NCBI GenBank assembly: GCA_000991245.1
Contig: LBRD01000001.1
Span: 5,467 to 69,466 of the forward strand
DNA length: 64,000 nt
DNA from: Parcubacteria group bacterium GW2011_GWC1_36_108
GTDB taxonomy: Bacteria > Patescibacteriota > Minisyncoccia > Moranbacterales > GWC2-37-73
Direction: 5' to 3'
In this document: positions 1-64,000 of the stretch, piece after piece
Position numbering within the stretch: position 1 is the first letter of the stretch
Layout: every line of letters starts with the position of its first letter
The notes under the pieces: model-generated
The model's database searches: none
What the model was told of the DNA's origin: nothing
What the model saw: the letters and a program-made list of their open reading frames with translations, nothing else
Program-made: the position numbers and the translations under genes

Positions 1-509
1 TTAAATTCTTGAATACTAAGTCCACTGTCACTATGCATCCCTCCATTAAGCACATTAAACATTGGAACAGGGAGTTTAGGTTTTGTTTTTAATCCTGATA
101 TCTCATTTATATATTGATAAAGAGGAATTTTTTTTGCAAAAGCTACCGCCCTACAAACCGCAAGAGAAACACCCAAGATAGCATTTGCTCCTAACTGCGA
201 TTTATTTTCTGTACCATCAAGCTCAAGCATAATTTCGTCAATGGCAATTTGATTACCAGCATCCTTACCCACAAGAGCATCTTTTATTTTTGTGTTTACA
301 TTTTTCACTGCATTTAGCACACCTAATCCTCCATAACGCGCAACATCCCCATCCCTAAGTTCAAGCGCCTCAAACTTTCCCGTTGAAGCCCCAGAAGGAA
401 CAGCCGCAACTGCACTTACCCCTCCACTCAAAAAAACTTCCACTTCCACCGTAGGGTTTCCGCGAGAATCCAAAATTTCCCTACCGATTATATTTGTAAT
501 TTTCATCAT
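1..509 (-). CDS. eno: Enolase, N-terminal part (gene continues beyond the window edge)
   Basis: Reverse-strand translation from the ATG at 509 gives [25 protein letters not shown]...[16 protein letters not shown], a canonical enolase N-terminus. It is not in the ORF track because the 3' end is truncated by the window. Confidence 0.9.
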
Positions 510-518
510 ATATTTTTA

Positions 519-556
519 CCCCGTTAAATTCGCCTTTGGCGAGTATTTAACTGGGG
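519..556 (-). promoter_or_regulatory. 5'-leader inverted-repeat element, copy 1 (CCCCGTTAAAT-CGCCtttGGCG-AGTATTTAACTGGGG), 10 nt upstream of the eno AUG
   Basis: Inverted repeat read directly from the sequence. It belongs to a family with copies at 19511, 21001/21131, 34624, 43519 and 61837. Confidence 0.6.
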
Positions 557-574
557 TGTAACTCAAACTCTTAT

Positions 575-1186
575 TTAAGTATGTAAACGAATCCAAAAGA
601 ACACTTGATACAATGGATCGAAAGAAACAAGTAGTGCCAACAATAAAATGTAATAGGCTGAAAGATATTTTAGTGTTACTTCATATTGTTCCCTGCTGGC
701 ATACAAACCTTTCTCATTTTCCATATTTATTTTTCGAGCTTTGAATATAAATTTGATATGGATAGACGCAATGGTCATAATTGACAAAATAAGCAAAGCA
801 AGCGCTGGAGCAATAAGACTGTTGTATAAAAAAAATGTTCCGAAAAAAAATAAAGGCAAAATCCAAAATGTTTCCTTGTCCCAAAAATCACTTTCCTTAA
901 TAAAATTCTTCAAGCTGGAAAAATATAAAAAAGGAATGGAAATAAAATTAATAAAAAGACCAATAAAAAAAACTACCACGGTTACCCAATTATAGGCACC
1001 AAAATAGCTTCCTGGTGCAATAATATTCAAGTTGTTCAAAAGAATAAGCAATATCCCAAGAAATAATAATGATTGGGATATATATAACCCCAATATTGAA
1101 ATTGGATCAATTTTTCTAAGATCACTCAATGAAACTTTTTCATTAAATACACCCATATTGCCCGCCTTAAATTGGGGACTTTTCAT
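575..1186 (-). CDS. Hypothetical polytopic membrane protein
   Basis: 203-aa ORF with several hydrophobic segments. No recognisable family motif. Confidence 0.4.
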   Translation of the reverse strand: MKSPQFKAGNMGVFNEKVSLSDLRKIDPISILGLYISQSLLFLGILLILLNNLNIIAPGSYFGAYNWVTVVVFFIGLFINFISIPFLYFSSLKNFIKESDFWDKETFWILPLFFFGTFFLYNSLIAPALALLILSIMTIASIHIKFIFKARKINMENEKGLYASREQYEVTLKYLSAYYILLLALLVSFDPLYQVFFWIRLHT

Positions 1187-1293
1187 AATTTTATTTTTTA
1201 AAAAAATACTTTCTTAAGCAATGAAAATTTTAACAATAAACATCTACAACAATTATAGTATACCACAACAATCGATTATTTTCCAAAAATATT

Positions 1294-2385
1294 TTATTGC
1301 TTTTTTATGCGTAAAGCTTCAACTCCTGGCATCAAATTTCCACTTAAGTATTCCAACATTGCGCCACCTCCGGTTGAAACAAACGATATTTTATCAAAAA
1401 GATTATTCTCCTCCAAAACCTGAACAGATTCTCCACCGCCAATAAGAGTAAACGCATCACTTTCAACAATCGCTTCCAAAATAGCACGCGTTCCGATATC
1501 ATATGGCTGCTCTTCAAATTTACCCATCGGACCATTCCAAACAATAACCTTGGATTGCGCGATGATTTCCTTAAACCTGTTAATTGTCTTTGGACCAATA
1601 TCAAGACGATCTTTGGCAAAATCAAGAGGCAAAACAACTTTTGAAGAAAATACTATTTTCTGATCAACAGCTTCGTTGGCTATTTTTCCACCCACTAAAA
1701 TATGCGCATATTTTTTTTCAAATCTTTTTATAAGCGGCAACTTTGTTTCAATTTTAGCTCCACCAATAATAGCTGTTGCCGGACTTTCAGGCTCATGAAT
1801 AACTCGACTAAGATTTTTTATTTCTTCTTGAAGTCTGAGACCAGCATAACCCTCAACATACGCAGTAATTCCTGTAACAGATGCTTGATCACGATGACAA
1901 ACGCTAAACGCATCATTAACAAAAACATCAAAATTTTCAGCGAGTTTTTTGGCAAATTCAGAATCATTTTTTTCCTCACCCTCATAAAAACGAACGTTTT
2001 CCAAAAGAATAATCTCGCCAACATTAAGTGCGTCCAGCGCTTTTGAAACTTCACTGCCAACACAATCATTCACAAAAACAATTTTTCTTTCCAAAATTAT
2101 TTCCAGTTCGTCCTTAATTTGCTCAAGTGAAAATTCTGGATTCTTTTTCCCTTCAGCATTGCCCGCCAAAGTTTTAACGGCGGCGGGACGACCAAGGTGA
2201 GATATCAGTGCGATTTTAGAACCACTCTGAGCTGACAAATGGTCAACCGTTTTTTTGCATACTTCTAATTTGAATTTTTCCTTTATTTTTCCATCCTCAA
2301 GCGCAATATTGAAGTCTGCTCTAACCAAAATTTTCTTATCCAAAAAAACCCCTTCCTGTATTTTTTTAATACTCACGTTGTTCAT
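1294..2385 (-). CDS. pgk: Phosphoglycerate kinase
   Basis: KILVRADFNIA, GRP, FVNDAFSVCHR, GGAKIETKLPLI and GGGES motifs. Start taken as MNNVSIKK at 2385; an alternative in-frame ATG lies at 2406. Confidence 0.9.
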   Translation of the reverse strand: MNNVSIKKIQEGVFLDKKILVRADFNIALEDGKIKEKFKLEVCKKTVDHLSAQSGSKIALISHLGRPAAVKTLAGNAEGKKNPEFSLEQIKDELEIILERKIVFVNDCVGSEVSKALDALNVGEIILLENVRFYEGEEKNDSEFAKKLAENFDVFVNDAFSVCHRDQASVTGITAYVEGYAGLRLQEEIKNLSRVIHEPESPATAIIGGAKIETKLPLIKRFEKKYAHILVGGKIANEAVDQKIVFSSKVVLPLDFAKDRLDIGPKTINRFKEIIAQSKVIVWNGPMGKFEEQPYDIGTRAILEAIVESDAFTLIGGGESVQVLEENNLFDKISFVSTGGGAMLEYLSGNLMPGVEALRIKKQ

Positions 2386-2486
2386 GAAACATATAGCATA
2401 TAGCATAAAGCAAAAAAATTAATGCTATGCGCTACTCACTATCTGTTTTTATTTGTTACATGTTATATGTTTTGTGTTATATGGTT

Positions 2487-3587
2487 TTATCTTCCCATGC
2501 CAAAAATTGCAACCACAACCCCGATGATTGCAGTTACCATAGTAAAAATCCAGGCACGCATAACAATTTTACACTCTGGCCAGCCTTTTGCTTCAAAATG
2601 ATGATGAAGTGGCGCTGCCAAAAAAACTTTACGATGGAAAAATTTCTTACTAGTAAGTTGGATTACAACACTACCTGATTCAAGAACATAAATAAATACG
2701 ATCAGAAAAAGTGCTAACGCTGAATTTGTAAGCATCGCAACGACGCCAAGCGTTGTGCCAAGTGACATCGCACCAGTATCGCCCATCATAAAACGAGCAG
2801 GTGAAATATTGAACCACAGAAAAGCCAAGAGCACCCCGGACATAGCTGCGCAAAACGAAGCCAAATCAACCTTGTTTTGAAAAAAAGCAATGATTGAAAA
2901 TGAGAAAAAGGCAAGCAATAAAACTCCTCCGTTTAGACCATCTAATCCATCTGTTTCATTTGAAGATACTGCGGAAAATAAAATCACAAAAACAAAAAGT
3001 GGAATATACCAAAAGCTTATTGAAAAATCTCCAAATGCAGGAATATGTAAAATATCCCAACCAAGTTTATAAAAAAACCACCAACCACCTGCCGCAGCAA
3101 TAACAATAAGCCATCCAAAACGCATAGCAAAACGCATTCCACCTCCTTTATTACTTCCCCAGCCACGAACACTCATCACGTCATCAAAAAGACCGAGAAT
3201 TCCAGCTGAGGCAAGCGCAAAAAGTGGAAGCCAGACCTGTTTACGACTCAAAAAGTCGAGCCTGGCGATAAAATCCATATTGAAAAGTTTTCCAATCCAA
3301 GGAAAAATAAAATGGGAGGAAAAAACTAAAATAAGAATTGTCACCCACATAATAACCCCACCCATTGTAGGAGTTCCTGATTTATGTGCATGCAATTTAT
3401 TAACAAATGTTAATTTTTCCCCATTAACATCGCTGCTTTTGATTTTTATTCCAAATTTATATTTATAAAGCAGATGCGTCCAAAGCGGTGTAATTGCAAA
3501 TGCCAGTAAAAAAGCAAGCAGCCCTGTAACCAAAACTTTGAGGACATTAACTACTTCTGGAATTGTTTGAATTTGAGCAAATTGCAT
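2487..3587 (-). CDS. mraY: Phospho-N-acetylmuramoyl-pentapeptide transferase
   Basis: GTPTMGG, NETDGLDGL, MMGDTGAMSLG and APLHHHFE motifs. Ten or more TM segments. Confidence 0.9.
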   Translation of the reverse strand: MQFAQIQTIPEVVNVLKVLVTGLLAFLLAFAITPLWTHLLYKYKFGIKIKSSDVNGEKLTFVNKLHAHKSGTPTMGGVIMWVTILILVFSSHFIFPWIGKLFNMDFIARLDFLSRKQVWLPLFALASAGILGLFDDVMSVRGWGSNKGGGMRFAMRFGWLIVIAAAGGWWFFYKLGWDILHIPAFGDFSISFWYIPLFVFVILFSAVSSNETDGLDGLNGGVLLLAFFSFSIIAFFQNKVDLASFCAAMSGVLLAFLWFNISPARFMMGDTGAMSLGTTLGVVAMLTNSALALFLIVFIYVLESGSVVIQLTSKKFFHRKVFLAAPLHHHFEAKGWPECKIVMRAWIFTMVTAIIGVVVAIFGMGR

Positions 3588-3590
3588 AAT

Positions 3591-4625
3591 TTATTGCCAA
3601 CTATAAGAATTAAAAGTCCAACTAATCATTGTCTTGATATCCAACCATCGCTGAGAATCATCAAGAACTACTCCGACAATCCTGTGTTTTGAACTAAAAT
3701 CAGAAACCACTGTAAGCAAAGAATAACCAGCAAGTGGAGTAAACCCAGTTTTTGCACCAACAATGTTTGGCATTTGATCAAGCAACTGATCTGTATTTAA
3801 TATAGTATGCTCAATTTTTCCATCCACTGAAGTTACAATAGAATTGCTTGGCAAGCGTGCAAGCTTCCAAATAGTTTCATAGCGAAGTGAATACGCCGCA
3901 ATACGAGCAATGTCATATGCAGAAGAATAACATCCAGCTGCAGCGCCTTCATCATCCAAATCAAGTCCTGAGGACGTACAAAAATTTGTGTCTACCAACC
4001 CTAAATCTTTAGCTTTTTTATTCATAACTTGCACAAAAGCTTCCTCCGAACCAGATACATGCTTTGCAAGTGCAATTGCTGCATCATTAGCACTATTCAT
4101 AACCATCGCTTGAAGTAAACTCTTTGCTGTAATTGTCTCTCCAACTTTAAGACGTGGACTTATGCAATAGCCACTGCGAGGACAACCTATTTTTGTGCCT
4201 TCAGCATATACTGCCTCCTCATCAATAGTTACGGGTTCATCAAGATTTTTAATATTTTCCATCACTAAAACTGCTGTCATAATTTTTGTCAGTGAAGCAA
4301 TCTGCCTATGCGTACGCCCTTCGTTATAATGCAAAATAGTTCCTGTATCGGCATCAATAACTACAGAGGCATGCGCATTCGGCACAACAAGATCATTAGT
4401 TTTAATATCTCTTACTGGTTGATATTGAGGCTCATCCACTGCCTGCGCTTTTAAGGTTACAATTTTCTGCGTTTCAACGCCCGCCACCAATCCACTAATA
4501 CTATTTTCTTGACTACTAACAACATCAGCTTGAACTTGATTTCCATTAATAAAACTTTCCTGCAAAAATAAGAAGGAATTAAGCGGAAAAAAAACTATCA
4601 TCAAAATGGTTGCCCCTATACCCAT
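3591..4625 (-). CDS. D-alanyl-D-alanine carboxypeptidase (S11 serine peptidase, PBP5-like)
   Basis: SxxK (ASLTK), SxN (NSAND) and KTG (KTGFT) active-site triad. N-terminal signal/TM segment. Confidence 0.8.
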   Translation of the reverse strand: MGIGATILMIVFFPLNSFLFLQESFINGNQVQADVVSSQENSISGLVAGVETQKIVTLKAQAVDEPQYQPVRDIKTNDLVVPNAHASVVIDADTGTILHYNEGRTHRQIASLTKIMTAVLVMENIKNLDEPVTIDEEAVYAEGTKIGCPRSGYCISPRLKVGETITAKSLLQAMVMNSANDAAIALAKHVSGSEEAFVQVMNKKAKDLGLVDTNFCTSSGLDLDDEGAAAGCYSSAYDIARIAAYSLRYETIWKLARLPSNSIVTSVDGKIEHTILNTDQLLDQMPNIVGAKTGFTPLAGYSLLTVVSDFSSKHRIVGVVLDDSQRWLDIKTMISWTFNSYSWQ

Positions 4626-5173
4626 TACTCTTTTGAAATTATTGAATTAATTCTCTCATCCACTGAAAGTATACCATACTCTGGAAGATTTTTCACGGAT
4701 TCAATCCCTAATTTTTTAAGAAAATCAAATGTAATTGCATAAACATAACCTCGAGAGTCATTTGGGTTATCATTTCGCTCAATAAGCCCTCGCAGTAACA
4801 AGTTTCGCAGAGTGTAAGCACAATTAACACCTCGAATAGCTTCGATTTCCGTTTTAGAAATTGGACCACGATAAGCAATGATTGAAACGACCTCCATCGC
4901 AGCATTCGATAATGAATCTTGCAGCTCACTTTTAACCAATCCTTCAATAAATTCAGCATTTTCAGGATTTGAAACCAATTGCACTTCTTCGCCCTTAACA
5001 AGCAAGCTGAGCCCACTGCCCGCCAAGGCATATTTTTCGCTCAACAAAGCCAAAGCAGCATCAACTTCTTCAGCCCTAAGCCCCACAATCTTCATCAACT
5101 TCGCCCTCTTAATCGGCTCCCCACTAACAAACAAAATGCTTTCAATAACCCCTTGTAATTTTTCCAATTCCAT
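4625..5173 (-). CDS. scpB: Segregation and condensation protein B
   Basis: Two winged-helix ScpB repeats (ESILFVSGEPIK... ; VVSIIAYRGPISKTEIEAIRGV). Confidence 0.85.
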   Translation of the reverse strand: MELEKLQGVIESILFVSGEPIKRAKLMKIVGLRAEEVDAALALLSEKYALAGSGLSLLVKGEEVQLVSNPENAEFIEGLVKSELQDSLSNAAMEVVSIIAYRGPISKTEIEAIRGVNCAYTLRNLLLRGLIERNDNPNDSRGYVYAITFDFLKKLGIESVKNLPEYGILSVDERINSIISKE

Positions 5174-5220
5174 AGCTTTTAATTTTTTTATTACTTATTG
5201 AAAGTATACCAGCTTTTTAG

Positions 5221-5246
5221 GAATTATGTAATTAGCTACGTAATTC
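5221..5246. terminator. AT-rich hairpin GAATTAtGTA-N6-TACGTAATTC downstream of the 5272-6381 gene
   Basis: Imperfect inverted repeat. A second copy with the same stem sequence is at 43828-43857. Confidence 0.3.
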
Positions 5247-5271
5247 TCACATTTCATTTCTTAAATTTCTT

Positions 5272-6381
5272 CTAATTTTTATTTGAGCTGTCTGATACAT
5301 TTTGTCGCAACATCGCAAATCTCTCCTCCCTCCTTGGTAATAACTTACTAATTGGAGTTGTTGCAAATATTTCCACATAAAGATTTTCAGCTGTCACATT
5401 CTCATTTGTGATGATTTTTTTGGCAAGTTCATTGCAAAACTTTTGAGTTTCCTCATTTTCCTTGTGCTTGATTGTAAGCTCATCATTGATCAGTATATCA
5501 GAAATTTCTTGCTTGTCTTTAGCATTTTTTATTTTCGGCAAAACTCTGCCTATATAACATCTTATTACCTCTTGTATATCTTCAATAATTTTATCGAAAG
5601 TTTGTTCTATCAAGTCAACATCCCTAAGCGTTAATTTTCCACTTTGGGCCAAAAGTTTCAAATCATTATCATCATATGCTCTAGTAAAAAATAATTTATG
5701 ATAGGCAGCCAATGATGGATTTGAGCAATTGATTTTTCTGCCATGAAAATCGATTACTTCTGGCGTTAACCACTCTTTTGGTATAGTGGTTTCATGATGT
5801 CCAATGGGTTCACCGCTATCGTTCCATTTTATAATATGGGTATCGATACAAAAATTTTCTTTACCATATTTTATTGATCCATCTCCATTTATTGCAAAAA
5901 TCATTGGTTGAAATCCTTCCTCATTATTTTGCAGACGTTTTGCGTCAATGCGTTCAAAAATTCTTTTCTTTCCTGGGCGATGACCACTACTTAAAAATAA
6001 TCCGAAACCTTTACTGCCTAAAAATGATTCAACCTTTTCTAGCTCACGGAAATCAATCGATAAATCAATATCTTTATGCACACCTATATATGCACCTCTA
6101 TAAAGTGAAATATTCAAAGCCCCGTCTAATTGCCAATAAAAATCAGCTCCCTGAAACAAGTCTCCCAACTGCTCAAGAGATTTGTCTAGTTCATTCTTTT
6201 CTTCTTCCGTACAAGGTCTTCGTTCAATATCTTTTTCAGATAAGAAATCAGCGCCTTCTTCCCAAAAAGGTTCCTTTTGAAATTTGTTTCTTTCTCTAAT
6301 TTTTGATTGCTCTGCTAGGTCTGGTTGTGCTTTCACAACTTCCGTGGCTTTTCTCATCATTTGTTTCTCAAAATCATTCAT
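5272..6381 (-). CDS. Nucleotidyltransferase-fold protein (minimal NTase motif)
   Basis: LYRGAYIGVHKDIDLSIDF fits the G[SG]x9-13 DhDh pol-beta NTase motif, with more acidic residues downstream. The rest of the protein is unassigned. Preceded by GC-rich 30-mer copy 1. Confidence 0.45.
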   Translation of the reverse strand: MNDFEKQMMRKATEVVKAQPDLAEQSKIRERNKFQKEPFWEEGADFLSEKDIERRPCTEEEKNELDKSLEQLGDLFQGADFYWQLDGALNISLYRGAYIGVHKDIDLSIDFRELEKVESFLGSKGFGLFLSSGHRPGKKRIFERIDAKRLQNNEEGFQPMIFAINGDGSIKYGKENFCIDTHIIKWNDSGEPIGHHETTIPKEWLTPEVIDFHGRKINCSNPSLAAYHKLFFTRAYDDNDLKLLAQSGKLTLRDVDLIEQTFDKIIEDIQEVIRCYIGRVLPKIKNAKDKQEISDILINDELTIKHKENEETQKFCNELAKKIITNENVTAENLYVEIFATTPISKLLPRREERFAMLRQNVSDSSNKN

Positions 6382-6416
6382 ATTATTTCCAATCTGAAAT
6401 TATTATTTATTTGTTA

Positions 6417-7013
6417 TTAACTCACTCTTCCACGGCCGACGTTGAGTGAGTGTTCTTTTTTTTTGAAAAACATTTTTTCGAGATATTTACCGTTATCCAA
6501 TTTCTGTGCCGTGATGACTCTGACAAATTTTTCCGCCGAATACAGGGCAACCAATTCCAAAATAGGCTTCTCGAAAGGATAAGGCGAAACAAAAACACTG
6601 TGCTGCAATTTCCTGAATTTCAAATCCTTCAAGTGATTCCTAAGCACATCGCGGAAAAGTCTATCTTTTTCAGGAATATCAAACATGACGACTCGCCATT
6701 TGCCATCCCATTTCTTCGGCTTCTTAAATTCTATCGACTTTCCGAAGATATTCAGCACGCGGGCTTGCTTCCTGCCTTTTTCAGTTAAAGTCAATTTAAA
6801 AGAACCGTCGGGAAGCTCGATCTCACTTATAAGTTTTTCCTTCGAAAGACTCTTAATGGAGCGATTAAAATTCTGTGGATTTATTTTTACCCATTCTTTT
6901 TTCAATTTTCGCAAAGTACTAAAATATTGTCGAGGCGATGAAGACATACCCAAAGCGACCCCACCTAAAAGCGCCAACAATATTTTCTTTTGAACAGCTC
7001 CTGGCCTATACAT
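6417..7013 (-). CDS. PaaX-family transcriptional regulator (winged helix + PaaX middle domain)
   Basis: WDGKWRVVMFDIPE...HSVFVSP matches the PaaX signature (E. coli PaaX has AWDGKWLLLLSEGLDK...). N-terminal wHTH-like segment. The ORF's last 8 codons read into repeat copy 1. Confidence 0.65.
   Translation of the reverse strand: MYRPGAVQKKILLALLGGVALGMSSSPRQYFSTLRKLKKEWVKINPQNFNRSIKSLSKEKLISEIELPDGSFKLTLTEKGRKQARVLNIFGKSIEFKKPKKWDGKWRVVMFDIPEKDRLFRDVLRNHLKDLKFRKLQHSVFVSPYPFEKPILELVALYSAEKFVRVITAQKLDNGKYLEKMFFKKKEHSLNVGRGRVS
6423..6452. promoter_or_regulatory. GC-rich 30-mer CACTCTTCCACGGCCGACGTTGAGTGAGTG, copy 1 (candidate operator) upstream of the NTase-like gene
   Basis: Exact 30-nt repeat present three times (6423, 7073, 7615). 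It is GC-rich in an AT-rich genome and lies ~40-70 nt upstream of three consecutive start codons. Confidence 0.55.
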
Positions 7014-7072
7014 ACCCCGATTATACTATAAAAAAATAAAGATTTCTATCTTAATAATATCACACGTTGCAT

Positions 7073-7102
7073 CACTCTTCCACGGCCGACGTTGAGTGAG
7101 TG
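7073..7102. promoter_or_regulatory. GC-rich 30-mer, copy 2, upstream of the PaaX-like gene
   Basis: Identical to 6423-6452. A TATAGTATAAT -10-like box lies between it and the PaaX-like start. Confidence 0.55.
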
Positions 7103-7146
7103 ATGGGGTGTTTGATTATTTTTTATTTTGTCTGCCTACTAAGACT

Positions 7147-7169
7147 GGTTACGTAACATGTTACGTAGC
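7147..7169. repeat. TACGTA palindrome GGTTACGTAACATGTTACGTAGC (family copy)
   Basis: Near-perfect palindrome centred on CATG, immediately 3' of the NUDIX gene. Confidence 0.5.
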
Positions 7170-7172
7170 TAA

Positions 7173-7580
7173 TTATAATTCAACTATTAATTTATTTTTT
7201 ATTTCAATTGGTCTCAAATCCAAATCCGAAAGCTCCTCTAACTTTATCCACATTGGTTCATAAATTCCACTATTGCGGTCTGGACTATATTCTTCCCCGT
7301 CACCACTTCCGAGTTTTCCTCCTAATATATCGCATTGATAAAAATATTCTTTCTGTGGTTCATTATCTTTTTTGATAAAATCAAAATCATACATAAGTTC
7401 CAAGACTGAAACATCTAAGCCCAATTCTTCTTTGCATTCTCTTCTTAGTGCTATGGGATGACTTTCTCCATCATCAACCCCGCCGCCGGGAAAAACAAAA
7501 TATGTTTCCCCATTTTTAATTCTCTTAATTACTAACAGTGAATCATCATTTTTAATTATAGCCCTAACCACAATTCTCAT
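7173..7580 (-). CDS. NUDIX hydrolase
   Basis: Nudix box GGGVDDGESHPIALRRECKEELGL. The ATG at 7580 (MRIVV) is the likely start; the ORF track extends to a TTG at 7595. Confidence 0.8.
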   Translation of the reverse strand: MRIVVRAIIKNDDSLLVIKRIKNGETYFVFPGGGVDDGESHPIALRRECKEELGLDVSVLELMYDFDFIKKDNEPQKEYFYQCDILGGKLGSGDGEEYSPDRNSGIYEPMWIKLEELSDLDLRPIEIKNKLIVEL

Positions 7581-7614
7581 ATTTTTTATTTCCAATCTGA
7601 AATTATTATTTATT

Positions 7615-7644
7615 CACTCTTCCACGGCCGACGTTGAGTGAGTG
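7615..7644. promoter_or_regulatory. GC-rich 30-mer, copy 3, upstream of NUDIX. Shares the extra AT-rich 5' segment ATTTCCAATCTGAAATTATTATTTATT with copy 1.
   Basis: Exact repeat. The AT-rich segment (7587-7613) is identical to 6384-6410 and supplies the same spacing to the AUG for the NUDIX and NTase genes. Confidence 0.55.
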
Positions 7645-7660
7645 GTGGTGAAAGATGGGG

Positions 7661-7828
7661 TTAGGATTTGAAGTCGGAGATTATTATGCGCTTTCGTTCG
7701 ATTTTGAAGGTCATTTTTTGGCGCTCTTTAATTCCGAGTTCGGCGACGATTTCGGATGGAATCACGATTGAAAGACTTCGTTTCCCTACTCTTGTAACTT
7801 TGCGAACAAGTTCTTCTTTCTTTTTCAT
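7661..7828 (-). CDS. AbrB/MazE-family (swapped-hairpin) DNA-binding protein, 55 aa
   Basis: Manual translation gives MKKKEELVRKVTRVGKRSLSIVIPSEIVAELGIKERQKMTFKIERKRIIISDFKS. VTRVGKRSLSIVIPSEIVAELGI is a typical AbrB/MazE/SpoVT looped-hinge motif. It is below the ORF-track size cut-off. Confidence 0.5.
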   Translation of the reverse strand: MKKKEELVRKVTRVGKRSLSIVIPSEIVAELGIKERQKMTFKIERKRIIISDFKS

Positions 7829-7884
7829 AACGCTTTGTCATTCCGAACTTAATCCGGAATCTAGATTAATTTTTATTTTTTATT

Positions 7885-7910
7885 TTGCTACGTAGCATGT
7901 TACGTAGCAA
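7885..7910. repeat. TACGTA palindrome TTGCTACGTAGCATGTTACGTAGCAA
   Basis: 26-nt near-perfect palindrome flanked by a T-run and an A-run, 3' of the 1175-aa gene. Confidence 0.5.
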
Positions 7911-7946
7911 AAAACATATTCAACTGTTTTTTTCTATAAATTATTT

Positions 7947-10900
7947 TTATCCATTAACAATTTCTTCGAGTTTCCAAAAACGACTGCCGCCTTTTTCAAT
8001 CAACTCATTTATCAATTCCGAAACTGCCAACTTCGTTGCATCATTTTTGTATAAAATTTCAAAAGCCCTGACGAAATCATTCACATAGATCATATTTCTA
8101 AATGATTCCGATTTTTTGAGACAGTACTCCAATAAATAAGCTTTCAGTATTCTCAATGTTTCTTGCGGTGCTTGCTCAGCAAGAATTGGCACAGACTTGA
8201 TCAAGCCATAATCCCAATCTGTTTCGCCTTTGCTTTTCTCAAGAGTTTCGGCAATGTGATCCGCAAGCCATTTGGAATCGGCAAAAACATTTTGTTCCTT
8301 GTCCACCCAAAAGCCAAAACCAGCAAAAACTTCTTCATTTTCAACATTCTTAAGTGTCCAATCCCAAAGGTCTTTTATTTTTTGCACATCAACTTTGCTC
8401 TCTTTGATGATAGTGGTTGCATTGGCGTTTGAAACAATATGCCTACCAACAAAAGAAATAGATTCTTTTTGCCTTGTCGTGTTTTGATTTTTCCAAAACA
8501 TTTCAAACAACTTTGAGCCTATTTTGAAATCAGGAAAATGAACATACGCAAGTGCCAAATGAGTTGCCAAACCTTCATCAATATTTTTGAAGTATTTTCT
8601 ATCAGTATAAATTTTCGAATCAAGCTGGATTGCTCTTTCATACAAATCCTCAAATTGAACGAACATGTCTCCATAGATATTGGCAGAAAGATACCCTTCC
8701 CAGGCTGCAAGATACAAATCAAATTTATCACCATCTTTTGAAAATATTTTTGGCATCAAAGAAGCAATCCATTTTTTGTCTCTATAATAAAAAGACGGTA
8801 AATAATGTCCAAACAAAAACATGATCGCAAAAGTCTTCTCCCTTTCCAGTGTCTCTTCAAAAATTTCCTTAACTTCTTTGGAAATTTCTTTTTCTGAAGA
8901 ATTTTCTCCCTCACGATAGACAAAAAGCACCAACGCCTGAAAAGCTCTTCCACGAACTGAATTTATGGCAACAAAGAAAGGTTCGCTTTCCTCCTCAGTA
9001 TTCCTTTCAAGACCGGGATTTTGATGTGCGAGGAGATGTTTGATGACAAACAATAATTGTTCGTGATGTTTTGAAAAATCAATTGTTGTTTGAGTTTTTC
9101 CTTCTCCCAGCAATTCTTTGATGACATCAGACATTGAATAGAAAACTGATTTCCAGCCAACAAGCCAGGCATCAAACTCTTGACGCCTATCATTCTCTTC
9201 AGGAAAATTTTCATCCGCATCTGATTTGACAATGTTTTCAATCAAAATCAGCAACTTTCCAAAATCAACATTTTCTTTTTCAACTTTATTTTCTCGCAAA
9301 ACATCATACACACCTTGCAAAAATGAATGAGTGTAGTGCTGATCCAAAACATCTCGATTGAAAAACAGCTCTGCAGAATCAATATATTCCTCAAATCTTT
9401 GAGTGATGTCTTGTTTGAGCAAGTTTCCCATTCCTTCCGCATTCAAAGGATTCATGAAATCTTTTTCGGTGTCCATAGCTTGAAGATTTTTCGGCGACCA
9501 TATTTCACAAAGATTTGAAACTATTTCCGAAACTTTAAATTTTTGCAAATCTTCCAGGGTTATTGGAGCTTTTGCAGAAATGAATCCTGCCATCCCGTTT
9601 GAAACAATGCTTGGCTCCGGCTGAAACTCTTCTGCGATTTTGCCTTCCAACTTTTCCTCGGCTATGTTTTTTTCATTTGCATCAAGCTCAAAAAAAACGC
9701 AGGAAAGAATTTCACGTCCTTTAACTTTGTGCCAAAATTCATCTTTTTCATCCTCTCTTTTTTTGCCGAAATATTCAATGACATTTTTGATAAATTGTCT
9801 TTTATCCTCATTTAAAAGTACAGAAAAACCTCTTTTCAAAGCCTGCTCATATTCAGCTCCGAAAATCAAATCATAACCATTCTTGTTTTCCTCAAAAAAT
9901 CTAAAAAAGGCTTTTTTCAACTCCGCTTGGAAAATTTGAGGATGAAGACTGAGCACAAACAAACTGAAACGCCACATTGAACGACTGAGTGGCAAAGTTT
10001 CAGCATACTCAGCATACATCCTTTTCATTTTTTCTGGCTCGGCATAATTTTTTGCAAACAATCTTTCAATGAGTTTTTTCATCACAGCAGTCAAGTTCTT
10101 CACATCATCGCGATATGAAGAATGCCTGTCATCTTCAAGTTCAAGTGTGAAAAAATCAACATCAAAAAGTCCAAAGCTATCCTCCACCTCAAAAATCTCG
10201 TTTTTGCTTTTTCTTTTTTTATTTGGGACAATTTTTTTCATCACATCCAAAACAAGTTTCAAAGCCTCTTCCAAATTTTCATCGTCAATTTCAGTCAAAT
10301 GTTTGAAAATTTCAATTTCACCAAGATCCCTAAAATAGAACGGGTTTTCCATGCCAAAAGTTTCTTTTTCACTCGCAACTTCTTTAGGGCGGACAGCCAG
10401 AACAGATTCAGTCAAAATCAAGAAATTTTTCCAATCTTTTGCTTCGGCAAGTTTTTCAAGCATTTGCTGATATTCAAAACCGAAATTGTTGAATTTTTTC
10501 ATCAATTGGATCCATTTTTCATCTCTGATCTTCAAAACCATTCTGACAAGTTGCTCTTTTGGCAAGGAACTGCAGATATATGCAAAGCTATTGATGACTT
10601 CCGGATTGAAATTTTCATCGGAAATTGGAACATCGAGCATGAAGTTGACAACACCAGCGGGGTCTTGTTCTGAGATATTCACAAGATATTGCAACTCTGG
10701 CAGAGTGTAGGAATATTGATTTTTGTCATTTACAGTTTTTTTCACTGCATCCAGAAATCCATTTTTGTGCAAAAATTTTAACCAATTTTTATCAGCTTTA
10801 TTAAAAAAATAGTCTTGAGCATCAACATTTGATTTTAAGATCAATTCCAAATCATTCTTTATTTGTTTTGTTTTTCCAGAAAGTTTTTCCTGAATAATTA

Positions 10901-11474
10901 AATCAATAACATTATGAATGTATATTTGCTGGAAACCGAAAGATTTATTGAGAACATTAATAGCATTTTGCATTAATTCTTCAAACTCACTGTGATCATC
11001 TAAGCTAACAAACTCCTTTTCCGAAAGACATCCTAGATTTACACCATGATGCGCAATATCTGACATTTTCCTATATATTATATCAAGATTTTTAAAAGTA
11101 TCTATAAATTCTCTGTTAAATTTTTTGCCTTCACTCTTTTCATCTGTAGCATAACAATTAAATAATTTTATCAAGTTATAATTTACATTTTTACCAATAA
11201 GAGGAAAAAGAACTTCCCTCATGGAATTTGCAGCCTGACTCATCCAATCAGGATTCGATCTACATTCCAATCTAATTGCATAAAAAGCCCCCTTAATCAA
11301 ATCAGAAGGTTTTCTCCCTATATGTTTTTTAGGATAACTATTATAAAAACTATCTATCTTGTTACATAGTTCACTCACATTTGATCCAGGAATAACTGGG
11401 GACAAAACAAAATCACCATAAGAAACAAGGCTTGATGTTTTTTTATTTTCTATATGTTTTTTGTTATTTCCCAT
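7947..11474 (-). CDS. Large (1175 aa) protein of unknown function, predominantly alpha-helical and acidic/lysine-rich. Candidate defence-island protein.
   Basis: Long uninterrupted ORF with consistent codon usage. No Walker A and no obvious catalytic motif. The N-terminal ~150 aa contain RKMSDIAHH (Rx6H, HEPN-like, speculative). Confidence 0.6.
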   Translation of the reverse strand: MGNNKKHIENKKTSSLVSYGDFVLSPVIPGSNVSELCNKIDSFYNSYPKKHIGRKPSDLIKGAFYAIRLECRSNPDWMSQAANSMREVLFPLIGKNVNYNLIKLFNCYATDEKSEGKKFNREFIDTFKNLDIIYRKMSDIAHHGVNLGCLSEKEFVSLDDHSEFEELMQNAINVLNKSFGFQQIYIHNVIDLIIQEKLSGKTKQIKNDLELILKSNVDAQDYFFNKADKNWLKFLHKNGFLDAVKKTVNDKNQYSYTLPELQYLVNISEQDPAGVVNFMLDVPISDENFNPEVINSFAYICSSLPKEQLVRMVLKIRDEKWIQLMKKFNNFGFEYQQMLEKLAEAKDWKNFLILTESVLAVRPKEVASEKETFGMENPFYFRDLGEIEIFKHLTEIDDENLEEALKLVLDVMKKIVPNKKRKSKNEIFEVEDSFGLFDVDFFTLELEDDRHSSYRDDVKNLTAVMKKLIERLFAKNYAEPEKMKRMYAEYAETLPLSRSMWRFSLFVLSLHPQIFQAELKKAFFRFFEENKNGYDLIFGAEYEQALKRGFSVLLNEDKRQFIKNVIEYFGKKREDEKDEFWHKVKGREILSCVFFELDANEKNIAEEKLEGKIAEEFQPEPSIVSNGMAGFISAKAPITLEDLQKFKVSEIVSNLCEIWSPKNLQAMDTEKDFMNPLNAEGMGNLLKQDITQRFEEYIDSAELFFNRDVLDQHYTHSFLQGVYDVLRENKVEKENVDFGKLLILIENIVKSDADENFPEENDRRQEFDAWLVGWKSVFYSMSDVIKELLGEGKTQTTIDFSKHHEQLLFVIKHLLAHQNPGLERNTEEESEPFFVAINSVRGRAFQALVLFVYREGENSSEKEISKEVKEIFEETLEREKTFAIMFLFGHYLPSFYYRDKKWIASLMPKIFSKDGDKFDLYLAAWEGYLSANIYGDMFVQFEDLYERAIQLDSKIYTDRKYFKNIDEGLATHLALAYVHFPDFKIGSKLFEMFWKNQNTTRQKESISFVGRHIVSNANATTIIKESKVDVQKIKDLWDWTLKNVENEEVFAGFGFWVDKEQNVFADSKWLADHIAETLEKSKGETDWDYGLIKSVPILAEQAPQETLRILKAYLLEYCLKKSESFRNMIYVNDFVRAFEILYKNDATKLAVSELINELIEKGGSRFWKLEEIVNG

Positions 11475-11636
11475 TATAATTTTTCGCTAAATCATATAGA
11501 GCTTACGAAATATTTACACACCTAATAATATTGGTACTGTTGGAATCTTTTCCGTACAAAGTTTTATTGAGAGAACCTTCGACTTTGCACCATCCTAAAT
11601 TTATTTCAAAATCTGAAATAAATTTTTATTTTACAT

Positions 11637-11659
11637 TGTTACGTAGCATGTTACATGGT
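11637..11659. repeat. Degenerate TACGTA palindrome (GTTACGTAGCATGTTACATGG)
   Basis: Partial match to the 26-nt palindrome family, 3' of the 11659-12369 gene. Confidence 0.35.
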
Positions 11660-12369
11660 TACTTTTTTTCTGAATATTTTTTCATAAAATATTTTCCCTT
11701 TTCGGTAAGATTAAATTTTTCACTTCCACTACTATTTGGCACTATTTCAATAAGTTCATGTGTGTCACAATAAACTTTTATACCAAGAGGAATATCACTC
11801 GCCCATCTGTTTCCTTCATAATATGTCTGACGAATTGAATCAAAAGAATTAAAATAATTTGAACCTTTAAAAATTTCGTATTCATCATCCCAAGCTTCTT
11901 CTTGGGACTTTTCTGATTTTATTTTCTTTACAGCTGTTTCTTTTTTAAGGACTTTTTCCTCCGCTTCTAATTTTATTTCTTCTGCTTGAAACTTCTTACC
12001 CTCCAATTTAAGGAAATCCTCTTCTTTTTTTAATTTTACAGTTTTAATATCATATTCATACTCCAAAGATTTTAGATAGTATTTTTTTGTTATTTTTGGT
12101 AGCCAAAATACGACTAGGTATGAAAACAAAAATGGAGTAAATAAACTATAAGCAATTGACCACAAATGACTTACGGGATAAAAAGTCAAAAGATAGTCGA
12201 TTTTCAAAACAGATTTTGACTGCATCAAAAGATCAGAATCGACAAAAAAAGTTACATACCAAACCCTCCAATTCCATACCAGCCAAGATGCAATAAATGC
12301 ACCCCAGAATGGACTAACTAATTTTTCGCCCAGGTTTTTCTCTAATGATTTTTTTGCTTCATCAAACAT
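11659..12369 (-). CDS. Hypothetical membrane-anchored protein with coiled-coil (K/E-rich) linker and a C-terminal globular domain
   Basis: 236 aa with two N-terminal TM segments and a KLEGKKFQAEEIKLEAEEKVLKKE coiled-coil. Unknown family. Sits immediately upstream, on the same strand, of the 1175-aa gene. Confidence 0.45.
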   Translation of the reverse strand: MFDEAKKSLEKNLGEKLVSPFWGAFIASWLVWNWRVWYVTFFVDSDLLMQSKSVLKIDYLLTFYPVSHLWSIAYSLFTPFLFSYLVVFWLPKITKKYYLKSLEYEYDIKTVKLKKEEDFLKLEGKKFQAEEIKLEAEEKVLKKETAVKKIKSEKSQEEAWDDEYEIFKGSNYFNSFDSIRQTYYEGNRWASDIPLGIKVYCDTHELIEIVPNSSGSEKFNLTEKGKYFMKKYSEKK

Positions 12370-12372
12370 ATT

Positions 12373-13125
12373 TTAAATTTTTTGAAAAATAAACAGATGC
12401 TCATGCATAATCAAGAGAAAATTGCTTTCTTGAGATCGTTTTACCCAAAAGCCGGTCGCTTTACAGTTGTGTTGTTTTTTAATAATATCCTCTTTCAACA
12501 TAAAACCTTGCTTCAAAAATCTCTCCATAACTTTAAATGCTAAGGGTTGATACATTTTTTCTCTTCTGGTATCCCCCATCAAAATTGCACAATATTTTCC
12601 TTTTTTCAAAACTCGAAATAATTCACTGGCAACTTTTTCAATTTCATCACAAAATTCATCCAGACTATGAATGCCAGATAAATCTTCTTTAATTTTTCCT
12701 TCGCTATATTTTATAATATCAACATATGGTGGATGAGTAAGAACAAAGTCTATTTCTTCATTCTTGATGAAGGTCATATTGCGAGCGTCACATTTTATTA
12801 TTCGTTGCTTGGATTTATTTTCAACCTCAAATTCCAAGGATTTTCTTGTACGTTCCAGTGCTTCTTCATTAACATCAACACAAGTGATATGACGATTTAA
12901 TATTTTTGCCTCTATTGCAGTCGTTCCACCACCAATCATGCAATCAAGAATGTGATCACTTTCTTTTGAATAACGCAGGATTAAATTACGTACCACTTCT
13001 GGCGCCCAGTTTCCACGCCAATCAGATTTATGTGTCGCCCAATTTCCACGACGTGGAAATGACCATACCGTTGTGCATTCTAAATCAAATTCGTCGGGAT
13101 GCAATTTGATATCTTTTTTGTTCAT
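12373..13125 (-). CDS. Site-specific DNA methyltransferase, N4/N6 class (PF01555-like, DpnA/MboIC-like)
   Basis: WSFPRRGNWATH...NWAPEVVRNLI (FP/HPA-FP region), DCMIGGGTT (AdoMet motif I) and LTHPPYVDI (motif IV, a DPPY variant). Confidence 0.8.
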   Translation of the reverse strand: MNKKDIKLHPDEFDLECTTVWSFPRRGNWATHKSDWRGNWAPEVVRNLILRYSKESDHILDCMIGGGTTAIEAKILNRHITCVDVNEEALERTRKSLEFEVENKSKQRIIKCDARNMTFIKNEEIDFVLTHPPYVDIIKYSEGKIKEDLSGIHSLDEFCDEIEKVASELFRVLKKGKYCAILMGDTRREKMYQPLAFKVMERFLKQGFMLKEDIIKKQHNCKATGFWVKRSQESNFLLIMHEHLFIFQKI

Positions 13126-13934
13126 TATTTTATTTCTAAAATATATTTTTTGCTTTTTACTATTTTCATTTCATTACTAAGACCTTTTTTGTTGTGCTCT
13201 AAGTCGTATGCCCAATATTCAATTCCTCGATTATTTGTTTGCGCAAGCAACACCAGTGAATGCACTTTTTTATGCTGTAAAAGTTTTTCCCATTTTAGCA
13301 GTGGAATCAATGCCTGATTAATATCAAAATTTTCCTGATTAAATGAACTCTTCATCTCTACAATAACTACAGTATCTGGCCATTCAAAACCACCATCTAT
13401 TTCAATTTGAGCTTTGGACATGTCTATATCGGAAGTTCCCACAACAAGATGAACAGCAGCTCGTTGACGACCACCCGTAAATAAAATTCCTGCTTTACCC
13501 AATTCGTAGAAATCTGAAATAATACCTGAGTAATTAGCAATTGCCAACAATGTAGTTTCTCCAGGATTAGTATTCCGACTCATTGTATCCCTAACGCCAA
13601 CTATCATACCGTCTGTTAACTTATTTTTTGGTTGAAAAATAATTTCCTCATCTGGTTTTATAAATTTAACGCTCTCAGTATGCAATATAAGTTTCCACTT
13701 TTGACGACTCAAGGGTATCTTAGCTACGCTCCTTTTCTTAACAGCTTTAATTTTTTCACTTCCGTAATGGAAAATACGTATTTCTCCTTGTCCTGATTTT
13801 TTGTATTTTGATAAAAATGGTTCAAGATCTTCCCTGCTATATTCAACTACATCATTTCCATCTGGACGATTATCCCAGAATTTTTTAAGAAACTTCTCCC
13901 AAGCTGCTTCTTTCCATGAATCTTTATTGGCCAT
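13125..13934 (-). CDS. Candidate PD-(D/E)xK nuclease (possible restriction endonuclease)
   Basis: SDIDMS...WPDTVVIVEMK resembles the D...(D/E)xK catalytic core. Its start overlaps the MTase stop (ATGA). No closer family assignment is possible by eye. Confidence 0.4.
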   Translation of the reverse strand: MANKDSWKEAAWEKFLKKFWDNRPDGNDVVEYSREDLEPFLSKYKKSGQGEIRIFHYGSEKIKAVKKRSVAKIPLSRQKWKLILHTESVKFIKPDEEIIFQPKNKLTDGMIVGVRDTMSRNTNPGETTLLAIANYSGIISDFYELGKAGILFTGGRQRAAVHLVVGTSDIDMSKAQIEIDGGFEWPDTVVIVEMKSSFNQENFDINQALIPLLKWEKLLQHKKVHSLVLLAQTNNRGIEYWAYDLEHNKKGLSNEMKIVKSKKYILEIK

Positions 13935-13968
13935 AATATAATTTATTTATTATTTCTTGTTTTGGTAA

Positions 13969-14835
13969 TTACCACGCTAATTCTTCAAGAGATCCCTGCT
14001 CTACCATTTGCAAATTGAAAACATATTCATTGTTGTTATATGTTTCTTCGAGTGGTCTTTTTGTTGTGTGCCAACCAAGTCCATCAGTAACCCAAACAAA
14101 ATCAATGCCCTGTTCTTTCAGTTCTCTATAAAGATCTTTAAACTCTCCACAAACTGCTTTCAATTTTGAACCGCCGCCATTGTAAAAATTAACTTCAAAC
14201 AATTTAATTTTTTTATTTTCAGGATTAAATACGGCGAAGTCAAAACTTCTTTCTGATTTATTTACCTTAACTTCGACACCCCACTTATTGCGAATTTCCG
14301 TAGAGCTTGCCTGCGCTATGTATTCAAAACCTTTTTGTTCACATAATTTGCCAATATGAGATTCAACTATTTTCTCCATTAGTGACCCTCCGCGATTTTT
14401 TCTGCCGTTGCTATCCAGTCCAACTTCAACACCAATAACATAATCAACAAGATTTTTAATTCCCTCTTTTTTAAAAAGGTTTATCAAGCCAGTTCTCTCA
14501 AGAAACATATAATACTTTTCAAAATTATCAACGCCAGCTTCATTATTCTTAAAATCAAAGATTTCAAAACTCCCATCACTTAATTCAAATATCTCTAACT
14601 GCTTTTCCCTTACTGCCAATAAGACTGGAAAAGCCTTAACTACGTCAGAATTAGTTTCGTATAATGTTTTAAATTCCGCCTTCAAATCCTCTTTTCCCAA
14701 AAGATAATTTAATTTATTCAGAATAATTTCCATCTCCGAACTATTTGTAAAAACCTTTTCCCAATTTACAAAATATTCCCATGTTTTAATTGAGTTTTTT
14801 AATGTATCTACTAAATTTTGAAAGTCTTTCTGCAT
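13969..14835 (-). CDS. Type II restriction endonuclease, DpnII/MboI family (GATC-specific family)
   Basis: 288 aa. NLVDYVIGVEVGLDSNGRKNRGGSLMEKIV, EVNFYNGGGSKLK and WVTDGLGW closely match my recollection of R.DpnII (NLVDYVTGVEVGMDTNGRKNRTGDAMENIV, EVNFYSGSGSKL, WITDGQGW). Adjacent to a Dam-class MTase. Confidence 0.65.
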   Translation of the reverse strand: MQKDFQNLVDTLKNSIKTWEYFVNWEKVFTNSSEMEIILNKLNYLLGKEDLKAEFKTLYETNSDVVKAFPVLLAVREKQLEIFELSDGSFEIFDFKNNEAGVDNFEKYYMFLERTGLINLFKKEGIKNLVDYVIGVEVGLDSNGRKNRGGSLMEKIVESHIGKLCEQKGFEYIAQASSTEIRNKWGVEVKVNKSERSFDFAVFNPENKKIKLFEVNFYNGGGSKLKAVCGEFKDLYRELKEQGIDFVWVTDGLGWHTTKRPLEETYNNNEYVFNLQMVEQGSLEELAW

Positions 14836-14849
14836 AAATATAGACTTTT

Positions 14850-15821
14850 TTAATAATTGATTACGACAACCTCCTTAATTTTTCCTCTTCCTGTGCCTTT
14901 TGAATTTATTGAACGTCCAGCGTCAACAGTGTGAATTTTTATTTTTTTGCCTAGTCCAGAATATAATTCATTAATAAGTGGCGTATCAGAATTTGAAAGC
15001 ATAACATAGCAACCTCTCTTGTGGAGTTCCATAAAGGCATCCTTCAATTCTATTTGTTGTTTTTCAAGAAATCCCTCCTTGGTATAACTCGTAAAACTAG
15101 AAGTTGCATTAACAGGATAATAAGGCGGATCAAAATAAACAAAATCTCCTTTTTTTGCTTTTTCTAAAACTTTTCCATAATCCTGATGCAAAATTTTGGT
15201 ATGTTTCATTGCATCATGGGCTTTCCGCAAATTTTCTTCATCACAAATAAGTGGATTTTTATTATCCCCAAATGGAACATTGAATTGACCACTACTATTA
15301 ACACGAAACATCCCATTGAAACAAGTTCTATTCAGATATATAAAACGAGCAGCAACATCAACATCAGAAAGTTTTTTAAAATCTTGCGCACGAACTTTGA
15401 GAAAATATTCTTTATTATTTTTCTTTTGATGTTCTTTTAATTTTTTTATTAATCCTTCAACATCATTTTTAATAACATTATAAGTTGTTACTAATTCGGC
15501 ATTCATATCAGACAAAACAGCTTTTTTTGGCAACAAATCAAAAAACATTGCCCCACCACCGACAAAAGGCTCAAAGTAAGTTGCAGTTTTCGGATCAAAG
15601 TCATAGGGCGGATATAAATCTCTCTCCCTAAATTGTTTGAGTAATTGCCTTTTTCCTCCAACCCACTTTACAAACGGTTTTGGATTTTCATCTTTAAATT
15701 CTTTGTACGCCGATATGATATTTTCAGCTGATGCATTTTTAAGGTTCGACATAAAAACCCGCAGATGAATTGGATGGATATTTAAACTGACGGCTATATC
15801 TTGTATTATTTTTTGTGTCAT
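14850..15821 (-). CDS. DNA adenine methyltransferase, Dam/D12 class (DpnM/MboIA-like)
   Basis: FVKWVGGKRQLL, FEPFVGGGAMFF (motif I) and YFDPPYYP (DPPY). About 40 aa of N-terminal extension. Confidence 0.85.
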   Translation of the reverse strand: MTQKIIQDIAVSLNIHPIHLRVFMSNLKNASAENIISAYKEFKDENPKPFVKWVGGKRQLLKQFRERDLYPPYDFDPKTATYFEPFVGGGAMFFDLLPKKAVLSDMNAELVTTYNVIKNDVEGLIKKLKEHQKKNNKEYFLKVRAQDFKKLSDVDVAARFIYLNRTCFNGMFRVNSSGQFNVPFGDNKNPLICDEENLRKAHDAMKHTKILHQDYGKVLEKAKKGDFVYFDPPYYPVNATSSFTSYTKEGFLEKQQIELKDAFMELHKRGCYVMLSNSDTPLINELYSGLGKKIKIHTVDAGRSINSKGTGRGKIKEVVVINY

Positions 15822-15909
15822 ATTTTTATTTTAAACTCTTACAGTGATATTATATCATTCAATAGGTTCGAACACAACTGTGGATAACTTATTTTTCAAA
15901 AATAAAACC

Positions 15910-15935
15910 TTGTTACGTAACATGCTACGTAACAA
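15910..15935. repeat. TACGTA palindrome TTGTTACGTAACATGCTACGTAACAA
   Basis: 26-nt near-perfect palindrome between the Zn-ribbon gene and the Dam MTase. Confidence 0.5.
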
Positions 15936-16029
15936 CATCAATTGACTTATGCCCCATTATCTCATAATCCCCCCACTTAATCAATTAAATAAAACAAAGA
16001 AAAGACCGGCTGAATTGCCAGTCTTTTGC

Positions 16030-16218
16030 CTATTTTCTACCTCCTCTTTTTTCAACCTCCCCATCTTTCAATTCTTTGCCAGACCAGCGTCCAAAACGTG
16101 CGCCACAATCTTGGCAGACAATTTCACTCACGCCGTCATAATACTCAGGATGCATCATGTCATATTCCACCATGATAATATTTTCACTTCCGCACTTTTT
16201 ACATTTTTCGTTTTCCAT
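16030..16218 (-). CDS. Small zinc-ribbon protein (62 aa)
   Basis: CKKCGS...CQDCGARF: two CxxC pairs. Lysine/Glu-rich tail. Confidence 0.5.
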   Translation of the reverse strand: MENEKCKKCGSENIIMVEYDMMHPEYYDGVSEIVCQDCGARFGRWSGKELKDGEVEKRGGRK

Positions 16219-16231
16219 ATTATTTTCAATT

Positions 16232-17296
16232 TTATTTTTTCACCATCCTATATCTTGTTGCCCTTCCCATCCCAATGCGCCTGATCAGTCCATGTTCAAG
16301 CAATCTTGCCACGGATTTTTTTATGGTTGGCAATGGAATGTCGGCCAAGTTTTTTTTGATTTCAGCCACGCCCAATTCAACCTCAACATTGCCAAACAAA
16401 TCAAAAATTTTCTTTTGCACCTCAGAAAGCAAACTTTCTGGATCATTTCCTTTGAGCAAGTCTATCGCTTTTTTTGATTGAATCAAGATGCAGTCCAAGA
16501 AAAAATTAATCCACGGATCAATATTCTCATCAGTAGTCTTGTGATTTTTTTGTGTTTCCCTTAGAGCCAAATAGTATTCCGACTGTTTATCTTCAATGAT
16601 TTCTTCCAGGGAAACATATGGGACATGCAAATATCCAGCCTGGAGCATCATAAGATTTGTCAATGCGCGAGAAAGTCGCCCATTCCCATCTTCAAATGGA
16701 TGGATTGCGAGAAATTCAAAAATGAAATTTGCAATCATCACCAGAGGATGCATTTCTTTTTTTCCCTGATTTTCCTTGAGCCACTCCAAAGCATCATCCA
16801 TCTCTTTTTTCACAAGCCATGGAGGCGTTGGATTGAAAAGAATTTTCTTAACTTCTCCATTTTGAACAATTGCAACTGTGTTTTCTTTCTTTTTGTATTT
16901 TCCTCTATGCAATTTGTCTTTTTCAGAAAACTCAAGCATGATTTCATGGAGTTGCAAAATTCTGTTTTCAGTTATTTTCAGCGAATCATGATGATCAAAA
17001 ATTCTTCCAAGCAAATCAGCATAACCAGCAACTTCCTGCTCATCTCTGTTTTTTGGAACCAGCTGTTTTATGCCACGCAAAAATCTGTCCACTTGCTGGT
17101 CAGTCATTTTTGAACCCTCAATACGCGTGGATGATCCCGTGCTAGTGATAATCACTGAACGCTTAAGTTGACCCAATATTCTTGGATTCAATGCTAGTGA
17201 TCCCTTCCATTGCCCTTTCATTTCATCAATCTTGGTAATTTTGAGCAAAATCTCATTGGAAAGCCTTATTCTTTTGTCTAGTCTGTCTTTTTTCAT
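16232..17296 (-). CDS. Fic family protein (class II, intramolecular inhibitory motif) with C-terminal winged helix
   Basis: Fic motif HPFEDGNGRLSRA. STRIEGS inhibitory (S/T)xxxE(G/N) motif upstream. C-terminal HTH-like tail. Confidence 0.85.
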   Translation of the reverse strand: MKKDRLDKRIRLSNEILLKITKIDEMKGQWKGSLALNPRILGQLKRSVIITSTGSSTRIEGSKMTDQQVDRFLRGIKQLVPKNRDEQEVAGYADLLGRIFDHHDSLKITENRILQLHEIMLEFSEKDKLHRGKYKKKENTVAIVQNGEVKKILFNPTPPWLVKKEMDDALEWLKENQGKKEMHPLVMIANFIFEFLAIHPFEDGNGRLSRALTNLMMLQAGYLHVPYVSLEEIIEDKQSEYYLALRETQKNHKTTDENIDPWINFFLDCILIQSKKAIDLLKGNDPESLLSEVQKKIFDLFGNVEVELGVAEIKKNLADIPLPTIKKSVARLLEHGLIRRIGMGRATRYRMVKK

Positions 17297-17524
17297 ATAT
17301 ATTCAGATATATCCAATTGTATACGATAATATCCATAAAGTCAAGCTTTTGCTGTGCACATTTTTTTGATTTTTTGTGCATAATTGTCAAGATGTACACA
17401 ATATGTGTGCTAAGTTCTACTTTATGCTCAAATAAGCCATTTTTGTGACAATCACATGATCAATTACTTCAATTCCCAGAATCTTCCCTGCTTCAATAAG
17501 CTGCTTAATAATTGCAAGAATAAA

Positions 17525-18244
17525 TTACGTAATACTTTTCACATCCTTATGTCTCATTTTTATTTCGGAAAACAACTCCCCCTGCTCAACATGAATAATT
17601 CGTTGTTTTACTAATTCAAGCATTGCAAGAAATGAAACTACTACTTCAACCTTATCTTTTGCATTTGCAACGAGCTCGGCAAAGGATGTTTGCACACGCT
17701 CTCGCAGGGTATCTTGCAAATGAATAATTCTATCTTCCAGAGTTAAAACTTCTTTTACCATTTCTTCTTCCAGTTTTTCTACTATAGGAATTTCTCCAAG
17801 CACCTTGTTAAAAGCTTTTTGCAAATCGCTAGCTACAATGTTTTCCGGTGGATAAAAAACCATTCCTATCCCCAAGAATCCTTCACGCGAAAAACTTGAC
17901 TTGGGAGAATCAAAAACGAGAGCAAGTTTTGCTGAAGCGTCTTTAAATTTTTTATACTCTGCCAATTGATATTCCAAATCTTTAATCTCTTCCTCCTCTT
18001 CTTCAGTAAATTCCAACATCGGAAGCAAGGCTTTGGATTTGATCAAAATAAGTCTTGCAGCCACTGACAAAAAATCAGCCAGATGAGCAAGCGTGATGTC
18101 TTTGGCCTCAGCAATATAGGCCAGATATTGATCTGCAATTTTCGCCAAACTTACTCGAGTAATATCAAGTTTTTCCTGTTCCGTCAGTTGCAAAAGCAAA
18201 TCCAGCGGCCCTTCAAATTGTTCGAGTTTAAAATGATAAGACAT
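17525..18244 (-). CDS. scpA: Segregation and condensation protein A (kleisin)
   Basis: FEGPLDLLLQLTEQEKLDITRVSLAKIADQYLAYI N-terminal ScpA signature. Start taken at MSYHFKLEQF. Confidence 0.8.
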   Translation of the reverse strand: MSYHFKLEQFEGPLDLLLQLTEQEKLDITRVSLAKIADQYLAYIAEAKDITLAHLADFLSVAARLILIKSKALLPMLEFTEEEEEEIKDLEYQLAEYKKFKDASAKLALVFDSPKSSFSREGFLGIGMVFYPPENIVASDLQKAFNKVLGEIPIVEKLEEEMVKEVLTLEDRIIHLQDTLRERVQTSFAELVANAKDKVEVVVSFLAMLELVKQRIIHVEQGELFSEIKMRHKDVKSIT

Positions 18245-18283
18245 AATAATTTCAATAATCAATAACAACAATACAAAAACAAA

Positions 18284-19501
18284 CTATCCGCGCAGATATT
18301 TTTTCTCTGAATCAATTTCTTCTTCACTTTTGTTATCCACTAAAGTAAAGGCAGGATATAGTGCAAGCAAAATGATCAGCGTGAGGAAAATAAACATTGC
18401 TTTGACGGGAAAAACAACCAACAGCATTGCAGAAATGGCTGTTGCTGCAATATAAGCAACACTTCGAGAGGTTCTGAAAAAACTTATGATATCCATATCA
18501 TCGCCATCAATTCTTTTGTAAAAATAGGAGTCGCGCAATGTTTCTATCATCGCCGCACCAATTCTTGTCATAAAAAGTACCATTCCCCAAATGAAAACTG
18601 ATGTGCTTGTCACGAAAAAAATACTCAGCGTTGAAATAGCCATCACAAACAAGGCGAAAATTATCATTTCTTTTTCTCCAAGTTTTTTATCCGCAAGCAC
18701 TCCCACGGGATAGTTAATCAAAATGAAAGGTATGAGCATTATGGTAAAAATAACTCCAATTTGACTCCAAGACATTCCCAAGTCAAGCAGATACAAAGGT
18801 GTATACACGGTCATCAAGGCATAAAAAAACTCAAGCACAAATGACACCCAATATATACGCATCAAATTTTTGTTCACGAATATTTTTTTTACCAAATCCC
18901 GAATGGTTATATTCCCATTAAACTTGTTGTTTCCACCGCGCAAGCCAACAAGACCAATAACAAAAATTACCATACTGATAAGCATCGACAAAAAGAAAAG
19001 CCCGGAATAATCATACACTTCCAAAATGTGGGTAGAAAGAATAGGTCCAAGCATAAACCCAGCACTAATAATCATCAAATGAAGTCCTCGTATTCTGCCT
19101 GATTTCCTGTCTTCAGAATACGATTCCATAATGATGTCCAACACCACATACATCAAATATGCCGTGATGATGTTTATCATCAACAAAAATATTCCAAACA
19201 TAGACGGCGGAACCATAATGAGCACCGCCATAGCAAAAATTTGCAAAAAGAAAAGCAGGAAAAAAGTTGTTGATTTTCCCAAATGCTTGATGAATTTATG
19301 CATATTCAAAAGACCAAGCAGTGACACGACATATGCCAAGAAATAAAAAACACTCACATTTTCACTGCCCAAAGACAATTTGAAATACGAAGATTCGACA
19401 TAAACAAGAAGCGACTGAGAAAAACCCAATAAAAAAGAAACAAACGTTATCAACTTTAATTTACCATCATTAAGCTTTTCCTTGTGTTTTTTGTTTGCCA
19501 T
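18284..19501 (-). CDS. MFS-type transporter
   Basis: About 12 TM segments. Start taken at MANKKHKEK (19501) directly after leader element copy 2; the ORF-track start at 19525 is an alternative codon inside the hairpin. Confidence 0.7.
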   Translation of the reverse strand: MANKKHKEKLNDGKLKLITFVSFLLGFSQSLLVYVESSYFKLSLGSENVSVFYFLAYVVSLLGLLNMHKFIKHLGKSTTFFLLFFLQIFAMAVLIMVPPSMFGIFLLMINIITAYLMYVVLDIIMESYSEDRKSGRIRGLHLMIISAGFMLGPILSTHILEVYDYSGLFFLSMLISMVIFVIGLVGLRGGNNKFNGNITIRDLVKKIFVNKNLMRIYWVSFVLEFFYALMTVYTPLYLLDLGMSWSQIGVIFTIMLIPFILINYPVGVLADKKLGEKEMIIFALFVMAISTLSIFFVTSTSVFIWGMVLFMTRIGAAMIETLRDSYFYKRIDGDDMDIISFFRTSRSVAYIAATAISAMLLVVFPVKAMFIFLTLIILLALYPAFTLVDNKSEEEIDSEKKYLRG

Positions 19502-19510
19502 TATTTCTCG

Positions 19511-19547
19511 CCCCGTTAAATTCACTTCTGACGAGAATTTAACGGGG
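19511..19547 (-). promoter_or_regulatory. 5'-leader inverted-repeat element, copy 2 (CCCCGTTAAAT-TCACTTCTGACGAGA-ATTTAACGGGG), 10 nt upstream of the MFS AUG
   Basis: The outer arms are identical to copy 1. The inner hairpin differs but remains self-complementary. Confidence 0.6.
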
Positions 19548-19582
19548 ATAAATATTTTGTTTTTTGTTTAATGAAGAATGAT

Positions 19583-20998
19583 TTATACTACTTTTTTCTT
19601 TTTTGTGACAATTTTGATGCCAGCTTCAGTAAGTTGTTTTTCATCCAAAACACTTGGGGCTTCCATCATTGGATCCTCAGCTTCTCCTGTTTTGGCAAAA
19701 GCAATAACTTCTCGAATATTTGGTTCGTTTTGAAGAATCATTACCAATCTATCAACACCAGGTGCAATTCCTCCGTGTGGAGGAGCTCCATATTTAAACG
19801 CTTCAAGCATATGGCCATAATCTCTTTGCACGTTTTCTTCAGAAATTCCCATAATTTCCAAAACCTTACGAAGCGCTTTCGGTTCATGATTTCTAATGCT
19901 TCCACCACCTGCTTCATATCCGTTAAGAACAACATCATATTGGGTTGTCAAGATATCGGCAATATTTTTCTTGTTCATAAGATCATCCATAAACTCAGGC
20001 TTCGGACGAGAAAATGGATTGTGTGTAAATGTCCAACCAGTAGAAGATTCCTCATCTTTTTCAAAAAATGGAAAGTCTACTACCCAACAAAAAGCCAACA
20101 AATTTGGATCATTTTTATCTTCTCTAATATCCGGTTTGTCGTTGCCATATTTTTCCATTGATTCTTTGTATGAAAAACGTGGGAAAGGAATTTCTTGAAT
20201 TCTTTTTTCTGGAAATTGAGTTTGCACAAGTTCAATAAGCATCTTTTCAACAATATTCATCACATCCTCTTGCTCAACAAAACTCATCTCCATATCCAAC
20301 TGCGTAAATTCAGGTTGTCTGTCTCCACGAGTGTCCTCGTCGCGGAAGCATCTGGCAATTTGAAAATATTTTTCAATTCCAGCAACCATCAACAATTGCT
20401 TATATTGTTGTGGCGATTGAGGCAAGGCATAAAACTTTCCTTTATAAATTCGAGATGGCACAACATAATCTCTTGATCCTTCCGCTGTAGTTTTTCCAAG
20501 AATTGGAGTTTCAACCTCAATAAAACCTTGGCTATCAAGAAAATCCCTGAAGAATTTCACAACCTTATACCTAGTCAAAATATTATTTTTCATTCTTTCT
20601 GATCTAAGATCCAAATAGCGATATTTCAATCTAAGTTTTTCATCAACATCCTTGGTGTCCTTAGTAATCTCAAATGGAGCAGTTTTTGCTTCGTTAAGAA
20701 TAGTTATCGAAGCAACCTCCAATTCAACACCACCTGTTGGAGATTTTTCGTTTTTCGCGCTCATTGGACGCTCTTTCACAACGCCTTCCATTTCAATCAC
20801 AAAATCACTGCGAAGTCTCTTAGCATTATCATGCGCTTCGATATGATCAGGAATGACAACAGTCTGAATAATCCCGCTGCGGTCACGCAAATCAATAAAG
20901 ATCAACTTACCATGATCACGACGAATATGAACCCAGCCCTGAAGCTTGACGGTTTTTCCAATAAATTTAGGAGTGTCGACAATGTTTGTTCTTTGCAT
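19583..20998 (-). CDS. aspS: Aspartyl-tRNA synthetase (short, archaeal/eukaryal-type architecture)
   Basis: Class II motifs FRDEDTRGDRQPEFTQLDMEMSF and GGGSIR. N-terminal OB-fold anticodon-binding domain. Confidence 0.85.
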   Translation of the reverse strand: MQRTNIVDTPKFIGKTVKLQGWVHIRRDHGKLIFIDLRDRSGIIQTVVIPDHIEAHDNAKRLRSDFVIEMEGVVKERPMSAKNEKSPTGGVELEVASITILNEAKTAPFEITKDTKDVDEKLRLKYRYLDLRSERMKNNILTRYKVVKFFRDFLDSQGFIEVETPILGKTTAEGSRDYVVPSRIYKGKFYALPQSPQQYKQLLMVAGIEKYFQIARCFRDEDTRGDRQPEFTQLDMEMSFVEQEDVMNIVEKMLIELVQTQFPEKRIQEIPFPRFSYKESMEKYGNDKPDIREDKNDPNLLAFCWVVDFPFFEKDEESSTGWTFTHNPFSRPKPEFMDDLMNKKNIADILTTQYDVVLNGYEAGGGSIRNHEPKALRKVLEIMGISEENVQRDYGHMLEAFKYGAPPHGGIAPGVDRLVMILQNEPNIREVIAFAKTGEAEDPMMEAPSVLDEKQLTEAGIKIVTKKKKVV

Positions 20999-21000
20999 TT

Positions 21001-21144
21001 ACCCGGTTAAATAAGATTTGGGTCTACCAACCTAGTAGCACCAACCTATTTCTAGATTAAATTCATCTTTATTAAAATATCCACCCATTATACCCAAATC
21101 TTAATTTTAAATTTTTTAAGAAATTTAAAATTATTTAACTGGGT
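21001..21144 (-). promoter_or_regulatory. Split copy of the leader inverted repeat. The 3' arm ATTTAACCGGGT abuts the aspS AUG. The 5' arm CACCCAGTTAAATA lies ~120 nt upstream, and the insert carries a TTGGGTATAATGGGTGG -10-like box.
   Basis: Seen in sequence: ...ATTTAACCGGGTAAATGCAAAGA (aspS start), and CACCCAGTTAAATAATTTT at 21131-21150 on the sense strand. Confidence 0.45.
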
Positions 21145-21160
21145 GAATTTTAAAATTAAT

Positions 21161-21958
21161 TTAACTCAACAGTTCTGTTACTCGCCGGGCAAGATCACTG
21201 GGGACTAGGCGTGTTTTTTCATAAAAATCAGTCACTCCCATATCTCGCACCGGCTGGATATCCCCTTCGATTAGTGATGCTGAAATCACAATTATAGGAA
21301 TATTTTTGGTTTTGTCATCCAATTTAAGACGCTTGATAATTTCCTCTCCACCCATTGCAGGCATAACCATATCAGTGATAATCAAATCGTATTGGTTTTC
21401 AGTTGCAAGCTTGCTGCCCCAAGCACCATTTTTTGCATATTCAAGACAAAACCCTTCGTTTTCCAATTTTTTTCCAAACATTTCCAAAAAGATTTCTTCG
21501 TCCTCAATAAAAAGAATTTTCTTTCCAACACAAGCATCGTCTTCTTTTTTGCTAGACAAACGCTGTTTGTTTTTTTTCTGCTCTCCATATTCATTCAAAA
21601 GTCTTTGCACTTCAACCACAAGCTCAGAAGGACTAAACTGCGTCTTGCCTATAAAATCATTGGCACCATTCTCCATTGCTTCCTTTTCATTTTCAGTCTT
21701 ATTAAGATTGCTCAAAATGATTATTTTCAAATCGCTGTCATATTGCGTGTTGCTGCGAAGTTCCTTCAGCACATCCATTCCACTCATTTCAGGCAAAACC
21801 ATATCCAAAAGAATAAGGTCAAATTTATCTTCCAAGGCAAATTTTAAAACTTCTTTTCCTGTCACCGCGTTGACAACGTCAAAGCCAGCCGATTCGAATT
21901 TTTTTTGATATATTTCAGCAATCATTGGGTCATCCTCCACCAACATTATCTTAGCCAT
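21161..21958 (-). CDS. Response regulator with two tandem receiver (REC) domains and no output domain
   Basis: Two REC cores (KIMLVEDD...DLILLDMVLP ; KILFIEDE...DLIITDMVMP). Start taken at MAKIM. Confidence 0.8.
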   Translation of the reverse strand: MAKIMLVEDDPMIAEIYQKKFESAGFDVVNAVTGKEVLKFALEDKFDLILLDMVLPEMSGMDVLKELRSNTQYDSDLKIIILSNLNKTENEKEAMENGANDFIGKTQFSPSELVVEVQRLLNEYGEQKKNKQRLSSKKEDDACVGKKILFIEDEEIFLEMFGKKLENEGFCLEYAKNGAWGSKLATENQYDLIITDMVMPAMGGEEIIKRLKLDDKTKNIPIIVISASLIEGDIQPVRDMGVTDFYEKTRLVPSDLARRVTELLS

Positions 21959-22092
21959 AAATTGAGCTTTTTTGTTATTTTTACTATTTTTTAATATTTG
22001 AAGTATAACCAATTCAAAGGTAAAAAGCAACCCAATCATGGATCACTAAACATAGAACATGGAGCAAAAAACAAGGGATCTCCACAAAAAAA

Positions 22093-22121
22093 TTAACTAC
22101 GTTTATGTTTCATGCTACGTG
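22093..22121. repeat. Degenerate TACGTA palindrome (AACTACGTTTATGTTTCATGCTACGTGTT)
   Basis: Partial family match overlapping the ispH stop. Confidence 0.3.
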
Positions 22122-22993
22122 TTCCATGTTTCAAGTTTTGCAATCACATCATCAATAATCCATTTTGGGGTGCTTGCTCCGGCGGTTACTGCCACTTTTT
22201 TGCAATTAGCAAACCATTTATTTTCAATCTCTGAAGCTCGCTGAACAAAATATGATGACTCATTGACGCGCTTGGCGATTTCCCAAAGACGCTTTGAATT
22301 TGCACTTTCTGGCGATCCGATAACAATAACAACATCGTTTTCTTGCGCCAATTGTTTTATTTCTGTTTGACGATGATGCGTGGTCAAACAAATAGAATCA
22401 ACAACTTCTGCTTTTGGATATTTTTGTGAAATTTGAGCGGCAGCTCTGTCAACAAATTCTTGATCTTGCGTGGTTTGCGAAATTACAGCAATTTTTTTGG
22501 CAGGATCAACATCAAAGCCGCACAAATCCTCATCCGTTTCAATAAAAATAGCTTTCTTGTTTGCCCATTCAAAAATACCCTTCACTTCCTTATGATTTTT
22601 TTCGCCAATAATCACAACCTGCACATCTCTGTCAAAAAATGCCTTCGCCAGCCTTTGCACCTTGACCACACGCGGACAAGTTGTGTCCACCAAATCAACT
22701 TCATATTTTTTGGCAAGCTCATAAATCTGTGGTCCAATGCCGTGAGCTGTGATTACCAAGGTTCCGACTTCATTTTTAATTTTTTCAAAAAAATCTTCCA
22801 GCGGACCCTCAACGTGCACCTTTTGAATTCCCATTTTTTCAATTTTTTCCACCACGTCCTCATTATGAACAAGCGAGCCCAACACAAAAATAGGCCTCTT
22901 TACTTTTGGGTCCTTGGCGATTTTTTCCACAATGTCATATGCCCGCTCCACTCCCTCGCAAAAACCAGCATATTGACTGAGTGTAATTTCCAT
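22115..22993 (-). CDS. ispH: 4-hydroxy-3-methylbut-2-enyl diphosphate reductase
   Basis: Conserved Cys ligands (GFCEGVERAY, TTCPRV, ICLTTHHRQ) and a HNEDVV motif. Confidence 0.9.
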   Translation of the reverse strand: MEITLSQYAGFCEGVERAYDIVEKIAKDPKVKRPIFVLGSLVHNEDVVEKIEKMGIQKVHVEGPLEDFFEKIKNEVGTLVITAHGIGPQIYELAKKYEVDLVDTTCPRVVKVQRLAKAFFDRDVQVVIIGEKNHKEVKGIFEWANKKAIFIETDEDLCGFDVDPAKKIAVISQTTQDQEFVDRAAAQISQKYPKAEVVDSICLTTHHRQTEIKQLAQENDVVIVIGSPESANSKRLWEIAKRVNESSYFVQRASEIENKWFANCKKVAVTAGASTPKWIIDDVIAKLETWNT

Positions 22994-23097
22994 ATCCCTA
23001 CAAAATTACAAAATTATACAAAAATACAAAAAGTTGATAATCCTTTTTATCATAAAAAATCCCCCACCACAAGAGCAAGGGATTTTTAAGATCTAAT

Positions 23098-24339
23098 CTA
23101 TTTTTTAAGCAAATTTAACAATTCATCAACCGTCATAATTTTGCTTTCACTTTCATTTCTTTTTTTAACTTCAATCCCGCCAGCAGCCAAAGATTTTTTG
23201 CTAATCACTGCGCGATACGGAATTCCAATCAGGTCAGAGTCTGCAAATTTTTGTCCAGCTTGAGCATCGCGATCATCAAACAAAACTTCAACGCCATTTT
23301 TCAAGAGCTGAGCATAAATTTTTTCTGCCTCGTCGTTCTCACCTAAACTCAAAAGATGCAAAGAAAATGGCGCAATATTTTCCGGCCATATTAAACCTTT
23401 ATCATCAGCAAACAATTCTGCAATCACTCCCATCAAACGACTAACACCAATACCATAACATCCCATAATAATTGATTGCTTCTCACCTTTTTCATCACTA
23501 TAAAATAATTCAAGAGCATCGGTATATTTACTTTCCAAATGAAAAGTATTACCAACTTCAACACCTTTTTTCTCTACCAAATCTTCGCGCTTCAGCCCAA
23601 GCTTTTCAAGATTTTCATCTGTAAATATTTCATCATTAATTGCAATTCGCTTTTTCTCATCAACATATATTTTATCTTCACCGACTTCACTCAATGTTTG
23701 AAACTCATCGCTAAAGCGTGGAGTGAAAATTCCACCATCCGCATAAGTTCGATAGGTTATTTGACCCAATCCAAGTCGATCATAAACTTTATAATATGCT
23801 GCAACTATTTTCTCATATTCTTCTTCATGCTGCTTTTGATCGCGAGAGAAGGTATACATATCTTTCATCAAAAATTCACGACCACGCAAAAGACCACTTT
23901 TGGCACGCTTTTCATTTCTGAATTTATTTTGAATTTGATACACAGCAAAAGGCATATCTTTATATGATCCCAGATAGTTACTAATAGCGTCCACAATTGG
24001 TTCTTCATGAGTCAGCCCAACTCCGAGCTCTGTCCCATTTACAAGCTTGGTTTTAAACCAATTATCAACCTTAGCATCATCCCAACGATCAGTTTTTTCC
24101 CAAATTTCCTTAGGCTGAAGTGTTGTCATCATAAGCTCTTGTCCACCAACACCATTCATTTCTTCGCGAACAATTTTTTTAATATTTTCAAGAACCCTAA
24201 GACCAAGTGGCATATACGCATATACGCCAGCCATTTCCTTATGAATAAAGCCAGCCCGAATCAACAGCTGCGCATTCTTTGCAACTTCATCAGATGGCGC
24301 CTCTTTTTTAGTTTTAGTGAAAAGTTGTGATTGTTTCAT
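23098..24339 (-). CDS. proS: Prolyl-tRNA synthetase (short form lacking the editing insertion)
   Basis: ProRS N-terminal signature QLLIRAGFIHKEMAGVYAYMPLGLRVLENIKKIVREEMN, class II core and GCYGIGVSRL. 413 aa. Confidence 0.85.
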   Translation of the reverse strand: MKQSQLFTKTKKEAPSDEVAKNAQLLIRAGFIHKEMAGVYAYMPLGLRVLENIKKIVREEMNGVGGQELMMTTLQPKEIWEKTDRWDDAKVDNWFKTKLVNGTELGVGLTHEEPIVDAISNYLGSYKDMPFAVYQIQNKFRNEKRAKSGLLRGREFLMKDMYTFSRDQKQHEEEYEKIVAAYYKVYDRLGLGQITYRTYADGGIFTPRFSDEFQTLSEVGEDKIYVDEKKRIAINDEIFTDENLEKLGLKREDLVEKKGVEVGNTFHLESKYTDALELFYSDEKGEKQSIIMGCYGIGVSRLMGVIAELFADDKGLIWPENIAPFSLHLLSLGENDEAEKIYAQLLKNGVEVLFDDRDAQAGQKFADSDLIGIPYRAVISKKSLAAGGIEVKKRNESESKIMTVDELLNLLKK

Positions 24340-24455
24340 ATGGGTCAGTTATAAAGTTCATAAAGTTATAAGGCTCATAAAACTATTGTATCAAATTTTT
24401 GCCTTATTGCAAGCAAAAACAGCCTCATTAAAAGACTGTTTATTAATTAAGATAT

Positions 24456-24977
24456 TCATTTAACCTTGGCATACATATGACAGTCTATGTATTTTCCATC
24501 TTTAATTGTATATTTCTTATGGATTCCCTCAAATTGCATACCAACTTTTTTCATAACATTCATTGATTTAACATTGTCAGCATGAGCAAAAGCACAAATG
24601 CGACGAAGCCTAAACTCGGAAAAAATATGAGTCATAAATTTTTTCACTGCTTCAGGCATAATTCCTTTTCCCCAGTGTTTTTCAGCCAACCAATAACCAA
24701 TTTCCGCCTTATGCCCGTGCACAATTTTATGTGCACCAACAGCGCCCACAACCTCTCCGTCAATTTCAATCATCATAACATAATCTTCGGGCTTTTCTTT
24801 TTTCATTTCCTTCTCCTTTCTTCCAGCAAATTGCTTTGCGTGTTTGAGTTCATACGGAAAAGGCAATTGCGATAGATTCTTAATAACATTCCAATTATTA
24901 ATATTCCTTGCAATATCTTTTGCATCCTTCAAAACCATTGGTCTTAAAATAAATCTTTTAGTTTTAATAATTTTCAT
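24456..24977 (-). CDS. GNAT family N-acetyltransferase (RimJ/RimL-like)
   Basis: GNAT core with a basic/Gly-rich acetyl-CoA pocket (GRKEKEMKKEK..., GYWLAEKHWGKG). Confidence 0.7.
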   Translation of the reverse strand: MKIIKTKRFILRPMVLKDAKDIARNINNWNVIKNLSQLPFPYELKHAKQFAGRKEKEMKKEKPEDYVMMIEIDGEVVGAVGAHKIVHGHKAEIGYWLAEKHWGKGIMPEAVKKFMTHIFSEFRLRRICAFAHADNVKSMNVMKKVGMQFEGIHKKYTIKDGKYIDCHMYAKVK

Positions 24978-24991
24978 ACATGTTATATGTT

Positions 24992-26674
24992 TTATGATAT
25001 ATGCTCCACTGGGATTTCAATAATAAATCTCGAACCCTTGCCGGCGCCGTCGGATTCAACCCAAACTTGACCGTGGTGTGTTTCAGCAATGGCTTTACCG
25101 ACATATAGCCCCAAGCCGGTGCCACCAACGTGCAGACGTGACACATCCTTGCCACGAGAAAACTTTTTGAAAAGATATGGGATTTCCTCTTTTGGAATGC
25201 CGATGCCAGTATCGGAAACCGTGATTCGAATCACTTTTCCAAATTCAGATTTTTTTCCAACAACAAACCCATTCTCATCAACCACAACCCCTTCTTCTCT
25301 GAGCTCAGCCTTGACCGTTGCTCCTCCTTTTTCAGTATATTTAAGCGCATTATCAATAAAATTGGAAACCAATTCTCGAATTTTGGAATAATCCATCACA
25401 ATCTCCGGCAAAGGATTTTCAGGTAATTTAATGTCCAAATAAAACTTTTTGTTTTTAGCGATTAAAATAAAATTGTCATAAAGTTCCTTGATCAGTTTTT
25501 CAACACTAGCTTTTTCAAAAGTAAATTGCATTCTGCCAGATTCGATGCGCGAAACATTCAAAAGATCCTCAACCAAATCTACCAAACGCTCTGCCGAAGA
25601 ATACACTTTTTCCAGCGCACTATGCACACTCTCACTCACTTCCCCATATGATCCTTCCAACAAAAGTGAAGAGAAACCCTTAATTGCTGTGATTGGTGTG
25701 CGCAATTGATGCGAAGCAATCGAAATAAACTCCGTCTTTGCATTGTCCAATGTCCTAAGCTGATCATTCGCTTGCGCCAACCTTGTTGCCATTTCTTGAA
25801 GTTCTTCTTTACGCTCAATTTCAACCTCAACACTCCTAACCAATTTATATGCAAAAAAAGTAAGCGCCACAAATATTAAACCTTGTGATATAAATTCTGA
25901 AATACCCTTCGCCGTAAACAACTGCACCAAACTCAAAACAATAACACCCAAAGCAAGCAATTCAGTGTAAATTATTTTAATATTCAGCAGGCGATGTTTT
26001 ATGATTGCGTAACCACTGAATACATTCAAGAAAATTACACTATAAATGCCTAGGCGAGAATAAAATGTATAATTAACGCTATTCTTTATAAGATCAACCA
26101 AAACAACATTTATTAAAATTGCAATAAAAATAAAAATAAAAAGACCTGTAAATATATATGCTAGTTGGACTCTTTTTTCATTGACAATTTTTCGATATTT
26201 TATTGCCGCAATAATAGAGCCAGCCAATAAAAAAACTACTAAAAATATCTCATAAATTATTTCCAAGCTACCAAGTATAGGGTTCAGTCCTCCTGGCAAT
26301 ATCTCAAAACCTTTAACTATCAAATCCGTAAAAAATATCATCCAAAATAGTAACATCGATGGCAAATATAAGGCTACCTTAATTATCTTGTTTGATAATA
26401 TTTTCAATTCAACCAATTCACCTATAAATAGAAAAAAATAAAAAACAATAAGGCATCCAAAAAAATAATCCGATCTCAATAGAACATTTAGCCATTGTTG
26501 ATTTCTTATAACATCTTCAAAATAGAAGGAAGCAATCCAAACAAAAACACTAGACGATAAATAAAAAAAATTTCTATTTACCCTATTTCTAGTATCCTTC
26601 AATAAAACAAACAGACCCATAAAAATTGAAACGAGAGAAACAAGTACAAAAAAAATGAAATCATTTCCGAACAT
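24992..26674 (-). CDS. Sensor histidine kinase (multi-TM sensor + HisKA + HATPase)
   Basis: H-box SHQLRTPITAIKGF; N/G boxes NALKYT, DTGIGIP, GGTGLGL. Seven or more N-terminal TM segments. Confidence 0.85.
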   Translation of the reverse strand: MFGNDFIFFVLVSLVSIFMGLFVLLKDTRNRVNRNFFYLSSSVFVWIASFYFEDVIRNQQWLNVLLRSDYFFGCLIVFYFFLFIGELVELKILSNKIIKVALYLPSMLLFWMIFFTDLIVKGFEILPGGLNPILGSLEIIYEIFLVVFLLAGSIIAAIKYRKIVNEKRVQLAYIFTGLFIFIFIAILINVVLVDLIKNSVNYTFYSRLGIYSVIFLNVFSGYAIIKHRLLNIKIIYTELLALGVIVLSLVQLFTAKGISEFISQGLIFVALTFFAYKLVRSVEVEIERKEELQEMATRLAQANDQLRTLDNAKTEFISIASHQLRTPITAIKGFSSLLLEGSYGEVSESVHSALEKVYSSAERLVDLVEDLLNVSRIESGRMQFTFEKASVEKLIKELYDNFILIAKNKKFYLDIKLPENPLPEIVMDYSKIRELVSNFIDNALKYTEKGGATVKAELREEGVVVDENGFVVGKKSEFGKVIRITVSDTGIGIPKEEIPYLFKKFSRGKDVSRLHVGGTGLGLYVGKAIAETHHGQVWVESDGAGKGSRFIIEIPVEHIS

Positions 26675-27161
26675 ATTTTTTTTCTATATTTTTAATATGA
26701 CTTTTATACAATTTAATTAATGAGCTTAAATTTATATGCAAATCAGACACATTAGTCCATCCCTTTTTTACACCAGGACACGAATTATCAATATTTAAAC
26801 CAGAAAATAAATCAATGTAAAACGGATAAGATCTACACACAGATGGTCGCTTTTCATATTTTGAACACATCCCATTTTTCAAAAGTACACAAGTATGATC
26901 TTTATATAGATTCATATATGATTTGCCCTTATCTGCATTGGACTTTATACAATCTTTGCAATCATTTTTTAATTTTTTTATCTCATTTGGCAAAACTTCT
27001 ATCTCATATCGTTCTTGTCCCTCAATTGATACGAAATTTGGAAGCGGATCTTCGAATGCTCCACAACAATTTTTAGCACATTTATCACGCAAGCATATCC
27101 AGTTTATCTGTAAATCACCCTTTTTGTTTTTCCTAACTAATTTCATATAAAATTCATTCAA
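26661..27161 (-). CDS. YkgJ-family Cys-cluster protein (putative Zn/Fe-chelating domain)
   Basis: CLRDKCAKNCCGAF...C...C...CxxYxxRPxxCRxYPF pattern typical of PF03692. Confidence 0.6.
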   Translation of the reverse strand: MNEFYMKLVRKNKKGDLQINWICLRDKCAKNCCGAFEDPLPNFVSIEGQERYEIEVLPNEIKKLKNDCKDCIKSNADKGKSYMNLYKDHTCVLLKNGMCSKYEKRPSVCRSYPFYIDLFSGLNIDNSCPGVKKGWTNVSDLHINLSSLIKLYKSHIKNIEKKYVRK

Positions 27162-27308
27162 GGCAAACTTATTAACAACAAAAAAATAAGTTGATAAATA
27201 GCAGCTATATTCTTGACAAATGTTAATTTTTAAGCTATCGTATATTGATACTATATTATTATATCACATTACAAATAAAATCAGAAGTTCATTTACAAGG
27301 AGGAAATC

Positions 27309-28034
27309 ATGAAGAAAAAATCCGCTATTAGAATAGCGAGCATTTCAGACCTACTGTTAGAGGGTATCCAACCTGAGGTTATCATTACGGCGTTTGTCAG
27401 TGTTAACAAGGCAGCTTGGCCACCGCCATTTCCACAAGAAATCCTATGGACTGAATACGAGGTTAGCCAACACATCAAAAATTGCCCTCGACTTCAATTT
27501 TGCGCAATTTATGAAGGTAGAATCATTGGAACAGTCAGTACAATACACATATCAGAATCGGCAGTCTTAAATTGCAAGGGGTGGGAGAGCATAAGTGGTT
27601 TTGGCACACTAAAAACCCATACAAATGATGGTGATTGCATGTTTGGAATAGATCTTTCTGTAATACCAGAATTTCAAGGAAAAGGTGTTTCCGAAAAACT
27701 AATAACAACAGCATTACTAATGGGGGCCGTACTCGCCAACAAGAAGGGATGCTTTCTGGGTTCCAGAATGCCAAGCTATCACAAAAAATCACATATTCCA
27801 GTTGAGCAATATGTATTTGGGAAAAAACTGGAAGGAAAAACAATGGATCCGGAAATAAGATTATACCAGGGAGATGGTTTTAGGATTATTAAAATAATTC
27901 CTAATTATATTAAAGATCCAGACAGTTTAAATTACGGCGCACTAATGTTTTGGGAAAATCCATTCTACAAGTACACAAGATATTTACCAATACATTGGAT
28001 AAAGCCAATGCTTAAAAAAATTATTATGAGATAA
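27309..28034 (+). CDS. GNAT-fold acyltransferase-like protein. The gene is noticeably GC-richer than its surroundings.
   Basis: GIDLSVIPEFQGKGVSEKLITTALLMG (GNAT motif A-like). Strong RBS AAGGAGG 7 nt upstream of the ATG. Confidence 0.5.
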   Translation: MKKKSAIRIASISDLLLEGIQPEVIITAFVSVNKAAWPPPFPQEILWTEYEVSQHIKNCPRLQFCAIYEGRIIGTVSTIHISESAVLNCKGWESISGFGTLKTHTNDGDCMFGIDLSVIPEFQGKGVSEKLITTALLMGAVLANKKGCFLGSRMPSYHKKSHIPVEQYVFGKKLEGKTMDPEIRLYQGDGFRIIKIIPNYIKDPDSLNYGALMFWENPFYKYTRYLPIHWIKPMLKKIIMR

Positions 28035-28039
28035 TTAAT

Positions 28040-28075
28040 AAGGGGAAGACTAGAATCTAGTCTTCCCCTTCTTTT
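28040..28075 (+). terminator. Hairpin GGGGAAGACTAGAATCTAGTCTTCCCC followed by a T-run
   Basis: Perfect 11-bp stem followed by a T-run, immediately after the 27309-28034 CDS. Confidence 0.6.
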
Positions 28076-28561
28076 TTATCCCCACTTTAGAGATGTGAAT
28101 ATCAAAAATGTCATAAGAACTTCGAGACACACCTCAACTCTTGATGACCACCAGAAAAATGGATGAAGTTTCTTGCCTCCACAAATTATCAAGTATCCGG
28201 GACTTAGAAATGATATGCTCCTGTTAATAAAAAAACCTACCCACCCCAATACGCCAATAATCTTTATAGTGGTCATATCAAGATTTTTTACAATTTGAAA
28301 TACCTTTCCAAATTCCAAATCTGCCAAATGCTTACTTATATTAATACCCATTGCAGACAAAATCATTAAAGCTCCAATTGTGTAAAAAATTTCCGTAACA
28401 ACTACCAAGGTTAAATACGTCTTTACTGAAACTCCCATCTCTGCCTGCATCTTTTTGCCCTTCATGGCAGCATACACACTTATGCCAATTCCAGTAATCC
28501 ATGCAACGACGGTCGCAACATTAACAAGAATTTTCTGTATCTCTGTAAATTCCATTAGCAT
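28076..28561 (-). CDS. Hypothetical membrane protein
   Basis: 161 aa with four predicted TM segments. Confidence 0.4.
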   Translation of the reverse strand: MLMEFTEIQKILVNVATVVAWITGIGISVYAAMKGKKMQAEMGVSVKTYLTLVVVTEIFYTIGALMILSAMGINISKHLADLEFGKVFQIVKNLDMTTIKIIGVLGWVGFFINRSISFLSPGYLIICGGKKLHPFFWWSSRVEVCLEVLMTFLIFTSLKWG

Positions 28562-28588
28562 CTCCTTTTTAATGAACTTTTTTATTTT

Positions 28589-28993
28589 TTATATCAAATT
28601 GCAACTTGGATATTTGGTGCCTCTTTTTATAAAATTAACCTCTAATTCTTTTAAGCCAAATTGCTTTTTAAAATATTCTTTGATAAATTCCGTATTCATC
28701 CCATTTCTGCAGGTATATACATCTATGCTAATAAAGCATCTAAGCGGAAATGTGTGCATACTTATATGACTTTCCTCTATAACAACAACACCCGTCCATC
28801 CTCCAGGATCCTTTTCACTTCCACCTTTTGCAAAATAAACTACTGGCTCTGCCAATTTTTTCATTTCCAATAACTCGGGTAATTCACATAAGCATTTCAA
28901 AACTAAATCATTATCATTTAATTTTTCAGTGTTACCACCATATCCATCAATTGTTAAATGTTCGCCAAAATTACATGTTTTTTCTAAATTCAT
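28589..28993 (-). CDS. speH: S-adenosylmethionine decarboxylase proenzyme (pyruvoyl-dependent, class 1b)
   Basis: GVVVIEESHISMHTFP: ESHIS self-cleavage/pyruvoyl site typical of archaeal/bacterial AdoMetDC. Confidence 0.75.
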   Translation of the reverse strand: MNLEKTCNFGEHLTIDGYGGNTEKLNDNDLVLKCLCELPELLEMKKLAEPVVYFAKGGSEKDPGGWTGVVVIEESHISMHTFPLRCFISIDVYTCRNGMNTEFIKEYFKKQFGLKELEVNFIKRGTKYPSCNLI

Positions 28994-29149
28994 TTTTTTG
29001 TTGATTTATTTTTTAAATGCTTTTAAAATTATTCTAGCACACAATAATAAAAAATAAACCAAACATTTTTCAGGCAATTTTAAACTATATTTCACAAAAC
29101 ACCATTTGTCAAGCATTTATACCATTTTCATTTTAAATAAGGCATTCAA

Positions 29150-29185
29150 AAGCGAAAAAACGCTCCGACATCGCGGAGCGTTTTT
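29150..29185. terminator. Bidirectional intrinsic terminator AAAAAACGCTCCGacatCGCGGAGCGTTTTTG
   Basis: GC-rich hairpin with an A-run and a T-run on either side, 3' of glyS. Confidence 0.65.
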
Positions 29186-29198
29186 GTATGTGTAAAGT

Positions 29199-30572
29199 CT
29201 ATTTCAATTTCTCTCCAAAATACTTTCCAAGCTCATCAATCTTAATTCTCTCTTGCTGCATCGTATCGCGGTCGCGGACTGTAACAGTACCATCTTCAAG
29301 TGAATCAAAATCAACCGTCACACAATATGGCGTTCCAATTTCATCTTGCCTGCGATAACGCTTTCCAACATTTCCATTATCATCAAACTCACACATAAAA
29401 TCTTCACTTAGGTTTTGGAAAATTTCTTTAGCCTTTGCAACCAACTCTGGCTTATTTTTCATCAATGGAAAAACTGCAACTTTGATTGGAGCCACAGCTT
29501 TAGGGAATTTCATCACAATGCGTTCCCCGTCTTCAAGCTTCTCTTCGGTATAGCCTGCACAAATAGCTGTCAAAATTAATCTATCCAAACCAACTGTCGG
29601 TTCAAGCACGTGCGGAGTGTAGCGCTTATTCGTTGTTGCATCAAAATAATCAAGTTTCTGACCAGAAAATTTTGAATGCTGTGTCAAATCAAAATCTCCA
29701 CGATGAGCTAAACCAAAAAGCTCACCAAACCCGAATGGAAAATTATATTCTGTATCAATTGTCTTTTTAGAATAATGAGAAAGTTTTGCCTTTGGATGTT
29801 CATAGCGGCGTAAGTCTTCTTTTTTAGCGCCGATAGAAATTGCAAATTCTTCCTGCTCATCCAGCCATTTTTCAAATAACGGTTCCCATTTAGTTTCCGG
29901 CTCAATGAAATATTCAATTTCCATTTGTTCAAATTCTCTAATTCTGAAAATGAAATTTCTTGCCACGATTTCATTGCGAAATGCTTTTCCAATTTGTGCA
30001 ATTCCAAATGGAATTTTTACACGCATCGAATCAATCACATTTTTATAATCAGAAAAAATTGCTCCAGCAGTTTCAGGACGAAGATATATTGGACCATCAA
30101 CACTATTCATTTCGGTTTGAAACATCTGACTCATATTGCGAACTTCAGTCCAGTCAGACTTTCCACATTCGGGACATTTAAGTCCTGCCTGCAAAGTTTT
30201 TGTCATCTTTTCTAATTCTCCTTCCATATCCTCTCCAGTCAATTCCTTCACAATGTGATCAGCGCGAAATCTTTTATTGCAGTTTTTGCAATCAACAGAA
30301 GCATCGTTAAAGCCACTAATATGACCAGAGGCTTCCCATAATTTCGTGTTAAGCAAAATTGGTCCATCCATTCCAATAATATCTTCTCGTTTTTGGACGA
30401 ACTTCTTCCACCACATCTTTTTAATATTGTTTTTTAATTCCGTTCCATATGGACCATAGCTATATGAATTTGCCAATCCTCCATAAATTTCCGACGTTGG
30501 AAAAATAAATCCACGTCTTTTACAAAATGAAACAATGTCTTCCATCTTGGTAACCTTTTTTTCTTCAGCCAT
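29199..30572 (-). CDS. glyS: Glycyl-tRNA synthetase (dimeric alpha2 type)
   Basis: GGLANSYSYGPYGTELKNNIKK N-terminus and class II motifs; 457 aa. Confidence 0.9.
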   Translation of the reverse strand: MAEEKKVTKMEDIVSFCKRRGFIFPTSEIYGGLANSYSYGPYGTELKNNIKKMWWKKFVQKREDIIGMDGPILLNTKLWEASGHISGFNDASVDCKNCNKRFRADHIVKELTGEDMEGELEKMTKTLQAGLKCPECGKSDWTEVRNMSQMFQTEMNSVDGPIYLRPETAGAIFSDYKNVIDSMRVKIPFGIAQIGKAFRNEIVARNFIFRIREFEQMEIEYFIEPETKWEPLFEKWLDEQEEFAISIGAKKEDLRRYEHPKAKLSHYSKKTIDTEYNFPFGFGELFGLAHRGDFDLTQHSKFSGQKLDYFDATTNKRYTPHVLEPTVGLDRLILTAICAGYTEEKLEDGERIVMKFPKAVAPIKVAVFPLMKNKPELVAKAKEIFQNLSEDFMCEFDDNGNVGKRYRRQDEIGTPYCVTVDFDSLEDGTVTVRDRDTMQQERIKIDELGKYFGEKLK

Positions 30573-30699
30573 ATTTTTATTAGAGCGAGAATATTTTTTA
30601 TTTTTTCACTTAAAACAAGTCTCTTTGGCGTTATGTCAGAAGTTGCAATTGTTTTTCCCTGCCTACCGGCAGGCAGGTGTGACAAAAATAAAAATGTAT

Positions 30700-30960
30700 C
30701 CGAGCGATTAACTATAAAAATTAAATAAAATAAAAACTCGTCTCGAATATAATAAAATGAATTATTACATTCGGGACGAGTCATTAGACACGCGGTTCCA
30801 CCCGACTTCCCCAACATTGCGTCGGGACTACTCTTTTTATGCAAGTTCGATTTTCCCTTATCTTGGGCAAAAAGGAGCCACCCTCTTCTCAACCTCACAT
30901 AGCTCTATTATACTCCTATTGACAGAATTTGTCAATGATGCTATTATTGTTTTTTATGTT
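30700..30960 (-). promoter_or_regulatory. T-box riboswitch leader (glycine) upstream of glyS
   Basis: Sense strand carries AAGUCGGGUGGAACCGCG (T-box consensus AAUUAGGGUGGNACCGCG), an AGAGGGUGG GA/K-turn-like stem I, and the terminator ACUCGUCCCGAAUG...CAUUCGAGACGAGUUUUUAUUUU (30721-30780). Confidence 0.7.
30907..30935 (-). promoter_or_regulatory. Sigma70-like promoter TTGACA-17-TATAAT driving the glyS T-box leader
   Basis: On the minus strand: TTGACAaattctgtcaataggagTATAAT. Confidence 0.5.
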
Positions 30961-31075
30961 AATACCTTCAGTTGTTAGGTCATCAAGCGTATCTATACAT
31001 AAAAAACATTTAATTTTTTGTGTATACGATCTTGCTTGGAAAATTCTTTCCTAGTTTGTTTTGTTTAAAATATAC

Positions 31076-32296
31076 ATGCATAGCAGAAACTTCAAAGCGG
31101 GCAGTTCGCGCCCGACGCGCTCAAGAGCGCCATTCCAAGGCGGACAAAAAAATTCATTCAATAATCAAGGTGGTCGCAAAAAGCGTTTCACTGGAAATTA
31201 TATTGATATCAGCCGCTTTATTAACAAAGCAGCACCAGTCGTCGAAGCTGAGGCGTATGTCCCAGACACTATTTTTGCTGATTTCAAAATAGAAGAATCA
31301 ATCAAGAAAAACATTATCGCTCGTGGATATTTGCATCCAACTCCAATTCAAGATAAAACCATCCCCCACATTCTTGAGGGAAAAGATTTAATTGGTCTTG
31401 CTAATACTGGAACAGGAAAAACCGGAGCATTTTTGCTTCCGATGCTTGATAAGATTATCAAAAATCCTAGCGAGAAATTGTTAGTGGTTGTTCCAACTCG
31501 AGAATTAGCTATTCAAATTCAAGAAGAATTTCGCGCCTTTGCTGCCGGACTTCGCATTGGATCAGTGGTTGTTGTTGGTGGTGCTAACATTCGAACTCAA
31601 ATCGAATGTCTTCGCTCACGTTACAACGTTGTGATCGGAACACCGGGACGACTTAAGGATTTAATCCAACGCAAAAATCTTCATCTTAATACTTTTGCAA
31701 ACGTGGTTCTTGATGAAGCAGACCGTATGCTCGATATGGGATTTATGCCTGACGTGCGATATTTGCTTTCACTTGTTGCGCCAAAAAGACAAACTTTATT
31801 TTTCTCTGCAACGCTTGCTCCAGAAATTGAAAAACTTATTCAAGAATTTTTGGTTGACCCAATAAAGATTTCGATTAGAACTCGAGAAACTGCTGCCAAC
31901 ATCGATCAAGATGTTGTGCGCGTGAAACCAGGCGAAGATAAAATTGAAGTTTTGCAAGACCTACTTCGCAAAGCAAACTTTTCAAAAGTTTTGATTTTTT
32001 CTCGTACCAAACACGGAGCAGAAAAACTTTCCATCATTTTGAGTAAAAATGGATTTAAGGCTCAATCAATTCATGGAGATAAATCTCATGCCAAAAGACA
32101 AAAGGCTTTGAAACTTTTCAAGGAAAATTATGTTGAAATTTTGGTAGCAACCGACGTGGCTGCTCGCGGACTAGATATTCCAAATGTTTCTCACGTGATT
32201 AACTTTGATGTACCTGCAACATACGAAGATTATATCCACCGCATCGGACGAACAGGTCGCGCCGGCAAAACCGGAACAGCTTTGACTTTCGTTTAA
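31076..32296 (+). CDS. DEAD-box ATP-dependent RNA helicase with an Arg/Gly-rich N-terminal tail
   Basis: Q-motif/PTPIQ, GTGKTGAF (motif I), DEAD (VLDEADRM), SAT, HRIGRTGRAG. The ORF track starts at an alternative TTG at 31061. Confidence 0.85.
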   Translation: MHSRNFKAGSSRPTRSRAPFQGGQKNSFNNQGGRKKRFTGNYIDISRFINKAAPVVEAEAYVPDTIFADFKIEESIKKNIIARGYLHPTPIQDKTIPHILEGKDLIGLANTGTGKTGAFLLPMLDKIIKNPSEKLLVVVPTRELAIQIQEEFRAFAAGLRIGSVVVVGGANIRTQIECLRSRYNVVIGTPGRLKDLIQRKNLHLNTFANVVLDEADRMLDMGFMPDVRYLLSLVAPKRQTLFFSATLAPEIEKLIQEFLVDPIKISIRTRETAANIDQDVVRVKPGEDKIEVLQDLLRKANFSKVLIFSRTKHGAEKLSIILSKNGFKAQSIHGDKSHAKRQKALKLFKENYVEILVATDVAARGLDIPNVSHVINFDVPATYEDYIHRIGRTGRAGKTGTALTFV

Positions 32297-32385
32297 TAGA
32301 TTTCTTCAATATCTTTCTCCCCTCAGATGAGGGGAGATGCCTGAAAGGCAGAGGGGTTTGAATTGCGCCAAAAAAAGAAAATCCC

Positions 32386-32428
32386 CTTATTCCTGTTTCA
32401 AGAATAAGGGGATTTTTGATTGTAACTT
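32386..32428. terminator. Bidirectional terminator AAAATCCCCTTATTCctgtttcaaGAATAAGGGGATTTTT
   Basis: 12-bp stem flanked by an A-run and a T-run. Preceded by a second hairpin, CTCCCCTCAGATGAGGGGAG (32309-32328). Confidence 0.65.
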
Positions 32429-32436
32429 TTAAGCTT

Positions 32437-32607
32437 TTATTTTTCCAATGATTCCACTGCCACATACCTTCCCTGACAACAAGTGTTTTCTTGATGCATT
32501 GTCATACAATAAACACAACAATCACCAACAAAGGTAACACGCTTATAGCCACAACCATCACACACGCATAACACCTCTTCCTTCTTGTTTTTATCCAGCT
32601 CTTCCAT
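32437..32607 (-). CDS. Cys-rich small protein (about 56 aa, 10 Cys) downstream of ABC exporter copy 1
   Basis: MEELDKNKKEEVLCVCDGCGYKRVTFVGDCCVYCMTMHQENTCCQGRYVAVESLEK. Perfect SD GGAGGT 5 nt upstream of the second ATG. Acidic N-terminus with a Cys-dense core. Confidence 0.4.
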   Translation of the reverse strand: MEELDKNKKEEVLCVCDGCGYKRVTFVGDCCVYCMTMHQENTCCQGRYVAVESLEK

Positions 32608-32725
32608 TTCAACCTCCATTTCAACATTTTAGTATGCCAAAAAAATAGCGACGGTTTAAATATCATAAAAAAAACTAAATGCCACAATATAACATAATAT
32701 AGAAACTGTCAACATATATCGAAAA

Positions 32726-34495
32726 TTAATTTTCAATAATCCCATTACTTTGTATTTGCCACAAACTGTAATAAACACCTTTTTTAGCTAAGAGTTCTTG
32801 GTGATTTCCCTGTTCGGCTATTTTTCCTTTTTCCAAAACAACAATCTTGTCGAAGTCAACAATCGTCGAAAGTCTGTGAGCAATAACAATGGTGGTGATG
32901 TTCCCTTTGGAAAGTTTTTCGATTTCTTCTTGTATTATTTTTTCTGATTTCGTATCAAGTGAAGCAGTAGCCTCATCAAAAATCAAAATTTCAGGATTCT
33001 TGATTAGCATTCTCGCAATAGCAACTCGTTGCTTTTCCCCGCCTGACAACTTCACTCCGCGCTCGCCAACAACAGTTTCAAATCCACTAGGCAAGTCGTT
33101 AACAATAAAATCATAAATGTTTGCCATTTTAGCTGCCCGCTCAACATCCTCTTTTGTTGCGTCAGGTTTTCCATAAGCAATATTATTAAAAATTGTATCA
33201 TTAAACAAAGTTGTATCTTGAGCAACAATTCCAATATGGCTGCGCAAATTTTGCAACTTAAGATCTCTAATATCCACACCATTGATTGTAATTTTTCCAC
33301 TATCAACATCATACAATCTTAGTAATAATTTTGGCACAGTTGATTTTCCACTGCCGGAATACCCGACCAACGCAACCCTTTTCTTAAATGGCACGGTTAG
33401 TGAAACATTACTAAGCACCTCTCTTTCCTGGGCATAACTGAAATTTACATTTTCAAATTTTATTTCACCTGCCCAATCCTGCAGTTCCTTTGCATCCGTC
33501 TTATCTTGAATTGTATTTTTTTCTTTAAGCAATTTCAACATCTCATCAACATTGGCAAGTCCTTCTTTAATAGCTCTATAGGTAAAACCCAAAAATCCCA
33601 GTGGCACCGCAATATTAGCTAAATAGGTTGTAACCAAAACAAAATCACCAATTGTCGCATCTCCGTTTATAAAATGTTCCACAGCCAAAATCAAAATGGC
33701 TGCAAGACCAGCAGTAATAATAAAACCTTGTCCCATGTTCAAATTGGCTCCAGAGCGTATTGATTTTATGAACATCCCAGACCAATTTTCTAATTGTGAG
33801 TCATATTTTTGATATTCATATTTCTCATTGGTAAAGTATTTTACCGTGTCATAATTCAAAAGTGCGTCGATGGATTGTCCAGTTGCCTGATCATCCAATT
33901 TATTAGTTTCCAAAAGCAAAGCCTGTCTTTTTTCTGTAACATAAATTGTGAAAGCAACGTAGACAACTACAAAAAGTAAAAATGTCAGCACGAAAGATAA
34001 TGGAAAGAGAACGACAAAAACTACACCCACAAAAATTATTTGTATGATAGTTGGAACAACATTGAAAGACAAAAACATAAAAATTGTTTCCAATGCTGTT
34101 GTTCCTCGTGTGATTTTGCGAGTTACTCTTCCTGTTGAACGATCAGCATGAAAGGCTGATGGCAAATCCAAGAGGTGTTCAAAAACTTTAAGTGAAATTG
34201 AGCGACGAATATTGGCCTGAACTTTGGCAAAAGCATAATCCTTCATTCCATCCAACACATTGCCACCCCATTGCAAAGCAAAGAATGAGGCTAGTAAAAA
34301 TGCAATAGTCCCAATTGAAGCCGAAGTGCCATAAATCACTAACAAATCAATCAACTTTTTCATCACGTATGGTCCTGCCACCAACAAAACTTTGGAAGCA
34401 ACTACCAACAGAATACTGAAAAATATCCGACCGCTGAAAACTTTCAAATATGGCATCATATCCATAACATTGATTTTTTGATTGTTTTTTTCCAT
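32726..34495 (-). CDS. ABC transporter, fused permease/ATPase exporter type (copy 1)
   Basis: 6-TM N-terminal domain, Walker A GYSGSGKST, signature LSGGEKQR, Walker B ILIFDEATASLD, H-loop. About 90% identical to 40259-42028. Confidence 0.85.
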   Translation of the reverse strand: MEKNNQKINVMDMMPYLKVFSGRIFFSILLVVASKVLLVAGPYVMKKLIDLLVIYGTSASIGTIAFLLASFFALQWGGNVLDGMKDYAFAKVQANIRRSISLKVFEHLLDLPSAFHADRSTGRVTRKITRGTTALETIFMFLSFNVVPTIIQIIFVGVVFVVLFPLSFVLTFLLFVVVYVAFTIYVTEKRQALLLETNKLDDQATGQSIDALLNYDTVKYFTNEKYEYQKYDSQLENWSGMFIKSIRSGANLNMGQGFIITAGLAAILILAVEHFINGDATIGDFVLVTTYLANIAVPLGFLGFTYRAIKEGLANVDEMLKLLKEKNTIQDKTDAKELQDWAGEIKFENVNFSYAQEREVLSNVSLTVPFKKRVALVGYSGSGKSTVPKLLLRLYDVDSGKITINGVDIRDLKLQNLRSHIGIVAQDTTLFNDTIFNNIAYGKPDATKEDVERAAKMANIYDFIVNDLPSGFETVVGERGVKLSGGEKQRVAIARMLIKNPEILIFDEATASLDTKSEKIIQEEIEKLSKGNITTIVIAHRLSTIVDFDKIVVLEKGKIAEQGNHQELLAKKGVYYSLWQIQSNGIIEN

Positions 34496-34623
34496 AAATC
34501 ATTCCATTCCCTACTAATACAATCGACATGCCATTTTATCAACATCAGAAGCTACGCATTTCGAAACATTTCTTTTTTGGCCAATTGTTGGCGACAGCGA
34601 CTCTTGAGCTTTTGGATAGCTCG

Positions 34624-34677
34624 CCCCGTCAAATTGTTCACAGTAGTGAACACCAGCTTTGCTGGATTTGACGGGGT
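34624..34677 (-). promoter_or_regulatory. Leader inverted-repeat variant (CCCCGTCAAAT - two inner hairpins - ATTTGACGGGG), ~130 nt upstream of ABC exporter copy 1
   Basis: Outer arms as in the other copies with one A-to-G change. The flanks CTCGCCCC / GGGGCGAG are shared with the MFS copy. Confidence 0.45.
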
Positions 34678-34742
34678 AAATATTCATCCAAAAGCGTGCC
34701 AAATAAGAAATTGTTGAGAAAATGCGTAAGTCCTAAACATAA

Positions 34743-35048
34743 TCAAATCGCGCCCTCTTTTTTAAGAATTTTTTCCTTGTTTTTGGTTCCCTTATTATAA
34801 CCACCAATTTTTCCATCACTTCTGATCACCCGATGACAAGGAACAGCTGGGTCACAATTTTTATTTAACGCGCTGCCAACTGCGCGATACGCATTTGGAC
34901 TACCGACAAGATTGGCAACTTCCTTATAGGTCAAAGTTTTTCCCTTGGGTATTTTCTTCACTTGAGCAAAAACCTTATTGATAAACATCGAAGAAGTCCT
35001 ATACCCAGGCTTGCCAACTTTTCCGCCAGTTTTTGAATAATTTCTCAT
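34743..35048 (-). CDS. Methylated-DNA-protein-cysteine methyltransferase DNA-binding-domain protein (MGMT/Ogt C-terminal domain only)
   Basis: KTLTYKEVANLVG...PCHRVIRSDGKIGGY: PCHRV active-site motif; 101 aa. Confidence 0.7.
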   Translation of the reverse strand: MRNYSKTGGKVGKPGYRTSSMFINKVFAQVKKIPKGKTLTYKEVANLVGSPNAYRAVGSALNKNCDPAVPCHRVIRSDGKIGGYNKGTKNKEKILKKEGAI

Positions 35049-35222
35049 TTTTTATGATCAAAATTTTCAGCAACGTTTTTTGCTGAAATTATCGAAACTT
35101 CCGCTTCATTTCCAATTCCCCGAAAAACAAGCCAATTTTTTTCATATATTTTTCAAGTTTGATTATACCAGTAAAAAACAAAGATGAGCACCTCCTATGC
35201 CGAATTCAAAAGAAATGCTAAA

Positions 35223-35960
35223 TTATTTTATCATATTCCAATTATTCAAATAATAATCCATTTTGTTATCCTTATTTCCAAGATAAACAATGTTATCACG
35301 GAATTTTATATTTACCCTATATCTTTTACCGTGTCCGACTTCCAAAATAGCCTTCTCGTGAACCTTTTTTTCCATTTCATGATAAGGCAGTATTAAAAAA
35401 TCATTCTTATTTTCTCCGTGAAGCACAAAAATATAAAAAATATTTCCTGAATCATGTCTCTCAAAAGACACTTTTCTTACATCAAACACATAGGTATCAA
35501 ACTTGTTTAGGTTTGATGTTTTTACTTGTATACTAAAAAGTCTGTTATCCTTTGTGGCTATTATATCCATTCCAACATCCACACTCATAATACTCGCATT
35601 GAATCCTCGAAAAAGGAGTTCGCTGCAAACCAAATGTTCGCCAGCTTTGCCAGTATAGCCACTTTCAATCTTTATTTTTTCATCTTCTGTTTCCTCATCT
35701 TCTTCTATTTTCTGCTCAAATTTATTTTCAGATCTTTCTGGATTTAAAACATATGTGCTAGGAGCTGTTTTTATAAAATCAGATTTTTTACCTTTATTCC
35801 TAATGTCTATGATGATTTGGGAGTTCATCGAAGAATCCGGAGTTGCTCCCTCTGTTTCCAGAATGCCTTTTTCCAATGCTAAGCGAGTTATGTCTTTGTA
35901 GTGCAATGGCTTGCCTTCTTGCTTGAGTATTTCAATGGCAGAAGTTTTAAATTTGTTCAT
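35223..35960 (-). CDS. HARE-HTH domain protein fused to an Mrr-cat-like (PD-(D/E)xK) restriction endonuclease domain
   Basis: N-terminus AIEILKQEGKPLHYKDITRLALEKG...TPDSSMNSQI (HARE-HTH-like). C-terminus GEHLVCSELLFRGF...GMDIIATKDNRLFSIQVKTS resembles the Mrr catalytic core (G.D.I...IQcK). Confidence 0.5.
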   Translation of the reverse strand: MNKFKTSAIEILKQEGKPLHYKDITRLALEKGILETEGATPDSSMNSQIIIDIRNKGKKSDFIKTAPSTYVLNPERSENKFEQKIEEDEETEDEKIKIESGYTGKAGEHLVCSELLFRGFNASIMSVDVGMDIIATKDNRLFSIQVKTSNLNKFDTYVFDVRKVSFERHDSGNIFYIFVLHGENKNDFLILPYHEMEKKVHEKAILEVGHGKRYRVNIKFRDNIVYLGNKDNKMDYYLNNWNMIK

Positions 35961-36060
35961 AGTATTAAAATTATTTTTTTGTTAAGTCGTATTTCAAACC
36001 CCTTTAATGGGGGGGTACTTATATATGCCATATAACCAGAAATGCTTCTAAAAACTTTGC

Positions 36061-36912
36061 CTATCTTTTTCTTAATGTCCTGCCTGCAATGTCAGGCAGA
36101 CTATCAGCTGGCTGTATGTACGTTGTTATTTTTACATTCTTCATATCCTTTACTAACTTTGCCATAGTTTCTCCAGTCTTTTTTTGTTTTTCATACAAAT
36201 CAGCAATTTCATCGCCAGAAATAGTAAACCCCTCATTAGCCTCAATAAATGTATCTATTTTAAATGCACCATCCTTTTCGCCCTTCGCCTTTTTCATTGA
36301 GTCTAATAGTTTTTCAGGGGTAGAAACATCCAATACTTCCTGCATACCAGTTGCGTGTCCACTTCTTAATCCAAAGCCAGGAACTTTCCCAGCAACAACA
36401 TCGAAAGTAAACATATCCTCTTCAAAAAATGGGCTGTGAAAATCAGAATAATTTATAAAAGGCTTACTATCAATTCGCATTTGAAAATGATAGTGTGGCT
36501 TATTCCAAAAAGCACTTTTTTTGTGACCAATAAAATCTTCTTGGGAACAGGAAAAAGACCACTCAATATTTTTATATTTAACCGTGTACTCAAAATACTT
36601 TTTATTATTTTTTTCATCCTCAAGGTTATTGATATTGCCAAACATTTTCTCATAATTAGCAACCCAGAAAACATAAGCTCTTATTTGGTGATAACAAAAA
36701 TCATTTGTTAAGAGTGAAAAATGTTTCTTTTTAAAACCCTTTGGCTTCAATAGCCAATGAGGACAGGGCTTTGTCTTTTTAAAAAAATTCAGTTTTTGAC
36801 CACAAAGATAGCAAGTGCCATTCCGCATTCCTTCTGTAAATTCACTATGTTGCCTACTGGAATTTTCAATAACCTCTTTATTGAATTTTTCTATTTCTTC
36901 TGCTGTATACAT
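36061..36912 (-). CDS. Hypothetical protein with N-terminal CxxC...CPHW zinc-binding-like segment
   Basis: 283-aa ORF, no family recognised. The CCTGCCTG-N6-CAGGCAGG hairpin is embedded at its 3' end. Confidence 0.45.
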   Translation of the reverse strand: MYTAEEIEKFNKEVIENSSRQHSEFTEGMRNGTCYLCGQKLNFFKKTKPCPHWLLKPKGFKKKHFSLLTNDFCYHQIRAYVFWVANYEKMFGNINNLEDEKNNKKYFEYTVKYKNIEWSFSCSQEDFIGHKKSAFWNKPHYHFQMRIDSKPFINYSDFHSPFFEEDMFTFDVVAGKVPGFGLRSGHATGMQEVLDVSTPEKLLDSMKKAKGEKDGAFKIDTFIEANEGFTISGDEIADLYEKQKKTGETMAKLVKDMKNVKITTYIQPADSLPDIAGRTLRKR

Positions 36913-36940
36913 TTTTTAATTTAAAATAAATAATTGCTTC

Positions 36941-38509
36941 TTACTTTTTATTTGCCTCATCAATAAATTCCTCTAGCACCTCCAAAACAAAAATGTACTC
37001 TTTTATTCTGCTTAATTTATTCTTATCATCCATATATTCAGACTCATACCCCAATAAAATCCCCCTATCCTGCTTGATATCTTCCTTTGAGGGAAACACG
37101 ACTGGAATCATTCTATGCATAAACTTTAGCATTTTTTTGTTTTCACTCAAACCATTTTTATATTGTGCCTCAGCTTTTGATTCGACAGAGTTTCCACCCC
37201 AGCTCATAGCAAAACGACCCATTCCTCCAAAAAACCTCTTCGTATTTATGAGTCCCTCGATTCTTCCATCCGAATCAGGGTAAAACAAAAATGAAAATAT
37301 ATTTGCCCAAGAGATGGGTTCCGTGTCGGAAAACAGATAATAAAAAACCTTGTTTAATTCTGAATCATAGGACAATCCATTGGCAGTTCCCAATTGGCTA
37401 TCCAAAAAACCATCTGCTATCCTTCTTTCAGACCAAAGAATAATTTCCCTCAATGCAACAATTGGTACTATTTTTTCAGATTCCAAATTATTAGAATTTA
37501 TTTTCCATTCCTCTGGATATGACTTCCAAAATGTAAGCTCGCTACTTATCCTATTCAGGTTTAAAAGCAAGATTGAAAGAAAGGAAGAAAAGAAATTTTC
37601 TACATATTCGATATCGTCTGAATGTTTATCCAGGTGTTTTTTCACCAACTGCAAATATCGTGAGTAGCTCCTGTCAAAAGATTGAACTTCCACATATTCC
37701 AGTATTGGATAAATATCGTAATCGAATGGAAATCCCTGCCTTCTTTCATCATGCAAAGTTTCAGCCTTGTAATACCACTCAAGTATTTTTTCAAAAGGAG
37801 ATTCTTTGCCCCAATACAGCAAAATATCCTTTTCACGATTCTGAATCTGATTAGTGAAAGTTCTCAGGAACTCATTGAAAAAAATATTGGGTTTGTCTAT
37901 TTTAATCAAAATATTCACATTTTTAGAAAAAATTTCAAAGAATTTCAATTCATTATGTTTGCTATTTTCTTTTGCTTTCCACACTGAATCCCATGCCAAA
38001 ATGTACTCATTGCTTTCCCTTATTTTATCCAAGAATCTAAACCTGTGATAGTAAGGATTTTTTATCCAAATGATAAAATCGAGTATTATTTTCACAAGTA
38101 TACCTAGCCCAACCAACCAAATTATAAGTAACAAATTTTTTACAAAAAAACCACTGCCTGCCCAAAAAAATGATGGCAAATAGGACAACAACACGGTTAT
38201 CAATATCAACTTAACATCAAATACGCTATTTATAATAACAATCAAATCCAATTCCGAATAATTAACTGCCGTGCCGTTTCTTTTGTCTCGAAAATAATCC
38301 GACAGTACAGCTATAGCCAAAGGAATCAGAATTGTAAAAAGAGCAACATTCACATTGTGAAAATAATTGCCCATATCACTTAAGGAATTAGCATTGTTGA
38401 AAATAAGATATGTAAAAATAGCCAAAAATATTCCTTCGGAAATAAAGAAAATGACCTCCTTTTGTAGGATTTTCGCCTCAAATAATAATGCCCTTATTTT
38501 GCCAATCAT
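36941..38509 (-). CDS. Hypothetical membrane protein (N-terminal multi-TM region + large cytoplasmic domain)
   Basis: 522-aa ORF. About 6 TM segments in the first 150 aa. No recognisable catalytic motif. Confidence 0.45.
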   Translation of the reverse strand: MIGKIRALLFEAKILQKEVIFFISEGIFLAIFTYLIFNNANSLSDMGNYFHNVNVALFTILIPLAIAVLSDYFRDKRNGTAVNYSELDLIVIINSVFDVKLILITVLLSYLPSFFWAGSGFFVKNLLLIIWLVGLGILVKIILDFIIWIKNPYYHRFRFLDKIRESNEYILAWDSVWKAKENSKHNELKFFEIFSKNVNILIKIDKPNIFFNEFLRTFTNQIQNREKDILLYWGKESPFEKILEWYYKAETLHDERRQGFPFDYDIYPILEYVEVQSFDRSYSRYLQLVKKHLDKHSDDIEYVENFFSSFLSILLLNLNRISSELTFWKSYPEEWKINSNNLESEKIVPIVALREIILWSERRIADGFLDSQLGTANGLSYDSELNKVFYYLFSDTEPISWANIFSFLFYPDSDGRIEGLINTKRFFGGMGRFAMSWGGNSVESKAEAQYKNGLSENKKMLKFMHRMIPVVFPSKEDIKQDRGILLGYESEYMDDKNKLSRIKEYIFVLEVLEEFIDEANKK

Positions 38510-38647
38510 ATTTTAATAAATAAAAAAAACCGCTATGGAGATTAGCAAAAACCCGGTTGAGGACGGTCCACTATTAACTTGTATTTCCTGCCTTTATCCG
38601 CGGAGGTCATTGCTCGTCCTGAATTTAAAACGTATTTTGTCATAATT

Positions 38648-39382
38648 TTATTTTAAGCTTCCATCTATAAAAATATTTTGCCCGTTCATATCCAAAGATT
38701 CATCAGAAGCTAGAAATAAAACTTTTTCAGCAACTTCTCTTGGTTCAACCAGCTTTCCAGATGGAATATTAGCCAGATTTTTTTCCAACTCTTCTTTTGG
38801 CGCTCGCAGCCAATAACCAGTATTAACTGCGCCAGGAGAAACTGTATTAGCCCTTCCAAGTGGTGCAAGTAATTTTGCATATGCCTGAGTTATGTTCGCC
38901 ACTCCAGCTTTTGCTGCTGCATAAGCCAATGCATCATATTGTCCATCCGTAGAATATCGCGAAGAGATACTTACAATTACTCCTGATTTTTGCTGCTGAA
39001 AAATTTCAATTGCATATTTTGAGACACTCATCACAGAAACAAGATTTTGCAAAAGACTCTTAATCCAAATTTCACAATCTCCATTCCATTCATCGCCATC
39101 AATATATCTGCCAGCATTATTTACTAGTATGTCAATTTTTCCAAATTCCTGCATTGTCTGTTCTATAACATTTTTAGCAGCTGAATCAATTGTTAAATCT
39201 GCCTGAATGATTAGAGGTTTAACCCCAAGGGAATTAATTTTTGCTGCAATTTCATCTGCACCAGCTTTATTTTCCTTATAAGTAATAACCACGTTTGCTC
39301 CCTCCCTCGCAAAAGCCAAAGCTGTTTCAGCTCCAATTCCACTTGATGCCCCAGTCACAATAACCACCTTATCTTTAAACAT
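38648..39382 (-). CDS. SDR family oxidoreductase (FabG-like)
   Basis: TGASSGIG cofactor motif, NNAG, and a catalytic YxxxK in the YAAAK region. Confidence 0.85.
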   Translation of the reverse strand: MFKDKVVIVTGASSGIGAETALAFAREGANVVITYKENKAGADEIAAKINSLGVKPLIIQADLTIDSAAKNVIEQTMQEFGKIDILVNNAGRYIDGDEWNGDCEIWIKSLLQNLVSVMSVSKYAIEIFQQQKSGVIVSISSRYSTDGQYDALAYAAAKAGVANITQAYAKLLAPLGRANTVSPGAVNTGYWLRAPKEELEKNLANIPSGKLVEPREVAEKVLFLASDESLDMNGQNIFIDGSLK

Positions 39383-39408
39383 ATTTTTTAATCACTTATA
39401 TTCAAAAA

Positions 39409-40065
39409 TTAATTGAATTTTTTCCACACACCCTCTGAAACAATTTCCATCTTACCATCAACGATTTTGATTGCAGTCTGATCATCAATAGCATAAAAAG
39501 TGTCTGGAAATTCTTGTGACATCTTTTCCATATTTTCCAAATTCAATTTTGGAAAATATGGAGAATTAAGATGTGGACGAATTAGAAAATCAACGTAGCC
39601 AAGTCCTTCATCTTTTGCACCCTCATCAACCTTTTCGTCATACAATCTTTCTGATGTGCTCAAATCCAAATTTTTACAAACAACCATACTGCCAGCACTT
39701 ACCCCAATATATACTTTGGTTTTTAGCATTTTAGGCAAGAGATCTTTCAATCCTGATTTTTCAATCCAATGCATCAAATGAAAAGTATTTCCTCCTTCAA
39801 AATAAAAAATATCAGTTTCTTCCAATCTTGGAAGCCACACATCTTTTGGTAAGGCAGAGATATCAATAATATCAACCTGCTTAAAACCAAGATTCTTGAG
39901 ATTTATAAGGTCATCGATTACCCAGAACTTGTCGCCCTTTTCAACGTTGGAAGCCGTTGGAATAAAAGCAATATTAAGTTCAGAAAATGGCCTCTCGGTT
40001 AATTCTAGAAGTGAGTTACCAATAGATTTGTTCGATAAACCTGCGGATGTTAGCAATAATTTCAT
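39409..40065 (-). CDS. Peptidase E / S51-family (class I glutamine-amidotransferase-like) protein
   Basis: GGNTFHL and GVSAGSMV motifs typical of dipeptidase E. Confidence 0.65.
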   Translation of the reverse strand: MKLLLTSAGLSNKSIGNSLLELTERPFSELNIAFIPTASNVEKGDKFWVIDDLINLKNLGFKQVDIIDISALPKDVWLPRLEETDIFYFEGGNTFHLMHWIEKSGLKDLLPKMLKTKVYIGVSAGSMVVCKNLDLSTSERLYDEKVDEGAKDEGLGYVDFLIRPHLNSPYFPKLNLENMEKMSQEFPDTFYAIDDQTAIKIVDGKMEIVSEGVWKKFN

Positions 40066-40195
40066 AGGTATTAATTAAGACTTTTTATTATCTTCATCCT
40101 ACCACCGACCCCGATTTTTCTCAAGCCAAGCTGATATAGTAAGAGGTGGGTATTCGAATACCCACCCAGATAATTAAATTAAAAAAAACCACTAC

Positions 40196-40240
40196 CATAT
40201 GAAGTAGTATGGTAGTGGTCGCATATTACAATATACTGAA
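40196..40240 (-). terminator. Intrinsic terminator CCACTACCATA-ctacttca-TATGGTAGTGG followed by a U-run
   Basis: Perfect 11-bp stem followed by TTTTTTTT on the minus strand, 3' of ABC copy 2. Confidence 0.7.
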
Positions 40241-40258
40241 ATATTGTAATACAAATAA

Positions 40259-42028
40259 TCATCCTTCAGCAATTCCCTTGCTTTGAGCTTGCCACAAACT
40301 GTAGTAAACGCCTTTTTTGGATAAGAGTTCTTGGTGATTTCCCTGTTCGGCTATTTTTCCTTTTTCCAAGACAACAATCTTGTCAAAATCAACAATCGTT
40401 GAAAGCCTGTGCGCGATAACGATGGTGGTAATGTTTCCCTTGGAAAGCTTTTCTATTTCTTCTTGTATTATTTTTTCTGATTTCGTATCAAGTGAAGCTG
40501 TAGCCTCATCAAAAATCAAAATTTCAGGATTTTTAATGAGCATTCTCGCAATAGCAACTCGCTGTTTTTCGCCGCCTGATAATTTCACTCCACGTTCACC
40601 AACAATAGTTTCGAAACCATCAGGTAAATCATTAGTAATAAAATCAAAAATATTTGCCATTTTAGCTACTTTCTCAACATCGTCCTTTGTTGCATCAGGT
40701 TTTCCATAAGCAATATTATTAAAAATTGTATCATTAAACAATGTTGTATCTTGAGCAACAATTCCAATATGACTGCGCAAATTTTGCAATTTTATTTCTC
40801 TAATATCTATGCCATTGATTGTGATTTTTCCGCTACTAACGTCATACAACCTTAATAATAATTTTGGCACGGTTGATTTTCCACTGCCAGAATATCCAAC
40901 CAGCGCAACCCTTTTTTTAAATGGCACAGCCAGCGAAATATCACTAAGCACTTCCCTCTCTTGGGCATAACCAAAGTTTACATTTTCAAATTTTATTTCT
41001 CCCGCCCAATCTTGCAATTCTATTGCATCAGATTTATCCTGAATTATATTTTTTTCCTTGAGCAATTTCAACATTTCATCAACATTAGCAAGCCCTTCTT
41101 TGATTGCTCTATAAGTAAAGCCCAAGAATCCCAACGGCACCGCAATATTGGCTAAATATGTTGTGACCAAAACAAAATCACCAATTGTTGCATCTCCGTT
41201 TATAAAATGTTCCACAGCCAAAATCAAGATGGCAGCAAGACCTGCTGTAATAATAAACCCTTGTCCCATGTTCAAATTAGCACCAGAGCGTATTGATTTA
41301 ATAAACATTCCAGACCATTTTTCTAATTGTGAGTCATATTTTTGATACTCATATTTCTCATTGGTAAAATATTTTACTGTATCATAATTTAAAAGTGCGT
41401 CAATGGATTGACCAGTTGCTTGATCATCCAACTTATTAGTTTCCAAAAGCAAAGCCTGTCTTTTTTCCGTAACATAGATTGTAAAAGCAACGTAAATGAT
41501 TACAAAAAGTAAAAATGCCAACACAAAGGATAATGGAAAAAGAACAATAAAAACCACACCCACGAAAATGATCTGGATGATGGTTGGAATAACACTGAAA
41601 GACAGGAACATAAAAATCGTTTCCAACGCGGTTGTTCCTCGTGTGATTTTACGAGATACTCTTCCTGTTGAGCGATCAGCGTGAAAAGCTGATGGCAAAT
41701 CCAAAAGATGTTCAAAAACTTTAAGTGAAATTGATCGACGAATATTGGCCTGAACTTTGGCAAAAGCATAATCCTTCATTCCATCCAAAACATTGCCTCC
41801 CCATTGCAAAGCAAAGAACATAATCAACAAATATATGATCGTTGCGATTGAGGCTGAGGTACCCTGAATTACCAGCAAATCAATCAATTTTTTCATTACA
41901 TATGGTCCTGCCACCAATAAGACCTTGGAGCCAACCACTAATAGAATACTAAAAAATATCCGACCCCTGAAAACTTTCAAATATGGCACCAGCCCCATAA
42001 TATTTATTTTTTGATCATTTTTTCCCAT
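40259..42028 (-). CDS. ABC transporter, fused permease/ATPase exporter type (copy 2, paralog of 32726-34495)
   Basis: Same motifs as copy 1. The proteins align end to end with scattered substitutions, and about 60 nt of upstream sequence is also duplicated. Confidence 0.85.
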   Translation of the reverse strand: MGKNDQKINIMGLVPYLKVFRGRIFFSILLVVGSKVLLVAGPYVMKKLIDLLVIQGTSASIATIIYLLIMFFALQWGGNVLDGMKDYAFAKVQANIRRSISLKVFEHLLDLPSAFHADRSTGRVSRKITRGTTALETIFMFLSFSVIPTIIQIIFVGVVFIVLFPLSFVLAFLLFVIIYVAFTIYVTEKRQALLLETNKLDDQATGQSIDALLNYDTVKYFTNEKYEYQKYDSQLEKWSGMFIKSIRSGANLNMGQGFIITAGLAAILILAVEHFINGDATIGDFVLVTTYLANIAVPLGFLGFTYRAIKEGLANVDEMLKLLKEKNIIQDKSDAIELQDWAGEIKFENVNFGYAQEREVLSDISLAVPFKKRVALVGYSGSGKSTVPKLLLRLYDVSSGKITINGIDIREIKLQNLRSHIGIVAQDTTLFNDTIFNNIAYGKPDATKDDVEKVAKMANIFDFITNDLPDGFETIVGERGVKLSGGEKQRVAIARMLIKNPEILIFDEATASLDTKSEKIIQEEIEKLSKGNITTIVIAHRLSTIVDFDKIVVLEKGKIAEQGNHQELLSKKGVYYSLWQAQSKGIAEG

Positions 42029-42167
42029 AAATCATTCCGCTCTTTACTAATACAATATTAATACAATCGATATGCCATTTTATCAACATAATTAAATTGC
42101 ACCCTCTTTTTAAGAAGATCTTTTGAGACTTATAGATTCTCATTAATAATAAAAAATAAAAAAATAA

Positions 42168-42818
42168 CTATTTTTTTATTTTTTTAATAAGATTGTTTAA
42201 TTCGGTTGAAGCTTTGATGAGATAATTTGTCAAAATTTTCTGCATCGCATTTTTTATATAAAGTCTTTGATGTTTATCACTTTTTATTCCAAGTGTATCT
42301 TTATAAATAATATCGTGTTCAATTTCAGCCCAAGCATGATGCAAGATCGATGTTAATTGTATTTCACACTTAAGATCCTTAAATTTACTATACTCGCTTA
42401 AACTAATTCTTTTTTCGCCAAAACTTGCAACCACATGTGTTGATTCATAACCTGATATTTTCTTGTGATGAGTAACACTAACCTCATTAGTCAATTCTGT
42501 TAATAATTTTTTTTCAAACTTATTTTTATCAGCTTCAATATAAAACAGAATACGCAGTCCAGCTAAATCTTCCAAATCTTCCAACTTTTCATATCGAATA
42601 CCCTCCGCCTCTTTTCTCAATATTTTTTCCTCGAGCTTATCAAGTTCTTTAATTCTGTAAAATATTTGATACTTACATCCTTCGGTTATAAGCATACTAT
42701 CAAGTAATTTATACATTGCTAGACAGAACTCTTCATAAAGAGCCCTTTTTTCTCTAAAATCATTCAGTATCGTTTCTAGATTACTTTCCATAGTCTGAGG
42801 AGTATAACACGGAATCAT
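42168..42818 (-). CDS. RelA/SpoT-domain small alarmone synthetase-like protein
   Basis: YRIKELDKLEEKI...DLAGLRILFY...EIQLTSILHHAWAEIEHDIIYK matches the (p)ppGpp synthetase NTase domain (EIQIRT..QH.WAE.EH..YK). Confidence 0.75.
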   Translation of the reverse strand: MIPCYTPQTMESNLETILNDFREKRALYEEFCLAMYKLLDSMLITEGCKYQIFYRIKELDKLEEKILRKEAEGIRYEKLEDLEDLAGLRILFYIEADKNKFEKKLLTELTNEVSVTHHKKISGYESTHVVASFGEKRISLSEYSKFKDLKCEIQLTSILHHAWAEIEHDIIYKDTLGIKSDKHQRLYIKNAMQKILTNYLIKASTELNNLIKKIKK

Positions 42819-42913
42819 ACTTTAAACTAATAATCAAAAAAATATTAGTTTTGAAATATAAAACTCTCATTGGAGTATTAATAAATACTACAACTAATTG
42901 AACTATACGAACT

Positions 42914-43081
42914 ATGACAAAAAAAGAAAAACAACGTGTAACCCTATTTCTCAATCCCAGCCTATTAAAGCAAGCCAAGGCGCAAGCCATTGTTGAAGAT
43001 TTAAATTTAACCAATTTTGTAGAAAAAGCCTTAATAAAATATTTACCCAAGAAAACCATCATAAGAAAAGCGGATATATAA
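42914..43081 (+). CDS. Ribbon-helix-helix (CopG/ParD-like) small DNA-binding protein, 55 aa
   Basis: Manual translation gives MTKKEKQRVTLFLNPSLLKQAKAQAIVEDLNLTNFVEKALIKYLPKKTIIRKADI: a beta-strand followed by two helices, the RHH pattern. Divergent from the SAS gene. Confidence 0.45.
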   Translation: MTKKEKQRVTLFLNPSLLKQAKAQAIVEDLNLTNFVEKALIKYLPKKTIIRKADI

Positions 43082-43146
43082 ATTTTAATAATTTAAAATG
43101 GCCTAGAAAGATTACGTTTTTAATTTAATAACTAACACTAAATCAT

Positions 43147-43503
43147 ATGGATTCCTCAACTTCATCCAGCACAAAACCTCTCTACCGTGGCACGCAAATT
43201 GTTTGGTACCTATTGAGTCTACTGGAAGTATTACTTGCCTTTCGTTTTGTTCTGAAATTATTAGGAGCTAACCCAGAAGCCGGATTCACAAGTTTTGTAT
43301 ACGGCGCAACCTATATATTCACAGCTCCATTTTTGACAGTATTTCGAATGACAAAAGTTGCAGGCAGCGTTTTTGAGTGGACAACACTTCTAGCTATGCT
43401 TGTTTATTGGGTTGTTGCTCTTGGTATCATTAGGATATTCCTAATAGGAAAAACTGTATCCACACCGGAAGCTGCAGAAAAATTAAACGCACAAGATAGA
43501 TAA
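43147..43503 (+). CDS. YggT-family membrane protein
   Basis: FRFVLKLLGANP...FVY..T.....PF pattern and TM helices. Confidence 0.65.
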   Translation: MDSSTSSSTKPLYRGTQIVWYLLSLLEVLLAFRFVLKLLGANPEAGFTSFVYGATYIFTAPFLTVFRMTKVAGSVFEWTTLLAMLVYWVVALGIIRIFLIGKTVSTPEAAEKLNAQDR

Positions 43504-43518
43504 ATTATATAACAACAT

Positions 43519-43557
43519 CCCAGTTAAATAGTGTGGATTACCACAATTTAACGGGGC
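43519..43557 (+). promoter_or_regulatory. 5'-leader inverted-repeat element on the + strand (CCCAGTTAAAT-AGTGTGGATTACCACA-ATTTAACGGGG), 9 nt upstream of the glsB-like AUG
   Basis: Same arms as the minus-strand copies. Orientation follows the downstream gene. Confidence 0.6.
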
Positions 43558-43566
43558 AAGAAAAAT

Positions 43567-43806
43567 ATGAGTATTCTTATTTGGATCATCTTTGGAGCAA
43601 TCGTAGGCATAATTGCATCAGCAATTATGGGGACTAATGAGAGGCTACTTATGGATATCATCCTCGGTATCGTGGGAGCAGTCCTAGGCGGATGGTTGAT
43701 GAGCTTCTTTGGTGAAAGTGGAGTTTCCGGCTTTAACCTCTACAGTTTCTTTGTTGCTATCTTCGGAGCTGTCGTGCTAATTGCAATCGTAAGAGCACTA
43801 AAATAA
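43567..43806 (+). CDS. GlsB/YeaQ/YmgE-family stress membrane protein
   Basis: WIIFGAIVGIIASAIMG...ILGIVGAVLGGWL pattern; 79 aa. Confidence 0.75.
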   Translation: MSILIWIIFGAIVGIIASAIMGTNERLLMDIILGIVGAVLGGWLMSFFGESGVSGFNLYSFFVAIFGAVVLIAIVRALK

Positions 43807-43827
43807 GGACAACACCGATAAAAAAAG

Positions 43828-43857
43828 AATTACGTATTTAGTTACGTAATTCTTTTT
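43828..43857. terminator. Hairpin AAGAATTACGTA-tttagt-TACGTAATTCTT
   Basis: 12-bp AT-rich inverted repeat immediately 3' of 43567-43806, followed by a T-run. Same stem sequence as 5221-5246. Confidence 0.45.
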
Positions 43858-43925
43858 TATATAAAGAACGGTAAAAATAAACTAAGCTCCAAGCATTTCC
43901 GCATAATCTCAAATAACGACTTGGA

Positions 43926-44321
43926 TTACTTATTTAAATAAGTAATTGTTAATTGCAAAACAGTTGCGAATGAAACCCATAGTAAATATGGAATCTGCAT
44001 GTACGCAATCCAGCGTGAATATGGATATATTGCAACAATAGCCCAGATAAGCGTTGCTAAAATAAAAATTATATCTATTGATGCTAATAAATTATTCCTA
44101 AGTCCAAATTGCAAAGGAGTGAAGGCGAGATTGAAAACAATATTAAGTAAAAATGGTAATGCCACCATAAAGGCAATTTCTTTTTTCCAAGTCATCAAAA
44201 AAACTTTTCCGAATGAAATAGCAATCAGAATATATAGAAAAGTCCAAACTGGTCCAAAAAGAAAAGCGGGTGGAGCCCAAAACGGTTTTATTAATTGCGA
44301 GTACCAACTATATGTATCCAT
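43926..44321 (-). CDS. TspO/MBR family (tryptophan-rich sensory protein)
   Basis: WYSQLIKPFWAPPAFLFGPVWTFLY signature; 5 TM segments. Confidence 0.7.
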   Translation of the reverse strand: MDTYSWYSQLIKPFWAPPAFLFGPVWTFLYILIAISFGKVFLMTWKKEIAFMVALPFLLNIVFNLAFTPLQFGLRNNLLASIDIIFILATLIWAIVAIYPYSRWIAYMQIPYLLWVSFATVLQLTITYLNK

Positions 44322-44389
44322 ACAAAATATTGCTTTTAATTGTTAAAAATATTTCCAAACCTATCTACTATGCTATCAAATTTAGTTGA

Positions 44390-47065
44390 TTATTTAGATA
44401 TCATTCTTCCATAAACAATTTTTCTTAATTCCTCCACTATTATTATGGAGGATGCGATCAAGGCAATCAGCAGCCACTCCTTTCCTGACAATGGCACAGT
44501 GCGCAATATTTTTTGAAAAAATGGATTATAAACTGCCAATAGTTGCAATGAAACAACAATCCCAGTAGCACTGACCAAAAATTTATTGGAGAATGGATTC
44601 ATCACAAAAATTGATTTTTCTTTTGAACGACAGTTCCACACATTAAACCATTGAAAAACTGCCATGGTGGTTAGAGATATTGTCCAAGCTTTTGCGATAT
44701 CAGTCTGATAATATTGACTGAAAAGATATATTGTTCCAATAGCCATCGGCAGCGCCATAAAAAACATTCTTTGCATCATCAATTTATCTATAATGAAAGT
44801 CTTTTTATATAATCTATTATTGTCGTCTTCTTTGGGCTCCATAGCCAAAGCCATATCCAAGAATCCGTCCGTCACAAGATTAAGCCACAAGATTTGAGCT
44901 GCCAAAATCGGCAGAGGGAAACCAAGAAACAGCGCACCCAATATAACAAGGACTTCACCTAAACTGGTGGAAAAAAGATACAACACCACTTTTTTAATGG
45001 TATTAAAAATGTTTCTACCTTCTTCAACTCCATGCGTTATGTTGGCAAAATTGTCATCAAGTAAAATTAAATCTGAAGCTTCCTTAGCAACCTCTGTCCC
45101 TATTTTCCCCATACCAATACCAATGTCCGATGCTGTAAGAGAGAGCGCGTCATTAACTCCATCACCAGTCATTGCAATCACCATCCCGTTTGATTGATAA
45201 GCTTTAATTATTCTAAGTTTTTGATCCGGTGTGATTCTAGCAAAAACACTGACGTTACTAATTTTTGATGCCAACTCATTATCAGTCAGATTTCTAATTT
45301 CCTCGCCACTCAAAACTTCATCCTTGACTTTAAATATTCCAGCCTCCTTAGCAATCGATCTTGCCGCTGATTCATGATCTCCCGTTATCATAACAACCTT
45401 GATTCCAGACATTGCCACTTGCCTGACTGCACTTTTCACTTCACTGCGCAGCGCATCCTTGATTGCAAAAAATCCTCCAAAAACAAGCTTAGGGATTTTT
45501 TCTTTGTCCAAAGAATGCAGCTTTGTTTCAAGATAAGCAAAGCCGATAACTCGAAGACCATCTTCAAACATTGATTGCATCATTGCTTGAATCTCGTGCT
45601 TTCTCTTGACTGTTATTTTTTTAAATCCATTAACATCACTTTCTTTTTCAGATAACTCAAGGACAACTTCCGGCGAGCCGGTAATTATGAGCAGATTGTT
45701 TTTATCTTGTTTATGGAGAGTAGCATGAAATTTAAGTTCGTAATCAAAAGGTATTTCATCTATAAGAATTTCCTCTGAAATCAAATCGTCACGATGAAAT
45801 CCAATTTTTTTCGAAAATACTGTTACAGCTCCTTCAGTGGGATCGCCCGCTATTTTCCAAAGTTTTTTCTTTTTCTCAAAAATCAAATTAGCGCTACTAT
45901 TCAGTGCCGCCAATTTACCAGCCATCAAAAGCTCAAGATGATTAAGTGGGTCAATCGTTTTTCCATTTAGTGTGATTCCGCCTGTTGGAGCATAACCATT
46001 ACACTGAACTTTAAATAGATTTTGTCCAATATACACGCTTTCAACCACTAACTCATTCTTAGTTACTGTTCCAGTCTTATCAACAGCCAGAATTTTTGTT
46101 TCGCCCAAAACTTCCACTGCCTGAAGTTTCTTTATGAGAACATTTTTCTTACCCATTCGCCAGACACCGCTTGCCAAAACAAGAGTTATCACGATAGGCA
46201 ATCCCTCTGGAATGATTGAGACTGAAACTGCAACCATAGTTTTGAAAATATCTTTCAAGACTAAACCATTAAACAACCCTAGTAAAAAAAGAAGAACTGA
46301 AACAATAACAACAAAAACAATAACAAAATTTGAAAGTTTTCGAATATCACCCTTAAGTGGAAATTCCCCATCAACACCCAATGTTTCTTCAGCAATATTT
46401 CCAAGAAAGGTATTTATTCCAGTTGCAACCACAACAGCTTTTCCATTACCAGAAACAACAACCGTTCCCTTGTATACCATATTAGTTTGATTCATAACCG
46501 AATTCACTGTTTTTTTGCAGGTAGCTATCGTCTTGAATTTAGGAACTGATTCTCCCGTCAGGGCAGACTCATTCACCTTGAGTGAGTTCGCGTTTATCAA
46601 TCTGGCATCAGCAGGAACTTTTTCTCCCTCACGAAGAATAATAATATCGCCAGACACAAGTTCTCTGTCGGAAATGATCACTTCCTCGTTATCGCGCAAA
46701 ACCATCGCACGACCCTTGATAAATTTCTTGAGTGCCAAAAAAGTATTTTGGGCCTTACCCTCTTGAATGGTTCCAATGATTGCATTAAATAGAAGCACGA
46801 AGAAAATGACTAGTGAGTCCATTGTTTCACCCATTGCAAACACAATCACTCCAGCAGTGAGGAGAATATAGATAAGTGGACTTTTAAATTGACTCAAAAA
46901 AATAGTTGCGTAGCTATCCCTTTTGGCCTCGGGTAGTTCATTGTATCCGCTTTCCAGTATCCTCTTTTTTGCATCAGCTGAAGAAAGTCCATATTGACTG
47001 GAACTAAATTCATTAATGACAGCATCAGGCTCTTGAAAATAATATTGCTCAACTTTTTTATTCAT
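44390..47065 (-). CDS. P-type cation-transporting ATPase (type IIA/Ca2+-like)
   Basis: TGES, DKTGTVT (phosphorylation site), KGAPE-like, MITGDH, GDGVNDALSL; 10 TM segments. Confidence 0.9.
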   Translation of the reverse strand: MNKKVEQYYFQEPDAVINEFSSSQYGLSSADAKKRILESGYNELPEAKRDSYATIFLSQFKSPLIYILLTAGVIVFAMGETMDSLVIFFVLLFNAIIGTIQEGKAQNTFLALKKFIKGRAMVLRDNEEVIISDRELVSGDIIILREGEKVPADARLINANSLKVNESALTGESVPKFKTIATCKKTVNSVMNQTNMVYKGTVVVSGNGKAVVVATGINTFLGNIAEETLGVDGEFPLKGDIRKLSNFVIVFVVIVSVLLFLLGLFNGLVLKDIFKTMVAVSVSIIPEGLPIVITLVLASGVWRMGKKNVLIKKLQAVEVLGETKILAVDKTGTVTKNELVVESVYIGQNLFKVQCNGYAPTGGITLNGKTIDPLNHLELLMAGKLAALNSSANLIFEKKKKLWKIAGDPTEGAVTVFSKKIGFHRDDLISEEILIDEIPFDYELKFHATLHKQDKNNLLIITGSPEVVLELSEKESDVNGFKKITVKRKHEIQAMMQSMFEDGLRVIGFAYLETKLHSLDKEKIPKLVFGGFFAIKDALRSEVKSAVRQVAMSGIKVVMITGDHESAARSIAKEAGIFKVKDEVLSGEEIRNLTDNELASKISNVSVFARITPDQKLRIIKAYQSNGMVIAMTGDGVNDALSLTASDIGIGMGKIGTEVAKEASDLILLDDNFANITHGVEEGRNIFNTIKKVVLYLFSTSLGEVLVILGALFLGFPLPILAAQILWLNLVTDGFLDMALAMEPKEDDNNRLYKKTFIIDKLMMQRMFFMALPMAIGTIYLFSQYYQTDIAKAWTISLTTMAVFQWFNVWNCRSKEKSIFVMNPFSNKFLVSATGIVVSLQLLAVYNPFFQKILRTVPLSGKEWLLIALIASSIIIVEELRKIVYGRMISK

Positions 47066-47078
47066 TGTCTTTGTATTT

Positions 47079-48143
47079 TTATTTTAATAACACCTTGCTA
47101 AAAATTTTCTCATACTCATTCACCATGCGTTCAACTGAAAATTTTTGAGTTACACTTTCTCTGCATTTTTCAGGTAAAATATCTACAACTTTTCCAATCG
47201 CCTCAACCATCTCATCAACATCTTCGACGATGAATCCATTTACTCCGTCTTCAATAATTTCAGGAACAGAGCCTCTTCTGAAAGCAATGACCGGGGTTCC
47301 ACATGCCAAAGCCTCCACCATGACCAAACCAAAAGGTTCATCCCAAAGAATTGGGAACAAAAGGCATTGCGCTTTTTTCAAATACTTAACCTTTTGTGAA
47401 AAATCAGCCTCTCCGACATATCGTATAAATTCTCCGTCAATGCGAGGCTTAACATCCTTTTCATAAAAATCGCGATCGGAAGAATCTATGTTAGCAGCAA
47501 TAATTAGTGGTATTTTAGTTTTTTCCGAAACTGAAATAGCCTCCAGTATTCCCTTGGTTGGAGTTATTCTTCCAAGAAACAATAAATAATTTTCCTTTTT
47601 ATCATCGAATGGAAACTTTTCAACATCAATACCATTATAAATGACCGCGGAATTTAGGATGAAAGACAAAGGACTACGATGATTTTCACTTATAAATACC
47701 GGTAAGCAATTGAATGGCAACTGGTTCTTCTTATAATACTCGATATGCTGCGGAACATTGGTTGAATTATGAAAAGTCGTGACCACTGGCACTGAAAAAA
47801 GTTTGAGTAAATTTGTTTGCTTGCCTTCAACTTCAAAATTGAGAACTGCTGGCTCATAATTCAGATGGATCAGATCGAATTCATTTTGCCTTTCAATTAC
47901 ACTTAGGATCTGACGTTCTTCCCATATTCTGTTTTCATCCACATGGTCAAATGTGGGATAGGGTGAAGTTTCCACACAGGTAATATTTTCCCCTCCAATT
48001 ATTGATCCTCCCGAACAGAAAACTGTCACTTGATGTCCACGTCCTGCCAGTCCTTTTACAAGCTCGGCAACAATCAATTGAATGCCTCCGTACTTTACAG
48101 GAGGAACAGGAATTATAACTGGGGATACGATAGCTATTTTCAT
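47079..48143 (-). CDS. Glycosyltransferase family 4
   Basis: GT-B fold with an EPFGLVMVEALACGTPVIA C-terminal motif. Confidence 0.75.
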   Translation of the reverse strand: MKIAIVSPVIIPVPPVKYGGIQLIVAELVKGLAGRGHQVTVFCSGGSIIGGENITCVETSPYPTFDHVDENRIWEERQILSVIERQNEFDLIHLNYEPAVLNFEVEGKQTNLLKLFSVPVVTTFHNSTNVPQHIEYYKKNQLPFNCLPVFISENHRSPLSFILNSAVIYNGIDVEKFPFDDKKENYLLFLGRITPTKGILEAISVSEKTKIPLIIAANIDSSDRDFYEKDVKPRIDGEFIRYVGEADFSQKVKYLKKAQCLLFPILWDEPFGLVMVEALACGTPVIAFRRGSVPEIIEDGVNGFIVEDVDEMVEAIGKVVDILPEKCRESVTQKFSVERMVNEYEKIFSKVLLK

Positions 48144-48150
48144 AAACTTT

Positions 48151-49182
48151 TTATTTTAAAAGAGATTTATACATTTTTTCATGCGCTCGTGCCATGACTA
48201 AAATATCGAATCTGTTTTCAGCCTCAGCGCGACATGCTTGTCTTGAAAGCGTTTTTACTTTCTTAGCAGCTTCAATAAATGCTTTCTCATCTTTAACAAT
48301 AAATCCGGTAACGCCGTCATGCAAAACTTCATGCACAGCGCCATTATCAAGAGCAATGACTGGCGTTCCACAAGCTAATGCTTCAACCATTACCAAGCCA
48401 AATGCCTCACTCCAACGTGATGGAAAAAGCATTGCATCAGCCTCACAAAATAAACGAACCTTTTCCTCATGTCCAACTTCACCAATAAAGCGTATTTGCT
48501 TGCCATCCACATATGGAAAAACTTTTTCTTCAAGAAACGCTTTGTCATTCTCACGAATCTCTCCAGCAATCGTCAGTGGAATATTTAGTTCTCTCGCAGT
48601 ATTAACAGCAATATCCAAACCCTTATTTTCTGAAAGAGTACCCAAGAAAACAAACCCATTACCATCTCCCCCTAAGCGTAATTTGAAATTGGCAGTATCT
48701 ATACCGTGATAGATTGTTGCTGCGTAATTTAATTCTGGAGCGAGATTACGCTGAGACTCACTAATGGAAATAAATGGATATTCCCTGAAAGCATCTGCCA
48801 GATATGGAAAATCGGGCGGTAAACTGCTATGAAGGGTTGTCACAAAAGGAATATTCATGAATGGAGCAAGAGCAATTGGATGAAAACCCATGTGATTATG
48901 CACAATATCAAAATCTTTAATGCGTTTTCCTAACTCAAAAAAAGACAGGAATTCATATTGTTTGATTCCTTTCCAGTCGAATCCCCCAACAAGATCGTAC
49001 ATTGGCCTATCAATTACTGGCAATAATTTACCTGTAACTTCAGACCCCCCACAAGCAAAAGTAGTGACCTCATGACCAAGTGCAGTAAGCCCCTTTGCCA
49101 AGTTAGCAACAACGAGTTCAGATCCTCCATATTTTTGAGGGGGAACAGTTTTCCAAAGTGGTGCCAGGAGTGCTATTCTCAT
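48151..49182 (-). CDS. Glycosyltransferase family 4 (paralog)
   Basis: EAFGLVMVEALACGTPVIA; the two GT4 genes are tandem paralogs. Confidence 0.75.
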   Translation of the reverse strand: MRIALLAPLWKTVPPQKYGGSELVVANLAKGLTALGHEVTTFACGGSEVTGKLLPVIDRPMYDLVGGFDWKGIKQYEFLSFFELGKRIKDFDIVHNHMGFHPIALAPFMNIPFVTTLHSSLPPDFPYLADAFREYPFISISESQRNLAPELNYAATIYHGIDTANFKLRLGGDGNGFVFLGTLSENKGLDIAVNTARELNIPLTIAGEIRENDKAFLEEKVFPYVDGKQIRFIGEVGHEEKVRLFCEADAMLFPSRWSEAFGLVMVEALACGTPVIALDNGAVHEVLHDGVTGFIVKDEKAFIEAAKKVKTLSRQACRAEAENRFDILVMARAHEKMYKSLLK

Positions 49183-49194
49183 ATTTTTTTATTA

Positions 49195-50688
49195 TTATTT
49201 TAACAAAAACTTACCATAACGAAGTTCTGCCTCAGCCAATATTTTTTTTGAATATTCCTTCGTTGGCTTAATTTTCCAATAAACATAGAAGACGGAAAAA
49301 ACTACTGATGCTGCAATCAAAAATGCAACTACCATAATGGGCTTCCCCCACCAAACAGCAGCTACCGCACCCAAAAGATACCATGACCCCAGAATAATTT
49401 CTCCGTAAGAATTCTTCATAAGACTTGGAATTTTTTTTATCACAAATTTATTAGTTCTTTCAAATCCGAATTTCTTTCCAAAAGCAAAAGCGATCCAGGC
49501 CTCCGAATAAACCAATGACATTCCCATGTGAACAACAAAAGCTTTAAATGCTCGAATGATAAAATTATTCTGCTTTCTGAGTGTCACCAAGAAAAGAAGC
49601 ATCTTAGCAGTAAGCGTTATAAAAATAGCCAAAGAAGCAAAAATCAGCACTTGCTTATGATAACTAGTAACAGGAATTGCTGGATGTAAAATTACAGGAA
49701 ACGCAGCAAGTGCAGCAAACGGCAAAAACAGGAATTGTTGCCAAGCGGTTAGATGAGAAAGAAAACCAATCCATGTTCTGAAAGGAATTTTCCCAAAAAG
49801 CATAAACAAAGTTTTCAGCGACTGCGCATTTCCAAAAGCCCATCGCCATTTTTGCTTTCGATATGATTCCAGATCATAAGGCATTAGTCCATATCCAACA
49901 GGCTGATCAACATAAATACCTCGGTAACCCGATTCATAAATTCTAAGCCCAACATCAGCATCTTCAGTCAGTGCCTCACCTCTAAATCCTCCGATCTTAT
50001 TCAGAACATTTAGCTTGTATACACTCACAGTACCAGTAGAGGGAACGCAATCCAAGTGATTGGCCATGTTCATATAGATTTCAAAAAAATGTCTATATTC
50101 ATCCGAAATTGATTGATTTTTTGCATTGCAATTTCTATATTGTTGAGGAAATTGCACCAGTGCAATTTTATCTTCTGAGAAAAATGGCATGGCGATTTTT
50201 AAAAATTTGTTTTCAACAACATAGTCAGCGTCAATAATGGCTATATATTCAGTTTTATTATCTATTTTCTTTAAAATATAATTGAGCGCCCCAGCCTTGA
50301 ATCCAGGCAGTTTATCGACATGAAAAAAACGAAATTTATTTCCGAGAGTTTCAACAAAAGACTCCACTGGTTTCCAAATGTTTTTGTCTCGAGTATTGTT
50401 GTCTATAACCAAAACTTCGAATTGATCGTAATCGAGCTTAGCCAATGCCTCAAGTGTCTGCATAAGAATTTCGGGAGGTTCATTGTAAGCAGGAACCAAA
50501 ATCGAAACAAAGGGTTGCGATTTCTTTTTACAGCTTTTCGGTTTGGAATGAGGAATAAGTGAAATGATTATTTGAGAAACGGACAAAAAAAGCCCCGCGA
50601 AAAGATTCAGGGCCAGAAAAATAACCACGTATTTAGGTATGAAAGCAGAAACTATCAAGATGATAATAAAAAACAGTGAAATACCCAT
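49195..50688 (-). CDS. Membrane glycosyltransferase family 2 (processive, cellulose/chitin-synthase-like)
   Basis: DxD (IDADY), TEDADVGLR and QKWRW (QxxRW) motifs; flanking TM helices. Confidence 0.75.
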   Translation of the reverse strand: MGISLFFIIILIVSAFIPKYVVIFLALNLFAGLFLSVSQIIISLIPHSKPKSCKKKSQPFVSILVPAYNEPPEILMQTLEALAKLDYDQFEVLVIDNNTRDKNIWKPVESFVETLGNKFRFFHVDKLPGFKAGALNYILKKIDNKTEYIAIIDADYVVENKFLKIAMPFFSEDKIALVQFPQQYRNCNAKNQSISDEYRHFFEIYMNMANHLDCVPSTGTVSVYKLNVLNKIGGFRGEALTEDADVGLRIYESGYRGIYVDQPVGYGLMPYDLESYRKQKWRWAFGNAQSLKTLFMLFGKIPFRTWIGFLSHLTAWQQFLFLPFAALAAFPVILHPAIPVTSYHKQVLIFASLAIFITLTAKMLLFLVTLRKQNNFIIRAFKAFVVHMGMSLVYSEAWIAFAFGKKFGFERTNKFVIKKIPSLMKNSYGEIILGSWYLLGAVAAVWWGKPIMVVAFLIAASVVFSVFYVYWKIKPTKEYSKKILAEAELRYGKFLLK

Positions 50689-50870
50689 ATTTTAACAATC
50701 AATGCTTAGTTTAAGGCATACTTTGCACATGATATAAAAATAACACCAACTATATAGTCGGCGTCAATTTGCGCCTAGATCACACTTATTGCCAACTGTA
50801 TCCTAGCATAAGATATTAAATTTTTCCAGTCTTTCTGTGTGCCCTATTTTATATTTTTCAATTAATAAAA

Positions 50871-51356
50871 CTACAAATAGCTCCCAAAACGAATGAAATG
50901 GCATGTGTAGCCTTCGGGATTTTTTTGCAAATAATCTTGATGATAATCTTCTGCTGGATAAAATTTCTTCAAAGGTTCCAATGTTGTGACTACTGATTTT
51001 TTCCAACGCGCGGATTCATTAACAATATCAATGAATTTTTCAGCCTCTTTTTTTTCATCTTCATTTGTATAAAAAATAGCACTGCGATATGAAGGACCCC
51101 TGTCATTTCCCTGTTGATTCAAAGTGGTGGGATCATGAATTTGAAAAAAGAAATCCAATATTTGATTGAAAGATGTTTTTTTATTATCATATTCAATTTC
51201 AACGGCTTCTGCGTGTCCTGGATGATTTTCGTAGGTTGGGTTTTTATTCTCGCCCCCAGTATATCCAACTCTCGTGCCAATCACGCCCTTTTGTTTTCTA
51301 ATAAGTTCTTGCAGACCCCAAAAACATCCTCCCGCCAGAACTATTTTTTTATTCAT
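50871..51356 (-). CDS. msrA: Peptide methionine sulfoxide reductase A
   Basis: GGCFWG active-site motif. Confidence 0.9.
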
Positions 51357-51360
51357 AATT

Positions 51361-51723
51361 TTATTTTCCCAGGATAAATTTCATCGATATTGAGTTAACA
51401 CAATGTCTGATGTTTTTATCTGTTAATTTTTCTCCCTCAAAAACATGCCCTAGATGTGCTCCACATCTCGCACAAATAATCTCAGTCCGTCTTCTATCCG
51501 CATCCAAATTTCTTTTTACAGCACCCTCAATTTCATCATCAAAACTGGGCCAACCGCAAAAAGATTCGAATTTATCCTTAGAATTATACAGTGGCGCTCC
51601 ACACTGTTTGCATACATAAATCCCATTTTCTTTATTATTAACATATTCCCCAACAAACGGAGCCTCCGTGCCTTTATCAATAATGACTTTTTTTTCTTCT
51701 GGTGTTAGTTTTTTTAATTCCAT
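51361..51723 (-). CDS. msrB: Peptide methionine sulfoxide reductase B
   Basis: Two CxxC pairs ([20 protein letters not shown]) and RTEIIC. Start taken at MELKKL; the ORF-track N-terminal extension overlaps intergenic AT-rich sequence. Confidence 0.85.
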
Positions 51724-51946
51724 ATTATTAAAAATCATAATCAATATTCCACACTCATTCATACGATTCATAAGAGACGCGTATTTCAAACAAATAAAAA
51801 ATGGGGATTTAAATTCCCATTTTTTTCTTTAATAATCCACGGGCTAGCAAAGGATGTTAGAACTTTACTTGAGAAAAATAATAAAGATATCTATATCCCA
51901 AGCCTTTCTATGACAGCGTCAGATTTAGTTAATTAACTAAAAAACA

Positions 51947-53080
51947 TTATTTTATACAGGCACCCTCACGGCAACCCATTGGACACATAAATGCTGTAGC
52001 AGAAACTTCCCCATTTTCATCGCAAAAGGCTTCATTTAATTGGGGACCTCCTTCCTTTAAACAATTATCATAAACCGAAACGACAGATGGATCACCTCCA
52101 CTTAATATCATCTTGCCATTTATGTCTATTGAACCACCACCTCTTATTCCAAAAGGTGAAATATATTTAGAGGAAACATTGTGTATAGTAGAAACACCTC
52201 TAGTGTAATAATCCTTACCACCATCAGAATCTTCACAAGTATTAACTTTTTCAAAATTCAATTTTTTCTCATAATCATTATTATTTTCATTTGATTCTTT
52301 CACTATATTGCCACTGTCGATTGTCACAACGACATTTTTATCCCTTTCATCCACAATATCTAAATTATATATTATATCGGAAGTCAGACAATCTCCTGGA
52401 GAAAGCCTGAAATAATCCCAATATGGTGCCGCCCGATATTCTTTACCATCTATAGATACCTTAAACTGAAATTGCTCTTGATTTCTCACTGTCCAAACAT
52501 TGCAATATGTAACATCAAGAGCATTGATTCCATTAAATTTAATATCAGTGACCCTCAAATCAGGACTATCATTAGGCACAACAAAATTAAATTTATCAAC
52601 ATTGTTTAATTTGCTTAATTCGCTAACTTTTTTCTCTGGATCAATTATGATGTCGTAAGAATAATTACCAGAATCAATTTTTTCAATAGTTTTTGAAAAA
52701 TTATATATCTCACCAACTTTCAATCCTTTAATTTTTTCACTCGCAATTAATTTTTCTCCAACCTTAACAACGACATCAACACCATCTACAGTTTCTTTAT
52801 GTCCCCTATTTTCAATTTTACATTCCAGCCTTACAAATTTATCTATTTTTTCGGCATAAACTTGCGTTTTCAAATCAGATACTGTCAAATCAGCTCTTTT
52901 GTAAAATAAGAAATATGCCATAGATAAAAGCACAATAAATAGCAATGCACAAAATATTCCAGCCAAAATAAGCTTTTTATTGTTCGACTCACTTGACTTA
53001 TTGTCTTTTTCAAAATTACTTATCTGCCCATTGTTATTTCCCGAATTTTCACTATTGAAATTTTCAACATCTCCTTCCAT
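51947..53080 (-). CDS. Secreted/membrane-anchored protein with two CARDB-like beta-sandwich repeats and a Cys-rich C-terminus
   Basis: N-terminal TM; repeats beginning ADLTVSDLK... and PDLRVTDIK... (CARDB-like PDL motif). 8 Cys in the last 80 aa. Confidence 0.4.
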   Translation of the reverse strand: MEGDVENFNSENSGNNNGQISNFEKDNKSSESNNKKLILAGIFCALLFIVLLSMAYFLFYKRADLTVSDLKTQVYAEKIDKFVRLECKIENRGHKETVDGVDVVVKVGEKLIASEKIKGLKVGEIYNFSKTIEKIDSGNYSYDIIIDPEKKVSELSKLNNVDKFNFVVPNDSPDLRVTDIKFNGINALDVTYCNVWTVRNQEQFQFKVSIDGKEYRAAPYWDYFRLSPGDCLTSDIIYNLDIVDERDKNVVVTIDSGNIVKESNENNNDYEKKLNFEKVNTCEDSDGGKDYYTRGVSTIHNVSSKYISPFGIRGGGSIDINGKMILSGGDPSVVSVYDNCLKEGGPQLNEAFCDENGEVSATAFMCPMGCREGACIK

Positions 53081-53355
53081 AATTTTATTTTATAAATTTA
53101 TATCAATATTATAGCACAGTTCTAACTTCCTACTGCCCCACCAAAAAAGAGACTGACTAAAGCCTCTTTTTTATGTCTGCACGGGGTGCAGGAATCCTCC
53201 TCCCCCGAAATTTCTCGCGAATACACAGAGAAATTTCTCCTCCGGAGCCTGGGTTTTCAAAAACGTAAAATCGTTTGCGTTTTTGAAATACCCTTCGATT
53301 CCTACGCAAGCAAATAATAAAACAGACATCATTATGATGTCTGTTTTATTATTTG

Positions 53356-53426
53356 CACGGGCGGCAGGAATCGAACCCACGCCAACGGTTTTGGAGACCG
53401 ACGTACTACCACTATACGACGCCCGC
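53356..53426 (-). tRNA. tRNA-Trp (anticodon CCA)
   Basis: Manual fold: acceptor GCGGGCG/CGCCCGU, anticodon loop CUCCAAA, T-loop UUCGAUU, discriminator G73. A CCA anticodon is consistent with the standard code (UGA is stop). Confidence 0.8.
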
Positions 53427-53465
53427 ATTTTGTAAAAAGGGACAGACAAAGCCCGCCCCTTAATA

Positions 53466-53630
53466 CTATTTCATCTCTTTATGTTCAGTGTGCTTTCGGC
53501 AATGATTGCAGAATTTGTTAAGTTCAAGCTTTTCTTTGATCTTCTTTTTGTTACGAGAAGTGTAATAGTTAATTTCTTTGCATTCACTGCACTTTAATTT
53601 TACTAGATTTTCCTTTGTCTTTGTGGCCAT
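53466..53630 (-). CDS. rpmG: 50S ribosomal protein L33
   Basis: Manual translation gives MATKTKENLVKLKCSECKEINYYTSRNKKKIKEKLELNKFCNHCRKHTEHKEMK: an L33 zinc-ribbon (CxxC...CxxC). Below the ORF-track cut-off. Confidence 0.85.
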   Translation of the reverse strand: MATKTKENLVKLKCSECKEINYYTSRNKKKIKEKLELNKFCNHCRKHTEHKEMK

Positions 53631-53725
53631 ATAATTAGCTTATTAGGCTTTAGCTTTTTAGCTTCTTAGTGAATCCAAAAAACAAAAACTTTTTTATAAA
53701 TAATTCAATTTATTAATTCAACCTG

Positions 53726-53797
53726 AGCCGAAGAGAGGAATCGAACCCCCAACCCATCGCTTACAAAGCGATTGCTCTACCGTTGAGCTACTTCGGC
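53726..53797 (-). tRNA. tRNA-Thr (anticodon UGU)
   Basis: GCCGAAGUAGCUCAACGGUAGAGCAAUCGCUUUGUAAGCGAU...GGUUCGAUUCC; anticodon loop UUUGUAA. Confidence 0.8.
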
Positions 53798-53808
53798 TTA
53801 TTATCTAT

Positions 53809-54423
53809 CTATGTCAATTCTTTCTTATATTGATCTATCCAAGACAATAAAATGTTTAACAACTTTTTATCTGAATAATTTATTGCTATCGTACCCCAGC
53901 GAGATTTATTCTTATATGTTCCCACTCTGCCTTCATGAACATGTGATCTATAAAATCTCTCTGTCGGAATATTGGTTAGCTTTGACCAAAAAAGTTTCAA
54001 TTCTTTTTCATTGTGATCAGGATATATATGTATCAAAGCCTTCAGTCGTTCCTCTTGAACTCCGCAAATCTTCCTCAAAAAATTTAAAAAAACTTTTATC
54101 ATTTCAGGGTCACTATTTGCAAACTTGACTGTATTTTCTGTCTTAGCACCCTCGCCCCAGTACAGCATAATACCGGAAATTTTCAGTTCATTATCAACTC
54201 TTGAAATAACTTTTTTCAATTCAAATGGTTTTTTGTTAAATTTGGTCACATTCAAACTTGTAACAGCCTCGCTTATCGAACGCTTTTTGACATTTTGTTT
54301 TGCCAACCAATAGCACACAGCTGAATTTGAAACATCCAGCTTTTCAGCTATTTGCATTGCAGATAATCGCTCCTCCACATAAAGCTTAGCGATTCTATTT
54401 TGAATATTTTTTGAGATTGCCAT
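53809..54423 (-). CDS. HTH-domain protein, possibly a LAGLIDADG-type homing endonuclease, embedded in the tRNA cluster
   Basis: N-terminal HTH (LSAMQIAEKLDVSNSAVCYWLAK). The central motif GIMLYWGEGAK resembles a LAGLIDADG/GLxDGEG block. Weak assignment. Confidence 0.35.
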   Translation of the reverse strand: MAISKNIQNRIAKLYVEERLSAMQIAEKLDVSNSAVCYWLAKQNVKKRSISEAVTSLNVTKFNKKPFELKKVISRVDNELKISGIMLYWGEGAKTENTVKFANSDPEMIKVFLNFLRKICGVQEERLKALIHIYPDHNEKELKLFWSKLTNIPTERFYRSHVHEGRVGTYKNKSRWGTIAINYSDKKLLNILLSWIDQYKKELT

Positions 54424-54480
54424 GCTACAATATTAGCACAGTAACTGTTATTTGACAAACTACTCTACTATAAATAATTT

Positions 54481-54537
54481 TAAACCAATACCCCAAAAAA
54501 AGGCGTCTGTTTTAAAATTGGTGGGCAGAGAGGGATT
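54481..54537. repeat. Direct repeat copy A: duplicate of the tRNA-Tyr 3' end (19 nt) plus ~37 nt of its 3' flank (att-like)
   Basis: TAAACCAATACCCCAAAAAAAGGCGTCTGTTTTAAAATTGGTGGGCAGAGAGGGATT, versus copy B at 54697-54752 (about 5 mismatches). Confidence 0.6.
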
Positions 54538-54696
54538 TTCGCGTCGCTTGTTCGTCGACACTCACAATCTCCTTGCCCTGGTCAGCGCTGAATGCTCGTA
54601 TTCCTCGCATTCATCGGCGCACGCTGCGTTGTCTTTCTGCTGAAAGCCAACTTGCTTAGCTCCTGACCGTTCGAATCCTATCATTGTCAATAATTT

Positions 54697-54752
54697 TAAA
54701 TCAATGCCCCAAAAAAGGGCATTGTTTTAAAATTGGTGGGCAGAGAGGGATT
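54697..54752. repeat. Direct repeat copy B (the genuine tRNA-Tyr 3' end and its terminator region)
   Basis: Overlaps tRNA-Tyr at 54734-54752. Confidence 0.6.
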
Positions 54753-54819
54753 CGAACCCCCGAAGGCGTAAGCCGTGTGGTTTACAGCCACATCCAGTTG
54801 ACCGCTTTGGTATCTACCC
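54734..54819 (-). tRNA. tRNA-Tyr (anticodon GUA), long variable arm, CCA encoded
   Basis: GGGUAGAUACCAAAGCGGUCAACUGGAUGUGGCUGUAAACCACA...GGGGGUUCGAAUCCCUCUCUGCCCACCA. Confidence 0.85.
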
Positions 54820-54904
54820 GAGATATACTATATGCATATATAGTATTTCGTATTTCATATTAAAATATGAATTACAAAATGCTAGATACGAAATTCTTCT
54901 ACTG

Positions 54905-54977
54905 AGCCGTTGACCGGAGTCGAACCGGTGACCTCGCCCCTACCAAGGGCGTGCTCTACCAACTGAGCTACAACGGC
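54905..54977 (-). tRNA. tRNA-Thr (anticodon GGU)
   Basis: GCCGUUGUAGCUCAGUUGGUAGAGCACGCCCUUGGUAGGGGCG...CCGGUUCGACUCCGGUCAACGGCU. Confidence 0.8.
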
Positions 54978-55015
54978 AAAATATGGCAAAGCAACGTTTC
55001 TCCATCTTACACTAT

Positions 55016-55696
55016 CTATTTCATTCTTTCAAGTCTCCTGATTCTAAGACGTGCTTTGTGATGAGCGGGGCTCAAACGCAAAACTTGTTTGAAACATTCC
55101 AGTGAATCTTGAAAATTATCCCCTTCCAAATAATAATCCCCCAGTCTTTCATATGCTTCTATGTCACGAGGGTTTACAGCAATTCGCTTGATCAATGCCT
55201 CTTCCAATTGATTTTTTTCTTTCACCATTTTTTGCCTAGGCATTGTTACAGCATCTTTAACCATCGGTCTGGATGATCTCACTTCCTCCACAACGTTGCT
55301 TTTATATTGAACATTCACAGTTTCATTAGCCCTTGTTTCATCAGCCTGTTGGAATTCAGCATTAAGCAAAACTTTTTTCTCTTGTTCTTCTTTTTGCAGT
55401 TGCACACTTCGTTGTCTTTTTTCTCGAATTGTTTGAAACCAAGCGTTGCTAACATTGTGAAATTTAAGTGAAAACAATTTCGTTCTATGCATTATTCTTT
55501 CCAATAATTTCAATCCGAACTGCCCTACTGATGATATCATTTTTTCAGTGTTTTTTTCGCTTTCTCTTTTATATTCATCAGCAATAAATTCTCCAGCTGG
55601 AATTTGCGCCGCCTTTTTAAAAAGGAACATTATCAAAATAGAAATGCTAATAACAATTATTATTGGTGGCAAAATATAATTAAGCATTTGATTCAA
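55016..55696 (-). CDS. Hypothetical membrane-anchored protein with C-terminal TPR-like repeat
   Basis: N-terminal TM; YERLGDYYLEGDNFQDSLECFKQVLRLSP is TPR-like. Confidence 0.45.
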   Translation of the reverse strand: MNQMLNYILPPIIIVISISILIMFLFKKAAQIPAGEFIADEYKRESEKNTEKMISSVGQFGLKLLERIMHRTKLFSLKFHNVSNAWFQTIREKRQRSVQLQKEEQEKKVLLNAEFQQADETRANETVNVQYKSNVVEEVRSSRPMVKDAVTMPRQKMVKEKNQLEEALIKRIAVNPRDIEAYERLGDYYLEGDNFQDSLECFKQVLRLSPAHHKARLRIRRLERMK

Positions 55697-55712
55697 AATT
55701 ACTTTGAAAAAA

Positions 55713-56489
55713 TTAGATGAGCGCTTCCTTTTTTACAACCACAATTGTACCATCAGTCATTCTTATTTTAACATCTCCTGTTAATACATTCAATTCAATA
55801 ACCTCACCTTTTCCATCGCGAGTCTTAACACTACTACGAACTTCCGGCATCCCAGCCATCATTTGTTGATATTGAGCGGCTTCATAAGAAAGACAACACA
55901 TAAGTCTTCCACAAACCCCAGAAATTCGCTCACTGCCCCTATGCGCAACTTGTTGTACACGAGCCATATCAATCGAAATACTAGGCAAACTTCCAGGAAA
56001 ACGCAAGCAGCAAAGATCCCTACCACAAACCCCACATCCTCCAAGTTTTCTAGCTTCATCTCGCGAACCAACTTGATGCATTCGTACAGAGCGATGAAAA
56101 ATTTTGGAAAGATTTTTTACCAACTCGCGAAAATCAACTCGCTCATCAGCAGTAAAAAGAATCACAGCGTTACTACCATCAAGACTAATATGAACGTCTA
56201 CCAATTTCATATTAAGTGACAATCGCTTGATTTCTATTTTGCTCAATTTCAAAATTTCACTTTTCTTCTCCTCATTTTTTGCCAACATCTCTAAATCTCT
56301 TTCAGTTGCTTTTCTAACAATAGTAGTATTTCTTTCCTTCATCACAATACCGCCACCATCTTCAATATATGCAATTTCACTAGTTAAATCTTCTTTTACA
56401 ACAATAGCATCACTAGTTTGAAATTCATGTTCACTTTTACAAAGACGTGCTGGTTCCCAACTATATACACGAACTGAATATTTATACAT
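55713..56489 (-). CDS. PSP1 C-terminal domain protein (YaaT/RicT-like)
   Basis: GCGVCGRDLCCLRF and GRLMCCLSYEAAQY Cys blocks characteristic of the PSP1/YaaT domain. Confidence 0.7.
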   Translation of the reverse strand: MYKYSVRVYSWEPARLCKSEHEFQTSDAIVVKEDLTSEIAYIEDGGGIVMKERNTTIVRKATERDLEMLAKNEEKKSEILKLSKIEIKRLSLNMKLVDVHISLDGSNAVILFTADERVDFRELVKNLSKIFHRSVRMHQVGSRDEARKLGGCGVCGRDLCCLRFPGSLPSISIDMARVQQVAHRGSERISGVCGRLMCCLSYEAAQYQQMMAGMPEVRSSVKTRDGKGEVIELNVLTGDVKIRMTDGTIVVVKKEALI

Positions 56490-56523
56490 ATTGCTTTTCC
56501 CTACATTAAATCACTACGAATGT

Positions 56524-57099
56524 TTATAGTTCAATTCTAGACATCTCACTAACTTCAATTTTTTCTCCCATTTTTCCAATAGCTGCTACGATTAATTCAT
56601 TGATTGTAATTTCAGGATTTTTAACAAAAGATTGAGTTAAAAGTGCCGATTCTTCTCTGAATTTCTTTTCTTTTCCTGCCATAATTTTTTCAATCATTTC
56701 CGCAGGTTTTTTCTCCGTTTCCAAAAGTGCGCGCCAAATTTCTTTTTCTTTTTCAATCAATTCGGTTGGCACATCTTCCGGTTTAATGAATTTTGGACTC
56801 ATAGCTGTTATATGCATTGCGATGTCCTTAGCAAGCGCAACAAACTCTTCATTACGAGCAACGAAATCAGTTTCACAAAGCAATTTAACCAAAGCGCCAA
56901 CCTTATTTGAATGTACATAAGAAACAACAACGCCTTCTTTTGTAACGCGATCTGCCTTTTTAGCAGCCTTGCTTTCTCCCTGCTTACGAAGAATTTCGAT
57001 TGCCTTTTCCTCATCTCCACCAGCCTCATCAACAGCCTTTTTAATAGCAACCATTCCAGCCCCAGTACGCTCTCTAATTTTTTTTACTAGTTCAAACAT
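56524..57099 (-). CDS. tsf: Elongation factor Ts (short form)
   Basis: N-terminal UBA-like LVKKIRERTGAGMVAIKKAVDEAGGDEEKAIEILRKQG. Confidence 0.9.
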   Translation of the reverse strand: MFELVKKIRERTGAGMVAIKKAVDEAGGDEEKAIEILRKQGESKAAKKADRVTKEGVVVSYVHSNKVGALVKLLCETDFVARNEEFVALAKDIAMHITAMSPKFIKPEDVPTELIEKEKEIWRALLETEKKPAEMIEKIMAGKEKKFREESALLTQSFVKNPEITINELIVAAIGKMGEKIEVSEMSRIEL

Positions 57100-57213
57100 A
57101 TTTTTTTATGATACTAATGATGCGAATATTATGCTAATACACAAATATGCGAATTATTTGCGTCATTCGTATATTTGCATCATTTGCATTCATTTGCGTA
57201 TTAGTATTTTTAT

Positions 57214-57975
57214 TTAAGCCTCAATAATTGCCTTATAAACATAAGAAAGAATAAGCCTGAGAGATGAAATTGCATCATCATTTGCAGGAATCGGGAAATC
57301 AACTTGTGATGGATCAATATTTGTATCAGCAATTGCAATCACAGGAATACCCATTTTCTTAGCTTCAGTAATTGCTAAATTATCTTCCTTTATACTTGCA
57401 GCAAATACTGCACCTGGAAGATCTGCCATATTTTTAATACCACCCATTCTTTTTTCCATTTTTTCTAATTCTTCCATTTTCTTCATCTGTTCAAATTTTG
57501 TGTATTTCTTGAATTCACCACGTGCCAACATTCCCTCGCTATCAACTAAATATCGAGTTCGTCCGCGAATAACCTTAAAGTTTGTAAATGTTCCACCAAG
57601 CCATCTTTCACTAACAAACGGCATCTGCAAAGCTCCTGCTAAATCTCTCACAAGCTCTTTAGATTGAATTTTTGTTCCAACAAAAAGAATTGCTTTACCA
57701 CTTTTCTTCACACCCACAAGAAAATCAAGCGCCTCTTGGATTTTTTCCTGAGTCTTTTGAAGATCAATAATGTTGATTCCTTTACGAGTTGTAAAGATGT
57801 ATTCATCCATTTTTGGGTTTCGGCGAGCTTTTTGATGACCAAAATGCACACCAGCCTTCATCATTTCCTCAAGACTTTGCTCAATTTTAGACACGTCAAG
57901 AGAAGCGAAATAGCTTTCTCGCACTTCTTTTTCCTCTGCAGCAGCCGGAGCTACTTGAGTAGTTTCATTTTGCAT
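57214..57975 (-). CDS. rpsB: 30S ribosomal protein S2
   Basis: AGVHFGHQKARRNPKM...IIDLQKT; rpsB-tsf operon arrangement. Confidence 0.9.
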   Translation of the reverse strand: MQNETTQVAPAAAEEKEVRESYFASLDVSKIEQSLEEMMKAGVHFGHQKARRNPKMDEYIFTTRKGINIIDLQKTQEKIQEALDFLVGVKKSGKAILFVGTKIQSKELVRDLAGALQMPFVSERWLGGTFTNFKVIRGRTRYLVDSEGMLARGEFKKYTKFEQMKKMEELEKMEKRMGGIKNMADLPGAVFAASIKEDNLAITEAKKMGIPVIAIADTNIDPSQVDFPIPANDDAISSLRLILSYVYKAIIEA

Positions 57976-58280
57976 ATTTTTTTACCCTAACCAAATCTCC
58001 CCAAAAATGAGGCTTTCTGGCGCGAGTTTCCTTTATGTCGCAGAGCGACCACCTACTTTTTCCCTTTTATTAGCCAGAAATCTCAATTTTTGAGACAGGA
58101 CTAGCCAGAAAAAGTATGCTTTTTGTTAATTAGTAATACAAGACTCAGTATAGCGCAGGACCCACCCCTTGTCAATTTTCTCTTACTATGTTAGGCTTTC
58201 TGAGTACTTAATTCGCATTTCCATATTTACACGTTTGTATATTTGTAAATTTGTAACTTTATTCGTAATTTGTAGAATAT

Positions 58281-58526
58281 ATGAAAAAGAAAATTCACCC
58301 TGAATATCACAGCGATGCAAAAATTATTTGCTCTTGTGGAGCAACACTGCAAACAGGTTCGACATTGAAAGAAATGAATGTTGAAATCTGCTCAGCTTGT
58401 CATCCTTTTTACACTGGTAAAAAGAAAGTCCTCGACACAACAGGACGCGTTGATCGCTTCAAAAAACTTGCTGAAAAGGCAGCAGCCAAAAAAGTTGCTC
58501 CAAAGAAAGCACGAGTTAAGAAATAA
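58281..58526 (+). CDS. rpmE: 50S ribosomal protein L31 (with K/A-rich C-terminal tail)
   Basis: [10 protein letters not shown]...[12 protein letters not shown]...[13 protein letters not shown]. Confidence 0.9.
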
Positions 58527-58540
58527 GACAAACATCTTCT

Positions 58541-58568
58541 TAAAATTAAAAAGGAGTCCGAAAGGACT
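58541..58568. terminator. Bidirectional terminator AAAAAGGAGTCCgaaaGGACTCCTTTTT
   Basis: 8-bp GC-rich stem with A/T runs on both sides. Confidence 0.7.
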
Positions 58569-58573
58569 CCTTT

Positions 58574-58822
58574 TTAAAATACCCAGTAATTCACAACACC
58601 AAACAAAGTTACCAAGCAGAAAAACACAGTATTAACAAATATACCGATTTGTCCAGCTTGTTTGTAAGCTTTCCATGAAGAATAAAGCCAAAACGGCTGT
58701 GAAGCTAATGCTAACACCAAACCATACTTTGGAAATTTAAGTGCAATTGCTAATTGCCCACCAAGCGTCAAAGCTGGAAGAGCAACTTGTGTCATAGTAT
58801 TAAATATTTTTTTATTTTTCAT
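58574..58822 (-). CDS. Small hypothetical membrane protein (about 82 aa)
   Basis: Three hydrophobic helices. The ORF-track N-terminal extension (to 58990) would overlap prfA and is rejected. Confidence 0.4.
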   Translation of the reverse strand: MKNKKIFNTMTQVALPALTLGGQLAIALKFPKYGLVLALASQPFWLYSSWKAYKQAGQIGIFVNTVFFCLVTLFGVVNYWVF

Positions 58823-58883
58823 AAGTGTTTGACTTTTCCCTTTTTTAAAGCTAAAATTATAGCTGTATTGTAACAAAAAATCA

Positions 58884-59957
58884 ATGAAATCACAATTAGA
58901 TGCAATTAAAAAGGAATATGATGAAATAACAGCCGAGCTAAGTTCTCCGGAGATTTTTAATGATGCCAAAAAAATGGCGCAGCTTGGCAAGCGTCAAAGT
59001 GAGCTTCAAGGCTTGATGCAAAAAATCAATGAATATGAAAAAATTGAGCAAGAAATGAAAGGCAATGCCGAAATTATGAACACCGACGACGACGCAGAGA
59101 TGAAGGAAATGGCAACGACTGAAAATATTGAACTAGCAAAAAGAAAAGCTGAGATTGAAAAAGAACTTGAAGTTATGCTTTTGCCAAAAGATCCTAATGA
59201 TGACAAAAACATTATTGTGGAAATTCGTGGTGGCGCAGGTGGAGATGAGTCAGCCCTTTTTGCTGCCAGTCTTTTTCGTATGTATTCCAAGTTTGCCGAG
59301 AAAAACAATTGGAAACTGGATGTGTTAAATTCAAATCGCACAGAATTAGGAGGCTTCAAGGAAGTTGTTTTCGAAATTAACGGAACACCTTCAAACCCAG
59401 TTTATCAAAAAATGAAATTCGAATCTGGAGTGCATCGAGTGCAAAGAATTCCTGAAACAGAGAAACAAGGTCGCATCCACACCTCAACTGCAACCGTGGC
59501 TGTTCTCGCTGAAGCTGAAGAAGTTGATTTGGTTATCAGTGAAAATGATTTGCGAATCGACACTTTTTGCTCATCCGGTCCTGGAGGACAATCAGTAAAC
59601 ACCACCAAAAGCGCCGTGCGTATTACCCATATTCCAACTGGCGTGGTTGTTTCCTGCCAAGATGAAAAATCTCAACTAAAAAACAAAGACAAAGCTATGA
59701 AAGTTTTGCGCTCTCGCCTTTTGCAAGCCGAAGAAGAAAGAAAAGCAAAAGAACTGGGAGATGCTCGCAAAAGCCAAGTTGGAACCGGCGACCGCTCTGA
59801 AAAAATCAGAACTTATAATTATCCACAAGATCGCATCACTGACCATCGCATCAAACAATCTTGGAGCAATATGGAAGGAATTTTGGATGGCAATATCGAC
59901 CCTATTATTGAAGCTATCCGAGAAGAAGACACGAGACTTAAGATGACGACATCTTAA
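58884..59957 (+). CDS. prfA: Peptide chain release factor 1
   Basis: GGQ motif ([11 protein letters not shown]) and a PxT-type tripeptide region ([14 protein letters not shown]); followed by prmC. Confidence 0.9.
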
Positions 59958-60022
59958 GAATTTTTAATTTTTAATTTTTAATTTTTAATCAATTTCCAAT
60001 GATTAAATTTTTAAATTAAATA

Positions 60023-60952
60023 ATGCTTACCATTCAGGAAATTACCGAGGCATACAAAAATAAGATTGATTTTTTAGATCTTGAAATATTAATTGCAAAT
60101 TCCCTCAAGAAAACGAGGGAATTTGTTTTAACGCATCCAGAATACAAATTAACAAAATTTCAAATTTCAAATTTCAAATTTCAAATTAATCGTCGCCTCA
60201 AAGGAGAGCCGATCGCCTACATCCTTGGTCATAAGGAATTTTATGGATTGGATTTTATCGTCAATAAACATACACTAGTTCCAAGACCAGAAACAGAACT
60301 ACTCGTTGAGCTGGTGCTCAACGAAATTTCCAATTTCCAATTTCCAATTTCCAATTTAGGAATTGTTGACATTGGGACAGGATCTGGAAATATTATTATT
60401 TCAATTGCACACGCCATACAGCATGGAGCATGGAGCATGAAGCAAAAAAATACCACAACATTTTTAGCATCAGATATCAGCAAGGAAGCATTAACTATTG
60501 CCAAAAAAAATGCAAGATTAAATGGCGTTGATAAAAAAATCAAATTCCTCCACGGAGATTTGTTAAAACCATTCTTAAAAGCTAAAAAGCTAATGCCTAA
60601 TAAGCTAATTATCACCGCTAATCTACCATATTTATCAAAAGATATTTATGAAAGCGCACCGATTGATGTAAAAAAATTCGAACCAAAATCAGCATTATAC
60701 AGTCCTGAAGAAGGACTACAGCATTATCGAGAACTATTAGAACAAATAAAAAAACTCTCCGTCATCAGTCATCAGTCATCAGTCATTCTGTTTTTGGAAT
60801 TTAGCCCTGAACAAAAAATATTGCTCGCAAAACTCATCAAAAGCATTTTCCCAAAAACCAAACCCGAATTCAAAAAAGACCTAGCTGGTAAATGGAGAGT
60901 GTGTAAAGTAACCATCCATACTTCTCCCTCTCCTTATCAAAGAAGAGATTGA
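60023..60952 (+). CDS. prmC: Release-factor glutamine N5-methyltransferase (PrmC/HemK)
   Basis: VDIGTGSGNI (motif I) and NLPY (an NPPY variant). Contains three in-frame heptanucleotide microsatellites. Confidence 0.85.
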   Translation: MLTIQEITEAYKNKIDFLDLEILIANSLKKTREFVLTHPEYKLTKFQISNFKFQINRRLKGEPIAYILGHKEFYGLDFIVNKHTLVPRPETELLVELVLNEISNFQFPISNLGIVDIGTGSGNIIISIAHAIQHGAWSMKQKNTTTFLASDISKEALTIAKKNARLNGVDKKIKFLHGDLLKPFLKAKKLMPNKLIITANLPYLSKDIYESAPIDVKKFEPKSALYSPEEGLQHYRELLEQIKKLSVISHQSSVILFLEFSPEQKILLAKLIKSIFPKTKPEFKKDLAGKWRVCKVTIHTSPSPYQRRD

Positions 60953-60977
60953 TAATGAAAAAATCATTAGATGCCAA

Positions 60978-61008
60978 ACTAAAACCCGCCAAATTGGCGG
61001 GTTTTAGT
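60978..61008. terminator. Bidirectional terminator AAACCCGCCaaatTGGCGGGTTTT
   Basis: GC stem flanked by A/T runs. Serves prmC (+) and the K-rich gene (-). Confidence 0.7.
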
Positions 61009-61069
61009 TTGTTGATATATTTAGGCTTACAATGAAGCCAAAAAATAAAAAACATGTATCAAAAGAAAA

Positions 61070-61240
61070 CTATTTTCGTTTCTTTGCTACTTTTCTTTTT
61101 GCAACTTTCTTTACAGCTTTTTTTGGAGCTGCTTTTTTAACTGCTTTTTTTACAGTTTTAACTGCTTTTTTTACAGCTTTCTTTGCAACTTTTTTAACTA
61201 CTTTTTTTGCAACTTTCTTTTTTGCTTTTTTAACTGCCAT
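61070..61240 (-). CDS. Lys/Ala-rich histone-H1-like basic protein (56 aa)
   Basis: Minus-strand translation gives MAVKKAKKKVAKKVVKKVAKKAVKKAVKTVKKAVKKAAPKKAVKKVAKRKVAKKRK. SD GGAGGTG 7 nt upstream of the ATG. The + strand FFATFLF ORF in the track is its mirror. Confidence 0.6.
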   Translation of the reverse strand: MAVKKAKKKVAKKVVKKVAKKAVKKAVKTVKKAVKKAAPKKAVKKVAKRKVAKKRK

Positions 61241-61836
61241 GGTAAAACACCTCCTTTCGTAAATTTGCTCTTATACGAATATCTAGCAAGACTCATTTGT
61301 CCCGCACCACCTCTTTTGATTTGCCTGCCTGCCGATGAGGCAGGAGTTGCAATCATCAGAAAAGGTGCGGGCCAAAGTCTAAAGTTCTAAATACTTTTTC
61401 AGAAAACAAATATTTTTAATTTTTAATTTTTGCTTTTAATGTTTTTATTTCACAGAAAAATTATTTTCAAAAAATCTTTTTTCCATTACCTTAATTATAG
61501 TGGATATTTTTTAAAAAGCAATGCAAAAAAGTTATCCACAGCGTCACAAAATTTTAAATTTTAACTTTTAAATTTTAAAGAACATTTTAACACCATATCC
61601 ACTATCTTATCTCACATTATATTTATACATCTATCTTGAAATAAAATTTCTAAAAAATATTTTCTACGCAGACTTTTTTTGAAAAAAATATTTTTTAACC
61701 TTTTTTATTTTTCAATACATTATATTTTTATAAAAAATATTTTATTCAAACTTTATTATAAATTATAAACCAATAATTTTACATCAATTTATATTATTTT
61801 TATTGTTATATGCTATATGTTATGTGTTGTATGTTT

Positions 61837-61876
61837 ACCCCGTTAAATTGTGGTACTCCACAATATTTAACTGGGG
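61837..61876 (+). promoter_or_regulatory. Leader inverted-repeat element (CCCCGTTAAAT-TGTGGTACTCCACA-ATATTTAACTGGGG) with no annotated long gene downstream
   Basis: Palindrome read from the sequence. Its arm sequences and flank (GGGG then UUAUAUGUUUUAUG) fit the + strand pattern. Confidence 0.5.
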
Positions 61877-61887
61877 TTATATGTTTT

Positions 61888-62043
61888 ATGCTTTATTACG
61901 CCAAAAAACAGGCTTTTTGTCTAGTTGACGCTCAAATTTGGCTAAGATACAATGAAAAGACTAAAGGAAGAATTTGTCTCCTAAAGCGATTGAAATCGCC
62001 AGAGGCGGATAAAGCTTCAACGAAAGCGCCCTTTGACAATTAA
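61888..62043 (+). CDS. Candidate small ORF (51 aa) starting 11 nt after the leader element
   Basis: MLYYAKKQAFCLVDAQIWLRYNEKTKGRICLLKRLKSPEADKASTKAPFDN. Its position relative to the element mirrors eno, MFS and glsB. No family recognised. Confidence 0.25.
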   Translation: MLYYAKKQAFCLVDAQIWLRYNEKTKGRICLLKRLKSPEADKASTKAPFDN

Positions 62044-62108
62044 TCATTCAATTCCTGCATCCTCTCACTGGACGCGGGATTAAACTAGAAAGGAAGGTGA
62101 AATCACAT

Positions 62109-62705
62109 ATGGAAGAATACACACCAGAAACAGAAACCCAAGAAGAAAAATCTGAACAACTAAAAAGATGGTTTCAAGATAATCTTCGCATTATCATCAG
62201 TGTTGCAATCGTTATTATCATTGCCGGAGGAATTTATTCATATTCAAAAAGAACAGATTCTCCTATCGTAGCTGATCAAGAACAAGCAACTGAAGAAAAC
62301 GACACAACCACTGACGAAGAAAAAGTTGCTGACAAAACAGAAGAGGCAAAAGTAACAGAAAACAAAGACACCAAGCCAGCTGTTTCTCCTGCTCAAACAA
62401 GCAAAGAAACTGAGGTTTCATTCGTTGAAACTGCAGGTAAAGGTGACGGATTGACTGTTCTTGCTCGTAGAGCAACTGCGAATTATCTCGAAAAAAACCA
62501 GGATTCAACTTTGACAAAAGAACACAAGATCTACATCGAAGATTACCTAAGAAAAGCTGTTGGTCAAAAAGGTGGCGTTCGCGTTGGAACAAACGTAGAA
62601 TTTTCAAAAGATTTGATCCAAAAAGCAATTGCTGCATCTAAGACACTTAATGAAAACCAATTGAAAAATCTTCAAAAATATTCAGCTCGAGTTTCTTCAC
62701 TCTAA
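62109..62705 (+). CDS. Hypothetical single-pass membrane protein with acidic low-complexity linker
   Basis: RBS GAAAGGAAGGTG. One TM near residue 30 and a T/E/D-rich segment. Unknown C-terminal domain. Confidence 0.5.
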   Translation: MEEYTPETETQEEKSEQLKRWFQDNLRIIISVAIVIIIAGGIYSYSKRTDSPIVADQEQATEENDTTTDEEKVADKTEEAKVTENKDTKPAVSPAQTSKETEVSFVETAGKGDGLTVLARRATANYLEKNQDSTLTKEHKIYIEDYLRKAVGQKGGVRVGTNVEFSKDLIQKAIAASKTLNENQLKNLQKYSARVSSL

Positions 62706-62776
62706 TAAGTGAAAAAGTTTAAGCAAATATTTGTTTCATAAAATTGTTCTTTTCCGGAAAAGATATTTATAACATA

Positions 62777-62803
62777 AAACCCCGCCAAAGCGGGGTTTTA
62801 TGT
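62777..62803. terminator. Bidirectional terminator AAAACCCCGCcaaaGCGGGGTTTT
   Basis: GC stem with A/T runs between the convergent genes. Confidence 0.7.
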
Positions 62804-62817
62804 TGTCTGTTTTTATT

Positions 62818-63966
62818 TTAGGACTTACGCATTTTCTCAAAAGCAATGGAGTCGCCAACTTCAATACCCAAATCATCCACTGTGCCAGCGTTAAGCTCCA
62901 AAACCTTATCTGCATCGCTATTTGGGATAAGAATGCCAACCAAGTCAGGTTTGATATTTTTTTCAATATAAACAATTTCATTTTTTGAAATCCACAAAAT
63001 ATCCAGAGGAAATTGCATATTCTTCATCCAAAATGTATGTTGCGAAGACTTTTGAAATTCAAAAAGCATACCGCAATTCTCACACATATCAACCCTACCG
63101 CCCAGTCCTTTTTGCATTTTTTGACTGCTGGAAACAAATTCGGCATAAAAAATATTATTTTTAATATTAACAGGAACAATTCGATTGCCAGCAAAAGAAT
63201 ATACCCTTTTTGACACATAACCAATCGCAAACACAAAAATAACAAGGGCTAACATCAACAATGCTATTTTTTTAATTTTCATTTTTCTGCGAATAATCAC
63301 AAAAAACACAAGTATAACCATTGTAACGAGAAAAAGTGCAATCATTTTTTCCAAAGCTTGCGTATTAAGCGCTATAAATGCAACTAATGCAGTTATTACG
63401 TAATAAAAAAGACAAATGTTTCTTTGCGACCATCCAAGTTCAAGCAGCCTAAAATGCAGGTGTCGCCTATCCCCAGAGAAAATTGAAGCTCCCGCTTTGA
63501 AGCGTTCACCAATAACCCAAAGTGCATCGATAATAGGTACGGCCAGCACAAGCAAGGTGGTTGCTATTTTTGCTCCAGCAAAAATAGCCAGAACCGCCAA
63601 AATAAAACCTATAAACATTGAGCCGCTACTCCCGGCTAAAATTTTTGCGGGATAAAAATTAAAAAGCAAAAAGGCAACCAGACCACCCGCAAAAACAGCC
63701 GCAATAATTCCAATAGGCGGTTGATTAACTTCCGGCCTTAAACTTAAAAAGAAAATCGCTACGATTCCAATAAGTGCCACACCCCCAGCCACACCATCAA
63801 TTCCATCAACCCAATTCATCGCATTCATAAGAAAAATAATCCAGATAGTGGAAATCAAAAAACCAAATACATATCCCCAACCAGCATCAAGCACCAGCAC
63901 TCCACCAAAAGGATTTGTCACATATTCAAGATGTACGCCCATAATATACACAAAAATCACAATCAA
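62818..63966 (-). CDS. WecA/MraY-family (GT4) polyprenyl-phosphate sugar-1-phosphate transferase fused to a C-terminal DUF192-like domain
   Basis: NAMNWVDGIDGVAGG and ILAGSSGSMFIGF motifs with about 10 TM segments. The C-terminal ~110 aa (GRVDMCENCGMLFEF...FWMKNMQFPLDILWI...VLELNAGTVDDLGIEVGDSI) fit the DUF192 pattern. The N-terminus may extend beyond the window. Confidence 0.7.
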   Translation of the reverse strand: MIVIFVYIMGVHLEYVTNPFGGVLVLDAGWGYVFGFLISTIWIIFLMNAMNWVDGIDGVAGGVALIGIVAIFFLSLRPEVNQPPIGIIAAVFAGGLVAFLLFNFYPAKILAGSSGSMFIGFILAVLAIFAGAKIATTLLVLAVPIIDALWVIGERFKAGASIFSGDRRHLHFRLLELGWSQRNICLFYYVITALVAFIALNTQALEKMIALFLVTMVILVFFVIIRRKMKIKKIALLMLALVIFVFAIGYVSKRVYSFAGNRIVPVNIKNNIFYAEFVSSSQKMQKGLGGRVDMCENCGMLFEFQKSSQHTFWMKNMQFPLDILWISKNEIVYIEKNIKPDLVGILIPNSDADKVLELNAGTVDDLGIEVGDSIAFEKMRKS

Positions 63967-64000
63967 AAATTGAAAGAAGAGTTGTTTTTTCCATGCTATT

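Follow-up and report, generated by a model that had tools for sequence, protein, structure and literature searches.

A stripped-down, very probably tRNA-sensing glycine T-box in the glyS leader of Candidatus Moranbacteria

The glyS locus and its leader promoter

The window, the whole 64-kb stretch of DNA analysed here, belongs to a host of the lineage Patescibacteria group; Parcubacteria group; Candidatus Moraniibacteriota. The minus strand of the window carries glyS (29199-30572), which encodes an alpha2-type glycyl-tRNA synthetase (GlyRS) of 457 aa. Its homologues bear the name glycine--tRNA ligase and contain the domains PF00587 and PF03129 as well as the GlyRS insertion domain. GlyRS identity ranges from 72 to 92% among the best 120 hits, and the named hits are almost all from the CPR. 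The exact protein is on record for Candidatus Moranbacteria and for 'Parcubacteria group bacterium GW2011_GWC1_36_108', which bears out the CPR-like genome supposed in an earlier reading made from the letters of the DNA (hereafter the sequence-only reading).

Read 5´ to 3´ on the minus strand, the region upstream of glyS comprises a sigma-70 promoter, a structured leader of ~175 nt, a GC-rich hairpin with a U-run, and a further 155 nt that lead to the glyS ATG. The -35 hexamer TTGACA (30930-30935, minus strand) and the -10 hexamer TATAAT (30907-30912, minus strand) are separated by a 17-nt spacer. This TTGACA-17-TATAAT promoter, which the sequence-only reading had placed at 30907-30935, matches the sigma-70 consensus at 12/12 positions and is the top promoter-like site of a 1-kb scan. 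Judged from the promoter spacing, transcription would start at approximately 30900. A promoter has the same placement in all 15 related leaders described below: each contains a near-consensus -35/-10 pair whose -10 box lies just 5-25 nt ahead of a short hairpin.

The -35 hexamer of the glyS leader promoter is supplied by a palindrome, TTGACAAATTCTGTCAA, at 30919-30947 of the window. The opposite strand of this palindrome provides the -35 hexamer of a TG-extended promoter (TTGACA/17/TATTAT) that points toward a divergent DEAD-box helicase gene (31061-32296, plus strand). A similar palindrome is located at the -35 of one relative (L172), and a divergent DEAD helicase gene is likewise present in two others (L161 and L166). 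The open reading frame beside the helicase gene (32726-34495, minus strand, 589 aa) encodes an ABC transporter with fused transmembrane and ATPase parts, not an aminoacyl-tRNA synthetase as had been supposed.

T-box matches and their distribution among glyS loci

The minus strand of the leader contains the T-box sequence AAGUCGGGUGGAACCGCG at 30808-30791, as first noticed in the sequence-only reading. The 12-mer T-box core is not significant by itself: with one mismatch allowed, at least one match occurred in 27/100 shuffles. An Rfam scan of the 64-kb window at gathering thresholds returned four tRNAs only and no T-box. When permissive filters were applied to 30400-31200, the T-box family RF00230, for which a scan had been suggested, matched 30932-30769 with 40.6 bits and E=1.9e-7, which is significant although below the gathering score of 93. 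The 3´ half of this alignment, which covers stem III, the T-box and the antiterminator, has high posterior probability. Conversely, 65 model positions of Stem I are replaced by 3 nt, and the score reaches only 40.6 bits because Stem I is nearly absent. The Stem I portion of the alignment was dropped as a structural guide, the 5´ end of the model overlying the promoter.

The CPR relatives score 30-44 bits against RF00230 or are unreported. A canonical Bacillota glycine T-box from Allobacillus, used as a control (L024), scores 76.2 bits and likewise falls below 93 bits. The gathering score by itself is thus no decisive test of a glycine T-box; T-boxes of this kind have no Stem II, which is explained by the strength of the GGC/GCC duplex (PMC7583486). 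The discriminator half was also built into a covariance model (R1), which detects a single copy in the window, at 30837-30768 with 67.5 bits. This model finds the glyS leader only, in agreement with the earlier statement that the other aminoacyl-tRNA synthetase genes in the window have no T-box.

The comparison covers 174 glyS loci. A metagenome scan yielded few close relatives, and most of the useful loci were obtained by exact-protein contig look-ups. From these loci, 15 distinct CPR leaders were extracted (the window and 14 relatives), all Moranbacteria-like and located upstream of glyS or of a NUDIX-glyS pair. Across the 174 loci, the T-box core was observed upstream of glyS only in the closest CPR relatives (GlyRS identity of ~69% or more) and in three unrelated loci (L024, L132 and L159). 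It is absent upstream of glyS in L002, L004-L010 and L084-L087. Two close relatives in which glyS follows argS (L173 and L174) have no T-box immediately upstream of glyS, which indicates that the element is dispensable in the lineage.

Several arrangements around the element differ between relatives. In L171 (240-2226), whose GlyRS is 92% identical, the T-box is followed by a NUDIX hydrolase gene and then by glyS, so that the riboswitch would control a two-gene NUDIX-glyS operon. The loop of antiterminator helix A2 contains insertions of ~170 nt in L003 (1210-1380) and ~45 nt in L170 (1270-1315), and branched expansions of stem III are present in L081 (700-760) and L083 (965-1025). In L167 and L168 (1-1294), the glyS T-box promoter is immediately preceded by an RVT_1 reverse transcriptase gene and a bAvd gene, a combination typical of diversity-generating retroelements.

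The interval between the terminator and the glyS start has features of its own. In the window it contains a perfect 20-nt hairpin, CCTGCCTRCCGGYAGGCAGG (30658-30677), which is unique in the window. Among 170 loci, the only other copy was found in L162 (1426-1445), at the same relative position and in the opposite orientation, where it interrupts TACGAAT repeats. The hairpin may be a small inserted palindromic element, or it may serve as a processing or stability hairpin. It does not form a repeated family in the window, and it was left out of the T-box. Several relatives carry three to five short direct repeats (TACGAAT, AACGAAT or GCGGAT) in this interval (L001, 1390-1430; L162, 1415-1470; L169, 1400-1480; L083, 1115-1160). 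Such repeats are also located upstream of glyS in L173 (1380-1480) despite the lack of a T-box there, and they may form a protein-binding array.

The putative specifier hairpin and terminator switch

The 5´ domain of the window leader folds into a three-way junction in the whole-leader minimum free energy (MFE) structure computed with RNAfold. Its base helix P1 is formed by a 5´ strand, AUGUGAGGUUGA (30889-30900), and a 3´ strand, UCGAACUUGCAU (30850-30839), with the junction residues AAAA at 30854-30851 preceding the latter. Between the two strands lie the specifier hairpin, an ultrashort Stem I (30869-30888; stem GAAGAGG/CCUUUUU, loop GUGGCU), and a second small hairpin (30855-30867; CCC-AAGAUAA-GGG); all of these elements are on the minus strand. 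The second hairpin is present in all five leaders of this subtype with differing sequences, and its loop is unconserved.

A glycine specifier codon, GGC, occupies the terminal loop of the specifier hairpin at 30879-30877, and it is the codon that the sequence-only reading had expected in the stem I loop. With the significant RF00230 match, this result decides both refuting conditions of that reading in its favour. In the 15 leaders this loop measures 5-10 nt and contains UGGC in 12 and UGGA in three (L163, L167 and L170). The codon variation is thus confined to two glycine codons, GGC and GGA. All 15 leaders have a U directly 5´ of the codon, preceded by a further U in 10/15, and a purine follows the codon in just 6/15. 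A pseudoknot partner for the loop was sought within each leader, and none was found in 13/15. An external partner, namely a tRNA anticodon, would be the natural reading.

Because MAFFT placed stem III and the 5´-domain helices 1-4 nt out of register, the specifier hairpin was scored by an explicit hand parse with shuffle controls, and the three-way junction was assessed by single-sequence folds. The stem of the specifier hairpin covaries across the 15 leaders: 90.7% of the five inner pairs are standard compared with 71.4% in shuffled controls, a value reached in 0/2000 shuffles.

Three scaffolds present the specifier loop. Scaffold A is the three-way junction, composed of P1, the specifier hairpin, the second small hairpin and an A-rich junction; it is found in the window, L161, L169, L171 and L172, and each of the five sequences independently folds in this manner in RNAfold. 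Scaffold B is a textbook K-turn (L001, L163, L164, L167 and L170), in which a GUU or GAU bulge, tandem A-G/G-A pairs and a covarying C-stem lie beneath a 4-bp helix with an 8-nt loop. Scaffold C is a plain hairpin (L003, L081, L082, L083 and L162).

The stem-I GA motif claimed in the sequence-only reading is vestigial in the window. Its 5´ half, GUUGA, is present at 30893-30889; the partner GA on the 3´ side is missing, and UUGA pairs with UCGA in an ordinary helix. A K-turn between GUUGA and the P1 3´ strand was considered for the window subtype and rejected, as the GA is in register in L161 alone. Watson-Crick pairing of the GUUGA region fits 4/5 subtype-A leaders (L172 was left out of this scoring).

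Stem II and Stem IIA/B are absent. In scaffolds B and C the 11-24 nt between Stem I and stem III are too few for either, and in the window leader a small non-conserved hairpin lies between the specifier hairpin and stem III. The AG bulge and the GNUGNRA-type distal-loop motif are absent from all 15 CPR leaders, and both are present in the unrelated loci L024 and L159. The distal elbow-binding platform and the internal specifier loop (S-turn) are likewise missing in 15/15 leaders. The element accordingly departs from the 'classic' Firmicute design, a point missed in the sequence-only reading: little remains of Stem I but a small hairpin that carries the specifier in its terminal loop, and there is no distal platform.

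The downstream half follows the established order of elements. The discriminator motif of T-boxes is RRRxG-stem III-AA (PMC7583486, PMC7778990). Its counterparts in the window, all on the minus strand, are a purine-rich string, AAAAAGAGUAG (30828-30838), stem III (30809-30827; UCCCGAC-GCAAU-GUUGGGG) and an invariant AA at the boundary with the antiterminator (30807-30808). The window fits the motif loosely (AGAGUAG-stem III-AA), and five relatives fit it perfectly (AGGUG-stem III-AA). The antiterminator (30771-30805, minus strand) is the MFE structure of leader nt 1-138, before the 3´ arm of the terminator is transcribed. Helix A1 pairs 30805-30801 with 30775-30771, and helix A2 pairs 30793-30789 with 30780-30776, including a G-U pair at its base. 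This A2-base G-U pair is described as the primary steric sensor of the aminoacyl group (PMC7583486). A 7-nt T-box bulge, UGGAACC (30800-30794), is located between A1 and A2. Some relatives have UGGAAAC in place of UGGAACC, and UGGA itself occurs in every leader.

In an alignment of 11 leaders made with MAFFT, the AA that follows stem III is invariant, as are UGGAA-C and GCG. Covariation was assessed on these 11 leaders with a hand-written structure (stem III, A1 and A2), and controls were obtained by sliding the partners 1-3 columns. Standard pairs account for 94.3% of cells in the discriminator half compared with 42-50% in the slid controls; 11/17 pairs vary on both sides, and the observed values were reached in 0/500 shuffles. 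For stem III (helix 1), 5/6 pairs vary on both sides, and none of the 11 aligned leaders lacks the A2-base G-U pair.

The UGGA of the bulge predicts a tRNA with U73, and bacterial tRNA-Gly is generally U73. tRNA-Gly genes were sought in the window and 170 loci, and a single one was found, in the unrelated lineage of L104; it has U73 and the anticodon loop UUGCCAA. This tRNA-Gly(GCC) gene (1018-1090) lies directly upstream of a glyS that has no T-box. The window itself contains a tRNA cluster at 53355-54977 (minus strand), in the order Thr(GGU)-Tyr, a gap of ~940 nt and Thr(UGU)-Trp, which includes no tRNA-Gly.

An intrinsic terminator hairpin (30737-30780, minus strand; -26.1 kcal/mol) extends over the 3´ strands of A2 and A1 and is directly followed by the U-run UUUUUAUUUU (30727-30736). 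Its 5´ arm begins with CUCGUCCCGAAUG at 30780 and its 3´ arm ends with GAGACGAG at 30737. The segment 30780-30771 of the 5´ arm constitutes the 3´ strands of both antiterminator helices, and owing to this shared strand the antiterminator and the terminator are mutually exclusive. The hairpin, the U-run and the alternation with the antiterminator were correctly described in the sequence-only reading. Its sequence for the 3´ arm required correction, from CAUUCGAGACGAG to ...UAUUCGAGACGAG, which gives a G-U pair; the hairpin contains one C/A mismatch. For the full leader, the terminator fold has a free energy of -50.9 kcal/mol compared with -32.0 kcal/mol for the antiterminator fold, and the antiterminator element alone has approximately -7 kcal/mol. 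Terminators of -23 to -36 kcal/mol with U-rich tails were observed in 15/15 leaders, in which the arm sequences differ and the pairing is kept. A simple terminator scanner reported no terminator, its loop and stem rules being too narrow for this hairpin.

Proposed mechanism, alternatives and significance

The RF00230 match, the recurrence in 15 leaders with covariation, the glycine codons, the switch between two folds and the GlyRS gene downstream make it likely that the element attenuates transcription of glyS as a glycine-specific T-box. The RF00230 score far below 93 bits, the loose RRRxG fit of the purine string GAGUAG, the occurrence of a purine after the codon in only 6/15 leaders and the lack of the element in L173 and L174 count against this reading. 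Overall, the Moranbacteria glyS leader is very probably a real tRNA-sensing T-box in a stripped-down form.

A mechanism can be proposed from these features. Transcription would initiate at ~30900 from the consensus sigma-70 promoter, and the first ~60 nt would fold into the three-way junction, whose 7-bp hairpin arm would display U-GGC-U in a 6-nt terminal loop. The specifier loop would pair with the anticodon of tRNA-Gly(GCC), possibly with an additional pair between U and A37. The canonical discriminator would form downstream, with the purine string, stem III, AA, A1, the UGGAACC bulge and A2 closed by the G-U pair. UGGA would capture the 3´ UCCA of uncharged tRNA-Gly and stabilise the weak antiterminator, which would allow readthrough into glyS. 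If the tRNA is glycylated or unbound, the far more stable terminator would form and transcription would stop at the U-run. In this mechanism tRNA-Gly would be gripped at two points only, the anticodon loop and the UCCA-3´/UGGA contact. Extended loop-loop pairing could compensate for the lost contacts: UGGC or UUGGC may pair with tRNA nt 34-37 or 34-38 (GCCA or GCCAA), and UUGGA in the GGA-variant leaders could pair with UCCAA.

The main doubt on T-box function arises from the known requirements of these riboswitches. Reviews hold that a T-box acting on transcription requires a long Stem I, the apical platform of which docks the tRNA elbow (PMC7583486, PMC11297988); this elbow platform is held to be essential, and disabling it abolishes readthrough (PMC7583486). 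Ultrashort Stem I's are characteristic of T-boxes that act on translation, most of them actinobacterial, and such truncated arms hardly bind tRNA unless Stem II is present (PMC7583486, PMC11297988). With a grip at two points, tRNA binding may thus be too weak, or too slow, to decide the outcome while transcription proceeds. The chances appear about even that the leader represents the smallest natural T-box, a co-transcriptional sensor that grips tRNA-Gly by a loop-loop 'kissing' helix and the 3´ end alone.

Four alternative explanations were weighed, and the conservation pattern, the promoter placement and the terminator anatomy disfavour each of them as far as can be judged from comparative data. 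The first is that the leader is a decaying relic that has lost tRNA sensing, its terminator acting as a constitutive or otherwise regulated attenuator. Such decay would agree with the drastically reduced recognition arm, the lack of a T-box in the close relatives L173 and L174 and the large insertions in L003 and L170. However, UGGA, the G-U wobble, the AA and the glycine codon in the loop are all kept down to ~69% GlyRS identity, compensatory changes maintain the helices, and the codon drifts only within glycine codons. Such features would not persist in a relic, and this explanation is considered unlikely.

A discriminator-only sensor, which captures the tRNA 3´ end and leaves the GGC unread, is considered quite unlikely. 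The 5´ hairpin would then serve transcript stability, protein binding or folding, which could account for the variation of its scaffold between relatives (three-way junction, K-turn or plain hairpin) and for the missing conserved purine after the codon. Against this, what alone stays invariant in the 5´ domain is the UGG(C/A) of the unpaired terminal loop, which matches the amino acid of the synthetase. Moreover, UGGA by itself cannot separate tRNA-Gly from other tRNAs with U73, and a lone discriminator binds tRNA weakly (PMC7583486).

It is very unlikely that a full-length Stem I of the glyQS type, with K-turn, internal specifier loop, AG bulge and distal loop, was missed and that the true promoter lies further upstream. 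The Rfam alignment formally begins at 30932, within the proposed promoter, and AGUA and UGA-like strings occur in the promoter region. However, 3 nt stand for 65 model positions in that alignment, and no AG-bulge or GNUGNRA-type motif is present, unlike in the Bacillota control L024 and in L159. The -10 box of L001 lies just ~45 nt beyond the end of a tRNA-Arg gene, and the promoters abut the hairpin at 5-25 nt in 15/15 leaders, which would make a long Stem I upstream impossible.

Least probable of all, and barely credible, is a translational T-box as in Actinobacteria with a sequestered Shine-Dalgarno sequence. In its favour, ultrashort Stem I's have so far been described in translational T-boxes (PMC7583486). 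Against it, what competes with the antiterminator in 15/15 leaders is a GC-rich hairpin with a U-run, the glyS start of the window lies 155 nt past the U-run and this distance varies in the relatives, L171 has an entire NUDIX gene in between, and Stem II and IIA/B are lacking. The variable and often long distance of the start codon from the U-run, together with the terminator anatomy, points to transcription attenuation rather than Shine-Dalgarno sequestration as the mode of control of the predicted glycine T-box.

Compared with the glyQS/glyS T-boxes of Bacillota (RF00230; structures from B. subtilis, G. kaustophilus and O. iheyensis), the CPR leaders are alike in gene, GGC specifier and lack of Stem II. 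They also share the purine-flanked stem III, the AA, the UGGAACC bulge, the G-U wobble at the base of A2 and the terminator/antiterminator switch. The CPR leaders differ in that Stem I is cut at the specifier, so that the codon lies in a 5-10-nt terminal loop and not in an internal S-turn loop, and in that the AG bulge, the distal loop and the conserved purine after the codon are missing. In addition, the host belongs to the CPR, and the window subtype has a three-way junction in place of the K-turn. In a survey of glycyl T-boxes, C. tetani was reported to use a GGA specifier and streptococci to have lost the K-turn; all glycyl leaders of that survey keep the AG bulge, the apical loop and the purine after the codon (PMC11404447). 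The streptococcal glyQS leaders tolerate loss of the GA motif in the same manner as the window subtype, whereas they retain a long Stem I with AG bulge and apical loop (PMC11404447).

The translational ileS T-boxes of Actinobacteria (Sherwood et al. 2015; structures from M. tuberculosis and N. farcinica), as they are summarised in PMC7583486, likewise have a truncated Stem I without an elbow platform, and their 'ultrashort' Stem I retains a basal K-turn, as do five CPR relatives. The CPR leaders differ from them in having a terminator with a U-run and a glycine rather than an isoleucine codon, and a linker of 11-24 nt replaces Stem II in the K-turn and plain-hairpin relatives. The insertions of ~170 nt in L003 and ~45 nt in L170, and likewise the branched stem III expansions of L081 and L083, recall the 'stem Sa' of staphylococcal glyS leaders (PMC9177973), a lineage-specific insertion in the antiterminator/terminator domain; the window leader has no such insertion. 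A literature search for T-boxes in CPR, Patescibacteria or Parcubacteria, in which journal coverage was incomplete, found no report. The CPR element thus joins an ultrashort Stem I, the lack of Stem II and a terminator, features not reported together.

If the element is functional, a transcriptional T-box can dispense with the elbow platform that has been held essential. If the minimal reading is true, the 5´ scaffold would be freely exchangeable between a three-way junction, a K-turn and a plain hairpin, with no obligatory K-turn or Stem II. Whether a T-box works without a K-turn is a question that a T-box review lists as open, and the CPR family offers a test of it. The leaders would provide a natural minimal scaffold of ~100-130 nt for structural, kinetic and synthetic-biology work, and a direct test of whether anticodon and 3´-end contacts suffice for a co-transcriptional decision. 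For annotation, they are a caution that covariance-model searches at curated thresholds miss reduced T-box variants. Gene regulation in the CPR has been described as virtually unknown (PMC11665869); a functional glyS T-box in Moranbacteria would extend tRNA-sensing riboswitches to the Patescibacteria (CPR).

Follow-up and report, generated by a model that had tools for sequence, protein, structure and literature searches.

The locus under study is situated in a 64-kb stretch of patescibacterial DNA (hereafter the window) and contains a cluster of four tRNA genes, all located on the minus strand and called by both ARAGORN and Rfam. The 204-aa ORF reported by the initial annotation is indeed positioned between tRNA-Tyr and tRNA-Thr(UGU), ending 12 nt short of the latter. 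The genes of the cluster are as follows.

54904-54977, minus strand: tRNA-Thr(GGU), the first gene of the cluster (ARAGORN; Rfam tRNA, 67.9 bits)
54734-54819, minus strand: tRNA-Tyr(GUA), intact, with encoded CCA (ARAGORN, Rfam)
53809-54423, minus strand: 204-aa ORF composed of an N-terminal HTH and a C-terminal LAGLIDADG-like domain (GIMLYWGEG, invariant E91)
53725-53797, minus strand: tRNA-Thr(UGU), always preceded by the subfamily of the 204-aa ORF (ARAGORN, Rfam)
53355-53426, minus strand: tRNA-Trp(CCA) (ARAGORN, Rfam)

Mobile DNA classically lands in tRNA genes, and a partial tRNA copy is routinely interpreted as the scar left by a phage or island. The 3' end of tRNA-Tyr, including the encoded CCA, forms a 19-mer (AATCCCTCTCTGCCCACCA) with exactly two copies in the window, both on the minus strand. 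The 19-mer has no match in 100 shuffles of the sequence, which rules out a chance origin of the repeat. The exact repeat measures 30 nt, composed of 19 nt of tRNA and 11 nt of flank; it extends to 46 nt at 89% identity, and to ~56 nt with one indel, taking in a hairpin of ~40 nt. This mapping agrees with the duplication described earlier at 54481-54537 and 54697-54752. The 159 nt between the copies (54538-54696) are GC-rich, as had also been noted, reaching 52-57% GC versus a window mean of 35%, and no credible ORF is found in the 159-215 nt separating the two tails. The region can be divided into the following parts, in which A1 and A2 are the two tail copies, A' an inverted arm, X an insert and T a hairpin.

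54734-54752, minus strand: A1, repeat copy 1, from tRNA-Tyr position ~58 (T-loop) to the CCA, AATCCCTCTCTGCCCACCA
54693-54733, minus strand: T1, hairpin directly 3' of tRNA-Tyr, of which T2 is a ~89% identical duplicate
54670-54679, minus strand: A'(1), AGGATTCGAA, inverted copy of the tRNA-Tyr T-loop and part of the 3' strand of the T-stem
54580-54669, minus strand: X(1), GC-rich structured insert of putative unit 1
54566-54578, minus strand: A'(2), GGGCAAGGAGATT, the tRNA-Tyr 3' end in inverted, degenerate form, predicted from folds to pair with A2
54538-54565, minus strand: X(2), short purine-rich insert of putative unit 2, GTGAGTGTCGACGAACAAGCGACGCGAA
54519-54537, minus strand: A2, repeat copy 2, exact copy of the tRNA-Tyr 3' end
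54477-54518, minus strand: T2, second hairpin copy; the conserved promoter region of the 204-aa ORF comes next
54430-54458, minus strand: promoter-like site TTGTCA-17-TAATAT with an upstream TG, kept in relatives (alignment)

The assignment of A'(1) is based on the segment GATAGGATTCGAA, which matches the probe GAGGGATTCGAA. X(1) has a homolog in the related locus L066, namely the insert behind tRNA-Leu(UAA), with which it shares the stretch GAGCATTCRGCGCTGMCCRGGG. A'(2) has an equivalent segment in another relative, L256, to which X(2) can be aligned loosely. The tRNA-Trp gene of the same cluster provides a second cassette, located at 53178-53307 and bordered by a hairpin and a terminator.

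53310-53356, minus strand: perfect 23-bp hairpin directly 3' of tRNA-Trp
53294-53307, minus strand: A' of the Trp cassette, GCGTAGGAATCGAA, inverted tRNA-Trp T-loop (TTCGATT) and T-stem
53197-53293, minus strand: X of the Trp cassette, an insert of two hairpins
53178-53196, minus strand: A2 of the Trp cassette, GATTCCTGCACCCCGTGCA, copy of the tRNA-Trp 3' end with two mismatches
53143-53172, minus strand: terminator downstream of the Trp cassette

The comparison set comprises 85 related loci from Patescibacteria, containing 204 tRNAs. A copy of the 3' 16-mer (at most one mismatch) is found within 700 nt downstream of 13 of these 204 tRNAs, a frequency that may be biased because every comparison locus was picked for carrying the family of the 204-aa ORF. 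The arrangement has a strict 3'/downstream polarity: in the 85 loci, the 3' 16-mer is copied upstream in no case and the 5' 16-mer downstream in no case, two copies of the 5' 16-mer lie upstream, and reverse-complement copies are absent. Cassettes are located behind tRNAs for Tyr, Trp, Thr, Leu, Pro, Arg and Gly, and share one architecture. A spacer or hairpin is followed by the inverted T-loop and T-stem of the cassette's own tRNA, then by a structured, purine-rich insert of 10-200 nt, and finally by a copy of the tRNA tail (positions ~57-76), which is usually exact. All 16 cases measure 100-260 nt, and the inverted arm A' is found in 13 of them. Particularly, A' mirrors the T-loop of each individual tRNA, non-palindromic loops included, so that TTCAAAT is answered by ATTTGAA and TTCGATT by AATCGAA. 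In 11 of the 16 cases the repeat is exact over 15 nt or more, beginning at tRNA positions 54-58 or a few bases beyond. Duplications span 17-56 nt, and the part lying to the right of the tRNA end varies from 0 to at least 37 nt. Tandem units occur in L031 and L049, and both the window and L256 contain two different units apiece. The inserts themselves are mostly unrelated in sequence from locus to locus.

Filled and empty sites exist for three tRNAs. In an alignment of close relatives, the tRNA-Tyr site is filled in the window and in L256, and empty in L001, L252 and L254. The tRNA-Gly site is filled in L076 and empty in L072, and the two share the downstream flank. The tRNA-Arg site is filled in both of these loci and empty in L065, L067, L070 and L083. 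The tandem arrangement is thus polymorphic among relatives rather than identically conserved, and the part of the initial annotation stating that the repeat marks an insertion at the tRNA 3' end is supported by these alleles. The same annotation regarded the two tails as attL and attR of an integrase-mediated insertion, that is, a phage or integrative element whose body was deleted or imprecisely excised. The existence of filled and empty tRNA-Tyr alleles is in line with this proposal. In addition, the repeat extends from the T-loop to or past the tRNA 3' end, as do the att sites of tRNA-targeting integrases, for which the T-loop sublocation is described as classical (Williams 2002, as relayed in PMC9897764). 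Moreover, L001 contains a longer 3' half of tRNA-Trp (anticodon loop to CCA) behind an intact tRNA-Trp, resembling an ordinary attR, and this displaced half is followed by the same terminator that closes the Trp cassette of the window. However, integrase, transposase and phage genes are absent between the tRNA-Tyr copies and within ~10 kb of the repeat, where the neighbors are housekeeping genes according to Pfam, and a third copy of the 19-mer that might delimit a larger island is missing from the 64-kb window even when two mismatches are allowed. A remnant of attL and attR also fails to predict why 16 independent cases all fall within 100-260 nt and have an internal inverted arm in common. 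Furthermore, the DNA between the tails is not decaying but structured, conserved and rich in GC, and it has homologs behind a different tRNA in another genome. A decayed or excised integrase element is therefore a rather improbable origin of the tails.

The folding and conservation of the inserts bear on a different explanation, in which the cassette would be a structured RNA useful to the host. Such an RNA would be co-transcribed with the tRNA, released by tRNA processing, and folded into a hairpin in which the closing stem and 3' tail reproduce the T-arm and acceptor strand of the tRNA. It could then serve as a mimic of the tRNA top half, such as a decoy or substrate for tRNA-end enzymes, or as a processing or stability element; the repeat would exist because this function needs tRNA sequence. 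Minimum-free-energy folds of the tRNA-Tyr and tRNA-Trp regions are strong, with z-scores of -5.4 and -9.8, respectively. The insert of the window Trp cassette is 82% identical to that behind tRNA-Leu(UAA) in L069, and among the 38 predicted pairs of their alignment five show compensatory changes and none is broken. Two pairs of inserts, this one and that formed by X(1) and L066, are the cases that suggest movement between tRNAs. The cassette of L072 and L076 is as conserved as a tRNA, with 87% identity between the two loci (~50 nt identical) compared with 85% for tRNA-Arg, 64% for the adjacent ORF and 51% for the spacer, and its extra hairpin arm likewise contains compensatory changes and no broken pairs. 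Some arm stems include G-U pairs, a terminator is usually located 3' of A2, and in 12 of 16 cases the purine-rich, T-poor sense strand has the more stable fold of the two strands. This sense preference in folding energy is weak, however, and the G-U counts show no asymmetry between strands. Close relatives differ in whether they have a cassette, and the inserts are largely unrelated between loci and therefore do not constitute a single RNA family. In Rfam 15, only the four tRNAs pass, both for the locus at E ≤1 and for the whole window at gathering score, and ten cassette-bearing loci searched at E ≤0.1 also return tRNAs only. Moreover, the arms in L072 form a blunt hairpin without a free NCCA tail. 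Altogether, a host-useful RNA appears unlikely, although it retains a real chance. We observe that conservation at the tRNA level and the compensatory changes fit a host-beneficial RNA and a cassette equally well.

A third explanation, with which the variable extent of the repeat to the right of the tRNA agrees, invokes no element at all. Breaks that arise, or forks that stall, at the palindromic T-arm or the terminator would be repaired by copying from the sister chromosome and then end-joining, which would duplicate the tRNA tail, and snap-back or template-switch synthesis would add inverted copies and filler. In L037, the tRNA tail, terminator and inverted tail together form one long palindrome, and the duplication in the window takes in the hairpin T as well as the tail. 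Nuclease-like genes reside in these tRNA clusters, and the SegB-driven amplification in phage tRNA clusters provides a precedent (PMC13096335). Random filler, on the other hand, would not stay 82-87% identical across distant genomes or behind different tRNAs, and paired stems kept through compensatory changes are not expected from it. The exactness of A2 and the imperfection of A' further indicate that A2 is not copied from A'. We consider a repair or replication by-product improbable.

The 204-aa ORF belongs to a family that is closely associated with tRNA genes. Across 80 loci, the gene end is nearly always positioned 5-30 nt before a tRNA gene, and individual subfamilies are each associated with Thr(UGU), Tyr or Gly(GCC). 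Members occupy different junctions of one tRNA cluster in different genomes, additional paralogues precede Trp and Val tRNAs, and L001 has GIY-YIG ORFs at the equivalent positions. Placement beside tRNAs at differing junctions is the pattern that would be expected of a homing-endonuclease gene. The C-terminal domain matches no Pfam family and forms a family of its own, comprising 4,142 clusters at 50% identity. The initial annotation had called its GIMLYWGEGAK block LAGLIDADG-like, and the support for this assignment is borderline. A diverse profile of the C-terminal domain finds the second LAGLIDADG motif of I-DmoI as its best PDB match (E = 0.02, 17.6 bits), aligning MLYwaEGtk with GLYVAEGDK and placing the invariant Glu of the family on the Glu of YVAEGD. 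A narrower profile retrieves nothing, and hhalign against I-CreI and I-SceI is negative. The Pfam LAGLIDADG families (PF00961, PF03161, PF14528) also give no match, and the window protein, 38 members and 10 longer relatives match HTH families only. AlphaFold2 models (pLDDT 90-91) display the order helix, hairpin, helix, strand, inserted helix, strand, helix. Foldseek returns no significant match for them; TM-scores of proteins of LAGLIDADG, DOD or intein-bearing type do not go beyond 0.40-0.46 (E > 0.1). The family is probably a divergent LAGLIDADG branch, and the 204-aa ORF would be a free-standing, divergent, single-motif homing-endonuclease gene of LAGLIDADG type, inserted just 5' of tRNA-Thr(UGU). 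The protein's NCBIfam match to a subunit of tRNA-splicing endonuclease lacks significance (E = 0.086), falls in the HTH, and was rejected.

We favor, at about an even chance, the explanation that the tRNA-Tyr tails enclose two stacked, partly decayed, small non-coding insertion cassettes, belonging to a patescibacterial class that targets the tRNA from T-loop to 3' end, and that the neighboring ORF is a homing-endonuclease gene. From the architecture, the polarity, the filled and empty sites, the inserts common to different tRNAs and the tRNA-level conservation of one cassette, we infer that the cassettes are mobile and how they may move. Insertion would leave the tRNA intact, with A1 (positions ~57-76) completing the gene and A2 ending up behind the insert. 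A', an inverted T-loop and T-stem of the same tRNA that sometimes includes the acceptor strand, is predicted to pair with A2, allowing a single strand of RNA or DNA to fold into a long hairpin around the purine-rich X. New units would enter beside the tRNA and displace older ones downstream, giving rise to arrays. In the favored mechanism, the pseudo-palindromic DNA of the T-arm would break or recombine, and copying from a filled allele would follow. Candidate break-makers are the nucleases resident in the cluster, namely the HTH/LAGLIDADG-like family and the small GIY-YIG ORFs of relatives. A filled allele retains an intact T-arm in A1, and simple homing immunity is therefore unexplained. Nor does the cassette model account for the match between the internal inverted arm and each new tRNA.

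Searches around the cassettes identify no mobilizing enzyme. Recombinase, transposase and reverse transcriptase genes are absent near them, an autonomous protein-coding version was not found, and the genes downstream are unrelated housekeeping genes, with no nuclease gene regularly among them. Cassettes show a weak enrichment directly upstream of the ORF (6 of 41 versus 7 of 159, p = 0.03), and the cases are not phylogenetically independent. Three longer insert motifs have no match in viral contigs, and all matches of the 15-mer GGCTCCGGAGGAGAA to viral and metagenome contigs, such as those in EF-Tu genes, are attributable to chance. A full-text literature search returned no description of such tRNA-tail units. 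A bolder proposal, which we likewise hold to be improbable, is that the cassettes represent an undescribed non-coding mobile class whose choice of target is encoded in nucleic acid. The internal inverted and terminal direct arms would then act as a guide-like mimic of the T-arm and acceptor, in the form of folded single-stranded DNA or RNA, and direct insertion in partnership with the HTH/LAGLIDADG-like proteins or another enzyme acting in trans.

Several other identities were considered and rejected. The Rfam hits TD-2 (35 bits, threshold 48.7) and YrlA are sub-threshold and overlap generic hairpins or a tRNA. The motif GGAUUCGA resembles the tmRNA 5' motif and is the reverse complement of each tRNA's own T-loop; ARAGORN finds no tmRNA, and the units are too short for a tmRNA or permuted tmRNA. 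A split tRNA or T-loop intron is incompatible with the intact tRNA that precedes every unit. A guide-RNA remnant of TnpB or IS200/IS605-like elements fits in size, but no nuclease ORF is present, the 'guide' pairs with A', and the intact A1 would be unexplained; this idea survives solely within the bolder, guide-like proposal. A casposon or Cas1-type target duplication lacks both terminal inverted repeats and Cas1. In a MITE or non-autonomous IS, the inverted arms would belong to the element, whereas here they copy the local tRNA, and the duplication is 17-56 nt rather than 2-10 bp. An integron attC shares the palindrome with variable center, but GTTRRRY cores are absent and no integrase is found in the scanned region of the window. 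Finally, two GC-rich islands (~315-472 and 25023-25171), inspected by eye as further cassettes, both look protein-coding.

The tRNA-tail scars described here belong to minute structured units that lack ORFs and are found repeatedly in Patescibacteria, and the annotation of such repeats should take this into account. If mobile, the cassettes, which keep an internal inverted image of their target, represent a minimal and harmless way to colonize essential RNA genes, and they raise the question of the enzyme that moves them. If the assignment to a LAGLIDADG branch is correct, the ORF family provides a new pool of candidate sequence-specific nucleases and also marks selfish-DNA traffic in genomes that are highly reduced.

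The ORF family and the cassettes can be compared with several known systems. Similar to I-DmoI and I-CreI, the GIMLYWGEG 9-mer ends a long helix that is followed by a β hairpin, the invariant Glu aligns with motif 2 of I-DmoI, a strand and a helix of pattern VKFANSDPEMIKVFLNFL come after the motif, and single- and two-domain forms exist. Unlike these enzymes, the family has no Pfam LAGLIDADG match, reaches Foldseek TM-scores of only 0.40-0.46, and separates strands 3 and 4 by an additional helix and loop. In addition, the 204-aa protein has a fused N-terminal HTH, and its gene is free-standing beside tRNAs instead of residing in an intron or intein. SegB of phages T4 and T6 is a homing endonuclease encoded in a phage tRNA cluster that cuts tRNA-containing DNA and drives segmental amplification (PMC2330249, PMC13096335). 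It resembles our system in having nuclease genes between tRNAs, presence/absence polymorphism and nearby partial tRNA duplications or amplifications, but the host here is cellular, the window gene is HTH plus LAGLIDADG-like and not GIY-YIG, and the cassettes have no SegB counterpart.

The integron attC site and the attP hairpin of CTX phage, a mimic of dif, share with the cassettes an imperfect palindrome with a variable structured center and single-base bulges in the stem. They also form arrays beside one fixed site, and by analogy the stem may reproduce the chromosomal target duplex. The cassettes differ in lacking GTTRRRY/RYYYAAC cores, an IntI or Xer gene and a cargo ORF, and in targeting tRNA genes with tRNA-specific arms, so that the likeness is one of analogy only. 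The att sites of tRNA-targeting tyrosine integrases also have a direct repeat from T-loop to 3' end, a regenerated tRNA, a displaced fragment downstream, and filled and empty alleles. The cassettes are distinguished from them by the absence of an integrase, the size of 100-260 nt, the internal inverted target copy split from the direct copy by a structured insert, and the arrays of small units. Intervening sequences in bacterial rRNA helices and MITE/REPIN hairpins are likewise small, sporadic, hairpin-forming non-coding inserts at the loop of a structured RNA gene. In contrast to these, the cassettes are not dispersed elsewhere in the 64-kb window, have arms matched to their target, and spare the functional RNA, which is restored by the duplicate tail.

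The window contains three small ORF-less cassette units, a pair behind tRNA-Tyr and a single one behind tRNA-Trp, in a tRNA cluster that also holds an rpmG-like ORF between tRNA-Thr(UGU) and tRNA-Trp.

54904-54977, minus strand: tRNA-Thr(GGU)
54734-54819, minus strand: tRNA-Tyr(GUA)
53725-53797, minus strand: tRNA-Thr(UGU)
53355-53426, minus strand: tRNA-Trp(CCA)
53178-53307, minus strand: second cassette, behind tRNA-Trp, with the architecture found at tRNA-Tyr

The 3'-terminal 19 nt of tRNA-Tyr (AATCCCTCTCTGCCCACCA, including an encoded CCA) are present in exactly two exact copies in the 64-kb window, at 54734-54752 and 54519-54537, and gave no match in shuffled sequence. The direct repeat of ~56 nt described in the initial annotation is borne out: 30 nt are exact, and the repeat extends at 89% identity across a hairpin of ~40 nt. 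The 159 nt separating the tail copies are GC-rich, as had been noted, reaching 52-57% GC vs a window average of 35%, and the tRNA strand of the region folds far more stably than shuffled sequence (z = -5.4). The segment is composed of two different units in series. The first contains an inverted copy of the tRNA's T-loop and T-stem (A') and a structured insert (X) without a direct arm, and the second contains A', X and a direct copy of the tRNA 3' end (A2). A check for a further repeat copy that would delimit a larger island had also been suggested; no third copy of the 19-mer was found in the 64-kb window at up to two mismatches.

A repeat finder locates a copy of the tRNA-Trp 3' end, mismatched at 2 of its 19 nt, at 53178-53196. 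It lies 176 nt past the tRNA, and the intervening GC-rich segment folds with z = -9.8. This cassette consists of an inverted T-arm copy, a GC-rich two-hairpin insert and the tRNA-Trp 3'-end copy, followed by a terminator. The Tyr and Trp segments each begin with a motif (AGGATTCGAA; GCGTAGGAATCGAA) that is the reverse complement of the T-loop and the 3' strand of the T-stem of their own tRNA. Both end in the direct tail copy, which is predicted to pair with the start motif. The Rfam TD-2 RNA gave a sub-threshold match at 53251-53341 on the minus strand (35.4 bits vs a threshold of 48.7, E = 0.01), spanning the tRNA-Trp hairpin together with hairpin one of the cassette; we regard it as a generic two-hairpin resemblance.

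Relatives were obtained via the 204-aa protein encoded at 53809-54423 (80 genome loci and several metagenome contigs), and every comparison locus was selected through the presence of this ORF family. Among these related tRNA clusters the tRNA-Tyr insert is polymorphic. The site is filled in the window and in L256, the closest relative with DNA (81% protein identity), which likewise carries two different units in series, A'-X lacking the direct arm and then A'-X-A2. It is empty in the relatives L001 (77%), L252 (75%) and L254 (73%), where the tRNA end runs directly into the conserved ORF promoter. Similarly, tRNA-Gly(GCC) is followed by a 161-nt unit in locus L076 and by none in L072, the downstream flank (CGAACGAGCGAAAA and a terminator) being the same in both. 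The tRNA-Arg(UCG) site is filled in L072 and L076, contains an internally deleted version in L073, and is empty in L065, L067, L070 and L083. In addition, tandem arrays of at least two identical units are located behind tRNA-Tyr (L031:2662-2881) and behind tRNA-Thr(UGU) (L049:1808-2124, partly masked with N). The att-like reading of the initial annotation holds insofar as the repeat marks a tRNA-regenerating insertion; it errs in taking the insert for a decayed element, the units being of a recurrent structured cassette type.

The recurrence is polar. Across 85 related loci (L001-L085) and the window, the tRNA 3' 16-mer (up to one mismatch, within 700 nt) recurs downstream for 13 of 204 tRNAs and upstream for none, and the control 5' 16-mer of the same tRNAs recurs downstream in no case and upstream in two. 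Cassettes are found at tRNA-Tyr, Trp, Thr(GGU), Thr(UGU), Leu(UAA), Pro, Arg(UCG) and Gly(GCC). Sixteen cases have a common order of an optional spacer or hairpin, A', X (10-200 nt) and A2, with A' detected in 13 of them (12-mer probe, up to two errors; chance 1-5% each). A' tracks non-palindromic T-loops (TTCAAAT gives ATTTGAA, TTCAATC gives GATTGAA, TTCGATT gives AATCGAA), and in the orthologous cassettes of L072 and L076 it varies exactly as their tRNAs vary. Eleven cases have an exact direct repeat of 15 nt or more; its left edge lies at position 54-58 of the T-loop or a few bases past it, and its right edge mostly 0-4 nt, sometimes tens of nucleotides, beyond the tRNA end. The Arg and Gly cassettes of L072, L073 and L076 have a common right-end motif, (GAAA)NNGTAATCG(C/G)GG, adjoining the direct arm, and words like ACGAG...CGAGGA(T/C) are common to their tRNA trailers and left spacers. 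On the 5' side of some tRNA-Trp genes there are hairpins rich in GC and GCGA, or partial tRNA 5'-end copies (L252:3560-3605, L003:5370-5387), which may represent a mirror-image class of insert.

Sequence comparison speaks against the inserts being filler. The window Trp insert is 82% identical to that behind tRNA-Leu(UAA) in L069, an unrelated Patescibacteria contig, while the arms of each cassette correspond to its own tRNA; RNAalifold predicts 38 pairs for the two inserts, of which five show compensatory double changes and none is broken. Moreover, an outer helix and the block GAGCATTCRGCGCTGMCCRGGG are common to the first Tyr unit of the window and the Leu(UAA) cassette of L066. These two pairs are the basis on which movement of inserts between tRNAs is suggested. 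The Arg cassettes of L072 and L076 are 87% identical, with ~50 nt unchanged, compared with 85% for tRNA-Arg, 95% for tRNA-Gly, 64% for the adjacent ORF (DNA) and 51% for the adjacent spacer. Other inserts mostly have no mutual relationship by blastn, and no Rfam family matches the cassettes. Sense strands are purine-rich and have a slight folding advantage over the antisense in 12 of 16 cassettes; a G-U test of strand preference was neutral. In the two Arg cassettes an additional hairpin also separates the acceptor-like part of the inverted arm from its T-like part (L072:2760-2783, L076:2552-2575), with one stem pair compensatorily changed between the two genomes. If the stem is taken as 6 bp, the hairpin has the 7-nt loop CUGGGAG in anticodon-loop form (U33, anticodon GGG, A37), a likeness that may be coincidence.

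Genomic placement is the strongest evidence on the 204-aa protein. In nearly all 80 genome loci (L006-L085) the family gene stops 5-30 nt before a same-strand tRNA gene, with sequence subfamilies paired with Thr(UGU), Tyr, Gly(GCC) and, once, Leu(UAG), and in several loci additional paralogues stand ahead of Trp or Val. Its position inside the conserved cluster Thr(GGU)-Tyr-Thr(UGU)-Trp varies among genomes, some having the gene at the Tyr|Thr junction and others at the Thr|Tyr junction. An extended -10 promoter-like site (TTGTCA-17-TG-TAATAT; 54430-54458, minus strand) upstream of the ORF and downstream of the cassette is kept in all five aligned relatives, and the ORF therefore appears to have its own promoter. 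In the syntenic relative L001 the equivalent positions, just upstream of tRNA-Tyr and tRNA-Trp, are taken by small GIY-YIG ORFs of 91 and 82 aa.

L001:3552-3935: GIY-YIG ORF region
L001:4948-5440: GIY-YIG ORF region

The first of these ORFs, before tRNA-Tyr, is flanked by a duplicated 5' part of tRNA-Tyr; at the second, a displaced 3' half of tRNA-Trp, extending from the anticodon loop to CCA, lies beyond the intact gene. The GC-rich palindrome GTCGCTCGCGAGCGAC stands on either side of the GIY-YIG/tRNA-Trp unit.

The protein collection contains 345 homologues of the 204-aa protein, those with names all from Patescibacteria. Residues 1-60 form an HTH (Pfam HTH_23 and related families), which in PHROGs matches the DNA-binding part of phage proteins that carry an HNH endonuclease annotation (E = 4e-8). 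Residues ~70-204 form a domain without a Pfam family, whose invariant residues include L87, Y88, W89, G90, E91, G92, K94, N103, S104, P106, C120, G121, R126, H132, Y134 and D136. The profile of this domain collects 4,142 clusters (50% identity, E up to 0.001), two-domain proteins among them, and Pfam detects the HTH alone in ten longer relatives. The initial annotation had read a block of the protein as LAGLIDADG-like. In support, a more diverse profile of the C-terminal domain returns I-DmoI, a LAGLIDADG enzyme, as its top PDB match at a borderline E = 0.02, aligning MLYwaEGtk...NsdpemiklflkfL with GLYVAEGDK...NKNKALLEIVSRWL of the second motif; the aligned Glu, E117, is one of the two catalytic residues of I-DmoI. 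Against it, confident AlphaFold2 models of the family (pLDDT 90-91) gave no significant Foldseek match, LAGLIDADG, DOD or intein-bearing proteins recurring solely at TM-scores of 0.40-0.46, and hhalign against I-CreI and I-SceI was negative. The LAGLIDADG-like reading is plausible, and the protein is a likely, though unproven, member of that group. The protein represents a large family, without a Pfam model, that is tied to tRNA genes.

No candidate enzyme for moving the cassettes was found among Pfam-scanned neighbours within ~10 kb, which are housekeeping genes only (P-type ATPase, glycosyltransferases, CARDB, TPR, PSP1, PrmC); MsrA/B, EF-Ts, S2, L31 and RF1 were further identified by eye. 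Genes downstream of cassettes in other loci are mutually unrelated. Cassettes are somewhat commoner at tRNAs directly upstream of an ORF-family member (6/41 vs 7/159; odds ratio 3.7, p = 0.03), though these instances are phylogenetically non-independent. Full-text searches returned no description of such cassettes, which may still have been described.

Homodimeric LAGLIDADG enzymes cut pseudo-palindromic sites at the centre. A route in which the T-arm DNA would be broken and then copied is also plausible for cassette spread; this DNA is a 17-bp pseudo-palindrome of that kind, and nuclease genes reside in these tRNA clusters. In T-even phages, the homing endonuclease SegB, encoded in a tRNA cluster, cuts tRNA-containing DNA and drives local amplification (PMC2330249, PMC13096335). 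Neither break-and-copy nor a route through att or folded single-strand sites accounts for the match of A' to a new tRNA, or shows why a filled allele, with its T-arm intact, would be immune. In repeat geometry the cassettes are like T-loop att sites. By analogy, they also resemble the folded single-strand sites of integron attC and CTX-phage attP, with inverted and direct arms around a variable structured centre, single-base bulges and arrays.
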